DNA of 64,000 nt from assembly GCA_965215565.1 (NCBI GenBank), contig CBDCDZ010000004.1, positions 1,024,001 through 1,088,000 of the forward strand. The letters are read 5' to 3'. This DNA comes from Trueperaceae bacterium (GTDB lineage Bacteria > Deinococcota > Deinococci > Deinococcales > Trueperaceae). The notes beneath the pieces were generated by a model, which was given only the letters and a program-made list of their open reading frames with translations, did no database searches and was not told where the DNA came from. Made by a program: the position numbers and the translations under genes. Every line of letters begins with the position of its first letter. Position 1 is the first letter of the stretch. Below, piece by piece: positions 1 through 64,000 of this stretch.

Positions 1-2
1 AT

Positions 3-206
3 GTCGGTTGGAAGGGGCAGAAGCGCTATTTTGGCAGTGTGATTCACATGGATATTAAAAAAGGCAAGGTTTGGATTCAGCACGACGGCACGGAGTATGG
101 CGTGGCAAACGACTTGCTGGAGCATGGGATTCCTAAAGAGGACATTGTCCTCGGTTTCCATCATCCTTTTCAGCGTCAGTTAGGTGACTTCGCTGTGGGC
201 GAGTGA
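3..206 (+). CDS. xisI: XisI-family protein, C-terminal part (5' truncated by window)
   Basis: Frame from nt 3 reads VGWKGQKRYFGSVIHMDIKKGKVWIQHDGTEYGVANDLLEHGIPKEDIVLGFHHP..., the XisI signature; stop overlaps cimA ATG (TGATG). Confidence 0.85.
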   Translation, partial: VGWKGQKRYFGSVIHMDIKKGKVWIQHDGTEYGVANDLLEHGIPKEDIVLGFHHPFQRQLGDFAVGE

Positions 207-1775
207 TGGTTGAAATCTACGACACCACCCTCCGCGACGGTACCCAAGGGCAAGGTTTCAACCTGACCTCAGAAGATAAAGTCGCCATCGCCAAACGTTT
301 GGACGCTTTCAGCGTGGACTTCATCGAGGGCGGCTGGCCCGGCTCGAACCCCAAAGACGTGCGCTTTTTCGAGCTGATGAAAGAGGTGCCGCTCGTCCAT
401 GCACGTTTGGCGGCGTTCGGCTCGACGCGGCGCAAAGGCGTATCACCAGAAGACGACACGAATTTGCAGACGCTTTTGGCAGCAGAGACGCCCGTAGTGA
501 CGATTTTCGGGAAGTCGTGGAATCTGCATGTGGTGGAGGCGTTGGGCGCGACGCTGGAAGAGAATTTAGAGATGATCCGTGACTCGGTAGCGTTCTTAAA
601 ATCACAGGGGAAGTTCGTTATTTACGATGCGGAGCACTTTTTTGATGGACATAAAGCGAATGGGGAGTATGCGTTCAAGACATTACGAGCAGCCGCAGAC
701 GGCGGCGCAGACAGGCTCGTGCTGTGTGACACGAATGGCGGGTCATTGCCGCAAGAGGTTGAAACGCTTGTGACGCAGGTAAGAGAACGCTTCGATGTCC
801 CTGTCGGGATTCATGCCCATAATGACTGTGAATTGGCAGTGGCGAATTCGCTCTCGGCAGTTCAATCAGGCGCAACCCACATCCAGGGAACCGTCAACGG
901 CTACGGTGAGCGGTGCGGCAACGCGAACCTCATCTCGGTCATTCCGAACTTAGCGCTTAAATTGGGTTTTGAGCAACCGCAGGATTTAGCGGGGCTTCGT
1001 GACCTCTCGAGATACGTAGATGAACGCGCGAACATGCAGCCGAACTCGAGGGCGGCGTATGTGGGCGACGCCGCCTTCGCCCATAAGGGCGGCGTGCACG
1101 TTTCAGCGGTCAACAAAAACCCGGAAACGTATGAACATATCGCACCGGAAGAGGTAGGCAACAATCGCAATGTCCTCCTCTCTGACCTCTCGGGGCGAGC
1201 GAACGTCTTGGCGAAGTACGGCGACGAGGGTAAGGTGCAAGAGGTCGTGGCGCGGCTCAAGGAGTTGGAGCATCGCGGGTATGCGTTTGAAGGGGCCGAG
1301 GCGTCGTTTCACCTCATGAGCCAAAAGGTGAGAGGTAAGTACCAGCCCTACTTCATCCTGCACGGCTACCGCGTCAATATCGACAAGCGCGATCAGGACA
1401 ACGAGCCGATGTGCGAGGCGACGATTAAGGTCGAGGTGGGGGGGCAGTTGGAGCACACCGCCGCGACGGGTGACGGTCCGGTGAACGCTTTAGACGCTGC
1501 ACTGGGCAAAGCCCTCATGCGCTTTCTACCCGATGCTTAGCACGCTCACGCTCACCGACTACAAGGTGCGCGTCTTGTCCGGTCCCGAAACGGGTACGGC
1601 GAGTGTGGTGCGCGTCCAGGTCGAAGTGACTGATGGCGAGAGTACCTGGGGAACGGTTGGCGCGGATAAAAACATCATCGACGCCTCGTACGAAGCGCTC
1701 ATTGACGCGATTGAATACAAGCTGTTTCGGGATAAGGTCGCGCCTAAGTTAAACCCCGTGGGTGAGAACGCCTAA
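206..1775 (+). CDS. cimA: Citramalate synthase (LeuA/CimA family), interrupted by a one-base frameshift near 1522-1526
   Basis: YDTTLRDGTQG, GGWPGSNPKD, HAHND, GYGERCGN, AFAHKGGVH; the C-terminal regulatory domain (LTDYKVRVL...VGADKNIIDASYEAL) continues in the 1533-1775 frame. Confidence 0.85.
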
Positions 1776-2084
1776 GATTTGTAGGCAAGAGGTCGTGAGA
1801 AAATATACATTGGCGTATGCAGGGCTCGAGCCACTCAACACGAAGGCGCTTCGAGCTTCTTTTCTGGCACAACCTTGGCAAAACAGCAGTTTGGCCTCTC
1901 TCACGAAGGGAACGCTGGTAACAGTTTCCTGACATGATAGGACACGCTAGCACAGATATTATCCCGTGACGTACGTGCCAGACGGTACCTTGTAAACTAA
2001 GAGCGTTCGTGACCAAATGAGGTTCCACTCTCAGGCAAAGCCGAGCGGGACGGCTTCGCTGAGACCTGCTTGACATCGTGAAAA

Positions 2085-2114
2085 TTGACACGCACGCTCA
2101 CCGAACGCTATAAT
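2085..2114 (+). promoter_or_regulatory. Sigma70-type promoter for gltB
   Basis: TTGACA-18 nt-TATAAT about 207 nt upstream of the gltB ATG. Confidence 0.7.
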
Positions 2115-2321
2115 TACCCTTGCGCCGCTCACAATGCAGGTCGCACATCTTCATCACCATGCTTAACAAGTGCATGAACTCTCACAGCATGTGACGCTTT
2201 ACCTCACGACTGTCGAAACTCTTAGAAATTTCAGTCGGTAGGTTGTCTCGTTAGCTTTATTTGTACAGCTTAACTATCTAGTTCAATATTGGTTTGTCCG
2301 GGGGCAGGAAGGAAAGACCTG

Positions 2322-5300
2322 ATGACGAGATATTCTGACTTTCAGTCGTTGGCGTATCCGCACGAGCGCGACGCTTGTGGGGTGGGCTTTGTTGCTGATA
2401 TAGAGGGACGCAGGACGCACAAGATTTTAGAGCACGCGCTCTCGGCGCTCTGCAACCTCTCGCACCGGGGCGCGGTCAGCGCGGACGGGCTCACGGGCGA
2501 CGGCGCGGGCGTCTTGACGCAGATTCCGCACAAACTGTTTCGGCGGGAGTTGGCGGCGCAGGGTATCCGTTTGGAAAGAAACAGTGACCTCGCAGTGGGC
2601 AGCTTCTTCGTCTCGAATTTCGCACCGGAAGAAGAGATTTTTGATCTTATTGATGAGGTTATTACGGACTCTAAGCTCCCCCTCCTCATATGGCGCGACG
2701 TACCCACGAACGACGACGCCTTAGGTGACGAGGCCCGCCGCCGCCGCCCCGTCATCCGTCAAATTTTGCTGGGGCGTCCCGAGGGGTTGGACGATGCCGC
2801 CTTCGAGCGCACGCTCTACCTCACGCGCAAGCGGATTGAGAATAGGCTCTTTGACGCCGACTTGGGTCGCGTTTACATCTCCTCGTTCTCGCATCAAACG
2901 CTTTCTTATAAAGGCTTGATGGTCGCGCCGCAACTGAGCGCCTTCTACCTCGACCTCGCCGACTCCGACTATGAAACCGCGCTCACCGTCTTTCACCAGC
3001 GCTACTCGACGAATACCTTTCCGCGTTGGTCTTTGGCGCAGCCTTTTAGATTTCTAGCGCATAACGGCGAAATCAACACGCTTCAAGGCAATGTGAACTT
3101 TATGCGGGCTCGGGAGATGGTCTTAAAGAGCGGCGTGTGGGGCGACAACACAAACGACCTCATGCCGATTATCGAACCCGGCGGCAGCGACTCGGCGGCT
3201 TTAGATAACGCCTTCGAACTCCTCACGCTTTCCGGGCGTGACCTCTTGCACACGCTGATGATGCTCGTGCCACAAGCCTATGAGGAGAACGCGCAGCTTG
3301 ACCCTGAGTTGCGCGGCTTCTACGAATACCACGCCGCGCTGATGGAGCCCTGGGACGGTCCCGCCGCGCTTGCCCTTTCGGACGGGCGCATGGCGGTGGC
3401 GGCGCTAGACCGCAATGGGTTGCGCCCCCAGCGCTATTGGATCAGCGAAGAGGGCACGGTTGTGGTCGGTTCGGAAGCGGGCATGGTCTCACTTCCGGGT
3501 GAAACCATCATCGAGAGGGGGCGGCTCGGTCCAGGGATGATGCTAGCGGTGGACACAGAAAATCACCGTGTGCTGCACGACGCCGACATCAAAAAAGAGG
3601 TGGCGTCGCGTCAGCCTTATGCACAGTGGATAGATGAGCACATGTTGCGCCCAGAGCCGCAGCCTGACGCGGTTGCGGCGAGAGGTTGGGAAGCGGGTGC
3701 GCTGCTCCGGGCTCAGAGCGTGTTCGGCTACCACAAGGAAGAGATTGAGCGCATCTTCGAGCCGATGGTCTTCGGCGCGAAAATCCCGGTCGGTTCGATG
3801 GGTGACGACACGCCTCTAGCGGTGCTTTCGGAGCAACCGCAAGGGCTGTACCGCTACTTCAAACAGCGCTTTGCGCAGGTCACGAACCCGCCGATTGACC
3901 CGTTGCGCGAACGGCTGGTGATGTCCTTAGAGACCGTCGTCGGACCGCGTGGCAGCATCTTGGAGGAGGATGAGAGGTCGGCAAGGGTGATGGAGTTCGA
4001 CTCGCCCGTGTTGGACGAGGGGACGTTCAACTGGTTGCGCACGCAGACTTTGTATAGGGTTTGCACGCTGCAAACGTCTTTCGAAGTAGCGGAAGGACCA
4101 GAAGCCTTAGAGAGTGCTCTGGAACTCCTCTGCCGAAGCGCAGAAGAGGCCGTTAGAGGGGGCTGCGGCGTCCTCGTCCTCTCGGACCGCGAGGTGGACA
4201 GCGAGTGGGCTCCCATCCCGATGCTTTTAGCGACGGCGGCGGTGCATCACCACCTCTTGAAGCTCGGACTGCGCACTCGCACGGCGCTGGTATGCGATAC
4301 GGGCGAGCCGAGAGAAGACCATCACATTGCGTGCTTGATCAGTTACGGCGCGGCGCTGGTGCATCCCTATTTAGGCTTTGCGAGTGCGCGGGACGTGGCA
4401 CAAAACACTAAGCGCGAAGAACCGATTGACCCCGAAGTCGCGGTGGCGAACTACAAGAAAGTTTTAGAAAAAGGTCTCCTCAAAATCATGTCCAAAATGG
4501 GCATCTCGGCGGTGTCGTCGTACCGAGGGGCACAAATTTTTGAAGCCATCGGCGTGAGTCAAGAGGTGATTGACCGTTACTTCGTGGGAACGCCGAGTCG
4601 CATCGGAGGCGCAGATTTAGAGGTCTTCGGGGCGGATATGTTGCAATTTCACGCCGAGGCGTTTGGCGAGAATCCGGCACTCCAAGACCGAGGCGTGTAC
4701 CGCTTCCGCAAGTCGGGCGAGTACCACGCGCTCAATCCGCTCGTGTTCAAGGCACTCCACAAGGCGGTGCGCACGGAGAGTTTCGAAGCGTTTGAGGAGT
4801 ACGCGAAGCGCGTGGACGAGCGTCCGGTGTGCAACTTGCGCGACCTCTTGCAGTACAAAAAAGCGGACGCGCCCCTCCCGTTAGACGAGGTCGAACCCGT
4901 TGAAAATATCGTGCGGCGCTTTACCACTCAGGCGATGAGTCATGGATCGGTCTCGAGAGAGACCCACGAAACCCTCTCCGTTGCTATGAACCGCCTTAAC
5001 GCCAAGAGCAACTCGGGCGAGGGGGGCGAGGACCCGGTGCGCTTTACGCCCTACGAGCGGGACATGGGCGACTCGGACGCCTACCACAGCCCCTGGCACC
5101 CTAAAGCAGGCGACTGGGGCAACAGCGCCATCAAACAGGTCGCCTCGGGTCGTTTTGGCGTGACGCCGGATTATCTAGTGTCGGCTAAAGAACTCGAGAT
5201 CAAGATGGCCCAAGGCTCCAAACCCGGCGAAGGCGGACAGATTCCCGGTCACAAGGTCAACGAGGAAATCGCTCGCATCCGCCGCTCGGTCCCCGGCGTC

Positions 5301-6911
5301 ACCCTCATCTCGCCGCCGCCGCACCACGACATCTACTCGATCGAGGACTTGGCGCAGCTTATCTATGACCTCAAGCGGGTGAATAAGGAGGCTCGAGTTG
5401 GGGTCAAGCTCGTCGCTACCGCTGGCGTCGGCACGGTGGCGGCGGGCGTCGCCAAAGGCTACGCGGATAACATCCAGATTTCCGGCAACGACGGCGGTAC
5501 GGGCGCGTCGCCTCTCTCCTCGGTCAAGCACGCGGGTGTCCCTTGGGAACTCGGGCTAGCCGAAGCGCAGCAAGTCTTGATCGAAAACGACTTGCGCGGG
5601 CGTGTCTCGTTGCGCGTGGACGGCGGTATGAAGACGGGGCGCGACGTCATCGTCGGGGCGCTTTTGGGCGCAGAAGAGTACGGCTTCGGCACGGCGGCGC
5701 TCGTGGCGGCAGGCTGCGCCATGATTCGGCAGTGTCACCTCAACACCTGTCCGGTGGGTGTGGCGACGCAGCGCGAGGACTTGCGCGCGAAGTATCCGGG
5801 GCAGCCCGAGCACGTCGTTAATTTCATGGTCTACGTGGCGCAGCAAGTGCGCATGATTTTAGCGGAGATGGGCTTTAGAAGTTTGGATGATGTGGTTGGG
5901 CGCGTGGACCTCTTGGAAGCGAAAGAGGTGGCGCTGCCCAAAGCGAAGCTCGACCTCTCCACTATCTTGCGCGACGCGGACCCGACTGGGGAAAAGCCGC
6001 GCCGCTCGCTAGCCAGGCACAATGACCGCCCCGAAGAAGAGGTGCCGCTCGATGAAATCATCTGGCAGGACGCGGTGAATACGGTTCAGACGCAGCAACC
6101 TCTTTTCAAGCGCTATCAGATTACCAATCGTGAACGCTCGGTAGGCGCAAGGCTATCCGGTGAGATTGCCAGAGTCCATCCGCATGGCTTACCCGCCGGG
6201 ACGATTCGGCTTCACATCGAAGGGATTGCGGGTCAGACCTTTGGCGTCTTTAACAGCGCTGGGGTGACGTTAGATTTAGAGGGCGAAGCCCAAGACTATG
6301 TCGGCAAAGGGATGGCGGGGGGTGAAATCATCGTAAGACCGCGTGAAGGCGCTGCGCTCGCCCCGCAGGAGAACGCCATCATCGGCAATACGGTGATGTA
6401 CGGCGCGACGGGCGGTAGCCTCTACGCGGCGGGGCTCGCGGGCGAACGCCTCTGCGTGCGTAACTCGGGGGGACGCGCGGTTGTGGAAGGGTGTGGCGAT
6501 CACGGTTGCGAGTACATGACGGGCGGCGTCACAGTCGTGCTCGGTAAGACCGGACGCAACTTCGGCGCGGGCATGTCGGGTGGGGTGGCGTATGTGCTCG
6601 ACACAGATGGAACGTTTGCGGACAACCTCAACCCCGAGATGGTCACCTTGGAGCGCGTTGCGCCGGGAATTGACGAAGACCTCCTCAGGGCGATGATAGA
6701 ACGTCACGCGGCGCTCACCGGCAGCCCGAAGGCGCAAGCGCTGCTCGAGGACTGGCAAACCACCCTCTCACAGTTCTGGAAAGTCGCGCCGCATCCGAGT
6801 ATGGAAGACGCGGCGGCGGCGGAGCAAAATATCAAGGTGGTCGAGGCGGCGGCGCTAAGGGCTGTGCAACTAGAACGAGATGCACAGCGCGCCAATCCGA
6901 CAGCGCTCTGA
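2322..6911 (+). CDS. gltB: Glutamate synthase large subunit (no adjacent gltD; possibly ferredoxin-dependent)
   Basis: HERDACGVGF, HQRYSTNTFP, AHNGEINT, EPWDGPAA, KSNSGEGGED, KMAQGSKPGEGG, C-terminal GXGXG domain; ATG at 2322 after GGAAGGA. Confidence 0.95.
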   Translation: MTRYSDFQSLAYPHERDACGVGFVADIEGRRTHKILEHALSALCNLSHRGAVSADGLTGDGAGVLTQIPHKLFRRELAAQGIRLERNSDLAVGSFFVSNFAPEEEIFDLIDEVITDSKLPLLIWRDVPTNDDALGDEARRRRPVIRQILLGRPEGLDDAAFERTLYLTRKRIENRLFDADLGRVYISSFSHQTLSYKGLMVAPQLSAFYLDLADSDYETALTVFHQRYSTNTFPRWSLAQPFRFLAHNGEINTLQGNVNFMRAREMVLKSGVWGDNTNDLMPIIEPGGSDSAALDNAFELLTLSGRDLLHTLMMLVPQAYEENAQLDPELRGFYEYHAALMEPWDGPAALALSDGRMAVAALDRNGLRPQRYWISEEGTVVVGSEAGMVSLPGETIIERGRLGPGMMLAVDTENHRVLHDADIKKEVASRQPYAQWIDEHMLRPEPQPDAVAARGWEAGALLRAQSVFGYHKEEIERIFEPMVFGAKIPVGSMGDDTPLAVLSEQPQGLYRYFKQRFAQVTNPPIDPLRERLVMSLETVVGPRGSILEEDERSARVMEFDSPVLDEGTFNWLRTQTLYRVCTLQTSFEVAEGPEALESALELLCRSAEEAVRGGCGVLVLSDREVDSEWAPIPMLLATAAVHHHLLKLGLRTRTALVCDTGEPREDHHIACLISYGAALVHPYLGFASARDVAQNTKREEPIDPEVAVANYKKVLEKGLLKIMSKMGISAVSSYRGAQIFEAIGVSQEVIDRYFVGTPSRIGGADLEVFGADMLQFHAEAFGENPALQDRGVYRFRKSGEYHALNPLVFKALHKAVRTESFEAFEEYAKRVDERPVCNLRDLLQYKKADAPLPLDEVEPVENIVRRFTTQAMSHGSVSRETHETLSVAMNRLNAKSNSGEGGEDPVRFTPYERDMGDSDAYHSPWHPKAGDWGNSAIKQVASGRFGVTPDYLVSAKELEIKMAQGSKPGEGGQIPGHKVNEEIARIRRSVPGVTLISPPPHHDIYSIEDLAQLIYDLKRVNKEARVGVKLVATAGVGTVAAGVAKGYADNIQISGNDGGTGASPLSSVKHAGVPWELGLAEAQQVLIENDLRGRVSLRVDGGMKTGRDVIVGALLGAEEYGFGTAALVAAGCAMIRQCHLNTCPVGVATQREDLRAKYPGQPEHVVNFMVYVAQQVRMILAEMGFRSLDDVVGRVDLLEAKEVALPKAKLDLSTILRDADPTGEKPRRSLARHNDRPEEEVPLDEIIWQDAVNTVQTQQPLFKRYQITNRERSVGARLSGEIARVHPHGLPAGTIRLHIEGIAGQTFGVFNSAGVTLDLEGEAQDYVGKGMAGGEIIVRPREGAALAPQENAIIGNTVMYGATGGSLYAAGLAGERLCVRNSGGRAVVEGCGDHGCEYMTGGVTVVLGKTGRNFGAGMSGGVAYVLDTDGTFADNLNPEMVTLERVAPGIDEDLLRAMIERHAALTGSPKAQALLEDWQTTLSQFWKVAPHPSMEDAAAAEQNIKVVEAAALRAVQLERDAQRANPTAL

Positions 6912-6958
6912 CACCTCTTTTTCGATCCTACCTGCGTCTCGAGATCGATTGATTCTCA

Positions 6959-7060
6959 CGCAGGTATTATCTATAAACGTGCGAGCTAAACAAAGCCTTT
7001 TTCACTAAGCGCGTTTGTGACCAGCTCCGACCAACGGGAGACAGACTTTAGTACCTGCTT
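6959..7060 (-). repeat. Family-1 (111-bp core) dispersed element, partial, with 23-nt insert
   Basis: CGCAGGTATTATC...GTGCGAGCTAAAC...GACCAG[CTCCGACCAACGGGAGACAGACT]TTAGTACCTGCT; near-identical insert in the 18598 copy. Confidence 0.7.
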
Positions 7061-7090
7061 AGGTGGGATTTTTCATTTTTACGCGCTAAT

Positions 7091-10000
7091 GTGACTGGCT
7101 ATACTGCACAAGTGACACTCCTTTTCGGCTTACTCATCGGCTTAGGCTTAGGGTATATAGGAACGCGGCTGAGCCGCCGCCCCTTCAAAAACCGGCGGAG
7201 TAAAAACTCAGCGCTCTCACGCTTACGGCAGATACTCAAGCGGAGCGAAAGGCGCTATTTGGACCTGGAGACCGCCGCGCAGCAGCAGCGGGCGCAGTGG
7301 GCGCTTTTAGAGCAGGTGCGCGGGACGTTGGCGCAGGAACAGGGCGCGAGCGCCATCTTGAAAAGCGCGGCTGAAATCATCGCCGACAAGACCCCTTACC
7401 GGGGCGTGAGCATCTCTTTAGTCGAAGGTAACGTCCTTACGGCGCGCTATAACGCGGGGAATATAGAGAGCGAAAGCGTCGTCTTTCAACCCCTTCTGTT
7501 CGACGCCTATCTCCAACCGAGCGGGGACGCCGCTAAGCCTGTAGCCATCACGACAACGCTCAGGGCAACTCGAACGACCATTACCGAACTCACCGTGCCG
7601 CTCTTCGACGGGCTGCGTATGACGGGGACGCTCAGCGTTCAGGGGCACACGCTCACGCAGAGCGACCGTGACCTCCTAAACGTGCTCAGCAAAGAGGTGA
7701 GCGCAGCGCTAGAGCGCTCGAGGCTCCTCAGTGACGTGCGCCAGAGCGAAGCGAATTTGCAAGACTTTTTGGACAACGCTAGCGATCTCATCCAGAGCGT
7801 TTCACCGGACGGCCACTTCTTCTACGTCAACCAAACTTGGAAGAACACGCTCGGCTATGACGACACGGACCTAGCCCAACTCACCCTCTTCGAACTGATC
7901 CATCCCGAGAGCAAGGCGCACTGCGCCGCGACGTTTGAGCGCGTTTTGAGAGGCGAAGAGGTAGGCAGCGTCGAAGCGGTTTTTTTAGCGAAGGATGGGC
8001 GGCGCGTGCGCGTGCGCGGCAACGTGAACTGCCGCTTCGAAGGAGGCGAGCCCGTCGCGACGCGCAGCATCTTTAGAGACGTGACCGAAGCGGCGGAGGC
8101 GGAGGCGTCGCTGCGGCACTATCAGCGGCAGTTAGAGGAGAAGAACAGCCGCCTGGAGCGGCAGGGGCGCGACTTAGTGCAGTTGGCGGAGTTTCGCCGA
8201 GTCCTAGTAGCGTTCGTCAACGACACGCTGCGCGGGGGGGCGCTCGGCGAGACGTTCTATCAGCAGCTTTTGGAGTGCGCGGTGCGGGCGATTCCGGGGG
8301 CGCAAGCAGGCAGCTTGCTGCTGCGACACGAAGAGACGGGCGACTACACATTCGTTGCGGCGGTCAACTTCGACTTAGCCAAGCTCAGAAAGATCAGGTT
8401 TAGCGCAGACGAACTCTCCTTTCGGAAGGGCGAAGGAGACAGCGTCCCGCGACTCGTCAAAGATTACGGCTTTAGCGCAAAGTTTGGGGAGACGCGCCAG
8501 AGCCTCTTGGCGGAGGCGGGGCGCGTCGGTGAGATTGCGGTGTCGCTGAGCGTGCCTGTACTGGTAAGCGGCGGCGCGGCGGCGTTTTTGAACCTCGACA
8601 ACTTCGGGGACGCCGAGGCGTTCGGCGAGGAAGCCGTCGCACTGACCGAGGCGTTCGCGTCACAGGTCGGCGTGCTGATGACGCGGCTCAATCTGGAGGC
8701 TGAACTTCAGGCTAGGGGGCGCGACATCGAACATGCGAACGTCGAGTTGGCGCGGGCGAACCGCCTAAAGAGCGAGTTTCTAGCGAACATGTCCCACGAA
8801 CTTCGCACGCCCCTAACCGCCATTATCGGCTTCTCCGAACTCTTGAAAGAGGAGCTGTTCGGTCCCCTCAACGAGAAGCAGACGGACTACGTGAGAGACA
8901 TTTTGGAGGCGGGTCATCACCTCTTGGCGCTCATCAACGACATTTTAGACCTCTCCAAAATCGAAGCCGGGCAGATGGAGCTTGCGCCCGCCGAAGTAGA
9001 CGTCGCGGAACTCTTAGAGGGCGTCTTGAGCGTGATCCGCGAGCGGGCGCAGCGCGCCGAACTGACGCTGCACGCGGCGCTGCCCCCCGAGTTGCCGCTC
9101 AGCGCTGACCCCCGCAAGCTCAAGCAGGTGCTCTACAATCTGCTCTCCAACGCGGTGAAGTTCACGCCGCTAGGGGGCGAGGTGCACCTCTTAGTGGAAG
9201 AACGCCCCGACGCCGTGCACTTCTTCGTCACTGACACGGGCATCGGCATCGGCGAGGCGGACATGGGCGGGCTCTTCCAGGAGTTCTCGCAGGTGGACAG
9301 CTCGCTGTCGCGGCGGCACGACGGCACAGGCTTGGGACTCGCCCTCTCGAAGCGTCTGGTCGAGCTTCATGGCGGCGCGATTTGGGTGGAGAGCGAGGTG
9401 GGTAAGGGGAGCACGTTCGGATTCTCCATCCCCAAGGCGCAGGTCCCAGCAGCTTTGCCGAAGAGAACAGAGCGTTCGGAGCAGACCGGACGCCGCGCCC
9501 TCGTCATCGAAGACGACGAGCGCACCGCGAACTTGCTCTGCGCCTACTTGGAGACGGGCGGCTTCGAAGTTTTACGGGCGGCAAACGGCTTGGAAGGGAT
9601 AAAACTCGTTAGAGAGCACCGCCCCGACGTGGTGACCTTAGACATCATGATGCCCGTGATGAGCGGTTGGAGCTTTTTGGAGGCGCTTGGGAGCGAGCCA
9701 GACCTCGCCACGACACCTGTCGTCGTCGTATCGGTAGTCAATCCTGCGCTAGAAGAGGCGCTGCCAAACGCGGCGGCGCAGCTCAAGAAGCCCGTCGAGC
9801 GCGAGACGTTTCTAAGCATGTTAAATGACGTGCTAGCGAGAGACGCTTCACCTCTGGCGTTGTCGCGGGCGGACGTGCGAGCAGACGTGCACGCGCAGAG
9901 GGGCGGTGCTCAAGGCGAGGAAGAGAGCCGACAGTCTCACCAGCAGGCGGAAGCTTCAGATGAATGTTCGCCCAATCAGAATGCGCGGGAGGTCTTAGAG

Positions 10001-10174
10001 CACCTCGCCGCCACCCACCCTGACCTCACGGTGCGCGACCTCGAGCTGCCCGATACGCTCAGCAAAATTCGCACGAGCGACAGTTTGTCCATCATGGTCT
10101 TGTCACGACAAGCTGAGCCAGAGCGCACCCAGCAGAGCGCGAAAGTGGCGTCACAAGGGGTTCACGTTGAGTAG
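7091..10174 (+). CDS. Hybrid sensor histidine kinase (TM-GAF-PAS-GAF-HisKA-HATPase-REC)
   Basis: FLANMSHELRTPL H-box, NLLSNAVKFT, DTGIGI, GTGLGL, GKGSTF; receiver LVIEDD...LDIMMP; PAS FLDNASDLIQSVSPDG. Confidence 0.9.
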   Translation: MTGYTAQVTLLFGLLIGLGLGYIGTRLSRRPFKNRRSKNSALSRLRQILKRSERRYLDLETAAQQQRAQWALLEQVRGTLAQEQGASAILKSAAEIIADKTPYRGVSISLVEGNVLTARYNAGNIESESVVFQPLLFDAYLQPSGDAAKPVAITTTLRATRTTITELTVPLFDGLRMTGTLSVQGHTLTQSDRDLLNVLSKEVSAALERSRLLSDVRQSEANLQDFLDNASDLIQSVSPDGHFFYVNQTWKNTLGYDDTDLAQLTLFELIHPESKAHCAATFERVLRGEEVGSVEAVFLAKDGRRVRVRGNVNCRFEGGEPVATRSIFRDVTEAAEAEASLRHYQRQLEEKNSRLERQGRDLVQLAEFRRVLVAFVNDTLRGGALGETFYQQLLECAVRAIPGAQAGSLLLRHEETGDYTFVAAVNFDLAKLRKIRFSADELSFRKGEGDSVPRLVKDYGFSAKFGETRQSLLAEAGRVGEIAVSLSVPVLVSGGAAAFLNLDNFGDAEAFGEEAVALTEAFASQVGVLMTRLNLEAELQARGRDIEHANVELARANRLKSEFLANMSHELRTPLTAIIGFSELLKEELFGPLNEKQTDYVRDILEAGHHLLALINDILDLSKIEAGQMELAPAEVDVAELLEGVLSVIRERAQRAELTLHAALPPELPLSADPRKLKQVLYNLLSNAVKFTPLGGEVHLLVEERPDAVHFFVTDTGIGIGEADMGGLFQEFSQVDSSLSRRHDGTGLGLALSKRLVELHGGAIWVESEVGKGSTFGFSIPKAQVPAALPKRTERSEQTGRRALVIEDDERTANLLCAYLETGGFEVLRAANGLEGIKLVREHRPDVVTLDIMMPVMSGWSFLEALGSEPDLATTPVVVVSVVNPALEEALPNAAAQLKKPVERETFLSMLNDVLARDASPLALSRADVRADVHAQRGGAQGEEESRQSHQQAEASDECSPNQNAREVLEHLAATHPDLTVRDLELPDTLSKIRTSDSLSIMVLSRQAEPERTQQSAKVASQGVHVE

Positions 10175-10544
10175 CGACGCCACTACCCTTCTCGTCGTGG
10201 ACGACAACGAGCTTAACCTGAGGCTGCTCAACGACGTGCTCCTCATGAGAGGTTACAGCGTCACCTTAGCGAGGAGCGGCGAGGAAGCCCTCCAAGAGGC
10301 GCGCCGCACCCCTTTCAACCTCATCTTGATGGACGTGCAGATGCCGGGCATGAGCGGCACGGAAGCGATGCAAACCTTAAAGCGCGACGCGAACTGGCAG
10401 AGCGCACCGATTTTGGCGGTCACTGCGCTCGCCATGCAAGGTGATGAGGTGCAGCTTTTGGAAGCGGGCTTTGACGGGTATATCAGCAAGCCCATCGCCT
10501 ATAAGACGATGCTTCACACGGTAGCGTCGTATTTGCAGACTTGA
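10167..10544 (+). CDS. Single-domain response regulator (CheY/DivK-like)
   Basis: LLVVDDNELN, LMDVQMPGMSG, AVTALAM, GFDGYISKPI; overlaps kinase stop. Confidence 0.9.
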   Translation: MSSDATTLLVVDDNELNLRLLNDVLLMRGYSVTLARSGEEALQEARRTPFNLILMDVQMPGMSGTEAMQTLKRDANWQSAPILAVTALAMQGDEVQLLEAGFDGYISKPIAYKTMLHTVASYLQT

Positions 10545-10550
10545 ATCTTT

Positions 10551-10650
10551 TAGCAGTTCCACAACATATTGAGACAGTTGAGCGCAGATATACCCGCTAA
10601 AGCAGGGCACAGGTCATCCCTTGAAGTGCGTGCTAGTTAGGCACTTTTGC
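10551..10650 (-). repeat. Family-1 dispersed element, partial, with inserts
   Basis: TAGCAGTTCCACAACATATTGAGACAGTTGAGCGCAGAT...TCATCCCTTGAAGTGCGTGCTAGTT, reverse complement of the 18272 copy's right part. Confidence 0.85.
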
Positions 10651-10661
10651 TCGCTCGAGCC

Positions 10662-11471
10662 TCAAAACTCCGACTCAGGTAAATCCAAATAGCTCAAAAG
10701 CTGCGCCGCTACCCCTATCGCAATCGCCTGTGGGCTCTTGCCGGGCACCTCTGGTAAACCAATCGGCGTAGTGACGCGCTCTAAGTCGGTTTTAGATAGC
10801 CCATGCGCGAGCAGTTCCCTTCTAAAATGCTGCCACTTCACGCTGCTACCGATGAGACCGATAAAGCCAAAGTCACGCTCCTTGTCTTGCCGAAGCGCCG
10901 TCTCGATAATGGCTAAGTCTTCGGCGTGGTCGTGCGTGAGGATGAGGAGGTGTGAGCCGCGAGGAAGACCTTCCAAAGCCGTTTCAGGCACATCGGCGTG
11001 CTCGAGATGAACCGTTGCGTTAAGTGACGACGGAAGCTCTACGCTGAGCTGAGAGGGTCTCGAGTCCACCACACGAAGCTCAATCGGCAGCGTTCCGAGA
11101 ACTTGCACCAGCGCCCAGCCCACATGACCCGCGCCGAAGATCGCCACCGTTGGACGCGCTGGGTGGACGGGTTCCAAGAGAAGCGTCACCTCGCCGCCAC
11201 AGCACTGCACACCGTATTCGCCTCCTTTCGGGTTGAGCGTGACAGAAAGCATCTCGGGCGTCGTTCGTTTTTCAGAGAGGTACGTTCTTGACTTTTCAAT
11301 CGCCGTTTGTTCCAAGTTACCGCCGCCGACGCTGCCATAAACCTCGTTTTGAGTGACAATCATCTTGCTGCCCGCACCTCTTGGCGCATGACCGCGCACG
11401 GTTGTAATAGTTACGATGACAAGAGGTTCACCTTCTTCGTGAAGTTGGGTAAGAGGTTGAAGCCAGGTCAT
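10662..11471 (-). CDS. xdhC: Xanthine dehydrogenase accessory protein
   Basis: GHAPRGAGSKMIV, GSVGGGNLE, QCCGGEV, IFGAGHVG, THDHAED, GLIGS, TPIG; end of xdh operon. Confidence 0.92.
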   Translation of the reverse strand: MTWLQPLTQLHEEGEPLVIVTITTVRGHAPRGAGSKMIVTQNEVYGSVGGGNLEQTAIEKSRTYLSEKRTTPEMLSVTLNPKGGEYGVQCCGGEVTLLLEPVHPARPTVAIFGAGHVGWALVQVLGTLPIELRVVDSRPSQLSVELPSSLNATVHLEHADVPETALEGLPRGSHLLILTHDHAEDLAIIETALRQDKERDFGFIGLIGSSVKWQHFRRELLAHGLSKTDLERVTTPIGLPEVPGKSPQAIAIGVAAQLLSYLDLPESEF

Positions 11472-11680
11472 TCAGCCCATTCACTGCTACCTAAGAGAGG
11501 TTCTGGAAGTTCAGCAAGCGCGTCTCGAGGGGCTTCGACGTCAAACATATTCACGCAGCACCCACAGCCCAAATTTTCTGAGAGGTAGTCTAAACGCGCT
11601 TCCCATCTGCCGAGCCAAGCGTCAACCGCGTCAACCTCTTCAGGGAAATCAACTTGAGCGATAATCGTCGCTTTAGGCAC
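11468..11680 (-). CDS. Small hypothetical protein (70 aa) with CGCC motif
   Basis: Tightly coupled between DinB and xdhC (1-nt gap, 4-nt overlap); GTG start after AGAGAGG. Confidence 0.6.
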   Translation of the reverse strand: MPKATIIAQVDFPEEVDAVDAWLGRWEARLDYLSENLGCGCCVNMFDVEAPRDALAELPEPLLGSSEWAE

Positions 11681-11681
11681 G

Positions 11682-12203
11682 TCAACCTCTCTTTAGCTGC
11701 TTTTTGATGATACGAATTTGCCCCCGGTGGTTGACCTCATCTTCTAGAACGTGAAACCACTTCCAGTGGTTGTTGACCCAGCCGATATCCCAAGTGGTGC
11801 CCTCTTCTAACCACGTGTCGTCTCTTTTTGCCAGAGCCTCGAGCGTCTTAGCGCGGGTCTCAGCCAAATGGTCCAAATAATAAGACAAATCGTGACCACG
11901 AACCTCTCGCCGTCCGCGCTCACCGAGCCCGCCGCCAAGCTTCCACCGCGCTTTCTGTTCTTCAGAGAGAGTGACTTCGGGGAGCGTGTCGTTTTGATAG
12001 TACATCTCTACAGCCGCCATGTGCTCGAGCAACATCCCAACCGAATTCCCCTCTTCGAAGAGGTGCGCGTCGAGGTCCGCTTGACTGAGCCCGTTCACCG
12101 CCTGCAGCGTCGTCAGCCGCGCGTAGTTCATCATGTAGACCAAGCGGCTGATGTGAGGGGTGAACCCGTCTAAATTGGTAAAGGCGTGAGGGTTATCAAT
12201 CAT
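11682..12203 (-). CDS. DinB/DUF664-family protein
   Basis: NSVGMLLEHMAAVE...WFHVLEDEVNHRGQI His motifs. Confidence 0.85.
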   Translation of the reverse strand: MIDNPHAFTNLDGFTPHISRLVYMMNYARLTTLQAVNGLSQADLDAHLFEEGNSVGMLLEHMAAVEMYYQNDTLPEVTLSEEQKARWKLGGGLGERGRREVRGHDLSYYLDHLAETRAKTLEALAKRDDTWLEEGTTWDIGWVNNHWKWFHVLEDEVNHRGQIRIIKKQLKRG

Positions 12204-14551
12204 TAATCACCGGGGACGAGGGTTTTGTCTTGGGCTCGAGACCGCACTCGTTCAACTGCCTCCAAAACCGCCTCGGGCGTCGCAGGCGAGGCGAGCGCCA
12301 CCTCTCTCCCATCCCCAAACGCCGCCACCGCCGCCTTGAGCGCCTCCCGCACCGAGAGCGCCAGCATGAAGGGCGGCTCGCCCACCGCTTTCGAGCCGTA
12401 AATCGTTCCGTCCTGCGCGGCGCGTTCTAAGAGGTGAACATTGAACGCTTCGGGCACTTCGCTGATGGTTGGAATCTTGTATGTGCTCGGCGCACTCGTT
12501 AAGAAACGCCCTTCGTCATCCCAGACGAGTTCTTCGGTGGTGAGCCAGCCTAAGCCCTGAACGAAGCCGCCCTCAATCTGTCCCCTGTCCACGAGCGGGT
12601 TTAAGGACGCACCCACGTCGTGGACGATGTCCACCTGTCTGAGCTTGTACTGACCCGTGAAGCCGTCCACCTCGACCTCACTCACGGCAGCGCCGTAAGC
12701 GTAGTAGGCGAAGGGGCGGCCTCTCCCCTTTTCGGCGTCGTAGTGGAGGTTTGGCGTGCGGTAGTAACCAGCGGCGAAGAGGGGGACTTGCTCCAAATAG
12801 GCTCGCTGCACCGCTTCGCTAAACGACACGCGCTCGCTCGGCGCACCCGGATTGTAGATGAAGTCGTCCCCGAAGACCAAATCTTCGGGCGCGTTGAGCC
12901 CCAACATCTTCGCCGCCACCTCCGCCAAACGAGACCGCAACGTCTCACACGCCTCCCTGACCGCCTGCCCGTTGAGGTCACTGCCGCTGCTCGCCGCTGT
13001 CGGCGAGGTGTTGGGAATCTTATCCGTGGCGGTGGGCATCTGCCGAAAGCGCGAGGTAGAGACGCCCAGGGTCCGCGCTGCCACCTGGAGCATCTTCGTG
13101 TGGAGCCCTTGCCCCATCTCCGTGCCGCCGTGGTTGAGTTGAACGCTCCCGTCCAGGTAGATGAGGACGAGCGCACCGGCTTGGTTCATCGGCGTGTTGG
13201 TAAAGGAGATACCAAACTTGACGGGCAGGGCGGCTAAGCCGCGTTTCTTGAACGGATGTGCGAGGTTGAAGCTCGAGACCTCTCCCCTACGCTGCTCGAA
13301 GTCCGCTACGCCTCTCACTTCAGCCCACACGCGCTGGATGCGGTTGTCTATGACCTCTTGAGCGTAATGCGTCGTATTCGCCTCACGCTCCGCCTCGACG
13401 AGCCTGTCGCCCTCCCTATAAAAGTTGCGCTCCCTCACCTCTTCGGGGGGGAGGTTCAAACTCCGCGCCACGCGGTCCATGACCTCTTCCATGACGAGCA
13501 TCCCTTGAGGTCCGCCGAAGCCGCGAAACGCCGTCTGCGAGGTTTTATTCGTCTTGGCGACGCGCCCCGTGACCTCTAAGTGCGGCACGAAGTAGCAGTT
13601 GTCGATATGAAACATCGCCCGTCCCATCACGGGCACGGAGAGGTCCGTGCACCAGCCGCCGTCGCTGGTGAGGTTCACGCTCAACGCGGTGAGCCTACCC
13701 TCGTCCGTGAAGCCTACCTCGAAGCGCCCTAAAAAGGGATGGCGCTTGCCCGTCATGACCATGTCCTGCTCGCGGGTGAGGCGCACGCGCACGCTCTTGC
13801 CCGTCTTCTGCGCAGCTAGCGCTGCAATCGCCGCATAGGGGTTCGCCTGCGACTCCTTGCCGCCGAAGCCGCCGCCCATGCGCAAGCAAGTCACGACGAC
13901 GTGGTTGCGCGGCGCGCCTAAGACTTTCGCGACGACGCTCTGCGTTTCCGTGGGATGCTGCGTCGAGGAGACGACGTAAGTGTAACCTTCGGCGTCGCGT
14001 GACGCCCAACTGGTCTGGGTTTCCAAGTAAAAATGGTCTTGCCCGCCGATGAAGATTTCGCCCTTCAAGGTTCGCGCCGACCTCTCGAGCGCCGCTCGCG
14101 GCTCACCGCGCCGAATCACTTGAGGTGAAGCGTGAAAGGCGTCCGCGGCGATGGCGTCCTCTATGGTGAGAAGAGGTTTCAACGGTTCGTATTCAATAGC
14201 TACCTCTTGCGCCCCGCGCCGCGCCGCTTCGTCGTCCTCGGCGATAATCCAGACGACGGGCTGACCCCAATAGAAAACCTCACCCTCGGGCAATAAGACC
14301 TCATCGTGATTGTGGCCGCTCGAGTCGTTTTCCCCCGTCACGTCTTCGTGCGTGAGGATGGTGACGACACCGGGGACCTCGTACGCCTTTGATACATCGA
14401 GACCGACGATCCGCGCCCTTGCGTGAGGTGAGAGAACGGGATACGCCGTGAGCATCCCGCTCACTCTGGGCTGGTCATCCGTATAGACCGCCCGCCCGCT
14501 CACGTGATGGTGGGCGCTCTCGTGGCGCTTTTCTTTACCTCGCTTGCTCAC
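12203..14551 (-). CDS. xdhB: Xanthine dehydrogenase molybdopterin-binding subunit
   Basis: HESAHHHVSG, GGQDHFYLE, RMGGGFGGKE, TAFRGFGGPQG, GTEMGQG, SKAVGEPP; GTG start overlapping xdhA stop. Confidence 0.95.
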   Translation of the reverse strand: MSKRGKEKRHESAHHHVSGRAVYTDDQPRVSGMLTAYPVLSPHARARIVGLDVSKAYEVPGVVTILTHEDVTGENDSSGHNHDEVLLPEGEVFYWGQPVVWIIAEDDEAARRGAQEVAIEYEPLKPLLTIEDAIAADAFHASPQVIRRGEPRAALERSARTLKGEIFIGGQDHFYLETQTSWASRDAEGYTYVVSSTQHPTETQSVVAKVLGAPRNHVVVTCLRMGGGFGGKESQANPYAAIAALAAQKTGKSVRVRLTREQDMVMTGKRHPFLGRFEVGFTDEGRLTALSVNLTSDGGWCTDLSVPVMGRAMFHIDNCYFVPHLEVTGRVAKTNKTSQTAFRGFGGPQGMLVMEEVMDRVARSLNLPPEEVRERNFYREGDRLVEAEREANTTHYAQEVIDNRIQRVWAEVRGVADFEQRRGEVSSFNLAHPFKKRGLAALPVKFGISFTNTPMNQAGALVLIYLDGSVQLNHGGTEMGQGLHTKMLQVAARTLGVSTSRFRQMPTATDKIPNTSPTAASSGSDLNGQAVREACETLRSRLAEVAAKMLGLNAPEDLVFGDDFIYNPGAPSERVSFSEAVQRAYLEQVPLFAAGYYRTPNLHYDAEKGRGRPFAYYAYGAAVSEVEVDGFTGQYKLRQVDIVHDVGASLNPLVDRGQIEGGFVQGLGWLTTEELVWDDEGRFLTSAPSTYKIPTISEVPEAFNVHLLERAAQDGTIYGSKAVGEPPFMLALSVREALKAAVAAFGDGREVALASPATPEAVLEAVERVRSRAQDKTLVPGD

Positions 14552-16020
14552 GCGGCGACCTCTTCTCCTAGAGAGGCGCTGAACTCGTGGAAAAACTTTT
14601 CGAAGAGGTTCTGGATGAGCCGCGTTCGGTACGCCGCACTGCCGCGCAAATCGTCGATCGGCACGAAAGTCTCGCCTAGCACCGCTTTGACCTCTTTCAC
14701 CGTTTGAACGTTCCAAGGTTGACCCATGAGCACCTCTTCAGCCGCAACCGCGCGCACGGGCGTCGCCGCGACGCCGCCGTACGCGAGCCTCGCATGGACG
14801 ACGCGCCCCGCTTCGGCTACATCCACCGTGAACGCCGCCGCCACGATGCTGATGTCGTCCGCGCCGCGCTTGCCCACCTTGTACGCTTGGCTGAAACGCT
14901 TTTTTGCGCCCCTCGAGTCCTCTTGAGGAATCCGCACCGAGATGATGACCTCACCCGGACCCAAACTCGTCTGGCGGTAGCCCTTGAAAAACTCGGCGAT
15001 GGGGACGGTGCGCTCACCTTTTGCGCTCGCGAGTCTAAGCTCCGCGTCCAGCGCGAGCAAGACAGGCGGCAAGTCCCCAATCGGCGACGCCGTGCCGAGG
15101 TTGCCCCCCAGCGTCGCCCGGTTGCGAATCTGCCGCGCCGCAAACCAGCGGAGCATCTCGTCTAGGGCGGGAAACATACCTCTGCATTCTTTTTCGGTGC
15201 GGGTGAGGGGGACGGCTGCGCCTAGCTCGAGATAACTAGAGGTGCTAGAGGTAGCATCTGTAGAAGAGCTAGAGGTAGCATCTGTAGAAGAGCTAGAGGT
15301 AGTATCTGTAGAAGAGCTAGAGGTAGCTATAGTTTTAAGCTCTACAACCTCTTCCAAGGAGATGAGCACGGGGAATTCCCTGTGGAACTTGTTGATTTCC
15401 ACGCCCAAGTCCGTGCCACCTGCGATGAGCTTGGCGTCCGGCTGCTCTGCCATGAGCGTGAAAACCTCTTGCAGGCTCGAGGGGCGAAAGAAGCGTTTCT
15501 CGCCGCACCGATAAGAGGTTGAGGCTCGAGCGCTAGAGGCTGACACGGGATGAATGTCCGAGGTTGACTCTGAGCTTTCCAAACGCTCCATCGCCCGGCG
15601 GATTGGCAGATAGCCCGTGCAGCGGCACAAGTTTCCCTCGATCACCTCGTCATTTAGCTCACCGTTATGCTGCGCCGCGATCATGCTCATCACGAACCCC
15701 GGCGTGCAGTAGCCGCACTGCGAGCCGCCCGTCTCGATCATCGCTTTCTGTACAGGGTGCAGTTCGCCGTTGGCGACGCCCTCCACCGTCAAGAGGTCTT
15801 TGCCCATGACTGACGCCAGCGGTACTAGGCAGCTATTGACCGCTTGGACGCTCCGCCCTTCTCTGATGACCACCGTACACGCGCCGCAATCCCCTTCGGC
15901 GCAGCCCTCTTTAGTGCCGACATCGCCACGTTGCCGTAAAAAGGTGAGCAGCGGGACCGTGGGCGAAACGCCCGTCACCTTCTCCTCTTTACCGTTAATC
16001 ATTAGCGTGAACTCAGTCAT
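14548..16020 (-). CDS. xdhA: Xanthine dehydrogenase small subunit (2Fe-2S + FAD)
   Basis: GTKEGCAEGDCGAC, QCGYCTPGF, GNLCRCTGY, AGGTDLG, QIRNRATLGGN. Confidence 0.95.
   Translation of the reverse strand: MTEFTLMINGKEEKVTGVSPTVPLLTFLRQRGDVGTKEGCAEGDCGACTVVIREGRSVQAVNSCLVPLASVMGKDLLTVEGVANGELHPVQKAMIETGGSQCGYCTPGFVMSMIAAQHNGELNDEVIEGNLCRCTGYLPIRRAMERLESSESTSDIHPVSASSARASTSYRCGEKRFFRPSSLQEVFTLMAEQPDAKLIAGGTDLGVEINKFHREFPVLISLEEVVELKTIATSSSSTDTTSSSSTDATSSSSTDATSSTSSYLELGAAVPLTRTEKECRGMFPALDEMLRWFAARQIRNRATLGGNLGTASPIGDLPPVLLALDAELRLASAKGERTVPIAEFFKGYRQTSLGPGEVIISVRIPQEDSRGAKKRFSQAYKVGKRGADDISIVAAAFTVDVAEAGRVVHARLAYGGVAATPVRAVAAEEVLMGQPWNVQTVKEVKAVLGETFVPIDDLRGSAAYRTRLIQNLFEKFFHEFSASLGEEVAA
15235..15328. 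repeat. In-frame 24-nt tandem repeat inside xdhA
   Basis: GCTAGAGGTAGCATCTGTAGAAGA x3 plus partial units; encodes TSSSSTD(T/A). Confidence 0.9.
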
Positions 16021-16192
16021 TTAGGCTCCGGTGGTTGAAGAAGATACCAAAAGGTAGAGGGGGAAAAGGCTCGAGTTAGAAGAGCAATTTGCGGATGTTG
16101 CCCTAAAGCGCTGAGGACAATGGATAAAATTCATTTTATCAGGTTCGGCGCACTGTTTCTATGGACGAATGGAGAAGTTCACACCGCGCGAA

Positions 16193-17170
16193 TCAGTGCG
16201 CTTCGGGCACGAAACACCGCAAGAGGACGCCGTCACCGCTCAAGGTATACGCTCCCAACGACGCAGGCAACACCGCCGCCTCACCTCTGTCTAAAGCTAA
16301 CTCTTCTTCACCTGCGCGTAGCGCTACCCTGCCCTCTACAGCCGTGAGAATCTCCAAGCTCGTCTCACGCACCTCTTCCGCTTGCTCGCCCGACACCTGC
16401 CACCTTTCCGCCGCGAAGTGCTCCGCGCGCAAAAGCTGCGTTTTAGAATCCGCAAGAGGTTCGCTTTTCACCTTTGCCCGCTCGCCGGGGGTGAGGTCAA
16501 GGACGTCGAGCGCTTTGTCCACGTGCAGTTCGCGGGTATTGCCCGAAGCGTCTTTGCGCCCGTAGTCGTACAGGCGGTAGGTCAGATCGCTCGACTGCTG
16601 AATCTCGAAGAGCAGCGTGCCCGCGCCGATGGCGTGAAGCGTGCCTGCGGGGTTGTAGATGACGTCGCCCGCGCTTATCGGCACGACGTTGAGGTGAGGC
16701 TCGAGCCGCTCCTCCTCAATAGCCCGCCGCACCTCTTCTATCGTCATCTCATCGGCGAAGCCCCAGATGATCGTCGCGTCACGCTCCGCTTCTAAAATGA
16801 CCCACGCTTCAGTCTTGCCTAAATGACCGGAGCCCGCCTCGTGCTCCTTGGCGTAAGCGTCGCCCGGATGCACTTGGATGGAAAGAGGTTGGTCCGCGCC
16901 GATGAATTTGGCGAGCAGGGGGAACTGCGCGCCGTAACGCTCAGCCGAAAGCGTGCCCAAGAGGTCCGCGCCGTGCGCCTCGGCAATTTCGGCGAGCGTC
17001 TTACCCGTCAAGTCGCCGTTGATGATGCGGTTCTCGGCGTAGACGAGCCAGACCTCGCCCAAGGGCTCGTCGCCCCTATCCTCGAGCTGCAAAAAGTCGG
17101 CGAGCCCGCCCCCGCCCCAGAGTTTCTGGCTGAGCTTGGGCTCGAGTTTAAGCGGGTAGAGCTTAGCCAT
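16193..17170 (-). CDS. manA: Type I mannose-6-phosphate isomerase
   Basis: LWGG, GEVW, FPLLAKF, LSIQVHP, GKTEAW, AGTLHAIG, EIQQSSDLTYRLYDY. Confidence 0.88.
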   Translation of the reverse strand: MAKLYPLKLEPKLSQKLWGGGGLADFLQLEDRGDEPLGEVWLVYAENRIINGDLTGKTLAEIAEAHGADLLGTLSAERYGAQFPLLAKFIGADQPLSIQVHPGDAYAKEHEAGSGHLGKTEAWVILEAERDATIIWGFADEMTIEEVRRAIEEERLEPHLNVVPISAGDVIYNPAGTLHAIGAGTLLFEIQQSSDLTYRLYDYGRKDASGNTRELHVDKALDVLDLTPGERAKVKSEPLADSKTQLLRAEHFAAERWQVSGEQAEEVRETSLEILTAVEGRVALRAGEEELALDRGEAAVLPASLGAYTLSGDGVLLRCFVPEAH

Positions 17171-17300
17171 ACGGCGCGTCCTTACGTTCAGTCGTCATAG
17201 ACATACTTTACCTCATGATAAGAGAGAGCGAATCAGTCTTTCAGCGTGTCGGCATATCAGGGCAAACCAAAAAGCGGTAGTGGCTCTATCTGGAATGACA

Positions 17301-17411
17301 TAGCAGGTATCATCTGGTCAGAGACACTCTCACTTTGTGAAACGCTGTTTAGCACGCACTTTAAGGGATGATACCTGCGTTCAACTGTCTCAGTGTGTCG
17401 TGGAACTGCTA
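17301..17411 (+). repeat. Family-1 dispersed element, empty 111-bp core
   Basis: TAGCAGGTATCATCTGG...AGCACGCAC...GATGATACCTGCG...GGAACTGCTA, exactly 111 bp. Confidence 0.9.
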
Positions 17412-17592
17412 ACAGTAGTATCAAACCAAGGGGTTGAAACCCCTTAGTTATCGCATGGAGACGGTAGAAGAAGCACGCGGCGGCATTCGACTTAGGACCG
17501 CTACCCAAAAAGCTGACTAGCTGAAGTACTGACTCACTGAGATGCTTCAACTGCGAACTTTTGTTACGCTTATGTGAAGAAAAAGAGGTAGG

Positions 17593-18252
17593 ATGGGAGT
17601 AGGCAGCACCTCAAATAAGATGCTCGAGACCTTATCTGACTTTCTCAACCAAGCGGGCGCGTTCGCGCCCTTAGTTTACATCTCGTTCTTTCTGGCGACG
17701 GCGCTCTTGCCCTTTATCCCGACGCCTGTGGTTGTTGCTTTGGGCGGCAGTATGCTGGGCTCGGTGCCCGCCATCGGCTACGGCGTGATCGGTTTGGGGC
17801 TCGGCGCGTACCTGGCGCTCAAGCTCTCGCGCACGTTGGGGCGTCCGGTGGTGATTCGCTTAGTTGGCGCAAAGGCGTGGCGGGAGTGGGAGTACCTCTT
17901 GGGCATCCGCTCGCCTGCGATGTGGGGGCTGATTTTCTTCCTCTTGAATATCGACTTTGCGGTGGTGGCTGCGGGGCTCTCGAGCGTCCCCATGTGGCAG
18001 CTCTGGCTGAGCGCGGTTATCGCGCGGCTCCCTTGGCTCGTGCTGAGCGCCTTTTTTGGCGAATCGCTGCTCAGCCCGGAGATGCTGCCGCTTGCGGTTG
18101 CTATCGTCGTGGTGCTCATCGTCGCGATTCACTTCATAAGGAAGCGGCTGCGCCACTACTTCGTTGTAAAACAGATGAATCAGGGGTCAGAGGGCGCTCA
18201 GGCGGCTAAGCCTAAGCTCGCCAAGAAGGACCTGTCGAAGACGGATAGATAG
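17593..18252 (+). CDS. TVP38/VTT (DedA-like) membrane protein
   Basis: Hydrophobic; PFIPTPVVVALGGSMLG, F...AAGLS, RLP pattern. Confidence 0.75.
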   Translation: MGVGSTSNKMLETLSDFLNQAGAFAPLVYISFFLATALLPFIPTPVVVALGGSMLGSVPAIGYGVIGLGLGAYLALKLSRTLGRPVVIRLVGAKAWREWEYLLGIRSPAMWGLIFFLLNIDFAVVAAGLSSVPMWQLWLSAVIARLPWLVLSAFFGESLLSPEMLPLAVAIVVVLIVAIHFIRKRLRHYFVVKQMNQGSEGAQAAKPKLAKKDLSKTDR

Positions 18253-18271
18253 AACGCCCAGCCCTTAGTTT

Positions 18272-18502
18272 TAGCAGGTCTAGCGGGAGCGGGACCACGC
18301 GACTTCATCTGGTCAGAGTGTACGAAGTTTTGTGAAGCAACACTTGCACTTTGTAAAACGATGTTTCGCTTTGCGAAAAGTGCCCAACTAGCACGCACTT
18401 CAAGGGATGAAATCCCGCAACGGCAGGGCGACCTGCCCGTAACGCTAGTCCTTGCGGACAGAGATCTGCGCTCAACTGTCTCAATATGTTGTGGAACTGC
18501 TA
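18272..18502 (+). repeat. Family-1 element with five inserts (231 bp)
   Basis: Core plus 24+21+23+25+27 nt = 231 bp; the 27-nt insert is nested inside the 25-nt one. Confidence 0.9.
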
Positions 18503-18597
18503 TTTTTAGCCGTTAGCAAAGACTTTCAAGCTGACAGCCTTTGAAGAGAAACCGCGTTTAGAACAGCATGATGCACACTTAGAAGACATAAGCTATA

Positions 18598-18755
18598 TAG
18601 CGGTTATCAGAAGTATTGGACTGAAATAGCGCAGATTTCACAGCTTTGCTGTAACGGAACTTCATCCGACAATGTGCGTGCTAGTCGTTGTTCTATCACG
18701 TGAGACTGGCTCAAATCAGCTCCGACCGTAGGGAGACAGACTTTGATACCTGCTA
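18598..18755 (-). repeat. Family-1 element, diverged, two inserts (158 bp)
   Basis: TAGCGGTT...GCGCAGAT[insert]TCATCC...GTGCGTGCTA...CAG[insert]TGATACCTGCTA. Confidence 0.8.
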
Positions 18756-18762
18756 TATGCAC

Positions 18763-20136
18763 CTAATCCAGCGGTATCTTCTTACCCGGATTCATGATGT
18801 TCTTAGGGTCTAGCGCGCGTTTAAGCGTCCGCATCACCTCTAGCGACGCGCCGTGCTCTTCGTCCATGTAGCGCAGCTTGCGCACGCCGACGCCGTGTTC
18901 GCCTGTAGACGTGCCGCCGAGGTTGAGCGCCAGCTTGACGAGTTGATGGCTGACCTCTGCCACCTTTTCCTTGACGGTCTCGTCCTCTTTGTCGAAGAAG
19001 ATAGCCAGGTGAAAGTTGCCGTCGCCGACGTGCCCGACGAGGTACGCGGTGAGGTCATTCTGTTTGCATAAAGCTAAAGATTGAGTGACCGCTTCAGGGA
19101 GTTTAGAAATCGGCACGGCTAAGTCGGTGACGACGCTACTCTTGCCGGGGTTCGCAGCAACCGTAGCGTAGTAGGTGCTGTGGCGCGCGTTCCAGAGTTT
19201 TTCGCGCTCTGCGGGGTCGGTGCTCGAGTCGAACGCTAGCGCCCCCACCTCTTCCGCCAGCTCTTTCGCTAGTGCCGCCTCCGCTTCGACGCCCGCCGGG
19301 TTGCCGTGAAACTCTAGAAAGACCGTCATCTCTTCGGGATAAGACGTCCCTTGATGGGCGTTGACCGCCGCGATACTCTTGGGATCAATCAACTCGCACC
19401 GCGCGACGGGAACGCCCGCTTGAATTAAAGAGGTGACAAAATGCGTCGCCGCCTCCACATCCCCAAAGGGAACCCGCGCCGCCGACGCCGCTTCGGGCAG
19501 TCCGGTCAGTCGCACGCTCACCTCGGTAATGACGCCCAAGGTTCCCTCCGCCCCGCAGTAGAGCCTCGTGAGGTTGTAGCCGCTCGAGGACTTGCGCGAC
19601 TTCGAGCCGGTGCGGATGACCTCACCTGTCGGCGTGACCACCTCGAGCCCCAACACGAAGTCCGCCGTGACCCCGTAGCGCACCGCCGCCGTGCCCGAGG
19701 CGTTCGTCGAGACCATCCCGCCGAGCGACGCATGTGCGCCGGGGTCCACGGGGAAGAAAAGCCCGTCGCGACGCGAGCGTTCGTTGATCTGCGGATAGGT
19801 CACGGCGCTTTGCACGCGCATCAGCAGGTCTTGGGGCGAATATTCGACGATTTGGTCCATGCGCCCCATGTCGAGGGAGACGCCGCCGCGCAGGGGGACG
19901 GTGTGACCTTCGAGGCTCGAGTTCGAGCCTACGGGCGTGATCGGGATACCGTGCTCATACGCGAACCTGACCACGCGCTGCACCTCTTCAGTGGACTCGG
20001 GATAGACTACCGCGTCGGGCAAGACCGCCTCGTCGTAAGACTCGCCCTTGCCGTGCTGCTCCAGCACGGACGCGCTCGTGCTCACCTGCTCGGGGCGCAA
20101 GAACGCCGCCAAATCCTGCGCGATGCTTTTAATCAT
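18763..20136 (-). CDS. FAD-linked oxidase (GlcD / D-lactate dehydrogenase family)
   Basis: PDAVVYP, SSLEGH, FFPVDPGA, NASGT, GAEGTLG, GHVGDGNFH, TGEHGVG, ALDPKNIMNPGK. Confidence 0.9.
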   Translation of the reverse strand: MIKSIAQDLAAFLRPEQVSTSASVLEQHGKGESYDEAVLPDAVVYPESTEEVQRVVRFAYEHGIPITPVGSNSSLEGHTVPLRGGVSLDMGRMDQIVEYSPQDLLMRVQSAVTYPQINERSRRDGLFFPVDPGAHASLGGMVSTNASGTAAVRYGVTADFVLGLEVVTPTGEVIRTGSKSRKSSSGYNLTRLYCGAEGTLGVITEVSVRLTGLPEAASAARVPFGDVEAATHFVTSLIQAGVPVARCELIDPKSIAAVNAHQGTSYPEEMTVFLEFHGNPAGVEAEAALAKELAEEVGALAFDSSTDPAEREKLWNARHSTYYATVAANPGKSSVVTDLAVPISKLPEAVTQSLALCKQNDLTAYLVGHVGDGNFHLAIFFDKEDETVKEKVAEVSHQLVKLALNLGGTSTGEHGVGVRKLRYMDEEHGASLEVMRTLKRALDPKNIMNPGKKIPLD

Positions 20137-20265
20137 GACTTTAGAGTACGCCTTTAGACGCTTTGACACGACGTGTGTACATAGCGTTTCCACGAGAAGC
20201 TGCTGTAGCGGCTTCTCGTACGAATAGACGCAAATAGAAATAGACGCCATCAGTTGTGTAGCAAT

Positions 20266-20466
20266 GAGCAGGTATCATCTGGTCAGAGTGTACGAAGTTT
20301 TGCGAAGCAACACTCTCACTTTTTAGAACATCGTTTCCTTTTGCTGCGCAAAAACTACGTAATCGGAAAACTGCGTAAGCAGCACGCACATTCTGGGATG
20401 AAATCCCGCTAGTCCTCACGGACAGAGATCTGCGCTCATCCGTCTCAGTATGTTTTGGAACTGCTA
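20266..20466 (+). repeat. Family-1 element with inserts (201 bp)
   Basis: Core plus 21 + (21 with nested 23) + 25 nt. Confidence 0.9.
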
Positions 20467-20470
20467 AATA

Positions 20471-20537
20471 ATACGGATTCCGGTTGTTTACTGCACAAAC
20501 TCTGACGAACCTCTTCTATTCGTAACTGAAACCCGTG
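20471..20537 (+). repeat. Family-2 (TACGGATTCCG-ended) element, partial
   Basis: ATACGGATTCCG...TTACTGCACAAACTCT...AACCCGT, alignable to 57975-58041. Confidence 0.65.
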
Positions 20538-20732
20538 TCTTTTCGACTCGTCACGCTCGAGGTGACTCTTGAAAGAATTGTCCAGAAAGGCACTACGTCA
20601 TCCTACGTAGTGCGCTTTTTTGCGTCCCTGAGCGGCTGCGTAAGTCGATTGACCCACGCGAACTTCGCCCCTCTTTCGCTATGCTCCTTGCAGAACGTCA
20701 CCCAACTTCGACTTCCAGCAAAGGAGCCGTAC

Positions 20733-20978
20733 ATGATCCAGTCCGTTTCTGAAACCGCCCTCTTTACCCCTTCGTTCTCGCTTCAGCCTGACCTGACCTC
20801 ACGGGAGCACGAGGTGCTGAAACTGATTGCTGAAGGCATGACGAACAAGCGCGTGGCTAGGGTGCTCGAGATTTCGCCGCGCACGGTGAGCACCCACCTC
20901 ACCCGCATCTACGGCAAGCTCTGGGTGCGGGGGCGGACAGCGGCTGTGGTGAAAGCGGCGCGGCTAGGGCTCGTGTAG
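20733..20978 (+). CDS. Stand-alone LuxR-type HTH regulator
   Basis: LTSREHEVLKLIAEGMTNKRVARVLEISPRTVSTHLTRIYGKL; AAGGAG RBS. Confidence 0.85.
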   Translation: MIQSVSETALFTPSFSLQPDLTSREHEVLKLIAEGMTNKRVARVLEISPRTVSTHLTRIYGKLWVRGRTAAVVKAARLGLV

Positions 20979-21024
20979 GCACGGTGAGTTTCGAACTCAC
21001 CGCTACGTTACACGCAAGGTCACG

Positions 21025-21963
21025 TTACGAGACGTTTTTAAGCCTCGGATCGAGCACGTCGCGGATGGCGTCGCCTAAGAGGTTGAAACCAACCACCGAA
21101 AAGAAGATGGCGACGCCCGGAAAAATAGACATCCAGGGCGCGCGCAAAAACTGCGAGAAGCCGTCGCGGATCATCAGCCCCCATTCAGGGTCGGGCGGCT
21201 GCGCCCCGAGACCTAAAAAGCCGAGCGCGGCGACGTCCAGAATGGCCACACCGATCGAAAGCGTGATCTGGACGATGAGGGGCGAGAGGCTGTTCGGCAG
21301 GATGTGCCCGAAGACGATGCGGAAAGGATTTGAGCCTATCGCCCGCGCCGCCTGTACGTACTCGGACTCGCGCACGCTTAAGACTACCGAGCGCGTGATG
21401 CGCGTGTAGATAGGCACTTGCGTAATGCTGATCGCGATGAGCGCGTTTGTAAGACTCGGTCCGAGTGTGGCGACGATGGCAATAGCTAAGAGGATGCCCG
21501 GAAACGCCAGCAAGATGTCGACGAGCCACACCACCCCCGTGTCCGTCCAGCCGCCGACGTACCCCGCTAAAAGCCCTAACAAGATGCCGATGCTCGCCGC
21601 GATTGCCACCGCCTGCAAGCCGACGCTTAACGAAATGCGCCCGCCGTGCCAGACGCGCACCGCGAGATTGCGCCCCAGCTCGTCCGCGCCGAAGGGCAGT
21701 GACCAAGTAGAGAGGTCGCGGCGCTCTAACTCTTGAGCGCTCATCGTCCAGCTCGGCGGAGCGAGGCGCAGGCGCAGGTTGCGGTCCGTAGAAGCGTCAT
21801 ATGGTCTCAGGAGGGGCGCAGAGAGCGACAAGAGAATGAAAAAACCGATGATCGCCAAGCCGACGATGCCCGTTGGGTTGCGAAAAAAGCGCCGCAGATT
21901 GTCGCGCCACTGCGCTTCACTCTTGTCGCGTTTTGTAGAGGTGGGGGCGGTGTTTACAGCCAT
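21025..21963 (-). CDS. dppC: Peptide/nickel ABC transporter permease (DppC/OppC)
   Basis: FGADELGR, RISL, AFPGILLAI, EYVQAARAIG, HILPN, LGFLGLG..PEWG. Confidence 0.85.
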   Translation of the reverse strand: MAVNTAPTSTKRDKSEAQWRDNLRRFFRNPTGIVGLAIIGFFILLSLSAPLLRPYDASTDRNLRLRLAPPSWTMSAQELERRDLSTWSLPFGADELGRNLAVRVWHGGRISLSVGLQAVAIAASIGILLGLLAGYVGGWTDTGVVWLVDILLAFPGILLAIAIVATLGPSLTNALIAISITQVPIYTRITRSVVLSVRESEYVQAARAIGSNPFRIVFGHILPNSLSPLIVQITLSIGVAILDVAALGFLGLGAQPPDPEWGLMIRDGFSQFLRAPWMSIFPGVAIFFSVVGFNLLGDAIRDVLDPRLKNVS

Positions 21964-21990
21964 AAAGTCCTTTGGACAGTCAAAAGTTCC

Positions 21991-22050
21991 GAGCAATGAG
22001 CAATGAGTGAAAAGCCTTTGCCTTTCACTTTCAACTCATTGCTCATTGCT
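21991..22050. repeat. Heptamer-based inverted repeat between dppB and dppC
   Basis: AGCAATGAGCAATGAG...CTCATTGCTCATTGCT; related copy at 25121-25194. Confidence 0.7.
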
Positions 22051-22090
22051 TTCAACTGTTTCATGCATAACGGCATGATACGCCCTGTCC

Positions 22091-23146
22091 TCACGAATAC
22101 TGAATACGCGGATCGATCAGCGCATACGAAAGGTCTACGATCAGATTGACGATTACGAAGACGAATGCCACGAAGAGCACGCCGCCCTGGATGATGGGGT
22201 AGTCGCGGGAGCTGATCGCGTCGTAGACCCAGCGCCCGATGCCGGGCCACGAAAAGACTGTCTCGGTCAGAATTGCACCCGAGAGGAGCGTACCGAAGGA
22301 GAGCCCGACGACGGTCACGACAGGCAAGAGCGCGTTGCGCAGGGCGTGTTTGTTGACGACGATGCGTTCGACTAAGCCCTTGGAGCGAGCCGTGCGCACG
22401 TAGTCTTGGCTCAAGACCTCCAACATCGAACTCCGTGTCATCCGCACCACGATGGCTAGAGGAATCGTGCCGAGCGCGATACCGGGTAAAATAAGGTGCT
22501 TAAACGCATTCCAACTCGCCGCTAGGTTCCCGCGCAGCAAGCCGTCTATAACGTAAAGCCCGGTAATCGGCTGCAAGTCGATTCCGGTGCTGAGCCGAAA
22601 CGACGAGGGCAGCCAGCCCAGCGTGATCGAGAAGATATAGATGAGGATAATCGCGAGCCAAAAGACTGGAAACGAAATCCCGGAGAGCGCGAAGAGCATC
22701 ACAAAGGTGTCGGCAAATTTGCCCCGGTTGAGCGCCGCCCACACCCCCGACGGGATGCCCACCGCCAGCGCGAAGAGCATCGCTACGAGCGTCAGTTCAA
22801 ACGTCGCGGGGAAGCGCGAAAGCAAGCTTTCGCGCACGGGGATGCGCGAGAAGATCGAGCGCCCCAAGTCGCCGCGCAAGAGGTCGCCCATGTAATCAAA
22901 ATATTGGGAATCGAAGAGCGCGCCTACGCGCCCCGTTTCTGCCAAGGCCGCCGTGTTGAGAAAGAGCGGCTCGTTGAGCCCCATATCGTTTCGGAGCCGC
23001 TCGCGCTGCTCCGGCGTGCTGCGGTTGCCGAGCATCGCGACAGCGGGGTCGCCGGGAATGATGCGCGTCAGCGTGAAGATAAGGAGCGTCACCCCGATGA
23101 GCACGGGGAGAAGCCCGAGGATGCGGCGGAGGGCGTAGGCGGTCAA
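22091..23146 (-). CDS. dppB: Peptide/nickel ABC transporter permease (DppB/OppB)
   Basis: PGDPA, GDLGRS, FPATFEL, RMTRSSMLEVL..DYVRTARSKG, ETVFSWPGIG, RDYPIIQG. Confidence 0.88.
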   Translation of the reverse strand: MTAYALRRILGLLPVLIGVTLLIFTLTRIIPGDPAVAMLGNRSTPEQRERLRNDMGLNEPLFLNTAALAETGRVGALFDSQYFDYMGDLLRGDLGRSIFSRIPVRESLLSRFPATFELTLVAMLFALAVGIPSGVWAALNRGKFADTFVMLFALSGISFPVFWLAIILIYIFSITLGWLPSSFRLSTGIDLQPITGLYVIDGLLRGNLAASWNAFKHLILPGIALGTIPLAIVVRMTRSSMLEVLSQDYVRTARSKGLVERIVVNKHALRNALLPVVTVVGLSFGTLLSGAILTETVFSWPGIGRWVYDAISSRDYPIIQGGVLFVAFVFVIVNLIVDLSYALIDPRIQYS

Positions 23147-23272
23147 GAGGCGAACCTGACCCTACGCGAACATCCGTAAACGTTGCACTGACCGAACTTA
23201 AAGAAAATATTACTCAGTAACGGCTTCGCGCCTCTGTCTCTCAAGCTATCCTCCTCTTAAAATAAAAAGAGA

Positions 23273-23293
23273 GGGACACCTCAAAGGTGTCCC
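23273..23293 (-). terminator. Hairpin/terminator downstream of dppA
   Basis: GGGACACCT-CAA-AGGTGTCCC with adjacent A-rich tract (U-rich on minus strand). Confidence 0.55.
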
Positions 23294-23310
23294 AAGTCAA
23301 TGCTAGCGTT

Positions 23311-24876
23311 TTACTCTACCGTTACGTCTTTCAAACTGACCGAGCTGTACCCCAAGGGGCTCGCGTTCCAGCCGCTGACGTTCGAGCGAACCGCGTTCAG
23401 CGTCACGTTATGCGCTACCGGAATCGCCGGGATTTGCTCGTGGACGCGGGTTAAAACTTGTGCGTAAAGCTCGGCGCGTTCCTCCTGCTCGGAGGCTTCG
23501 CGAGCTTGCTCCAAGAGGTTGACCGTCTCGGGGTCATCCCAGCCGAAGTCATTGGTCGCCGAGGGACCAAAGAAGGTGTACAAGAAGTTATCGGGGTCAG
23601 CGTAGTCGCCGTTCCAACCAAGCATGTACATGGGGTATTTGCCTGTGGAGTAGTTGTCTAGGTACGTCGTCCAGTCTTCGGTTTGCAGCTCGGCGTTGAT
23701 GCCTACGTCCGCGAGATAGCTCGCAATCGTCTCGGCGATGGGCTGCGGCGCGGGGTAGTAGGGACGAGAGACCGGCATAAACCAGAACTCGGTGTCGAAG
23801 CCGTCGGGGTAGCCCGCTTCGGCTAGGAGCTGACGCGAACGCTCAGGATCGTACTCGTACTGCGAGAAGTCGGCGTGACCGAAGAGCGTCGGCGGGATAA
23901 AGTCTACAGCGGGCGTGCCGAGACCTTCGTAGAAGGCGTCGACGATGGCCGCGTAGTCGATGGCGTGGGCAACCGCTTCACGCACCTGTGGGTTATCAAA
24001 GGGCGCGTTCGCTTGGTGAAACCCGACATAGCCGACGTTAAGTTCACTTTCGGGCACCGCAATCTCTAAGTTGGGGTCATTCTCAACTGTCGTGAGGTCG
24101 TCCGAGGAAAGCAGGGCGGCGACGTCGAGTTCGCCCGCTTGCAAGGCCGCGAGGCGCGCGGTGGGCTCTTCGATGCCGCGAATTACGACCTCTTCGACGT
24201 TCGCTGCGCCGTCCCAGTAGTCCTCGTAGCGAGTCAGACGAACCTGCTCGCCTTCACGCCACTCAGCAAATTCGAAAGGACCTGTGCCGACGCTACCGAC
24301 GCCCGGTGTGCCGTAGTCCGCGCCCGCTTCTTCGACGGCGGTAGGGCTGTCCATCTGGAAGTAAATAGCAGCGATCATGTTGGGGAAAAGACCCAGCGGC
24401 TTGGTGAGGACGAACTCGGCGGTGTATTCGTCAACGACGTTGACCGCCTCGAGTACACTGCCGTCCCCTATCGGGCCGCCCCAGACCCAGCCCCAGGGCA
24501 CGTAGTTCTTGCCCTCGTCGCGGAAGCTGAAGGGGTGATCGGGGTCGTTCCAGCGGTCGAAGTTGAACTTCACCGCTTCGGCGTTAAAGGGCGTGCCGTC
24601 TTGGAAGGTGACACCTTCGCGGAGCGAGACCGTCCAGACGGAGCCGTCTTCGTTGGGCGTCCACTCGGTAGCTAAACGCGGCACGAGGTTCGTCGTACCC
24701 GGCTCGAAGAAGATGAGCGTCTCGGTGATTTGGTTCGACACGGCGAGCGAGTTGCCGTCTTGCGAATCGACGGAATCCAGGCTCGAGGGAAAGCCCGAAA
24801 GCCCGTAGACGAGCGTCTGGGCGTTGGCTAGACCAAACGCTAAAACGAGACTTAGTAGAATGACGAGTCTTTTCAT
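23311..24876 (-). CDS. dppA: ABC transporter peptide-binding protein (family 5)
   Basis: Signal peptide; LATEW, LREGVTFQDGTPFNAEAVKFNF, GTGPF, VREAVAHAID, GWNGDYADPDNF. Confidence 0.88.
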   Translation of the reverse strand: MKRLVILLSLVLAFGLANAQTLVYGLSGFPSSLDSVDSQDGNSLAVSNQITETLIFFEPGTTNLVPRLATEWTPNEDGSVWTVSLREGVTFQDGTPFNAEAVKFNFDRWNDPDHPFSFRDEGKNYVPWGWVWGGPIGDGSVLEAVNVVDEYTAEFVLTKPLGLFPNMIAAIYFQMDSPTAVEEAGADYGTPGVGSVGTGPFEFAEWREGEQVRLTRYEDYWDGAANVEEVVIRGIEEPTARLAALQAGELDVAALLSSDDLTTVENDPNLEIAVPESELNVGYVGFHQANAPFDNPQVREAVAHAIDYAAIVDAFYEGLGTPAVDFIPPTLFGHADFSQYEYDPERSRQLLAEAGYPDGFDTEFWFMPVSRPYYPAPQPIAETIASYLADVGINAELQTEDWTTYLDNYSTGKYPMYMLGWNGDYADPDNFLYTFFGPSATNDFGWDDPETVNLLEQAREASEQEERAELYAQVLTRVHEQIPAIPVAHNVTLNAVRSNVSGWNASPLGYSSVSLKDVTVE

Positions 24877-25253
24877 AGCACCTCCAGGGGGTACGCCTGA
24901 GCCATACCTCGAGCTATACCTAACGAGAGAAAACGGTTTTCGTTAGCGAAGTCCATATGCGCAGGCTGCCCAATGCCGATATGAATGTTATCACACGTTT
25001 ATGCACTTAGCGCAAGAGGTCAGCGTTAATGAATACGCGGCGCGCTCTTACCTAGTCAACGCGAATTGAGGGGTCAGCCAGTCGGTGGGTCAGCGTTATA
25101 TGGAGCAGCGATGAGGAACGAGCAATGAGTGAAATCTTTAGACTCACCGTTCGTCCAGCTCGACTGGATTGCTTCCAACTCATTGCGCATTGCTTCTTTA
25201 CGAGCAGCTCGAGCCCAAAATTCACCTCGGCAAATGCTACGATAGAGGGAGCT

Positions 25254-27529
25254 ATGTCAGCCATCTACCAGCGCGCGCGCCCCATCACCTTCGCTCAAGT
25301 CGTCGGTCAAGACCACGTCAAAAGCGTGCTCAAAGCGGCGTTGGAGCGCGGACGCATCGGTCACGCTTATCTCTTCTCGGGACCGCGCGGCGTCGGCAAA
25401 ACGACGACGGCGCGGCTCTTGGCGATGGCAGTGAATTGCGAGAATGAGGACGTGAGTCAGCGTCCTTGTGGCGAGTGCGAGTCGTGCTTGTTAGTGCGAA
25501 GAGGTAGTCACCCGGATGTCACCGAGTTGGACGCGGCGTCGAACAACTCGGTGGAAGATATTCGCGATTTACGGGAAAAAGTTCGGCTCGCCTCACTTAG
25601 AGGGGGCAAACGGGTGTGGGTTTTGGACGAGGCGCACATGCTGAGTAAGTCGGCGTCGAACGCGCTCTTAAAGACGCTCGAGGAGCCCCCACCCAACCTC
25701 GTCTTCATCCTAGCCACCACCGAGCCCGAAAAGCTCCCGCCGACGATTCTCTCGCGCACCCAGCACTTTCGCTTTCGCAGACTTTCAGAGGGTGAGATTG
25801 CGGGCAAGCTCGAGAGGTTGTGCGCGGAGGCGGACGTCGCGGCTGAGAAGGACGCCCTTACCCTAGTCGCAAAAGCTGCCGACGGCGCGATGCGGGACGC
25901 GGAATCGCTGTTAGAGCGACTTTTGACTTCGGGTGAAGCCATTACCCAAGAGGACGCTGAAGCCGCGTTGGGATTGCCGCCACGGTCGAGATTGCAAGCT
26001 CTGGCGAAGCACCTCGTGGGCCGCGATTTGAACGCCCTTTTCACTGAAGCGAGCAGTCTCTACACTGATGGATTTGCGCCGCGCAGCCTTTCTGAGCGCC
26101 TCAAGCTGACCTTGCGTGAGGCCCTTTACACGTCAGTCGGTTTGGCGGATGACTTTCGCCTAGACGCCGCGCAAGATGACCTCTTGCGCGTCATCCACGC
26201 CCTCGACGACGAGGCGGAGCGCTTTGTCCGCTATGATGACCTCTTCTCACTGGAGGTCTCTCTCATCAAAGCGATGAACGCCCTCTCCGGTAACGCACCG
26301 AGCGACGCCGTGGCGGAACTGCCCGAGCGAGCACCCGCGCCAAATAGAAACGGGGCTGCCGCGCAGCCGCCTACGCGCTCCAGTCTGCCCGACTTCGACC
26401 CCGTCGGACGCACGCCGCCTCAACCTCTTTCAAATGGGGTTTCGAATGGTGCGGCGCGAGTGGCGGAGAGGTCTGGAGAACATGCACCTCAGAATGAGCC
26501 TCGAGCCGAATCCGCACCACCTCCCCGAAAGGTTAACTGGCACAGCGTCCAGAGCAAAGCCAGCGCCCAACTCAAAGCCTTCTTGATGCCCGCCAAGACC
26601 GACATCGAGGGTCAAGATATCTACTTGCGCTTCGCGGACACGCACAAATTTCACTTTTCGCAACTCAAGAGTCGCCAGGGTGAACTCACCTCTCTGGTGA
26701 GCGACGTGCTAGGCGGCGGCTACACGCTGCACATCGAAGGACCGGGGGAGTCGCTTGTAAAAAAGTTGTAGCGGAGCGTGCCGAGGGGGGCGCTCCGACC
26801 AAGTCAGTCGAATCTAAGCCAGTCGAACCCAGGCGAGCAGAACCCATCCGGGCTAAGCGTCAACCGAGTGAGCCTCAATGGAACGGGGTTCAACAGGGCG
26901 TAACTCAACAGAGTGAGCCTCGAGCCACCGCTCAGCAAGTGTCTAATCCAGAAGTTAAGCCCACAGCGGCTGAGGTTGAAGCCTCGAGTTCCCCACAATC
27001 AGAACGGAGACAGGTAAAACCGCGCCGCGAACCACCCGGACGCACGCCCGACACGCCACCGCCCCACGTCAATCCCGAAGAAGCCACGCCCAAACCCAAA
27101 GCGATCCCTAGCTCGGAGGCAAAACCTGTTCCCCCTGCTGAAGATGCGCAGCCCGAACGAACCGCGTCTGAGAGTCTTTACGGGGAGGAGTTGCCGCCCG
27201 ACTTTTGGGACAGTGACCCGGTTGCTGATGTCGACGTTCAGTCGGTCACACAAGATGAACCTAGACCGGATGAGGTTGAGTTCGCGGGCTCGGGCCGCTC
27301 CTCTCCAGCTTCACAATCCCTAACGCCACAGCCCGGACCGCAACCCAGGCAAAAGGTTGGCGGGAAGCTCGAAGATGACCCCCGCTTCGCCGTGATGCAG
27401 TCTCTTTTTCCAGGACAAATTGTCGAATGGCAAGAGAGCGAAGAGGTTACAGACGAAGAGGTTAGTGGAGAAGACGCGGACGAACCCAGTGCGGATGACT
27501 CCAACGAAGAGGTTGACGGGTTAAACTAA
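25254..27529 (+). CDS. dnaX: DNA polymerase III gamma/tau: 0-frame stop at 26771 (505 aa), -1 frameshift extension to 27529 (about 758 aa)
   Basis: HAYLFSGPRGVGKTT, PCGECESC, ELDAAS, DEAHML, LLKTLEEPP; A_AAA_AAG at 26759-26765; -1 frame open from 26765 to 27529. Confidence 0.88.
26744..26797 (+). promoter_or_regulatory. Programmed -1 ribosomal frameshift signal
   Basis: SD-like GGGGGAG (26744-50), 8 nt, AAAAAAG (26759-65), 6 nt, stem CGGAGCG...CGCTCCG (26772-97). Confidence 0.8.
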
Positions 27530-27577
27530 GATACTGACACGTCAACCCCTGATCTTTGACCTTTAGAGGAGCGACTT

Positions 27578-27889
27578 ATGAACATGCAAAAGCTGATGAA
27601 AGAGGCGCAAAAGGCGCAGAAGAAGATGGCGGAAGCGCAGGAGCGTTTGGCGAACATCTCCGTCGAGGGCAGCGCGGGCGGCGGCCTAGTCACAGCGACC
27701 GCGAGCGGCGACGGCAACATCACGGGCATCAAAATCGACCCGAGCACCGTTGACCCCGAAGATGTCGAGCTGTTAGAAGACTTAGTCGCAGCAGCGGTAA
27801 ACGAAGCCCAACGCAAAGCCAAAGAGGTCCAAGAAGCCGAGATGGGCTCCGCGATGGGTGGCATGGGCGGACTCGGGGGGATGTTTTAA
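27578..27889 (+). CDS. ybaB: YbaB/EbfC nucleoid-associated protein
   Basis: MNMQKLMKEAQK, GSAGGGLV, DVELLEDLVAAAVNEA; between dnaX and recR. Confidence 0.92.
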   Translation: MNMQKLMKEAQKAQKKMAEAQERLANISVEGSAGGGLVTATASGDGNITGIKIDPSTVDPEDVELLEDLVAAAVNEAQRKAKEVQEAEMGSAMGGMGGLGGMF

Positions 27890-27974
27890 GGGAGCTATTA
27901 GGTATTAGCAATTAGCGATTAGCGAAATTCAAAAGCTAAGCGCTAAAAGCTAACGGCTAAAAGCTGCGTAGCTT

Positions 27975-28565
27975 ATGAAATACCCTCCCGCTTTAATTCA
28001 ACTCATTCGCGAACTCGGGCGGCTCCCCGGCGTCGGTCCTAAGAGCGCCCAGCGGCTCGCCTTTCACCTCTTTAACCAGCCCGAAGAGGACGTGAAGGGG
28101 CTCGCCCAAGCCCTCCTCAACGCTAAAGGCTCGCTTAAACAGTGCGAGGTTTGCTTTAACATCACCGACGAAGAGGTCTGCTCGATTTGTAAAGACGCGC
28201 AGCGCGAGCGTGGGCTTCTCTGCGTCGTCGAAGAGCCCGCTGACCTCTTGGCGATTGAACGCAGCGGCGAGTACGGCGGGCTTTACCACGTCCTGCACGG
28301 CGCACTCTCGCCCATGAACGGCGTCGGACCGGACCAACTCACCATTCAACCTCTCTTGACGCGCCTTAAAGATATCGACGAGGTTATCTTAGCGACGGCG
28401 ACGACGGTGGAAGGGGAAGCGACGGCGATGTATTTAGATAGACTTCTTAAAGACATCGGGGTTAATTCGTCGCGTATCGGCTACGGGCTGCCGGTTGGCG
28501 GGAACTTAGAGTACGCTGACGAGGTCACGCTAGGGCGGGCGATTACGAACCGGCGGATGTTGTAG
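27975..28565 (+). CDS. recR: Recombination protein RecR
   Basis: LPGVGPKSAQRLAF, C4 zinc finger, YHVLHG, EGEATA, GLPVGG.LEYAD..TL. Confidence 0.96.
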   Translation: MKYPPALIQLIRELGRLPGVGPKSAQRLAFHLFNQPEEDVKGLAQALLNAKGSLKQCEVCFNITDEEVCSICKDAQRERGLLCVVEEPADLLAIERSGEYGGLYHVLHGALSPMNGVGPDQLTIQPLLTRLKDIDEVILATATTVEGEATAMYLDRLLKDIGVNSSRIGYGLPVGGNLEYADEVTLGRAITNRRML

Positions 28566-28567
28566 CG

Positions 28568-28954
28568 TCACCACCGCGTAGCGACTTCATACTTCCTAAT
28601 GTCTCTGTCAGCAGTAAGGAGCGTCATATTCTCGTATTGCGCTTGGGCAATGAGTAATCGATCAAAAGGGTCACGGTGGTGCATCGGCAAATTTACGACA
28701 CCTTGGCAGTGACCCTTCTCGAGAAACAACCACTTTACGCTATTAGCGACAAGTTCACTATCCAGGGTTCTTTGCCAGTTACCTCTGAGCCCTAACTTAC
28801 CTAAACTCTGTTTAATACAAATTTCCCAGTAGCTTACCGCACTAAGAAACAGTTCGTTATCCGCATCTAAAAAAATTTCTTCCGCTCCTTCACTTAGCCT
28901 ATCGTCGCCTCGGACAAGCCACAAGAAGGTGTGTGTATCGAGCAAGATGTTCAC
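28568..28954 (-). CDS. vapC: PIN-domain toxin
   Basis: LLDTHTFLW, SYWEI, HRDPFDRLLIAQA, LLTAD. Confidence 0.92.
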   Translation of the reverse strand: MNILLDTHTFLWLVRGDDRLSEGAEEIFLDADNELFLSAVSYWEICIKQSLGKLGLRGNWQRTLDSELVANSVKWLFLEKGHCQGVVNLPMHHRDPFDRLLIAQAQYENMTLLTADRDIRKYEVATRW

Positions 28955-29199
28955 TTCGTTTCGTCTTTCGTCTCCATGTACTCCTTGAAATCTTCCAGAG
29001 GCGCATCGAAATCGTCAGACATAAATTCAAAGATATCCTTTGCTCCTCCAATACGCCGCTGCTTGCGAAGCTCAGGAATGACGGTAAGTTTGACGAGTGG
29101 TTTATCGCCTTTTGCAATGATGACCTCTTCACCTGCGAGCGCTTTACGGATAAGTTTGGAAAGGTGCGTTTTAGCTTCGTGAATCGTCACTTTAGTCAT
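28951..29199 (-). CDS. Phd/YefM-family antitoxin
   Basis: VTIHEAKTHLSKLI...GEEVIIAK..KPLVKL...DDFDAPL; 4-nt overlap with toxin. Confidence 0.9.
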   Translation of the reverse strand: MTKVTIHEAKTHLSKLIRKALAGEEVIIAKGDKPLVKLTVIPELRKQRRIGGAKDIFEFMSDDFDAPLEDFKEYMETKDETK

Positions 29200-29234
29200 A
29201 ACAGTATATTAGCTAAGTCAGATGACTAAGTCAA
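29192..29234 (-). promoter_or_regulatory. Leaderless TA promoter with repeated operator-like boxes
   Basis: Minus strand TTGACT-17-TAATAT-6-ATG; CTAAGTCA twice and TTAGTCAT/ATGACTAA inverted pair. Confidence 0.6.
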
Positions 29235-29353
29235 CACAACCTGAAAAAAGCGTTCTTTTGCTAAGAGTAATTCATCTCACAAATCAACGTTTACTAATCC
29301 TCATGAGAAAAACTCCACTCACGTGAAGTTCGTCACGTTCGTATGATAGGGCG

Positions 29354-29381
29354 TTGACAAATTCTACGGGCTCTTTATAAT
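29354..29381 (+). promoter_or_regulatory. topA promoter
   Basis: TTGACA-16-TATAAT, GC-rich discriminator, GGAGGAG RBS. Confidence 0.7.
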
Positions 29382-29401
29382 GACGTCGCAACTGGAGGAG
29401 A

Positions 29402-32329
<2,928 letters not shown>

Positions 32330-32360
32330 TTTTAATTTGAGTACAGATGTAAATGAACCT

Positions 32361-32624
32361 TTGAACCTCATCAGTCTTGCAAAGTCCGGGGCAGGTGAGG
32401 TTCAAACTGTGCCGCAAACGGATTTTAAGGTGCAAGTGCTTACCGAGTCTCAACCTCTTATTTTAGAGACTGGCGTGTGGCTCTTGGTACTACAAGGAAA
32501 TCTCATTATCGACCTCCCTCACGGCGACTTTAGAACGCTCAAAAAAGGGGACAGTTTGCGGCTTACGGCTCCTTTAGAAGTGACATTGACGCCGTTAGAA
32601 GAAACGGTGATTTTGCAGCGATAA
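32361..32624 (+). CDS. Hypothetical cupin-like protein (start uncertain)
   Basis: WLLVLQGNLIIDLPHGDFRTLKKGDSL resembles a cupin beta-barrel motif. Confidence 0.45.
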   Translation: MNLISLAKSGAGEVQTVPQTDFKVQVLTESQPLILETGVWLLVLQGNLIIDLPHGDFRTLKKGDSLRLTAPLEVTLTPLEETVILQR

Positions 32625-32642
32625 AAATTATTAGCACTTGAA

Positions 32643-32668
32643 AAGTCTACATACCCCATTGTAGACTT
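32643..32668. promoter_or_regulatory. Palindromic operator over PadR promoter
   Basis: AAGTCTACA-N8-TGTAGACTT overlapping TAGACT -10, 6 nt before ATG. Confidence 0.7.
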
Positions 32669-32673
32669 ATAGT

Positions 32674-33009
32674 ATGGAGAGAAACCAACTTACCCCTGCT
32701 GATGGACCACGACTCTCTCAGCAAACTCTGAAAGTGCTCGATGTCATGATGGCTAATCCTAGCAGCGACCATTACGGTCTAGAAGTTGCTCGCATTGCTC
32801 AGTTAAAGTCAGGAACGCTTTATCCAATCTTAGTTAGATTAGAAAAGTATGGCTGGATAGAAGGAATTTGGGAGAATATAGACCCTAAAGTGGCGGGTAG
32901 ACGCCCCCGACGTTTATACAAATTGACAACTGGAGGAATAGAAGCTTCGCGTAAAGTGGTCTCCAGAGCTGAAAACTTGCCCACACTTCAACCAGGATTA
33001 GCTCTATGA
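32674..33009 (+). CDS. PadR-family transcriptional regulator
   Basis: HYGLEV, SGTLYPILVRLEKYGWI, RPRRLYKLT. Confidence 0.88.
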   Translation: MERNQLTPADGPRLSQQTLKVLDVMMANPSSDHYGLEVARIAQLKSGTLYPILVRLEKYGWIEGIWENIDPKVAGRRPRRLYKLTTGGIEASRKVVSRAENLPTLQPGLAL

Positions 33010-33473
33010 AAAGTCTTCTAATTGGGTTTATGGGTATGGTGTTAGCAAGAATCTTTACAAATGAAATATTAGGGCTTATCTCAAAACTGTCGAGGTCTAT
33101 TGTCCGCCAAGCAGTGCGGCGATTATCTGAAGAGGTAAGAGAGCAGTATAGAGAAGAATGGCTAGCAACCTTGGAGTATGAAGGACAAGACGGTAAGAAA
33201 TTTAGTGAACTTAAAGCCGCCTTGGAAGCATGGTGGGGAGTTAGAGGTATCAAAAGAGAGTTTGAACCAGAAGTAGATACTACAGCGAGAAAAACAATAG
33301 AGCGTATCTTTGATAGAGCTGTTCTACTTTTCTCTCCAATACTTGTGATGAATTTTTTCTTTTTTTGGAACGGCTTACTTACGGTGCTTTATTTTCTTTT
33401 GGTTGTATCGTACACGGGCTACGTTGCCTTCAAAGAGTTTCACCGCGCCGAAACGGTAGCCCGCTCAGAATAA
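33006..33473 (+). CDS. PadR-associated hypothetical membrane protein
   Basis: Coupled to PadR; 'AVRRL..E.REQYREEWLA' and C-terminal hydrophobic helices; AT-rich. Confidence 0.65.
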   Translation: MKSLLIGFMGMVLARIFTNEILGLISKLSRSIVRQAVRRLSEEVREQYREEWLATLEYEGQDGKKFSELKAALEAWWGVRGIKREFEPEVDTTARKTIERIFDRAVLLFSPILVMNFFFFWNGLLTVLYFLLVVSYTGYVAFKEFHRAETVARSE

Positions 33474-33810
33474 CGGATTTGGTAAAGCTCTATAGATAGC
33501 CTACGCAGCAAAAACGGCTCAAGCTTTCCTCTACCTCTACTTCTCTGATTACATCGCAGCCTTTCTCATGAATAGCGCTTCGCGTGGCGAAGCTACCCTG
33601 GATTCAGAACCTCTTCGCAACTCATCCAAAGCAGAATAACAAAGTAAGACTTCCGTAAGACCTCTTCCTCTACCCTGATACCTACACGGGGTTCACGCCT
33701 TCTGTGCGAGGACAAACTCGGGGCAGTGCGGGAGAGGTCAGGATGTGTAACACTCAAATACGGTTGAACAAAAAGAACAGGGACTACGCTATTTCTCTAG
33801 AGGCTGGACG

Positions 33811-36540
33811 GTGACACTCCGCCTCAGAATCGCGCTCACCGTCGCGGTGGTGCTCGTCGGTTTGGTCATCACTTTGTCGGTCACGATTTGGGCGCTCTCG
33901 CTGCGCAACTTCTCCAAGCTCGAGGCGCAAGCCGCTCACAAAGACGTGGCGCGGGTGCTGCACGCTTTGGATGCGTCGCTCGAGTCGATGGACACGGTGC
34001 TCATCGACTGGGCGCAGTGGGATGACACGTACGAGTTCGCGCTGGACCGCAGCGAAATATACGTAGAAGACAACTTAGGTGCCTATTTTTTCGAAACGTT
34101 TAGTACGGACGCACTTGCGATTTTTAGCGTTGGAGGAGAACTTCTCTACGGCGAACGCGAGGACGAAGAAACCGGCGAGGTCACCGCTCTCCGCGGTGAA
34201 AGTGCCGCGTTCTTACAAGATGTGCTTTTAGATAAGGCAGTGCGCGAGAAGCAGGTAGGTCTCACGCACTTACCTGAGGGTCACGCGCTCGTTGCAGCGG
34301 GTCCTATTCTCGACAACGAAGGCGAAGGTCCGTCACGGGGCGCGATGATCATGGTGCGCTATCTAAACGAGGCGAGAGCGGCGGCGTTTGAGGAGGCTGC
34401 GCTCGTCTCGGTAGCGTTCACGCCTTTTGAAGCGTCCACGCTGACAGAAGGGCTCGAGGCAGTTCCTTTTCGCGTCCATAACCACGAGCACGCCATCTAC
34501 AGCCAGCCCTCGGGCGACACCATCCGAGGTTTCACCGTCCTCACCGGTCTCGAGGAGCAGCCCACGCTCGTCCTGAACGTCGAGAGCCCGCGCGTGCTCT
34601 ACCAGCAGAGCCTCCTTAGCGTGCGCTTTCTCATCGTTACGGTGATCATCGCGAGCCTGACCTTTAGCGTCCTGGCGCTCGGCTTAGTCGAGCGGCTGAT
34701 GCTCTCGCGCCTCGCCTTTTTGAGCCGTAGGGTGAGCCATATCGCGAAAAGCGGCAACGTCGCGGAGCGCATCACGCTTATTGGACGAGATGAACTCGCG
34801 CGTTTAGCAGGCGACATCAACGGAATGCTCGCCTCGTTAGAGGAGACCTTTAGGGCGCTGCGCGCCTCGGAGGAGCGCTACGCCCTCGCCACTGAAGGCG
34901 TCAACGACGGGATGTGGGATTGGAACGTCGCAAGAGGTAAGTTCATCCTTTCCCAACGCTGCGCGGACATGCTCGGGTTAGAGACGCAAGAAGCGAGCTT
35001 TGACTTTTGGAGCGCACTTGCGCACCCCGACGACTTAGAGCGCGTCAAGGCGCAACTCGTCGCCCACTACAAGGGTGAAACTGAGCACTTCGAAGCCGAA
35101 CTGCGCATGAGGCATCAAGCGGGGCACTACCGCTGGATGTTGGCGCGGGGCGTCGCGGTGCAAAACGCGGACGGCAAGGCGGTGCGCATGGCGGGTTCGC
35201 TGACCGACATCACCCAGCGCGGCGTGTTCGACGCGCTTACCGGGCTACCCAACCGCCTCCTCTTGACCGAGCGCCTAGAGCACGCGCTGAGCAAGAGCCG
35301 CCATAAAAGTTGCCGTAAAAGTCATGGTGAAGAGGAGCGCAGCGCCGTGCTCTTCATGGACCTAAACCGCTTCAAGGTCATCAACGACTCGTTTGGACAC
35401 CGCATCGGTGATTTGCTCCTCGTCGAAATCGCTAAGCGCCTGCAAGCTTGCGTGCGTAGCGGTGACCTCGTGGCGCGTTTAGGCGGCGATGAGTTCGTGA
35501 TTTTGCTCGAGGACGTGAGCAGCCCCGGTGTAGACGCTACACTCAGGCGTATCGAAGCCGAGTTGAGCCGCGCCTTTGCGTTAGATGGTCACACCGTTTA
35601 TACGGGCGCAAGCATCGGCGTTGTGACGACTTTGCAAGATTACGAAGATACCGAGGACATCTTGGAAGACGCCGACATCGCTATGTACCGCGCGAAAGAG
35701 TTGGGGCAGCCTCACCTCTACTTTAACCATGAGATTTACGAGCAAGCCACCGCGCGGCAGCGCACCGAAACGGAGCTGCGCGAGGCGCTCAGGCGCGGTG
35801 AATTCGCCCTGGTCTATCAGCCGATTCTCGCCCTAAAGACGAACGAACTAGTCTCGGTTGAGGCGCTCGTTCGCTGGCAGCATCCGACGCGCGGTTTCGT
35901 CTCGCCCGCCGAGTTTATTCCGGTGGCGGAGGAGTCTGGGCTCATCGCGCCGCTAGGCGGCTGGGTGCTCCGTGAGGCGTGCCGTGAACTCGCCGCCGCG
36001 CAGTTACCTGAAAGCGTGAGCGTCAGCGTCAACTTGTCGAGCAAACAGCTCATTCTGCCCTCTATCGTCGATGAGGTCAGCGCGGTGCTGAGCGAGACGG
36101 GTCTACTAGCGCAGCAACTCAAGCTCGAGGTCACTGAAAGCGCCATCATCGAAAACCAAGACCTCGCTAGGGCGCACCTCACCGCGTTGCAGCGTCTAGG
36201 CGTGCAGATCGTCATGGACGACTTCGGCACGGGCTACTCGTCGCTCAGCCACATCCACAGCTTGCCGATTCAACTCCTTAAAATCGACCGGAGCTTCGTG
36301 AGCCAGATGGGAGAGGACGAGACCAACTTGGAAATTATCCGCGCGATTCTCTCGCTCGCGCAGAGCTTGGATTTGGCAGTCGTCGCGGAAGGCGTCGAGA
36401 CTGAAGCGCAACGCGCCGCGCTCCGAGACCTCCAGTGTACCTACGCTCAGGGCTACCTCTTCGCCAGGCCACTACCCTTCAAAGAAGTCTTGAATCTCTA
36501 TCCGGCGCACCCCTACGCTTTAGCTCAGAAGGTCGCTTAG
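33811..36540 (+). CDS. CHASE4-HAMP-PAS-GGDEF-EAL c-di-GMP enzyme
   Basis: DWAQWDDTYEF (CHASE4), RDELARLA (HAMP), HPDD PAS, DALTGLPNR, RLGGDEF, YQPI..EALVRW, DDFGTGYSSL. Confidence 0.92.
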   Translation: MTLRLRIALTVAVVLVGLVITLSVTIWALSLRNFSKLEAQAAHKDVARVLHALDASLESMDTVLIDWAQWDDTYEFALDRSEIYVEDNLGAYFFETFSTDALAIFSVGGELLYGEREDEETGEVTALRGESAAFLQDVLLDKAVREKQVGLTHLPEGHALVAAGPILDNEGEGPSRGAMIMVRYLNEARAAAFEEAALVSVAFTPFEASTLTEGLEAVPFRVHNHEHAIYSQPSGDTIRGFTVLTGLEEQPTLVLNVESPRVLYQQSLLSVRFLIVTVIIASLTFSVLALGLVERLMLSRLAFLSRRVSHIAKSGNVAERITLIGRDELARLAGDINGMLASLEETFRALRASEERYALATEGVNDGMWDWNVARGKFILSQRCADMLGLETQEASFDFWSALAHPDDLERVKAQLVAHYKGETEHFEAELRMRHQAGHYRWMLARGVAVQNADGKAVRMAGSLTDITQRGVFDALTGLPNRLLLTERLEHALSKSRHKSCRKSHGEEERSAVLFMDLNRFKVINDSFGHRIGDLLLVEIAKRLQACVRSGDLVARLGGDEFVILLEDVSSPGVDATLRRIEAELSRAFALDGHTVYTGASIGVVTTLQDYEDTEDILEDADIAMYRAKELGQPHLYFNHEIYEQATARQRTETELREALRRGEFALVYQPILALKTNELVSVEALVRWQHPTRGFVSPAEFIPVAEESGLIAPLGGWVLREACRELAAAQLPESVSVSVNLSSKQLILPSIVDEVSAVLSETGLLAQQLKLEVTESAIIENQDLARAHLTALQRLGVQIVMDDFGTGYSSLSHIHSLPIQLLKIDRSFVSQMGEDETNLEIIRAILSLAQSLDLAVVAEGVETEAQRAALRDLQCTYAQGYLFARPLPFKEVLNLYPAHPYALAQKVA

Positions 36541-36568
36541 CTGCACCCTAGCTTTAGAAAGGTCGATC

Positions 36569-37333
36569 ATGATTCTTGCTTATATCACCGTTTTTCTCAT
36601 CGCAAAGCTCGCGCTCATAGGTGTCGCTTCGCCGCTCATCAACGAGTTGAGTTTCACCTTTCTTTTAGGCGTCACCGCGCTTAGGCTCTACGTGCTCGCC
36701 AAGAAGAGTCAAGCTCTGCCCTGGCAGCGCGGCATCATGGCGATGGCGCTCGCCGCGCTGATTATTACCCTGCATAACCTCGCTTGGGTTTACGGCAGTC
36801 TTACAGGCGAAGTGCCGCTCCCTTTAGAGTTCTTCGGCGCAACCCTCTACACTTTGCAGGTTATTCCCTGGGCCTACGCCCTCTCCGTCGCGCTCTTTAT
36901 CGTGTATGACCGGATGCGCGGAGCGCTCTACTTAGAGGTGCTGACCTATATCGTCGGACTCGTCGCCGCTGTTATCTTCATGGTCTCGGTCATTTTGGGG
37001 TCCATTTTTAGCCTCGAGCTAGGCGTCACCATCGCCGACAGCGCTGGTCTCTACTTGAGCGCTGCGCTGCTCGTGCCCGCCCTAGCGTTCTGGTTCTCCA
37101 AAAACGCCAACCTCACGCGCCCCTTTCTCTATATTAGCGCCGCCACCGCCGCCTGGTTTTTAGCGGACGCCTCTTACATCTATCTGCCCGAATCATCCGC
37201 AGGTTTGGTCTTCAACTGCTTCGCGCTCATCCAGTGGTTCTTGTTCTACCGCGCCGCGCGGGTTTACGTAGCGCAGTACTCGCAAGAAGAGGGCGTGGTG
37301 CCGGAGCGTGGAGGGCTCGAGGGTGTCGCCTAA
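36569..37333 (+). CDS. Hypothetical multi-pass membrane protein
   Basis: About 7-8 hydrophobic segments; AGAAAGG RBS. Confidence 0.65.
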   Translation: MILAYITVFLIAKLALIGVASPLINELSFTFLLGVTALRLYVLAKKSQALPWQRGIMAMALAALIITLHNLAWVYGSLTGEVPLPLEFFGATLYTLQVIPWAYALSVALFIVYDRMRGALYLEVLTYIVGLVAAVIFMVSVILGSIFSLELGVTIADSAGLYLSAALLVPALAFWFSKNANLTRPFLYISAATAAWFLADASYIYLPESSAGLVFNCFALIQWFLFYRAARVYVAQYSQEEGVVPERGGLEGVA

Positions 37334-37370
37334 AAGAGGCTGCTAAAAGAGGTGACGGACATCCCGTCTA

Positions 37371-37520
37371 ATACGGATTCTGGTTGAATCTCCGGGGGTT
37401 GCGTTGCTCCGCCTAGCGGGAGCGTATGCGACAGTAACTTCGTACACCTTTTCTTCTCGACCTCTTGCCGAACCCTCGTTCGTCGGGTGCCGCCTCGAGC
37501 CACTCGAACCCGCCGATTAG
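37371..37520. repeat. Family-2 element carrying micro-insert motifs (right boundary approximate)
   Basis: ATACGGATTCTGGTTGAAT end; contains CTAGCGGGAGCG and AACTTCGTACA also seen in family-1 inserts. Confidence 0.55.
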
Positions 37521-37550
37521 CGTTCAGCTCTGTGTTAGCCTTATACCACC

Positions 37551-38219
37551 ATGACTGACGCAAACGAACCCGCTGATACCCGCACCCATGCGAACTCCGT
37601 CACCGTCATCGACCACCCCCTTATTCAACATAAGCTTTCACTCCTCCGCGACAAAACCACCAACGTGCGCGACTTCCGCGACCTCTGCACCGAAATCAGT
37701 ATGCTCATGGCGTTCGAGGCGATGCGCGAGTTACCTTTAGAGGCTTCAAAGGTGGAAACCCCCGTCGCCCCCGCCGAAGTGCACAAGCTGAGCGGCAAAA
37801 AGCTCGCGCTGGTGTGCATCTTGCGGGCGGGTTTGGTCATGGTGGACGGCATCTTGAACCTCGTCCCGAACGCCCGCGTCGGTCACATCGGGCTCTACCG
37901 CGACCCCGAGACCTTGAATCCCGTCGAGTATTACAAGAAACTCCCCCCCGACATCGCCGAGCGCGACGTGTTCTTGCTCGATCCGATGTTGGCGACGGGG
38001 GGCAGCGCCGCCGCGTCCGTCCAAATTTTGAAAGCGTCGGGCGCGAAACACATTCGCCTGCTCTGCATCATCGCCGCGCCCGAAGGGGTTAAGGCGGTTC
38101 ATGATGACCACCCTGAAGTCGAGATCATCCTCGCGGCGAGGGACGAAAAGCTCAACAACCACGGCTACATCGTGCCGGGGCTGGGCGACGCGGGCGACCG
38201 CATCTACGGAACGCGCTGA
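37551..38219 (+). CDS. upp: Uracil phosphoribosyltransferase
   Basis: [44 protein letters not shown]. Confidence 0.97.
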
Positions 38220-38294
38220 GCAAGAAGGCTTGTATTACATGCTTTACACAACTTGCTCATCACTCTCGCGTTCATTTCGCGTTAAGATAGCTCT

Positions 38295-39395
38295 GTGCGT
38301 GAAACTCTCCTAAGCTACTTTCCCCTCGTCAGCGTTGCGTTCGCAGTTGCGCTCGTCGTCGTCGCGACGTTCGTACCTAAAGTCCAGGACTTTGCGCGGC
38401 AGATCGGCGCGATGCAGCAGGGCGGCGGACGGCGTATTCATCTGGGCGCGGTGCCGAACATTGGCGGCATTGCGATTTTCGCTGGCTTCTTGGTGGCGCT
38501 CCTCGTGGGCAGCATGGTCAGACCGGAACTGCTAGACGCCTTCCGAGTGGAGCTTTTGGCGATTCTTTTGGGCGGTGCGCTCATGACTCTAGTGGGCTTT
38601 ATCGACGATATCTGGGAGGTGCCGCCCACTATGCGCCTGAGCGTGCAGTTCGTCGCGGCGGGCATCCTGGTGGTGAACGGCGTGACGATTGACTTTATCA
38701 CCAACTACTTCGGGAATTATTTCGGCGAGAGCGCTTACCTTTTCTTCGGGCAGACGCTCTCTATCGCCTTGACGCTTCTATGGGTGGTGGGCTTCACGAA
38801 CGCCTTTAACTTCATCGACGGGCTCGACGGGCTCTCCTCGGGGATTGCAGCGATCTCGAGCCTCTCGCTGTTAGCCGTCGCTGTGCAGCTCCCGGATAGA
38901 GGCGCGGCCGTGCTCCTACTCGCCGCGCTAGCAGGCTCAGCGCTCGGCTTTCTGCGCCACAACTTCAACCCTGCCAAGATCATTATGGGCGACTCGGGCG
39001 CGTACCTCTTAGGCTACGTGCTCGCCGCCGTGAGCGTACTGGGCGCGCTCAAAGTCACCGCCGCCTTGACCGTCGTCGCGCCCATCATGATTCTCGGTGT
39101 ACCCGTTTTGAACATGACGCAGGTGACGGTGCGGCGGCTCTCGCGCGGCAAGAACCCTACCCTCGCCGACAACGACCACCTCCACGACATGATTCGCGTG
39201 CGGAGCGGCTCGAAGCGCTTTACCGTGCTCGTTTTGTGGCTCGCCACGCTCATTCTGGGAACCTGCGGGATGATGCTCTCGCGCACGCCGCCTGAACTTA
39301 TCTACCTCACAGTCATCGGCACGGTGGTGCTCATCGCGGGCGTCTGCTGGCTGCGGCTGCGCGAAGCGTCGCGAGAGCAGACCCTGACGCGCTGA
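38295..39395 (+). CDS. wecA: Undecaprenyl-phosphate GlcNAc-1-phosphate transferase (WecA/TagO, MraY family)
   Basis: GFIDD, NAFNFIDGLDGL, NFNPAKIIMGDSG, DNDHLH. Confidence 0.85.
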   Translation: MRETLLSYFPLVSVAFAVALVVVATFVPKVQDFARQIGAMQQGGGRRIHLGAVPNIGGIAIFAGFLVALLVGSMVRPELLDAFRVELLAILLGGALMTLVGFIDDIWEVPPTMRLSVQFVAAGILVVNGVTIDFITNYFGNYFGESAYLFFGQTLSIALTLLWVVGFTNAFNFIDGLDGLSSGIAAISSLSLLAVAVQLPDRGAAVLLLAALAGSALGFLRHNFNPAKIIMGDSGAYLLGYVLAAVSVLGALKVTAALTVVAPIMILGVPVLNMTQVTVRRLSRGKNPTLADNDHLHDMIRVRSGSKRFTVLVLWLATLILGTCGMMLSRTPPELIYLTVIGTVVLIAGVCWLRLREASREQTLTR

Positions 39396-40528
39396 TGTCC
39401 CATAATTTGGCGGCGGGGCGTGTTTGCGTCGCGTTCGGCACACGCCCCGAAGCCTCGAAGATGGCTCCTGTGATTTACGCACTCCGAGAGCAGGCGGGCT
39501 TAGCACCGCTTTTACTCGTCACCGGGCAGCACCGCGAGCAGTTGGATCAGATGCTCGAGCTTTTCGAGCTTGCGCCCGACGCTGACCTAGACCTCATGCG
39601 CGAGTCGCAGACGTTGCCCGACTTGATGGGACGCATCGTTCCAGCCGCTGCTCGCACCTTGCGCGAGTTGGTCCCCGATTACGTCCTCGTCCACGGCGAC
39701 ACCTTGACGACGTTCGCCGTCTCCTTGGCCGCTTTTTTCGAAGGCGTCCCCGTCGCCCACGTCGAAGCGGGGCTGCGCTCGTTCGACATGGCGCAGCCCT
39801 TTCCCGAGGAGGCGAACCGCCGTTTGACCGACGTGCTGACCGATATAGACTTGCCGCCGACACCGTGGGCGAAAGGAAACCTGCTCGCTGAAGGCAAGCG
39901 CGAAGACAGGGTGGTGGTGACGGGCAACACGGCGGTGGACGCGGTGAGGTATCTGGAGGCCAGGGCTAAACTCCCGCCCCACCTGCCGAGCGAGAACCTC
40001 GTCTACATCACCATGCACCGCCGCGAGAACTTGCCTGTCATGCGGCCTCTCGCTGAAGCGATTGCGGAGGTAGCGAGGGCGTTCCCAAACTACACCTTCG
40101 CCTACCCCGTCCACCTCAACCCGGCTGTGCGGAGCGCGGTCTATCCTGCGATGGAGGGCGTCCCCAACATCATTTTAGATGAACCCTACGACTTTTTGAC
40201 CTCACTCGCCGCGCAGAAGCACGCCGAACTCGTCATCACAGACTCGGGCGGCATCCAGGAAGAGGGAACGGCTTTAGGCGTACCCGTCGTCGTGCTGCGC
40301 AACGTGACCGAGCGCCCCGAAGGGGTGGAGGTGGGAGCGCTCAAGCTCGCGGGCAACGAGCCGGAAGAGGTCAGGGCGGTGCTGATGGATTTGTTAGGGC
40401 ATAGAGAGAAGAGAGACGCCATGCGCCAAAAAGAGAACCCATACGGCGATGGTCATGCGGGAAAGAGAGTCGCGCAAGCCGTCGCGTGGCGTTTAGGGCT
40501 GGCGGAACGTCCACGGGATTGGCGCTAA
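39395..40528 (+). CDS. wecB: UDP-N-acetylglucosamine 2-epimerase
   Basis: FGTRPEA, TGQHRE, VHGDT, HVEAGLRS, PFPEE, TDSGGIQEE, NPYGDG. Confidence 0.95.
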   Translation: MSHNLAAGRVCVAFGTRPEASKMAPVIYALREQAGLAPLLLVTGQHREQLDQMLELFELAPDADLDLMRESQTLPDLMGRIVPAAARTLRELVPDYVLVHGDTLTTFAVSLAAFFEGVPVAHVEAGLRSFDMAQPFPEEANRRLTDVLTDIDLPPTPWAKGNLLAEGKREDRVVVTGNTAVDAVRYLEARAKLPPHLPSENLVYITMHRRENLPVMRPLAEAIAEVARAFPNYTFAYPVHLNPAVRSAVYPAMEGVPNIILDEPYDFLTSLAAQKHAELVITDSGGIQEEGTALGVPVVVLRNVTERPEGVEVGALKLAGNEPEEVRAVLMDLLGHREKRDAMRQKENPYGDGHAGKRVAQAVAWRLGLAERPRDWR

Positions 40529-40531
40529 AGT

Positions 40532-41143
40532 CTAAAAGATAGGCTCATCGCCTCTAAGCGAGGGAGCGTGCTTGACGCCCACCGCCAGCGCGATAAGTGC
40601 GGCGCTCAGCGTGGTGAGCCAGAGAAACCCAGGCGCTGCCCCGCCGAGTCCCACGGCGAGATGAACAGCGAACGGGTAGAGCAGCGCCAACACCACCCCG
40701 GCGCGCGCCACCCGCCGCAGGAGCAACACGAGCACGATGAGGAGCGCGAACCCGCTCAGCCCGCCGAGCGGATAGATAGGCAGCGCCACCCCGAGCGTCG
40801 TGGCGAGCCCTTTGCCTCCGCGAAAGCCGATATAAGGCGACCAGATATGTCCCCACACCGCGCCGACGCCAGCCACGAGCCCGGATATTAAAGCTGTTTC
40901 CGCTACTGAGCCGACGAGAAGCCCTACGTACGCCGCGAGCACCCCCTTCCCCACATCGAGCGCGAAGACGAGGAAACCCCACACCCAGCCCAAATTCCGC
41001 GCCGTGTTCATCGCGCCGACATTGCCCGAGCCAACCTCTTGAATGCGCGCGCCGCGCAGCCGCGCGACAACATCGGCGCTCGGGAACGCGCCGATAAAGT
41101 AACCGAGTACGAGCGTGAGAAGCGAGGTGGAGAGTCCCGTCAT
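40532..41143 (-). CDS. plsY: Glycerol-3-phosphate acyltransferase PlsY family
   Basis: GYFIGAFP, GSGNVGAMNTAR, DVGKG, GH..SPY.GFRGGKGLAT. Confidence 0.85.
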   Translation of the reverse strand: MTGLSTSLLTLVLGYFIGAFPSADVVARLRGARIQEVGSGNVGAMNTARNLGWVWGFLVFALDVGKGVLAAYVGLLVGSVAETALISGLVAGVGAVWGHIWSPYIGFRGGKGLATTLGVALPIYPLGGLSGFALLIVLVLLLRRVARAGVVLALLYPFAVHLAVGLGGAAPGFLWLTTLSAALIALAVGVKHAPSLRGDEPIF

Positions 41144-41871
41144 GACGCGAGCACCGCGTAGCGCCGCAGGTTCGTCAAGCTCTCGACTTCGCCTACGTGG
41201 TAGGCGAGGTAGCGCGACAAGAGGTTCCAGTGCGCGGCGCGCTCCTCCAAAGGTTCCTCTAAAACCTCTCGTACCGGGCGCTGGTGCAGCCTCCAGAGTT
41301 CGTCTGCTGCTTGCGCTGAGAGCTTCAGGCCGACGCCGCACGTTTCACAAGTTAGACCGCCCGAGGCGATATCGAAGGTGGAGCCGACCTCTCGCTCGCC
41401 GCAACGCACGCACCTCGTCAGGCGCGGCGCTAAGCCCGCTTGCGCTAGAAGCCGCCAACTCATGACGAGCGCCACCGCTTCGGGATCACCGTGCTGCACC
41501 AGCCCGCGCAGCCCGCTCGCTAAGTAGCTGTAGATGCGTTCGCCTAGGTGCACGTCCACGGTAAGCTTGTCGGTGAGTTCGGCTAGCACGTGGGCGTAAG
41601 GGTAGATATCAGGGTCACTCAGCTTGGGGAGTGCGCCGTTGAGTTGCACCTGCGTGATGAGCGCCAAGTCCTCATCTTGGCGGCGGTAGTGCTGCACGGT
41701 CACGTCAAAGAACAAACTCAACTTACCCAAGTTACCACCGACAAGCTTGCCCTTACGCGCCACGCCGCGCCACTTGCCGTCTTCGCTGAGGAGCGTGACG
41801 ATCACATCGCCGCTAGGGAGTTCCAAGCGGCGCAGCACGATACCTTCGCGGACGTTATAGCGTTTGCTCAC
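41140..41871 (-). CDS. recO: DNA repair protein RecO
   Basis: EGIVLR...GDVIVTLL..GK..GVAR; C4 zinc motif CVRCG...CETC. Confidence 0.9.
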   Translation of the reverse strand: MSKRYNVREGIVLRRLELPSGDVIVTLLSEDGKWRGVARKGKLVGGNLGKLSLFFDVTVQHYRRQDEDLALITQVQLNGALPKLSDPDIYPYAHVLAELTDKLTVDVHLGERIYSYLASGLRGLVQHGDPEAVALVMSWRLLAQAGLAPRLTRCVRCGEREVGSTFDIASGGLTCETCGVGLKLSAQAADELWRLHQRPVREVLEEPLEERAAHWNLLSRYLAYHVGEVESLTNLRRYAVLAS

Positions 41872-41950
41872 CTCTCCATTTTACGCGCTGCAAGGGGAGG
41901 GGAACGTCGTAAGCGAAAGGTCCTCACGCCGCACCTTCACGCACGCAACG

Positions 41951-42769
41951 TTAAAGCTCCTGCTCTTTTAACCGCGCTTGCGCCCCCAACCCTTGCTTGC
42001 GAAAAGTAGGGTGCAGCCTGCGCACGAGCCCCGGCGCGAGCCCCAGCAGTTTGAACTGAAGTCCGCGCGAGGCGGGCACCAAGACCTCCACCGGGCGGCG
42101 CTCCAAGGCGCGAAAAAGCGCCGCGCTCACCTCTTCAACCTCTAGCGCCCGCCCCGTAAAGGTCAGCGCGGCTTCGGGGCGGGTCTTCTGCAAGTCCAAC
42201 ATCGGCGTTTTGACTGCGTCGGGGCAGATGACGCTCACATACACGCCGTGCTCGCGCAACTCAGCCGCCGCCGCCACCGAAAAGCCGCGCACGGCGAACT
42301 TCGAGGCGCAGTACAGCGCGTTGCCCGGCGTGGGGATGACGCCTGCGAGCGAGGCGATATTGACGATGTGCCCCGCGCCCTGCTGCGTCATCACGCGAGC
42401 GGCGTGGAGCGTGCCGTAAATCGTCCCTTTGGCGTTGATGTCCAGGTGAAAGTCCACCTCTGACGGCGAGACTTCGTGTAGAAAACCGGGGCGCAAGACG
42501 CCCGCGATGTTGAGGAGCACGTCGAAGCGTCCGAACGCCTCCGTGACCTCTCGCACGACCTCTTCCCAGGCGTCTGCGTCAGTGACCTCGAGCCCCCGAA
42601 TCTTCAAGCGCTCCGCGTCCCAGCCTTCTTGCCACGCCACCTCTCGCAGCACGTCAATATTTTTGTCCGTCAGATACGCCCGCGCACCGCGCTTAGCGAG
42701 TTGCGCCGCCACGTGCCGCCCGATGCCGCTGGCGCAGCCCGTGACGAGGTAGACGCGCGCGTCCGTCAC
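41951..42769 (-). CDS. Short-chain dehydrogenase/reductase
   Basis: TGCASGIG, LNIAG, VNIAS, YCASK. Confidence 0.9.
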   Translation of the reverse strand: MTDARVYLVTGCASGIGRHVAAQLAKRGARAYLTDKNIDVLREVAWQEGWDAERLKIRGLEVTDADAWEEVVREVTEAFGRFDVLLNIAGVLRPGFLHEVSPSEVDFHLDINAKGTIYGTLHAARVMTQQGAGHIVNIASLAGVIPTPGNALYCASKFAVRGFSVAAAAELREHGVYVSVICPDAVKTPMLDLQKTRPEAALTFTGRALEVEEVSAALFRALERRPVEVLVPASRGLQFKLLGLAPGLVRRLHPTFRKQGLGAQARLKEQEL

Positions 42770-44130
42770 GTCGTGACCTGAGTTTGAAGCGGTGCGGATG
42801 CAGGGGGTGCGGGGACAAAGGCGGGGATGGTCTCGAGGAGACGCCGTAACGTCTTCGCGTAGACGAAGTGGTCCACTTCCAGAGCGTGCCGCTCGCTCTC
42901 TACAAAGCGCCGCTTGCCCCGCACATCTTCGGGGGTGACGTGCGCCAGCGTGTGCGCCGCCAAGCCCACCGCGCCCCCGCGCTGCGCCCGCAGGTGTTTG
43001 GCGATGAGCTGCGCTTGCAAGTCGCAGAGCCAGAACATGCCGCTGTCGGGCTGGATGAGCCCAACGAAAAAGAGGTTGTCGTCATTGGGGTGAAAGACGT
43101 TGAGGTCCAAAGCGGGTGTGCCCCCTTGCCAGGGCAAAAGCGCCTCGTCCAAAAAGGGAAACGAAACCCGGTAGCCCGTCGCGTAGATGATGAGGTCGAT
43201 GACCTCTTCGGAGCCGTCCGCAAACGTTACCGTTCGCCCCTCTAAAGAGGTGACGTCGGGCTTCGCGCTGAGGTCGCCGTGACCGAGATAGTACATGAGC
43301 TGCGAGTTGATCGTCGGGTGGCTCTCGAAGAGCTTGTGGTCGGGCTTGGGTAGCCCCAACGTGGTCGGGTCGCCGCGCACGATGCTCATGAGCACGTTGC
43401 TGAGCGCCCGCCGGACGCGCAGCGGCACGCCCAGGCGGATGAGGTCTTCGGCGGCTTGGTCGGCGGGCTTGCCCAAGAGGTACTTGGGGATGAAGTGGTA
43501 GCCGCGCCGCAGGCTGTGAAAAGCGGCGTCGGCGTGCTGCGCCGCCTCCACCGCGATGTCGCAGCCGGAGTTGCCGCCGCCAACGACTAAAACGCGCTTG
43601 CCGCGCAAGAGGTCAGGGTGTTTGTAGGCTTTGGCGTGCATGGTCTCACCCGTGAACGTGCCGGGATACGTGGGGCATTTCGGATGCCACAGATGCCCGT
43701 TAGCGACGATGAGCCCGGCGTAGTGACGGACCTCTTGCTCGTCCGTCTCGAGCTGCCGCACCGTCACCGCCCAACCCCCATTCACCTTGTCAGCGCTCAC
43801 CACTTCAGTCTTGAAGTCGGCATGGTCATAGATACCAAAATGCCGTGCGTAGTCGCGCAGGTAGGCTAAAACCTGGGTGTGCTTAGGGTAATCAGGGTAA
43901 GGCGCGGGCATCGGGTAGTCGGGGTATTCGGTCAGCGGTTTGCTGGAAATGAGGTGCGTGGAGCTGTAGACGCTCGAGCCCTCCGTCCCGTAATACCAGT
44001 TGCCGCCCACGTCATCCTCGCGCTCTATGAGGTCGAAGGGAATCCCAGCCGCCCGTAAGTGCCGCGCCGCCGTCACACCGCTCGCGCCCCCGCCGATAAT
44101 CAAGAGACGTTCTGAACCGGCTTCCGTCAT
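42766..44130 (-). CDS. Flavin-containing monooxygenase (class B, FMO-like)
   Basis: IIGGGASG, VGGNW, ANGH, F.GETMHAKAYK, VVGGGNSGCD, YATGY. Confidence 0.9.
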   Translation of the reverse strand: MTEAGSERLLIIGGGASGVTAARHLRAAGIPFDLIEREDDVGGNWYYGTEGSSVYSSTHLISSKPLTEYPDYPMPAPYPDYPKHTQVLAYLRDYARHFGIYDHADFKTEVVSADKVNGGWAVTVRQLETDEQEVRHYAGLIVANGHLWHPKCPTYPGTFTGETMHAKAYKHPDLLRGKRVLVVGGGNSGCDIAVEAAQHADAAFHSLRRGYHFIPKYLLGKPADQAAEDLIRLGVPLRVRRALSNVLMSIVRGDPTTLGLPKPDHKLFESHPTINSQLMYYLGHGDLSAKPDVTSLEGRTVTFADGSEEVIDLIIYATGYRVSFPFLDEALLPWQGGTPALDLNVFHPNDDNLFFVGLIQPDSGMFWLCDLQAQLIAKHLRAQRGGAVGLAAHTLAHVTPEDVRGKRRFVESERHALEVDHFVYAKTLRRLLETIPAFVPAPPASAPLQTQVTT

Positions 44131-44215
44131 GGTTCCTCCTGAATCTCACCCTAAAAGGGGGTGTCTAGGCGTGAGGTGGTTTAGCGAGTTCCAACAACTT
44201 GCTCTAACAGGGTGA

Positions 44216-44292
44216 TTGACAAGTGGCTCACCAGACTTTAACCTTATCTGATACTGTTATTAGATAATAAAGGAGTACGAGAGGTCTGTCAA
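44216..44292. promoter_or_regulatory. Face-to-face promoter pair with central palindromic operator
   Basis: Plus TTGACA-17-TAACCT; minus TTGACA-17-TATTAT; palindrome TTATCTGATA-CTGT-TATTAGATAA at 44244-44267. Confidence 0.65.
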
Positions 44293-44531
44293 TCGTTCGC
44301 CCAGGGTTGATTTGTCAGCGCGTCAATGGGTAAGGGGGCTCGAGGTAAATTTATGTTTCTTAAAACCGGGCTTTACAACGCCGTCCAGCGAGACGTGAGG
44401 TCTGACTCGATTTTTGAACGCAGGTGGAGAGGTGAGGGGCTCGAGGCTCTCCTATTCGTCCTGATGCTCGCTTTCACGAGCCGAAACTACCTCTTGAAAT
44501 CTTCTGAGATTGACTCGACTGGAAATATACC

Positions 44532-45938
44532 GTGAGCACGACGGTGAGCACCCAAGCGGCTACGCTTCAGCCTGCACGCTTAAAGCGCCGCACCAAACTC
44601 GCCTACGGCGCAGGCGATATGGCGGGCGCGGTCGTGATCACCTTGACGGGCTTTTTCCTGCAAGCCTTTCTGCTCGACGTGGCGGGGTTGAGACCGGCGG
44701 CTATCGGCGTCATCTTCCTAGTCTCTAACGTTTGGGACGCCGTCACCGACCCCGTGGTGGGCGTGCTGAGCGACCGCACCCGCACGCGCTGGGGCTCGAA
44801 GCGTCCGTGGTTGCTCTTCGGGGCGGTGCCCTTTGGCGTCGCGTACTTTTTGCATTGGCTCGTGCCGGACTTGGGTTCTGCGGGGCTCTTCGCGTACTAC
44901 CTCACCGTGGCGCTCCTCTTAAAAACCGCTTTTACCGTGGTCGGCGTGCCCTACAGCGCCCTCACGCCCGCCTTGACTCAGGACTACGACGAGCGCACCC
45001 AGCTCAACACCTACCGTTTCAGCCTCAACCTCTTCGGCAGCCTCCTCGCCGTGACGCTGCACCCCGTTTTAGTGGGCTTGGCGGGCGACGATGTGGTGCG
45101 CGGCTACCTCTTCAGCGCGGGGGTGTGGGGCGTCTTCATCGCGGCGGTGGTGCTGATCGCCTTTCGCGGCACGTATGAGCGCACCACGCCCAGCGTCCCA
45201 GCAGGCTTTAACGTATTTCGCGAACTCGCCTCCGCCCTGCAAAACCGCGCGTTTTTGCTCGTCACGGGTATCTACCTCTGTTCCTGGCTCACGCTGCTCC
45301 TGGTGCAGGCGAACCTCTTGCTGTTCTTCCGCTACTGGGGCGGTATCGAGGCGCACTTCACAGGCATCATCCTGAGCTTTCAGGTGAGCGCGATCCTCTC
45401 GCTGAGCCTGTGGGCGTTTTTGAGCAAGCGCATCGGCAAGCGGGCGGTGTACGCGCTCGGTGTGCTCCTCTGGGCTGTTGGACTCACGCTCTTTTTCTTC
45501 TTGCCACGCGGGGCGGTGCTGCCCTCGTACGCGCTGGCGCTCCTCATCGGGGTGGGCGCGGCGGTGGCGTACCTCATCCCCTGGAGCATGGTGCCCGACG
45601 TGGTGGACGATGACGAGGTCAGGACGGGCGAGCGGCGCGAGGGGATTTTCTACGGGATGTTCGTCTTTTTGCAAAAGCTGGGGCTGTCGTTAGGGTTGGC
45701 GGTCTCGAGCTTCGCGTTAGACGCCACCGGGTATCTCAACCCCACAGTGGCGGGGGAATTCGTGGCGCAGCCGGACGCAGTGCTCCTCACCTTGCGCCTT
45801 TTAGTGAGCTTCGTGCCCGCCGTTCTACTTCTCATCAGCTTGCCGCTCGTTTACCTCTACCCGATAACCCGTGAACGCTACGCCGAGATTCGGGCGCGGC
45901 TGGACGCCCTAAATACTGCTGGAGGTAGGGATGACTGA
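44532..45938 (+). CDS. MFS glycoside-pentoside-hexuronide (MelB-like) symporter
   Basis: YGAGD, WDAVTDP..G.LSDRTRTRWG..RPW, PYSAL, DYDERT, RREGIFYG. Confidence 0.9.
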   Translation: MSTTVSTQAATLQPARLKRRTKLAYGAGDMAGAVVITLTGFFLQAFLLDVAGLRPAAIGVIFLVSNVWDAVTDPVVGVLSDRTRTRWGSKRPWLLFGAVPFGVAYFLHWLVPDLGSAGLFAYYLTVALLLKTAFTVVGVPYSALTPALTQDYDERTQLNTYRFSLNLFGSLLAVTLHPVLVGLAGDDVVRGYLFSAGVWGVFIAAVVLIAFRGTYERTTPSVPAGFNVFRELASALQNRAFLLVTGIYLCSWLTLLLVQANLLLFFRYWGGIEAHFTGIILSFQVSAILSLSLWAFLSKRIGKRAVYALGVLLWAVGLTLFFFLPRGAVLPSYALALLIGVGAAVAYLIPWSMVPDVVDDDEVRTGERREGIFYGMFVFLQKLGLSLGLAVSSFALDATGYLNPTVAGEFVAQPDAVLLTLRLLVSFVPAVLLLISLPLVYLYPITRERYAEIRARLDALNTAGGRDD

Positions 45939-45992
45939 CTTTCTAACAGAAGCTCGCTGTCGCGGCGCAGTCCGTTTCAGAAGAGCCCACCT

Positions 45993-47084
45993 GTGAGCGG
46001 ACGCTGGAGCAAAGAGCGGGCAAACGCTTGGTACGCGCAGCAACCGTGGCTGGTGGGCTGTAACTTCATTCCCTCGACGGCGGTGAACCAACTCGAGCTG
46101 TGGCAAGCTGAGACCTTCGACCCCGAGACAATCAAACGCGAACTCGGCTGGGCGGCGGATTTGGGTATGAACACCGTGCGCGTCTACCTGCACGACCTCG
46201 TGTGGGAGGCGGACGCGGCAGGGTTCAAGTCGCATATCGACACCTTTTTGTCCCTGGCAGCGGAGCGCAACATCCGCACGCTCTTCGTGCTCTTCGACGA
46301 CTGCTGGAACGGCAGTCCGCAACTCGGAACGCAGAGCGCGCCCGTCCCCGGCGTCCACAACTCCGGCTGGGTTACGTCGCCGGCACGGGATGTCGTCAAC
46401 GACCCCTCGCAGTGGGAACGCTTGAAGCGCTACGTGCAAGACATCTTGAACACCTTTGGACAAGACGAGCGCGTCCTCCTCTGGGACCTGTACAACGAAG
46501 TCGGCAACCGCTACCTGCGCAGCTTATCGCTGCCGCAACCGCGCAAAGCGGCGCAGCTTCTCCTCCTGAGTTTGCAACATCGCTACGGACCCAACCCTTC
46601 TTTAGACCTCTTGAAAGAGACGTTTGGGTGGGCAAGAGAGGTTAGCCCATCACAGCCGCTGACCTCTTGTATCTGGATCAACGACCCCCGGCTCAACCCT
46701 TACCTCTTGGAGACGGTCGACGTCGTCACCTTTCATAATTACGAGGACGCGGCGCGGTTAGGGAAACAAATTTCAGACCTCCAAACGCACGACCGACCTC
46801 TTCTATGTACGGAGTATCTAGCGAGGGACAAGGGCAGCCTCTTCGAGACGCACCTGCCAATATTCAAAGCGGCGCGGGTTGGCTGCTACAGTTGGGGCCT
46901 CGTGAGCGGCAAGACGCAGACTGTATACTCCTGGAAAGATAGAGCGAAGGGTAACGGAGGTGTAGCGGAGCCCGACCCCTGGTACCACGATATGCTGCGC
47001 GTGGACGGTACGCCCTACCGCGCCACCGAGGTTGCATTGATGAAACGTCTTACTCGAGGGTCATCAGTTAGGGAGCAGACATGA
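45993..47084 (+). CDS. Clan GH-A (GH5-like) glycoside hydrolase
   Basis: MNTVRVYLHD, WDLYNE (acid/base), FHNY, CTEY (nucleophile), WGLV.GK. Confidence 0.8.
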   Translation: MSGRWSKERANAWYAQQPWLVGCNFIPSTAVNQLELWQAETFDPETIKRELGWAADLGMNTVRVYLHDLVWEADAAGFKSHIDTFLSLAAERNIRTLFVLFDDCWNGSPQLGTQSAPVPGVHNSGWVTSPARDVVNDPSQWERLKRYVQDILNTFGQDERVLLWDLYNEVGNRYLRSLSLPQPRKAAQLLLLSLQHRYGPNPSLDLLKETFGWAREVSPSQPLTSCIWINDPRLNPYLLETVDVVTFHNYEDAARLGKQISDLQTHDRPLLCTEYLARDKGSLFETHLPIFKAARVGCYSWGLVSGKTQTVYSWKDRAKGNGGVAEPDPWYHDMLRVDGTPYRATEVALMKRLTRGSSVREQT

Positions 47085-47986
47085 ACGTCTTACGCACGCC
47101 CGAAGAACGCTTCAACAACCTGCCCGACTACCCGTTTGCGCCCCACTACCTCACCGTCTCCGACTTCGAAGGCGGCGAACTGCGCCTACACTATCTGAAT
47201 GAGGGAGGAGGTCCCACCGTGCTCCTCCTACACGGCGAGCCGACCTGGTCTTACCTCTACCGCCATATGATTCCGCCGCTCGTCGGGGCGGGCTTTCGCG
47301 TGGTCGTGCCCGACCTCGTAGGTTTTGGCAAGTCCGATAAGCCTTCTCGAAAAAAGGATCACACCTACGCGCGGCACGTGGGCTGGCTGAGAGAGGCGCT
47401 CTTTGAGAGGCTAAACTTGGAGGACGTAACGCTCTTCTGTCAGGACTGGGGCTCGCTTATAGGCTTGCGGCTGGTGGCGGAACACCCCGAGCGCTTCGCG
47501 CGGGTGGTGCTCGCCAATGGTGGACTCCCGACGGGGGACGAAAAGATGCCCCTACCCTTCAGAATTTGGTTGCTGTTCTCAAAGCTGACGCCTGTGTTGC
47601 CTGTCGGCAGGATCGTTCAGCTCGGCACGACTACAAAGCTAACCAAGGATGTGATCAAAGCGTACGCTGCGCCTTTCCCGAGCGAAGCCTATAAAGCGGG
47701 AGCACATATCTTTCCTTCGCTCGTGCCGAACCGTCCCGATGACCCAGCTAGGGACGCCAACTACCAAGCGTGGGCTTCTTTAGAGAGGTTCGACAAGCCC
47801 TTTCTCACCGCCTTTAGCGACGGCGACCCGATCACCAAAGGGGGCGAGCACCCCTTCCAAAGCCGCGTGCCGGGAGCGCAAGGTCAGCCGCACGTCACGA
47901 CCAGAGGCGCTGGACACTTCCTGCAAGAGGACCGCCCGGACTACTTGGCGAAGCGCGTCACGCAGTTTATTCGCAGAGGTAGCTAG
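47081..47986 (+). CDS. Haloalkane dehalogenase (alpha/beta hydrolase)
   Basis: LRTPEERF.NLPDYPF, LHGEPTWSYLYR, PDLVGFGKSDKP, QDWG, AGHFLQED. Confidence 0.9.
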   Translation: MNVLRTPEERFNNLPDYPFAPHYLTVSDFEGGELRLHYLNEGGGPTVLLLHGEPTWSYLYRHMIPPLVGAGFRVVVPDLVGFGKSDKPSRKKDHTYARHVGWLREALFERLNLEDVTLFCQDWGSLIGLRLVAEHPERFARVVLANGGLPTGDEKMPLPFRIWLLFSKLTPVLPVGRIVQLGTTTKLTKDVIKAYAAPFPSEAYKAGAHIFPSLVPNRPDDPARDANYQAWASLERFDKPFLTAFSDGDPITKGGEHPFQSRVPGAQGQPHVTTRGAGHFLQEDRPDYLAKRVTQFIRRGS

Positions 47987-48020
47987 GCTGAGCGCGTACA
48001 CTAACCTGTATGAACCTTTT

Positions 48021-48704
48021 TTGCATTTTGGAGCCCTCTTGAGCGCCCGTAAACGCAGCAACGGTCTCGCCACCCATCAGAAGATCGTCAACGCCGCCGT
48101 GACGATTATGCGCGAGGAGGGACCGACGGGCGTCACCACGGCGCGACTTGCCGAAGCGTCGGGTATCGTCCAGTCGGGCTTTTATACGCACTTCAAAAAC
48201 GTGGACGAGGCGATCGTCGCCGCCGCCGAGCATACGGGGCGGCGTCTCCGTGACATCATCAGACGGTGGCGCATGGAGATCGTGGCGCTAGGGGACGTCA
48301 CTGTGCAGCAACTCGCTGAACACTATGCGTCGCTCATCCACCTGCTCTTAGAAGAGCGCCACTTCACCGAACTCTACTTGCAGTATCGGCGCACCCCGAC
48401 CTCGTTGGGTGCGGTGTTGCGGCAGTTTGAGGTGAATGTGATAGCCGATGTCGGTGTACATTTGGAGCAGATGATCCCAGCCGAATTTAGAGGTTCGGAG
48501 GATAAAGACCGTCAACAAGCTGAGCAGATCGTCGGAATGTTTTGGGTTGCCCTCGACAGAGCGCTCTACGCAGAAGGTGACATCGGAAGTCTAGCCCTAC
48601 AACTCGCTGTACTGACCAAAGCGAGCGTGGAGCTAGGCTACGGCGAGCCGAACGCGCAGTTTTTGTCGCGGGTGTCGCTGAGCTTGCTGAGACCGGTGAA
48701 GTGA
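48021..48704 (+). CDS. TetR/AcrR-family regulator (start may be 48039)
   Basis: KIVNAA...EEG..GVTTARLAEASGIVQSGFYTHFKN. Confidence 0.85.
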   Translation: MHFGALLSARKRSNGLATHQKIVNAAVTIMREEGPTGVTTARLAEASGIVQSGFYTHFKNVDEAIVAAAEHTGRRLRDIIRRWRMEIVALGDVTVQQLAEHYASLIHLLLEERHFTELYLQYRRTPTSLGAVLRQFEVNVIADVGVHLEQMIPAEFRGSEDKDRQQAEQIVGMFWVALDRALYAEGDIGSLALQLAVLTKASVELGYGEPNAQFLSRVSLSLLRPVK

Positions 48705-48728
48705 TACCAGATTGAATGAAGGATATCG

Positions 48729-48933
48729 TAGCAGTTCTACAACATATCGAGACAGTTGAGCGCAGATCTCTGTCCGCAAGGACTAGCGTTACGGGCAGGC
48801 CGCCCTGCCGTTGCGGGATTTCATCCCTTGAAGTGCGTGCTAGTTACGCAGTTTTCCGCAGGAAACATTGTTTTGTAAAGTGAGAGTGTTGCTTCGCAAA
48901 ACTTCGTACACTCTGACCAGATGATACCTGCTA
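48729..48933 (-). repeat. Family-1 element with four inserts (205 bp)
   Basis: 111+21+21+25+27 = 205; close to the 18272 copy. Confidence 0.9.
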
Positions 48934-49036
48934 TGAAAACCGAATTCGAACTCATTGAAACTCTTCTGCGAAGCGGTGCTTGAGGTTGGGCATAGTGAAG
49001 GCGATGAGATGAGCGCCCGGGAAAGGGGGTGAACTG

Positions 49037-49110
49037 ATACGGATTTCGGTGGATTGTCGCGTGTAGCGCCTCGTCAACAAAGACGTGCGGGAGCAAGAGA
49101 CGGGTTCAAC
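49037..49110. repeat. Family-2 element, degenerate
   Basis: ATACGGATTTCGGTGGAT...GCGGGAGCAAGAGACGGGTTC. Confidence 0.45.
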
Positions 49111-49378
49111 CGTTTGAACGCGAGCCTCGACACAAGGAAATAAAGAGACAACCTATGTGTAGCGCGAAAGAGGTCACGAAATATATATTGGCGGCGTACC
49201 ACGTTTTGTGTGTAGAGCTGCGCGAAGACCGTAAGAGACATTGGCATTTCACATATACGCAGAGCGGGACACCTTCTACATCTCAACCCTAGCGCACTGA
49301 GAGGCTGAGCTAGTCGGTATAGCAGCGAAGGGGTATACTTCATAGTAATTAGACTTACATTTCGTCTACGCTTGACCT

Positions 49379-51187
49379 ATGCGACACCTCATCGTCATCT
49401 CATGCTTGCTCGCTCTGTTCTTGGTGGGGTGCTCTACCTCGACTCCGCCCACGATAACGCCCACTGACCCTACTCCCGAAAGCCCCGCCAACCCTGCACC
49501 TACTGACCCTGCGCCCACTGAACCAACCCTGCCTGAGCCGCTACCCACCACCCTTACGCCTGAAGAGGCTGACCGCGTGGCGTTGGCGCTCTGGCGCAAC
49601 GATGACCTCAGCAAGCACCCCAAAGGGTCCTGCTCGGGCTGCCACGGCGCGGACTATTTCGACCTCGCTCGCATCGGCTCGGCGGACGAGGATATTGCGC
49701 GGCGAGCGGTGATCGACGGGGCGAGTCAACGAGAGGCTGACGCGCTCGTGCAAGCGGTAAGGCAGATGCGCGAAACATATGGGCTGGGCGCAACCGACGC
49801 CCGTGCCTTTCGCCCCTTTCAACCGAGCGGCGCGGTCCTGCTACCCGACCTGGGCGACGCCGAGCACATCGCGGCGGTGAAGCGCGATATCGCGTTCGGC
49901 GAACAACTCGAGACCCTTTTACCCACCCTGTTTGGCGAACGCATCGACACACTGTACGGTGCCGAGCGAGCCAGGGACGAAATGCTGGACTTAGCGCAGG
50001 GGACAAATGAGGCGGGCGCGAACCCGCGGCGCATCCAGCTACGCGACTTACCTACAGGCATCACCTACCCGCGCTGGTCAGCGGACCTGCACCACGGCGC
50101 GGACGAGGGGACGCTGAACGACTGGCTTGCCGACGTCGCCCACGACGCCAAACCGGAGCACCGCGAGGCGTGGTTGGAGCTGCAAGACGCCTACCTTGCA
50201 ACCCCTAGCGATGAGAACTTCTGGCGCATGTACCTCGCCGCCGAGGAGATGACCGTCACGCCCCTCTTCGGTGAGTGCACTATGACGGGGGGAAGGGCGC
50301 ACATCGCCTGCGCAGACGTCAAACGCTTCGCCCGCGAGAAATTTTTAAGTGCGCTCACGGGCCAACACATGATGCGCTTAGAGGCGTCCGGGCGTGAGGG
50401 GTTTACAGACGGCGCGTTGGCCTTTTCGTACCTTGACACCGACCCCCGCTTCGACTTCATGAAGGAGCGCAAAAGCCGCACGCTTCTACCTGCGAACCTC
50501 TGGGAAGTGGGCGATAAGGGGCGAAGCACTTTAGAAAATTCCCAAGCTGAGGGGAGTTTTCGCGAGAACCTAGCGAAGCTCGGCTACCCCGAGTTCGTGC
50601 AAGACAGCATCGATCCCAACCGCAGTGCGAGCCAAGAACAACACGAGCTGCGCCTCGCTTGGTTCTGGTTGGGCTTTACCTTCGACCCCTCCTTTGCACG
50701 TATCCACTCCTCTAACGCCACCAAAGTCGGTGAGTACATGGTGGCGAGTTTGCTCAGCGAACGCATGTTTATCCACAACACCTTTCACACCAATATGCGC
50801 CTCGTCACCAAAGGCACGCTCCCTGAAGCGAACGTCAAGCAGACCGGACGTGAACGCGCTCTGGAACAGTTGCCAACCACTTTTCGCATGAACTACGGCT
50901 ACTTCTGGGCTTATGGGCGCACGGTGCTCAACTGGCAGGAGAGCAAGAAGTTCGGCGTCCTCATCCCTGAAGACCTCAAGGCGGAGCAAGCCGACCTCTG
51001 GCACCGCTTTACGGCAAACGGGTTTCGGATGAGCATGTTTCTTTACTCAGCAGCATTGGACGAGAGTGCGCCTAGAGACAGCGTTGTCTTTGATGCGATG
51101 AAAACGCACTTCGAGACTTATGAGCCCGAGCACCAGGAGGCGGACGCGGCGCTGATGGCGCAGCTTAGGCGCAAACTGGAGGAGTAG
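49379..51187 (+). CDS. Hypothetical lipoprotein with Pro/Thr linker and one CxxCH motif
   Basis: Lipobox LVGC, PTDPTPE linker, CSGCH; TACGCT 6 nt before ATG. Confidence 0.75.
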   Translation: MRHLIVISCLLALFLVGCSTSTPPTITPTDPTPESPANPAPTDPAPTEPTLPEPLPTTLTPEEADRVALALWRNDDLSKHPKGSCSGCHGADYFDLARIGSADEDIARRAVIDGASQREADALVQAVRQMRETYGLGATDARAFRPFQPSGAVLLPDLGDAEHIAAVKRDIAFGEQLETLLPTLFGERIDTLYGAERARDEMLDLAQGTNEAGANPRRIQLRDLPTGITYPRWSADLHHGADEGTLNDWLADVAHDAKPEHREAWLELQDAYLATPSDENFWRMYLAAEEMTVTPLFGECTMTGGRAHIACADVKRFAREKFLSALTGQHMMRLEASGREGFTDGALAFSYLDTDPRFDFMKERKSRTLLPANLWEVGDKGRSTLENSQAEGSFRENLAKLGYPEFVQDSIDPNRSASQEQHELRLAWFWLGFTFDPSFARIHSSNATKVGEYMVASLLSERMFIHNTFHTNMRLVTKGTLPEANVKQTGRERALEQLPTTFRMNYGYFWAYGRTVLNWQESKKFGVLIPEDLKAEQADLWHRFTANGFRMSMFLYSAALDESAPRDSVVFDAMKTHFETYEPEHQEADAALMAQLRRKLEE

Positions 51188-51370
51188 CTACGGTAGCTGT
51201 TTTATTCAGCCTTCTAGCCTGACTTTTGCGCAGCCAACCGGGCCTTCACGTACATAAAAATTTTCTCCTCAAGCTTCGAATCTAACTCAGGTTAGCGCAG
51301 CGTGCCGAGCGAGGCTCTAGCTTAGTTTGACCCAAGGATGGCGAAAACAAGGGTTTAAGGGGTCTTGATT

Positions 51371-51481
51371 TAGCAGGTATCATCTGGTCTGAGACGCCCT
51401 CACTGTAGAAAACATTGTTTAGCACGCGCTTTGTAAGATGATACCTGCGTCATTCTGTCTCAATATGTTTTGAAAGTGCTA
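51371..51481 (+). repeat. Family-1 element, empty 111-bp core
   Basis: TAGCAGGTATCATCTGG...GATGATACCTGCG...GTGCTA. Confidence 0.88.
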
Positions 51482-51512
51482 ATTGTATTGGAACATGACT
51501 TGGGACAAAGAG

Positions 51513-51541
51513 AAACGGTAGAGATTGAACCTCTACCGTTT
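51513..51541. terminator. Hairpin terminator downstream of tRNA operon
   Basis: AAACGGTAGAG-7-CTCTACCGTTT. Confidence 0.65.
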
Positions 51542-51558
51542 TAACGTCTTTTCTTTAA

Positions 51559-51632
<74 letters not shown>

Positions 51633-51715
51633 AAGTTGTAGAGGTATCATCTACAATTCACTGGATGAACCTTTTTACAAAATACCATCTCTAAGGGGAG
51701 ACGATACCTCCAGCG

Positions 51716-51807
<92 letters not shown>

Positions 51808-51931
51808 AAGTTTTTATAGGTAACATCTACACTCTACAGATGTACCTAGCTAACGCTGACCTTCCAAAAGCGGAGGAAATGTACTTACACACTAGCAGGA
51901 GAGCGTTGACTTAAGGACAACACCTCCACCT

Positions 51932-52021
51932 TGGCGGAGGGCGAGGGATTCGAACCCCCGATAGAGTCGCCCCTATAACGGTTTTCAAGACCGTCGCATT
52001 CAACCGCTCTGCCAGCCCTCC
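51932..52021 (-). tRNA. tRNA-Ser(TGA)
   Basis: GGAGGGC...ACGGT-CTTGAAA-ACCGT, long variable arm, GGTTCGAATCC, ...GCCA. Confidence 0.95.
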
Positions 52022-52040
52022 ACTTATGCCAGCGTTGACG

Positions 52041-52070
52041 AGTATACAAGGCTGGGGCACGCCATGTCAA
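52041..52070 (-). promoter_or_regulatory. tRNA operon promoter
   Basis: TTGACA-18-TATACT on minus strand, 20 nt upstream of tRNA-Ser(TGA). Confidence 0.75.
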
Positions 52071-52192
52071 TGCGTGAAGAGCAAAAACAGCAATTCCAAA
52101 TGAAGCGTCGAAATTTCGTCAACAAGGCAATATGGCACAGGTTTGCTGAGAATCACATAGAGAACATTGCCTCTCAGGCGCTTTTGGGAATA

Positions 52193-52302
52193 TAGCAAGT
52201 ATCATTTGGTTTAAGCTAACCTCACTATGAAGAACACCGTTGAGCCCACACTTTCTTGAATGAGACTTGCGCTGTCCCAATCAGTACTTGTGGTAATTGC
52301 TC
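52193..52302 (+). repeat. Family-1 element, degenerate core (about 110 bp)
   Basis: TAGCAAGTATCATTTGG...CTCAC...AGCCCACAC...ATGAGACTTGCG...AATTGCT. Confidence 0.7.
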
Positions 52303-52455
52303 TATCTGAAATGACGCCGGTGTCAGCGCAAGGAGTTAAGCCCCCTCATTCACTACATTTCAACCTCTTGTTCATTCTATAAGCAGTGGAAGGAGCACGC
52401 GGCAGTATCCAGTTTGGAAAGTAAGGAGGAAGCTTGACGCTTCTTGTAGCAGCCT

Positions 52456-53169
52456 TTATAACTTATCTTTGGGCAAGTTCTTCGCCGCCCACGTCACCTG
52501 TCGCCACAGACCTCTCAAGGCTAAAACTTCGCGCTCGCTCAGCTCAGCCCGGTCAAAAATGCCTCGGAAGAGTTCGCGGGCGCTCGCTTCACGCTGAGCG
52601 TCGGTGTAGCCGATGAGGTGGAGCATTTGGATGAGCTGAGCGTACATGGGCTCGAGCGTCTCCCTCGGCGCGAGGTTTGAGAGGTCTCTCGTCTCCCCCA
52701 CTTCCACCTGATGCGCCACGAACCACTCATACGCGACGAGTTGCACCGCCTGGGCGAGGTTGAGTGAGGCGTAGTCCGAAGTTGGGATTTGGATATAACC
52801 CTGGCAGTGCTCCAGGTCTTCGTTGCTGAGCCCGAAGTCTTCGGGACCGAACACGGCGGCGACCTCTTCAGGGGGGAGCGACTGCGCAGCTTCCCTGGCG
52901 CTGTAGACGCGCTGGTTGTTCGTTCTGGGACGCGCCGTCGTACCGAGGACGAGCTTGCAGCCCGCCACGGCTTGGGCTAGCGTGTCGCACCGAACAGCCC
53001 GGTCTAAGACATCGCCCGCGTGAGACGCTAAGGCGAACGCCCGTTTGCCGAGAGGTCGTTGCGGCGAGACGAGGTAGAGCGCACCCAGACCAAAGTTCTT
53101 CATCGCTCTGGCGGCTGCGCCCACGTTCGCGGGCTCTTTGGGGCGGACGAGAATGATTCTTAGGGGCAC
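52456..53169 (-). CDS. trmJ: TrmJ/LasT-family SPOUT RNA methyltransferase
   Basis: IILVRP..PANVGAAARAMKNFG, GTTAR, VFGPEDFGLSNE, SLNLAQAV. Confidence 0.85.
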   Translation of the reverse strand: MPLRIILVRPKEPANVGAAARAMKNFGLGALYLVSPQRPLGKRAFALASHAGDVLDRAVRCDTLAQAVAGCKLVLGTTARPRTNNQRVYSAREAAQSLPPEEVAAVFGPEDFGLSNEDLEHCQGYIQIPTSDYASLNLAQAVQLVAYEWFVAHQVEVGETRDLSNLAPRETLEPMYAQLIQMLHLIGYTDAQREASARELFRGIFDRAELSEREVLALRGLWRQVTWAAKNLPKDKL

Positions 53170-53238
53170 ATAAGAGTATATTTGACACCTGCTATTTAGC
53201 GCAACGTTCGCAGAACAAAGCCGTGCTACCTTATTCAT

Positions 53239-53823
53239 ATGTTAGGCAAAATCTTTCGCAAAGAGCCAGACAACCCCAAAGTTCCCGCCGGGCAGAGCGT
53301 CACCGAACGCTTTCCCGTGTTGACGTACGGACCGACGCCGCGCGTGAGCGAAGAGGAGTTCGAGCTGCGCGTGTTCGGGCGCGTCAAAGAGCAGGCTTTT
53401 AGCTGGCAAGACCTCATGGCGCTGCCGCAGACAACCCTCACTAAAGATTTTCACTGCGTGACGCACTGGTCCAAACTTGATGTCGGCTGGACGGGCATTC
53501 TGACGACGGACCTGATGGAGGTCTTGGAGCCCCAGAGTAACGCAACCCACGTCATGTTCCACTGCTACGGCGGCTACACGACGAACCTCGAGATGGACGA
53601 CTTCTTAGCCGACGGGTGCATGTTGGCGCACAAGTTAGAGGGCGGACCCATCCCCGTAGAGCACGGCGGACCGATGCGCACGCTCATCCCGCACCTCTAC
53701 GCTTGGAAGAGCGCGAAGTGGCTCTCGGGCATCGAGTTTATGGACGGCGATAAGCCCGGCTTCTGGGAGCGTAACGGCTACCACATGAGGGGCGACCCCT
53801 TCAAAGAAGAGCGCTACAGCTAA
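53239..53823 (+). CDS. Sulfite oxidase-like molybdopterin oxidoreductase (YuiH-like)
   Basis: PAGQ, FPVLTYG, DFHCVTHWS, GGYTTN, EHGGPMR, YAWKSAKW, GFWERNGYH. Confidence 0.88.
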   Translation: MLGKIFRKEPDNPKVPAGQSVTERFPVLTYGPTPRVSEEEFELRVFGRVKEQAFSWQDLMALPQTTLTKDFHCVTHWSKLDVGWTGILTTDLMEVLEPQSNATHVMFHCYGGYTTNLEMDDFLADGCMLAHKLEGGPIPVEHGGPMRTLIPHLYAWKSAKWLSGIEFMDGDKPGFWERNGYHMRGDPFKEERYS

Positions 53824-53860
53824 AAAAGCGGGAGGGGAAGCTCAGGCTTCCCCTCCCGCT
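53822..53860 (-). terminator. Intrinsic terminator between convergent genes
   Basis: 15-bp stem AGCGGGAGGGGAAGC/GCTTCCCCTCCCGCT with A-run on the left. Confidence 0.8.
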
Positions 53861-53876
53861 AAACCTCTGAACTAAT

Positions 53877-54140
53877 TTACGCTTGCGCCGCTAAGCGCTT
53901 CGCCAAACGCGACTTTTTGCGAGCAGCGGTATTCTTATGGAGCGTCGAGCCCTTCGCGGCTTTGTCGATGAGGCTTACGGCAACTTTATGATACTTTTCA
54001 GCGTTCGCCTCGTCGCCAGATTCGGCGGCGGCGACGGCTTTTTTACTAAACGTGCGAATCGTGCTTTTAAGTGCCCGGTTTTTCGCCCGCGCTTCTTGCG
54101 ATTGGCGGTGGTACTTCATTGCCGATGGGTTTCTTGCCAT
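53877..54140 (-). CDS. rpsT: 30S ribosomal protein S20
   Basis: MARNPSAMK...[13 protein letters not shown]...[22 protein letters not shown]. Confidence 0.95.
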
Positions 54141-54347
54141 GCTCTTCCTCTTTCTTCGCTCATACGTCGATATCTCAGTAGGGATTGTGGACCTAAATAT
54201 GGCGCGTGAACGCGCCTCAACCTTGAAAGTGTAGCATAGCAGCGCCCGGAGAGGCAACGCCGTGAAACGAAAGTAGAGCGCAATATTACCCTAAATGCGT
54301 ACGGTCTCTGGGCAAAAGCCTCGAGGCACTCACCCTTATACACTCAC

Positions 54348-55019
54348 CTAGTCTTCAGACAACCCCACGTGCTCCATGAGCCTCGCCACTTGCGCGCGGA
54401 GTTCGGCAACCTCTCGGCGCAACACGCTCACGTCGTCTTGAGGTGGCGTGTGAGAGGATGCTGACGCACTCGCAGAGATAACCCTCGAGTCTCCCTCACC
54501 CCCCCGTACCCTCGGCTTGAGCTTTTCGGGGTCCACGCCTAGCGTGTGGTTCCAACGGTCCTGGCTCTGCCCCGGTCCACGCCCATAGTTTTTGACCAGA
54601 GGTGGGCGGTGTTCTTGGAGCCGCGCCAAGCTCTCCTCGACGGCCGCCACATCGGGGAAGTGCGTGTAGCGCTCCGTGCGCGTGCGCAGCTCGCCGGGCG
54701 TCTGGAGTCCACGCAGCATCAGCACGGCGAGCACGGCGAGGTCTCTGCCGCGAACGTCTAACGCCTCGACCAGTTTATGGTGGTGTTTGACGGCGCGTTC
54801 GCTCACCCCTCTCGAGGACTGCATCAGCCCCTTGTCGCTCAGGAGACGCAAGGTGGCTTCTACCTCGAGCGAATCGTAAGCAGTCACTGGGTCACGGTTG
54901 GTCCTCTGGTTGCACGCTAAAACGAGCGCGTTCGTCGAAAGCGGATACGCTTCGGGCGTCGTGCGCTCCTTCTCGACGAGCGAGCCGAGCACGCGCAGTT
55001 CGATATCACTTAAACTCAC
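54348..55019 (-). CDS. YceH/DUF480-family protein
   Basis: ELRVLGSLVEKERTTPEAYPLSTNALVLACNQ..NRDP, LMLRG.QTPGELRTR. Confidence 0.9.
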   Translation of the reverse strand: MSLSDIELRVLGSLVEKERTTPEAYPLSTNALVLACNQRTNRDPVTAYDSLEVEATLRLLSDKGLMQSSRGVSERAVKHHHKLVEALDVRGRDLAVLAVLMLRGLQTPGELRTRTERYTHFPDVAAVEESLARLQEHRPPLVKNYGRGPGQSQDRWNHTLGVDPEKLKPRVRGGEGDSRVISASASASSHTPPQDDVSVLRREVAELRAQVARLMEHVGLSED

Positions 55020-55082
55020 GACACAGAGTCTAGCAAATTGCGGCTTTTCGTGCCCTATCTCGAGCCGCAGATATGAAACCTC

Positions 55083-55241
55083 TAGCAGATATCATCTGGT
55101 TTGAGACACTCTCACTTTTGAGAACATTGTTTCGCTCTGCGAAAACTGCGTAAGCAGCACGCACGTTCTGGGATGAAATCCCGCTAGTCCTTGCGGACAG
55201 AGACCTGCGCCCATCCGTCTCAATATGTTTTGGAACTGCTA
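55083..55241 (+). repeat. Family-1 element with two inserts (159 bp)
   Basis: 111+23+25 = 159. Confidence 0.9.
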
Positions 55242-55401
55242 CTCTTACAGTAGACACAAGAATAAGGAGTAGGAACTGAGACCTAAGGCGCAGAAGTATC
55301 AGGTCTTTTTATTCTTGCTTCTTGCTCCTTGCTTCTCCCCTTGTACTCCCCCCACCTGACCTGTATAGTGTGGCAAATCAACAAGATAGGTGGGTGGTTT
55401 T

Positions 55402-56121
55402 GTGGCGGCGACACTCGGTTTAGAGGACAAGGTCATTTTGGTGACGGGTGGCAACAAGGGAATCGGCTCGGCAATTGTCGACCTCCTAGAGGATTCAGGC
55501 GCGAAGGTGGCATACACGTACCGCACGAGCGAGGGCGAGCACGGCTCGCTCGCCATCCAAGCGGACGTGCGCAATGAAGAGGCGATGAAAGAGGCTGCCG
55601 AGCGCACGGAGCAGGAACTCGGACCGATCTACGGCGTAGTGGCGAACGCGGGCATCACCAAAGACGGGCTTTTCGTCAAGTCGGACTTGGAGGGGTGGAA
55701 CGCGGTCATCGAGACGAACCTAACAGGCGTCTACAACACGGTGCGCCCGGTTATGTCAAAGATGAACGAGCACGGCGAGGGCTCGATCGTGCTCATTTCG
55801 TCCATCGTCGGCGAGCGGGGCAACATGGGGCAAGCGAACTACGCCGCCGCCAAAGCCGCCCTGATGGGCTTCGGCAAATCGCTCGCGAGGGAGGGCGCGC
55901 GGAACAAGGTGCGCACCAACGTCGTCGCGCCGGGCTTTATCGAGACGAGCATGTTAGAGGACGTGCCCGACAAGGTCAAGGACAAGATCACCTCCGAAAT
56001 CCCCTTTAAGCGCTTCGGCAAGCCCGACGAAATCGCCTGGGGCGTGGCGTATCTGCTCTCGCCGAGGGCGAGTTACGTGACGGGCACGGTCCTGAGCATC
56101 AACGGCGGGCATCATATGTAA
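55402..56121 (+). CDS. FabG/PhaB-like ketoacyl reductase (SDR)
   Basis: TGGNKGIG, NAGITKD, GQANYAAAK, APGFIET, INGGHHM. Confidence 0.85.
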   Translation: MAATLGLEDKVILVTGGNKGIGSAIVDLLEDSGAKVAYTYRTSEGEHGSLAIQADVRNEEAMKEAAERTEQELGPIYGVVANAGITKDGLFVKSDLEGWNAVIETNLTGVYNTVRPVMSKMNEHGEGSIVLISSIVGERGNMGQANYAAAKAALMGFGKSLAREGARNKVRTNVVAPGFIETSMLEDVPDKVKDKITSEIPFKRFGKPDEIAWGVAYLLSPRASYVTGTVLSINGGHHM

Positions 56122-56530
56122 GGAGATAAATAGAGAGGGCAGCGGCAAGCGGAAGCGGCAAACGCGCTTCCAATTGCCGGGGGGTAGTCAACGAAAGATT
56201 CGCCGCCCCCACTACCGCTGCCCTTGGACCTACCCTAAAGGGTGGAGCGGTCTACCAATAGTAACTAGGTCTACGTTTTTTGAGTTTGATCGAAGTCTGA
56301 ACGTGCGAAAGATTTCGGTGCGCCTCTTAACGCATAGCGTGTCCGAGGGCGTCAAAAAAATCCGCGAGGAGAACTCTAAACGTTACGCAGCACGTTTCTC
56401 CTCGCGGTGTTCCGCTGGCTGTCCCCCGGCGGTGGACGGACGCTCGGTCCCGTCGTGTCTTTACCTTACCGGGGGCGTGCGAAGGGGGGAAGAGGTGGCT
56501 GTACTAGTGCAACCCGTTCATGCATACTAG

Positions 56531-56641
56531 TAGCAGGCATCATCTGGTTTGGGACGCTCCCACTGTTCGAAGCGGCGTCTAGCACACACATTCGGAGATG
56601 ATATCTGCGCTCATCCATCTCAGTATGTCTTGGAACTGCTA
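56531..56641 (+). repeat. Family-1 element, empty 111-bp core
   Basis: TAGCAGGCATCATCTGG...GATGATATCTGCG...GGAACTGCTA. Confidence 0.88.
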
Positions 56642-56659
56642 TAGACCCGTACCGGGCTA

Positions 56660-57787
56660 CTAGAACTTGGCGAGCCCGCGCTCGCGCGCCCACACGACGG
56701 CTTCGGCCCTCGAGTGCACCCCGATCTTCTCATAAATTTGCGTGATGTAGTTGCGCACCGTCTGCTTGGCGATGCCCAGGTCTTGCGCGATGGTGGTGTT
56801 GTCTAGGCCCTGCGCCAAGCGCTCCAAGACCTCTCTCTCCCGTTTGGTGAGCCCCGAGACCGCCGCCGTGTCCACCCCTTCGGAGCGGAGCAGGGCGAGC
56901 TTTTCCATGACCGAGCGCGAGAGCCACGCGGTATCCGACATGACCTCTTCAATCGCTTGAACGAGTTGACGCTCGGTGCGTTGGCGTTCGGTTACGTCAT
57001 AGAACATCAGCAGCACGTCGGCGACGGGTTTGGTGTCGTCTAAAATCTCGGCGGAGGCTAAGACGTCGCGCACGTCGCCCGCTTTCGTGCGAATCTGCAG
57101 CTCTAGTTCACGAAAACCCTGGGCGCTCGCTAAGTGCGCGGCGAACCTCGCGCGGTCCGCTTCGCTCGCCCATAGCCCGAGTTCTGCGCCCGTGCGCTTC
57201 GTGACCTCTTCTTCGCGAAACCCTGTCAGCGTCAAAAAGCTGCCGTTGACCTCTAAGATGCGCCTGTCTCGCATCATGCAAGCGGGCACGGGCGCGGCGT
57301 GAAACATCTTGCTGAGGTGCACCTCGACCTCTTTTTGCGGCGTGATGTCCGCGAAGGTCAAGATGCCGCAGGTGTCGCCGTCAAGTTCCAAGGGCTTTGC
57401 GGAGACTAAGACCACCTTCTGGACCCCCGACTTCGTAGTGAGCTCCACCTCCACCTTCGAGACCTGCTGCCAGGTGCGCGGCGCGTTGAGGAGCGCTTCG
57501 CGCTGGCGCGGGTCCGTGAAGAGGTCTAGTTGCGGCAGCGCCTCGCCGCGCACCTCGCGCTGCATATAGTCCGTAAGCTCGGCGAAGCCGCTATTAACCA
57601 TGACGACGCGCTCGTCCATGAGCCGCACGATAATAGCGGGCGCGGGGTTCACATCGAACACGGCGTAGAAGCGCTCCTCCGCCTCTTGGCGCTCGCGCTC
57701 GGCTTTGCGCCGCTTGCTCTCGGCTCGCTCCTTGTCGCTTCTCAGTTCATCTTTCGGCTTTTCGCTCACGTTTTCAATATCGCTCAT
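56660..57787 (-). CDS. PAS-PAS-LuxR one-component regulator
   Basis: Two PAS domains; C-terminal LTKREREVL..LAQGLDN..IA..LGIAKQTVRNY..QIYEKIGV. Confidence 0.88.
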   Translation of the reverse strand: MSDIENVSEKPKDELRSDKERAESKRRKAERERQEAEERFYAVFDVNPAPAIIVRLMDERVVMVNSGFAELTDYMQREVRGEALPQLDLFTDPRQREALLNAPRTWQQVSKVEVELTTKSGVQKVVLVSAKPLELDGDTCGILTFADITPQKEVEVHLSKMFHAAPVPACMMRDRRILEVNGSFLTLTGFREEEVTKRTGAELGLWASEADRARFAAHLASAQGFRELELQIRTKAGDVRDVLASAEILDDTKPVADVLLMFYDVTERQRTERQLVQAIEEVMSDTAWLSRSVMEKLALLRSEGVDTAAVSGLTKREREVLERLAQGLDNTTIAQDLGIAKQTVRNYITQIYEKIGVHSRAEAVVWARERGLAKF

Positions 57788-57974
57788 GTCGTCCCAACTG
57801 CTGTCTCTGACCGCGATGTTCGGCGGACTTGCCCCTGATAGCTCGGCGTGTAACGCCCATTCTATATCATTCGCTCTGAGTGACGTGGCGTATGGGGATG
57901 AGGAAGTAGTGCGTCAAGGGTAATGAGGGGAAAAATCACTCCCCTCACCTCTCGAGCTACCCAGAAAAGCCTTG

Positions 57975-58190
57975 TACGGATTCCGAAGCGATTACTCCAT
58001 AAACTCTTGCAGAGTTTCTTCCGTACTCACCGGAATCCGTATTTTTTCTACTCGCTGAAGAGTCCTCAACTGGGCGTATCATGCCGTTATGAAAGCTCAT
58101 TGCTTCCATTTGAAGATGCTACCTCCATTCGAGGACTCCTTGCTCGGGATTGAATAGGCTACTTTGTAGCGTATTCAACCGGAAAGGGTG
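57975..58190 (+). repeat. Family-2 element (TACGGATTCCG ends)
   Basis: TACGGATTCCG...CGGAATCCGTA inverted repeat (57975-58041), then TTTCTACTCGCT...GATTGAAT...ATTCAACCGGA. Confidence 0.65.
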
Positions 58191-58353
58191 TAACCTCTTT
58201 GATTTTGAACGGCTGACTTCTCAAAAGGCTTGAAATTCTCGACGGGTACGACACCTCGAGGATGCTCCTGAAGCGCCGCACAAGACACTCGTACAACTTT
58301 TACGACGCCCCTTCTCTTTATCTCCTTGACCGCGAACGCGCTATACTTACCCT

Positions 58354-59922
58354 ATGCCTCCTACCGCCGTCTCCATGCAAGCGATCGTCAAGCGCTTTCC
58401 GCTCGTGCTCGCCAACGATCACGTCACGTTGGAGGTTGCGTGGGGCGAGGTGCACGCGCTCATCGGCGAGAACGGCGCGGGCAAGTCCACCCTGATGAAG
58501 ATTTTGTACGGTTTGCAGCAGCCGGACGAAGGCGTCATCGTCGTGGACGGCGAAGAGGTCCACATCTCGAGCGCGAAGGACGCCATCGCTCTAGGTATCG
58601 GCATGGTGCACCAGCACTTTATGCTCGTTGAGCCGCTCACCGTCGCTGAGAACTTGGTGCTGGGCTCCGAGCCTACCAGTGGACCCTCGCTGAACTACCG
58701 CGCCGCGAGAAAGCGCACGGCGGAACTCATCGAGCGCTTCGGCTTCGACATCAGCCCGGACACGAAGATACAGGACCTGGCGGTGGGCTTTCAGCAGCAG
58801 GTCGAGATTCTTAAAACGCTCTACCGCGACGCCCGCATCCTCATTATGGACGAGCCTACGGCTGTGCTGACCCCGCAAGAGACGAGAGGTCTATTCAAGT
58901 TCGTGCGCGAATTCGCTGAGGGCGGCAACGCGGTTATCTTCATCTCGCATAAGCTTGATGAGGTCATGGAAATCTGCGACCGGATGAGCGTGATGCGCGA
59001 CGGCAAGATGATAGGCACAGTCGAGCGAGAAGGCACGAACCAGCGGCAGCTCGCCAACATGATGGTGGGGCGTGAGGTCATCATGAGCGTGGAGAAGAGA
59101 CCGGCGGAGCCTCAAGGGGTCAAGCTCGAGCTGCAAAGCGTCACCCTGCGCCACCCCGACAAGCACAAGCCGCTCGTGGACGACGTGTCATTCAAGCTCC
59201 GCGCAGGCGAGATTTTGGGCATTGCGGGCATCGAGGGCAACGGTCAGTCCGAACTCGTGGAGTGCATCGCCGGCTTGCGCGAGGTGGATCACGGGCGCAT
59301 CCTCTTAGCGGACCAAGATGTCTCGACTAAAAGCGCCAAAGAGGTGCGCCAAGCCGGGCTCTCGCACATCCCCGAAGACCGCCTCGAGCGCGGGCTCGTG
59401 GGCGAATTCAGCACCGCCATGAACAGCATCTTGGGCGACTACTACCACAAACCTTACAGCAATCCGCTGGGGCTCATCGACGAGCGCAGAGTCGAGGCGC
59501 ACGCTGCGAAGCTCGTTCAGGCGTACGACGTGCGCCCCGCCTCGACCCGCGTGATGGCGGCGAGCTATTCAGGCGGGAACGCACAAAAGCTCATCGTCGC
59601 GCGCGAGTTGGAGCGCGGCCCCGAAGTGCTCATCGCCTCGCAGCCGACGCGCGGCGTGGACATCGGCGCGATCGAGTTTATTCATAAGCAGATCGTCGGC
59701 GCGCGCGACAAGGGGCTAGCCGTCCTGCTCGTCTCCGCCGACCTCAACGAAGTGATGAGCCTCTCAGACCGAATTTTAGTACTCTTCGAGGGCAAGGTGA
59801 TGGGTGAGTTGACCGCGGAGGAGGCGAACGCGGAGCGCTTGGGGCTCCTCATGTCGGGGTCTAAGGTGCAAGGTGATGACGAGGTGGAGAAGAATTACGA
59901 GGCGGCGTCGGAGCGGGTTTAG
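58354..59922 (+). CDS. Nucleoside/sugar ABC transporter ATP-binding protein (two NBDs), no adjacent permease
   Basis: [56 protein letters not shown]. Confidence 0.9.
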
Positions 59923-60404
59923 GCTAGCCGCAACCGCTCCAACGACGCCCTGGCCTCTCCCCCGCTGATGTCTGGGGTGATGACTAGCTCGAGCACCTCT
60001 ATTCCCTCGAGGTTGACCTGGTAGTCCTCCACCTCTTGCGTCGCTCCGTCCGCGCTGAAGTTGAACTGCTGCCGCGCGACCTCTTGAAATTGTCCTGACA
60101 CTGCCAAGTAGCGCAGCACGAACTCCTGGGTGCGCGTTTCTCGGGCTTCGAAGACGAGCAGGATGCGCCCCAACGTCTGCGGCTCGTCGAACATGAGGCG
60201 GAGGAGTTGCTCACCGGGCTCCGCCGCCCGCCAGCCACCCTCTTGGTTGTGTTGTAGGGAGTCGAGCAGCAGCGCCGCCTCAACTGGGTACGCTTCCTCT
60301 TCAGAGGTGACTTCGACCTGGGCGAGTTGCGCTAAATCCAGCCAAGTGTGCTCCTCGGACAAGGACGCTTCCGCGGGTTTTTTGATGACCTTTTTGCGCA
60401 TCAT
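59919..60404 (-). CDS. Hypothetical protein, galactose-binding-like fold suspected
   Basis: [13 protein letters not shown]...PVEAAL...GWRAA.PG.Q..RL.FD, RTQEF.LR, RQQFNFS. Confidence 0.65.
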
Positions 60405-60419
60405 CTCATCTCCTTATTT

Positions 60420-60549
60420 TAGCAGGTATCATCTGGTCAGCTGCACCTTCACTAAAGATAACCTCGTTTAGCACGCACTTGATTGTGATGATATCTGCGA
60501 AGAAGTGCTTCGCATAACTATGTTCAAGCAACGATAAGTGGAACTGCTG
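60420..60549 (+). repeat. Family-1 element with one insert (130 bp)
   Basis: Same subfamily as the 63667 copy (CAAGCAACGATAAGTGGAACTGCT). Confidence 0.85.
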
Positions 60550-60554
60550 TTTGA

Positions 60555-60665
60555 TAGCAGGTATCATCTGGTTTGAAACACTCGTACTTTTGAGAATGTT
60601 GTGCAGCACGCACATACTGAGATGATGTCTGCGCTCATCCGTCTCGGTATGTTTTGGAACTGCTG
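60555..60665 (+). repeat. Family-1 element, empty 111-bp core, tandem to previous copy
   Basis: TAGCAGGTATCATCTGG...GATGATGTCTGCG...GGAACTGCTG. Confidence 0.88.
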
Positions 60666-60692
60666 TGAGCAGGCAGTTTTAAGTGGACCGGG

Positions 60693-61352
60693 CTAGCTCG
60701 AGACCGCCTTTTCGAAATGCCGCTCCATCTGCTCCTGAAAGCTCCCTGCGTCGTTGAGGTGCGGGAAGGGCTCACTAGGAACGTCTACGCCGAGAAACGC
60801 GCAGAGCGGCTCCCAGCCCTCTTTGACGCTGTAGACGAGCAGCCGCTCGGCGGGCACGGTGCGCTTGACCTCTTCGATGTGGGCGCTAAATACTTGTACC
60901 GCGTGCGCCTTGTCGTCCGTTTTGCCGCCGAAGGTGCCTTTGAAGAGAATACGCCATACAACAAGCATGGAGCGCAACTGCTCGGGTCTACGAAAAAGCC
61001 GCAGCAAACCTTTCCAGCCTTCCGGCGGACTAAAGATCGTTTTACTCGCGCTTTCGAACCACTTTTCGGGATCGCGTACGGTGAGCAACACCTTGGCGTC
61101 GGGGTAGCGCTGCATCAAGTCTTGGTAGTAGCTGCAGCCGGGCCAGTCCAGCGTGGACTGGTAGCCCTCAAAGAGCGCGTCCCAGTGGACGGGCTCGCCC
61201 TTACTCGCGGCGTCCCAGTGCTTGGCGTGCTCGGGGTGCTCCATGAATTCGAACATGTGGTAGCACTTTCCGAACCCGAGCCGCTCCAACGCGGCTTTGA
61301 GTGAGGTCGTGCCCGTTCTGCCGAACCCTGCACCGATAACTTTAAGTGACAT
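60693..61352 (-). CDS. Sulfotransferase-family P-loop protein
   Basis: LKVIGAGFGRTGTTSLK.AL, CYHM, DWP, LTVRDPEKW, GWEPLCAFL, PFPHLN. Confidence 0.88.
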   Translation of the reverse strand: MSLKVIGAGFGRTGTTSLKAALERLGFGKCYHMFEFMEHPEHAKHWDAASKGEPVHWDALFEGYQSTLDWPGCSYYQDLMQRYPDAKVLLTVRDPEKWFESASKTIFSPPEGWKGLLRLFRRPEQLRSMLVVWRILFKGTFGGKTDDKAHAVQVFSAHIEEVKRTVPAERLLVYSVKEGWEPLCAFLGVDVPSEPFPHLNDAGSFQEQMERHFEKAVSS

Positions 61353-61403
61353 AACTGCCCTCCCAGTAAATGTTTTCGTCAACAACTGCTTGTCAACACC
61401 TGT

Positions 61404-63002
61404 TTAAGACTCGAGCGCGTCGTGGACGCACGACGATGGAGCCTTCGCCTACCGCCGAAGCGACGCGCTTGACCGAGCCGCTGCGCACGTCGCCCACCGC
61501 GAAAACGTCGGGGAGCGAGGTCTCGAACAGCGCGTGACGTCGTTCACTTGCTCACCTGTTAAAATGAACCCTCTCTCGTCCAGCTTCAAGGTCCCTTGCA
61601 ACCACTCCGTATAGGGGAGCGCACCGATAAAGGTAAAGACGCCAGACACGTCCATTTGTGACCTCTCGAGCGTCTGGTTATGCTCTACGGTGACGCCCGT
61701 CAACCTCGCGTCGCCGCGCAATTCAGCGACTTCGGCGTGGTGGTGCACCTCGATGTCGGCTGACGCTTCGATGCGGCTGAGCAAATAGCGCGACATGCTC
61801 TTGCCCAGGTCATCGCCGCGAATCATCACGTGGACCTTGCGGGCGTGCCGCGACAGAAAGACCGCCGCCTGCCCCGCCGAGTTGCCGCCGCCCACAACGA
61901 TGACCTCGTCACCTCTGCAGAGCCGCGCCTCGATGTCGGTGGCGGCGTAGTAGACGCCCGCGCCCTCGAAGTCCTCCAAGCGCGGCACGTCCAGCTTGCG
62001 GTAGCGCGCGCCCGTCGCGATGACGACGCTACGCCCCGTGAGCGTGCTCTCATCGTCCAGCGTCACGGTGTAGCAGTCGCCTTCGCGCCGGAGCCTCTGC
62101 GCTTTGCGCGGCACGGTGATGCGCGCGCCGAACTTGAGGGCTTGCACCTCGGCGCGGCTCGCGAGTTCTGCGCCGGAGAGCCCGGCGGGGAAGCCCAGAT
62201 AGTTCTCTATCTTTGACGAGGTGCCCGCTTGACCGCCCGTCGCGATGGACTCTACCGTAACGGTGGAAAGCCCCTCGGACGCACCGTATACCGACGCGGC
62301 TAACCCCGCTGGACCCGCGCCCACGACGATGAGGTCAAAGGTCTGTCCGTTCGTCACCTGAAGGTCTAAGCCGATGGTCCGGGCGAGTTCGCTCAGGCTG
62401 GGGTTTCTCAACACGTCGCGGTCTTGCCAGATGATAACGGGCGCGTCCTCAGCCGAGACGCCGAAGCGGTCTAAGAGGTCTTGCGCGGCGTCTTCTTCGG
62501 GCTCGAGCCACCGGTGCGAGAGCCGGTTGCGCACCATGAACTCGCGCAGTTGCAAGGTGTCGCCCGAGTAGCGCGGACCGATCAGGCGCAAAAACGCCGA
62601 CGAACGCGCCACGATAAGCTCACGACGGGCGATGAACGCGCCTAAAATCAGATCGCTCAGCTCCGGCTCCGAGGCGATGATGTCGCGCAGCGAGGCGGGC
62701 GGAATCGCGATGACCTCGCCCGCCTCGCGCACCACCGCCGTGAGGTAGACCGCTTGATTGGTGAGCATGTTGAGTTCGCCCAGAAAGCTCCCCACCTCGC
62801 TCTCCGCGACAAGGTTCTCCTCATCCCCTAAGCGCTCGACCACCGCCACTTTGCCCGACAAGATGACGATAAAACGGTAGGTAGGATCGCCTACCTCGAA
62901 GAGCGTCTGCCCGACTTCAGTTCGCCACACCTCGCCGTAGGCTTTAAGCGTCCCTAGTTGCGCTTCACTCAAGGTGGGAAAGGCTGTTTTCTCGGAACCC
63001 AT
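61404..63002 (-). pseudogene. cNMP-binding domain + thioredoxin reductase-like protein with two frameshifts in the 3' end
   Basis: N-terminal cNMP (FLGELNML), GAGPAGL, GGQAGTSSKIENYLGFP, GGGNSAGQAA; LFETSLPDVFAVGDVRSGSVKRVASAVGEG and VHDALES* lie in successive shifted frames. Confidence 0.75.
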
Positions 63003-63238
63003 ACCTCATTTATAAACCGGACGGGATGACAAAAAGCGAGCGCCCATTACAGGTGGAGCGTGTGCACGGAGGGGAAAGGAACGCGGATTCACTTGCGGTG
63101 CTCAAAGAACACGGAACCCAGGAGGGAGAATGCGAAGGCTCAACTTCCTTCCCTGCTAAGTTTCTCGCTCGAGATGTCGTCACCTTTAGCCCGAACATGC
63201 TCCGATATGCTATACTCATACCTGCAAAGTTATCTCCT

Positions 63239-63607
63239 GGGGGCGACCTGGTCTCGACGGGGCTCACGGAGGATAGGGTAGCGTGTAGAGGACGCCGTTG
63301 GCCTCTCTAAAAAACGGCACAGCCATTAACTGGCAATAACAACAGCTCACAGAGCTTTGCACTAGCTGCGTAAAAACAGCTAACCGTCCGCTAGAAGCCC
63401 CGCTTGTGGCTCGCTAGAGGGACGTCCTAAAACAAGCTAGCTGCGTCTTCTAACGTCGGGGCGCAGCGAAACTAAAATGATGTTTAAGCTGGGGGCGCGG
63501 GTCTGTCACCGAGCCCGCCTCCAGCCGACACTCACTCGGTGACTACACACGTAGAAGCCCGTCTGAAGGAGTTTCGGACGCGGGTTCGACTCCCGCCGCC
63601 TCCACCA
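63239..63607 (+). ncRNA. ssrA: tmRNA
   Basis: 5' GGGGGCG pairs with 3' CGCCTCC-ACCA (G3-U), T-arm GGGTTCGACTCCC; tag ORF 63332-63373 GNNNSSQSFALAA*; upstream TGnTATACT. Confidence 0.95.
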
Positions 63608-63610
63608 GCA

Positions 63611-63640
63611 GCCCGACCTTGAAAGAGGTCGGGTCTTTCT
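63611..63640 (+). terminator. ssrA terminator
   Basis: GCCCGACCTT-GAAA-GAGGTCGGGT followed by CTTTCT. Confidence 0.7.
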
Positions 63641-63666
63641 ATATACTCGCGCAGCTCTGATAAAGT

Positions 63667-63840
63667 TAGCAGGTATCATCTGGTCAGCTTGGGCGAAGCC
63701 ATGCGAAGCAACGCTCTCACCAAAGGGAACATCGTTTCCTTCGGAAAACTTCGTAATTAGCACGCACTTTAGATGATGATATCTGCGAAGAAGTGTTGCT
63801 TCGCATAGTTGCACTCAAGCAACGATAAGTGGAACTGCTA
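63667..63840 (+). repeat. Family-1 element with three 21-nt inserts (174 bp)
   Basis: 111+21+21+21 = 174. Confidence 0.88.
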
Positions 63841-63867
63841 AGTGAACTCAAAGGACGAGTGAACGCT

Positions 63868-64000
63868 ATGAATATCATCTGTCTGGGCGACGCCCTCATA
63901 GACTTCAAGGAAATCGACACGCTGACCTTTAAGGGTTTTGTGGGCGGCTCGCCCCTCAACGTGGCGGTGGCAGCGGCTCGGCTCGGCGAAACGGCGGGGT
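63868..64000 (+). CDS. PfkB-family carbohydrate kinase, N-terminus (truncated by window)
   Basis: MNIICLGDALIDF...GGSPLNVAVAAARLG. Confidence 0.85.
   Translation, partial: MNIICLGDALIDFKEIDTLTFKGFVGGSPLNVAVAAARLGETAG

Follow-up and report, generated by a model that had tools for sequence, protein, structure and literature searches.

A Trueperaceae genome carries mobile micro-cassettes of 17 to 27 nucleotides (nt) that are inserted at fixed slots of a 111-bp MITE. The cassettes move independently of the MITE, and the insertion of three of their families (C, E, and H) replaces a single target adenine. The focal example is a composite MITE copy harboring five cassettes in the window, i.e., the whole 64,000-nt stretch of DNA that was analyzed (Table 1).

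Results

The 111-bp host is a MITE

A core profile of 111 columns, built from 87 genome copies, identified 529 loci on contig C4 of the genome under study (G000), reduced to 514 by de-duplication, of which 323 are full length. The element ends with 6-bp terminal inverted repeats (TAGCAG/CTGCTA) and contains an additional internal inverted repeat (positions 3 to 14 and 67 to 79). A 3-bp AT-rich target duplication was detected for 158 of the 206 copies with both ends (shuffle mean of 6.7 and maximum of 13), in comparison to 24 duplications of 2 bp and 5 of 4 bp. The focal MITE copy is missing from the orthologous site of a congener, G001. Together, these results establish that the host is a MITE, as the preliminary description had surmised. 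The TA duplication of IS630-type MITEs was ruled out, since the duplication is of 3 bp.

The MITE was found in 4 of the 41 genomes searched, namely, G000, its congeners G001 and G002 (genus g1), and G005, which belongs to another genus. All of the G005 copies examined (7/7) are devoid of cassettes, indicating that the empty MITE is the ancestral state. No autonomous IS with the ends of the MITE was found in G000. ISAzo13, considered as a possible autonomous partner, is absent from G000, G001, G002, and G005, and its ends, in four genomes of the family, differ. In many MITE copies, the right end is divergent and reads ...ACCGCTA or ...ATTGCT rather than GGAACTGCTA, e.g., at positions 18623 to 18755 and 52193 to 52273 of the window, and the G005 copies resemble this subfamily. 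A recurrent insert of ~103 bp, unrelated to the micro-cassettes, is located near slot 3 in other copies (G000 C4:687563, C4:3126784, and related copies).

An Rfam search of the window returned nothing beyond tRNAs and tmRNA; three tRNA genes and the tmRNA (51559 to 52021 and 63239 to 63607) lie near MITE copies. The 201-bp MITE (20266 to 20466), whose first base is G and not T, is adjoined at its 5′ end by a short repeat fragment (20241 to 20265). A 24-bp tandem repeat (15237 to 15327) is located within a xanthine-dehydrogenase-like ORF, in which it encodes a Ser/Thr-rich linker.

Table 1. Features of the focal locus and MITE copies of the window
Feature	Position	Strand	Description
Composite MITE copy	18272..18502	+	111-bp core (ends TAGCAG...CTGCTA) plus five cassettes; profile alignment
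Left target-site duplication	18269..18271	+	3 bp, TTT, focal copy
Right target-site duplication	18503..18505	+	3 bp, TTT, focal copy
Cassette H	18280..18304	+	25 nt, in place of A in core GGT-A-TC (net +24)
Cassette B	18319..18339	+	21 nt, double GNA mini-hairpin (one stem mutated here), between GAG and AC
Cassette A variant	18365..18387	-	23 nt, between GT and CT
Cassette C	18411..18463	-	26 nt (18411-18418 plus 18446-18463), one core base replaced (net +25), split by F
Cassette F	18419..18445	.	27 nt, inside C at GC site
Empty MITE	17301..17411	+	111 bp, duplication ACA
MITE, divergent-right-end subfamily	18623..18755	-	Cassette E plus C-type cassette
MITE	20266..20466	+	B, A inside A (44 nt), and C
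MITE	48729..48933	-	B, A, and F-bearing C
Empty MITE	51371..51481	+	Duplication ATT
MITE	55083..55241	+	A and C, duplication CTC
Empty MITE	56531..56641	+	Duplication TAG
MITE, divergent subfamily	60420..60548	+	B-type cassette at core position 88
Empty MITE	60555..60665	+	Duplication TGA
MITE	63667..63840	+	B, A, and reversed B (net +63), duplication AGT
Partial MITE	10551..10636	-	D-type cassette plus end of A cassette
Left neighbor	17593..18252	+	219-aa hydrophobic protein, no NCBIfam match; outside the system
Right neighbor	18763..20250	-	FAD-linked oxidase, GlcD-like (below curated cutoff); outside the system

Cassettes of at least eight families occupy fixed slots and nest in each other

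Profile alignment of the window copies upheld the length sums initially proposed for the copies of 231, 205, 201, 174, and 159 bp. The focal copy (18272 to 18502) is 111+24+21+23+52, in which the 52 is a 25 with a nested 27. The copies at 48729 to 48933 (minus strand), 20266 to 20466, and 55083 to 55241 are 111+21+21+52, 111+21+44+25, and 111+23+25, respectively, and that at 63667 to 63840 is of 174 bp (net +63). Four 111-bp copies are empty (starting at 17301, 51371, 56531, and 60555). The net gains of 24 and 25 bp had been correctly summed, but the cassettes of slots 1 and 4 are in fact 25 and 26 nt long, each replacing one target base. Both of the nested insertions first reported are present.

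On the genome scale, the lengths of the full-length copies (n = 323) are <109 bp (6 copies), 109 to 113 bp (119), 114 to 126 bp (4), 127 to 136 bp (61), 137 to 152 bp (5), 153 to 163 bp (40), 164 to 171 bp (0), and ≥172 bp (88). These steps in length are not a product of chance. Among the inserts of at least 14 nt, 424 of 454 fall within five intervals comprising 25 of the 110 core junctions. The recurrence of the slots was thus borne out, although the fifth had to be relocated to core position 88 (after GT), where it is found in the divergent subfamily of the window copies, and a further slot precedes GCG at core position 76. Slots 1 and 4 correspond to a single target in opposite orientations, and the same holds for slots 2 and 6. 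Insert lengths peak at 21 to 25 nt, with multiples for nests; the units of family G are of 17 to 19 nt and F is of 27 nt.

The cassettes form at least eight families (labeled A to H), all of 17 to 27 nt. Read on the strand displaying the GNA loops, A, B, and G consist of two tandem mini-hairpins, have T as their first base, and are located 5′ of AC or AG. In C and E, a bulged hairpin is combined with a 6- to 8-nt tail; D, F, and H differ. The inserts of slots 2 and 3 belong to one superfamily in opposite orientations, as previously suggested. Nests are up to four layers deep. The loops of other cassettes serve as insertion sites for A, G is found at the 5′ end of A and in tandem stacks, and C hosts both F and reversed copies of C itself. 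Different cassettes share one slot, in agreement with the preliminary description, and 32 slot combinations were identified among 320 near-complete copies. The latter diversity and the empty state of the seven outgroup copies refute the proposal that the short copies arose from a long ancestor by deletion or that the pattern is an artifact of alignment, a reading that we regard as virtually without prospects.

Cassettes move independently of the MITE

Pairs of MITE cores differing at no more than 2 of 93 columns displayed different slot contents in 141 of 171 cases, including 12 of 16 identical pairs. All four filled/empty combinations were observed for all 10 of the slot pairs tested. Parsimony on a FastTree phylogeny of the cores, which is weakly resolved, led to 41, 63, 67, 83, 23, and 9 changes at six slots for 46, 79, 86, 108, 26, and 16 carriers, respectively, the shuffled means being 43.5, 70.4, 76.2, 89.3, 25.3, and 15.8. 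For family F, 28 changes were obtained for 29 carriers (shuffle mean, 28.2). Restriction of each insert to a single clade of cores had been singled out as the pattern that would oppose independent mobility; the inserts are not so confined.

The clustering of slots 2, 3, and 6 exceeds that of every shuffle (63 versus a minimum of 64, 67 versus 71, and 9 versus 14, respectively), indicating that some of the distribution reflects inheritance together with the MITE. This clustering would also be accounted for if a few ancestral insertions per slot had been disseminated across MITE copies through recombination or gene conversion. The ~500 homologous hosts favor such exchanges, and a constant junction substitution is the expected outcome of co-conversion. 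However, core variants are linked across slots (Cramér's V up to 0.75 at 53 nt; mean, 0.21 to 0.31), whereas the V between slot content and any core variant is at most 0.35, except for the replaced base (0.92), which argues against long conversion tracts. Moreover, conversion between MITE copies cannot explain the cassettes found within single-copy genes and unrelated repeats (see below). It is refuted as the sole cause of the distribution and is quite improbable as its general explanation, although it may add to cassette counts inside the MITE. Copying from one arm of a MITE to the other was rejected, since the 28 copies filled at both slots 1 and 4 all carry different cassettes in the two.

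The search for cassettes outside of the scaffold, which the preliminary description had called for, was positive. Family A accounted for 31 matches, in comparison to 2 to 5 in shuffled genomes, and a stricter list comprised 44 matches (A, 27; F, 5; H, 5; C, 5; and B, 2), with empty counterparts for 19 of them. Single-copy flanks were present on both sides at 9 of the 22 outside A sites tested. The hosts include tandem repeats of heptamers, further palindromic repeats, IS630 pseudogenes, an IS containing a Mutator-type domain, and single-copy genes, namely, a HicA-like gene (in-frame insert of 24 nt) and an HbpS-like gene (frameshift), in addition to the cassettes themselves. Cassette H is present in 3 copies of an unrelated repeat and missing from 8 others. 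F was recovered at 5 nonscaffold sites of G000 and, letter for letter, in 3 copies of another repeat of G005. The two-tier organization initially envisaged is thus retained for independent mobility and not in its strict form, since the MITE is the main but not the sole host.

The HicA-like toxin gene with its 8-codon cassette insert (G000 C4:643050-643400) is located upstream of a 138-aa putative antitoxin ORF. Two adjacent IS630 pseudogenes (G000 C4:1932313-1935762) both contain stacked cassettes; a MITE with the duplication CTA splits one of them, and the other has a second MITE immediately upstream.

The tail pattern of family A returned 73 matches in G000, 31 in G001, 26 in G002, and at most 1 in each of the other 108 genomes; its reversed control returned none in the three congeners. 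A scan of contigs led to five matches, i.e., one Trueperaceae record, with an exact family A cassette in the same host repeat, and four single matches in other phyla. One exact 21-mer of family A, possibly a chance match, was found in a Methanosarcinales contig, in a region rich in hairpins. In a metagenome scan, 6 of 106 matches were real B cassettes in a diverged scaffold, the remainder looking like chance; these six loci come from another organism and represent a diverged MITE in which the slot of cassette B is unchanged. A viral scan revealed no full cassette among the loci retrieved.

Insertion of C, E, and H replaces one target adenine

No cassette duplicates its target, and F displays a 2-nt (GC) ambiguity at its junctions without loss of any base. 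At the MITE junctions of C (n = 103), the base found in place of the target A is T (81), C (20), or G (2) and never A, whereas empty cores contain the target A in 238 of 239 copies at slot 1 and in 158 of 174 copies at slot 4. Similarly, the target base is replaced in 11 of 11 insertions of E and kept in 231 of 232 empty cores. Replacement is not restricted to the MITE, as H replaces A in the unrelated repeat mentioned above and C does so in other hosts. Together, these results indicate that insertion of families C, E, and H replaces one target adenine. In nests of C in C, the A is mostly just lost, sometimes with 1 or 2 more bases overwritten, and one nest retains it. For family A inserted after CC (slot 5), a T-to-C change is present at the junction of 6 of 14 filled copies versus 4 of 235 empty copies. 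Replacement and clean insertion are indistinguishable for A, B, and G cassettes starting with T.

DNA-type folds point to single-stranded DNA

Loops were counted with patterns that required the stems and left the loop letters free, so that loops and stem variety are the informative part. Between TTAC and GTT, 136 of 171 loops of family A are of the G..A type (GAA, 65; GCA, 36; GTA, 15; GGA, 7). Among 135 B-like matches, 101 contain two G..A loops and none contains two T..C loops. Stem changes are compensated, as AC/GT is replaced by AG/CT in 11 A copies; B displays seven stem types, and the stems of C are CTC..AG or TTC..AA. In the A variant of the focal copy (18365 to 18387), the 5′ mini-hairpin, read on the minus strand, is a mutated form of the compensated AG-GCA-CT type. 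DNA hairpins of the GCGNAGC/GCGNNAGC type greatly exceed their RNA counterparts in stability and are nuclease resistant (PMC13037366). The combination of DNA-type GNA or GNNA loops with compensated stems points to single-stranded DNA. In certain variants of C and E, the GNA loop is found on the opposite strand, no clear GNA loop is present in F and H, and nearest-neighbor DNA folding energies favor neither strand. With respect to the replication strand, 28 of 40 are on one side (P = 0.017, uncorrected), with replichores deduced from a weak skew and dnaA located elsewhere.

The loops also bear on a retro-element type of mobility, in which an RNA intermediate would be copied by a reverse transcriptase. 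Many MITE copies adjoin genes and may be transcribed, and G001 contains a group II intron-type reverse transcriptase. Nonetheless, the loops include all four GNA triloops, which are a DNA motif, and not GNRA/UUCG only, and RVT_1 had no match in G000 (99.99% complete) and G002. Mobility through RNA is therefore improbable. The G001 reverse transcriptase is present in four copies in that genome and in none in G000 or G002.

An IS110 element also occupies slot 1

Slot 1 of the MITE is also occupied by seven near-identical IS110 copies of 1,124 bp (e.g., G000 C4 4135764-4137000), all at the TC core (7/7) and in different cores and flanks; one relative occupies slot 1 of a MITE in G002. The IS110 gene is a 315-aa frame matching NF033542 (171 bits versus a cutoff of 140). 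The 5′ noncoding end of the element folds (z = -3.29) and contains guide-like segments matching 9 of 11 and 7 of 8 bases of the MITE target and 8 of 8 and 5 of 5 bases of the element's own joined ends (donor). This 5′ end is a candidate bridge RNA with predicted target and donor guides. In IS621 and ISPpu9, bridge RNAs guide the elements to REP targets (PMC12288879). Exact IS110 target sites remain at 230 positions in G000. G002 contains a second IS110 type, seated in another palindromic repeat family; the latter also occurs in G000 (e.g., C4:608525, C4:1247443, and C4:144780), where it hosts cassettes too.

The residence of all seven intact copies in slot 1 raises the question of whether the resident bridge recombinase, or a relative, mobilizes the cassettes. 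IS110 genes are present in G000, G001, and G002 and not in G005, matching the expansion of family A in the four genomes. In contrast to the cassettes, IS110 keeps the target A and duplicates the TC core, and its donor-like guides match its own ends and no cassette junction. The C cassette starts with CTC even at targets without TC, and this C covaries with an internal G. Finally, a duplex DNA circle of 21 to 27 bp is not physically plausible. Mobilization by IS110 is accordingly very improbable, and we treat the element as a separate user of the slot 1 site of the cassettes.

Y1_Tnp, RVT_1, and GIY-YIG genes do not track with the cassettes

The preliminary description placed the mobilizing enzyme outside of the window and suggested looking for co-occurring HUH or reverse transcriptase genes. 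Neither Y1_Tnp nor reverse transcriptase genes track with the cassettes, and none of the families tested genome-wide provided a candidate, the IS110 of slot 1 being at odds with the cassette junctions. A domain search did not detect Y1_Tnp in G001 and G002, which both carry cassettes, and detected it in G005, which is without the expansion of family A. G000 contains Y1_Tnp only as a domain of a restriction-modification protein, which is accompanied by a distinct hairpin family of its own. This Y1/RAYT-like HUH domain (G000 C4:3786234-3786551) is in frame in the large protein and is followed by translated CAAGGGG..CCCCTT hairpins, a family with 157 matches on both strands of the genome, including one at about positions 17425 to 17445 of the window. 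No GIY-YIG gene is flanked by cassettes. Y2_Tnp had no match, although its control also matched nowhere. A scan for genes flanked by dense mini-hairpins returned only other repeats. No free intermediate was observed. In contigs from sequencing runs, probably of the source sample, the joints are explained by other copies.

Discussion

Proposed mechanism of cassette insertion

Our working proposal, which we advance tentatively and with somewhat less than an even chance of being correct, is that the 17- to 27-nt micro-elements are folded single-stranded DNAs spliced into one strand by a trans-acting enzyme, most likely of the HUH/Y1-like type. The active strand would be that with the GNA or GNNA loops. 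The enzyme may read shape rather than sequence, i.e., the two mini-hairpins of A, B, and G and the bulged hairpin with its 6- to 8-nt tail of C and E. It would cut 5′ of the target A, which would be lost or overwritten during joining or repair, and replication would then fix the insert. The MITE would be the main landing ground, since it offers ~500 neutral copies of the preferred sites, and would carry its load when transposing. Against this proposal, none of the Y1_Tnp, RVT_1, and GIY-YIG families tracks with or flanks the cassettes. HUH transposition is not known to involve the loss of a target base. A broader reading, possible but rather doubtful, is that the SDR phenomenon extends across phyla in the form of 17- to 27-nt single-stranded DNA micro-transposons that swap one target adenine in a natural, scar-minimal chemistry of oligonucleotide insertion, the enzyme being encoded in genus g1 and falling outside of known transposase, recombinase, and reverse transcriptase families.

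Insertion might alternatively involve host replication and repair without any dedicated transposase. A nuclease-resistant hairpin oligomer would be captured at a nick or Okazaki junction, or the template would be switched onto a filled site, and flap trimming would remove or overwrite the first target base or bases. The junctions are consistent with this possibility, as the base varies (T, C, G, or none), as nests of C in C overwrite 1 to 3 target bases, and as the T-to-C change follows CC in family A at the frequencies given above. The families searched did not include a cognate enzyme, and mini-hairpins are poor binders of SSB and occur at priming sites (PMC13037366). Conversely, the strict lengths, the conserved tails, and the fixed orientation per target suit a dedicated recognizer, as does an expansion limited to one genus (73, 31, and 26 matches versus at most 1 in 108 other genomes). 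We consider capture by the host machinery to be unlikely, while deserving attention.

Regardless of the enzyme, this genome offers hundreds of insertions that can be compared with corresponding empty sites, together with a mutable structural grammar. The junction signature, i.e., the loss or overwriting of one A, is a requirement for any candidate enzyme, and the narrow distribution of the cassettes (three congeners and an outgroup with an empty host) makes a gene-content screen feasible. If the splicing proposal is true, an enzyme that splices short hairpin oligomers without duplication would represent a new chemistry and possibly an editing tool. The IS110 element would in turn be a natural bridge recombinase with >200 intact chromosomal targets.

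Comparison with known systems

ERIC elements with internal inserts are known. RUP, NEMIS/Correia, ERIC, and Nezha are listed as bacterial MITEs in PMC3733652, and they resemble the 111-bp host by their short terminal inverted repeats, hundreds of intergenic copies, and target duplication. The present host differs from these MITEs by a 3-bp AT-rich duplication instead of TA and by inserts that are themselves mobile and nested.

The 1.13-kb IS110 element is similar to IS621 and ISPpu9 (PMC12288879) in targeting a dispersed repeat at a fixed 2-nt core and in displaying guide-like segments upstream of its gene. In contrast, its target is a 5′ subterminal motif of a MITE, shared with the micro-cassettes, and the likeness accounts for the large passenger and not for the small ones. 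The cassettes differ from nonautonomous IS110 elements, since they have no 2-nt core at both junctions (only F is GC ambiguous) and no donor match to a bridge guide.

REP/REPIN elements mobilized by RAYT (TnpA-REP) and nonautonomous IS200/IS605 elements are likewise short imperfect hairpins without target duplication, with a likely single-stranded DNA substrate and an enzyme acting in trans. Unlike REP/REPIN elements, the cassettes lack a GTAG/CGTC tag at the foot of the hairpin, inverted doublets, and a flanking RAYT. Further differences from REP/RAYT are that Y1_Tnp is missing from two carrier genomes and that the cassette target consists of 1 or 2 conserved bases plus context, with the loss of a base.

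The closest parallel is provided by the small dispersed repeats of the Nostocaceae (SDR1-8), reportedly described by Elhai et al. in 2008 as repeats of ~21 to 27 nt with precise site-directed insertion and compensated structure, which are said to reside in minitransposons and heptamer tandem repeats and to nest in themselves. We know of no mechanism proposed since then for the movement of 21- to 27-nt repeats, and our literature search found none. The SDRs share with the present cassettes their size, precise insertion with empty and filled alleles, compensated structure, nesting, and residence in minitransposons and heptamer repeats. Differences concern the host, which does not belong to the Nostocaceae, and the expansion, which is limited here to genus g1. 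In the present case, at least eight families follow one grammar and occupy fixed slots in one 500-copy MITE; replacement of the target base, which is not known for the SDRs, further sets the cassettes apart from that description. SDR5 enters HIP1 between bases 3 and 4 (GCG/ATCGC; PMC4390886), i.e., 5′ of an A, like the present cassettes. Outside of the Nostocaceae, HIP1-rich genomes are reported to be free of SDR-like repeats (PMC5861425). By analogy, the Trueperaceae cassettes may be viewed as SDR-type very small mobile repeats in another phylum, which would work like those of Nostoc.
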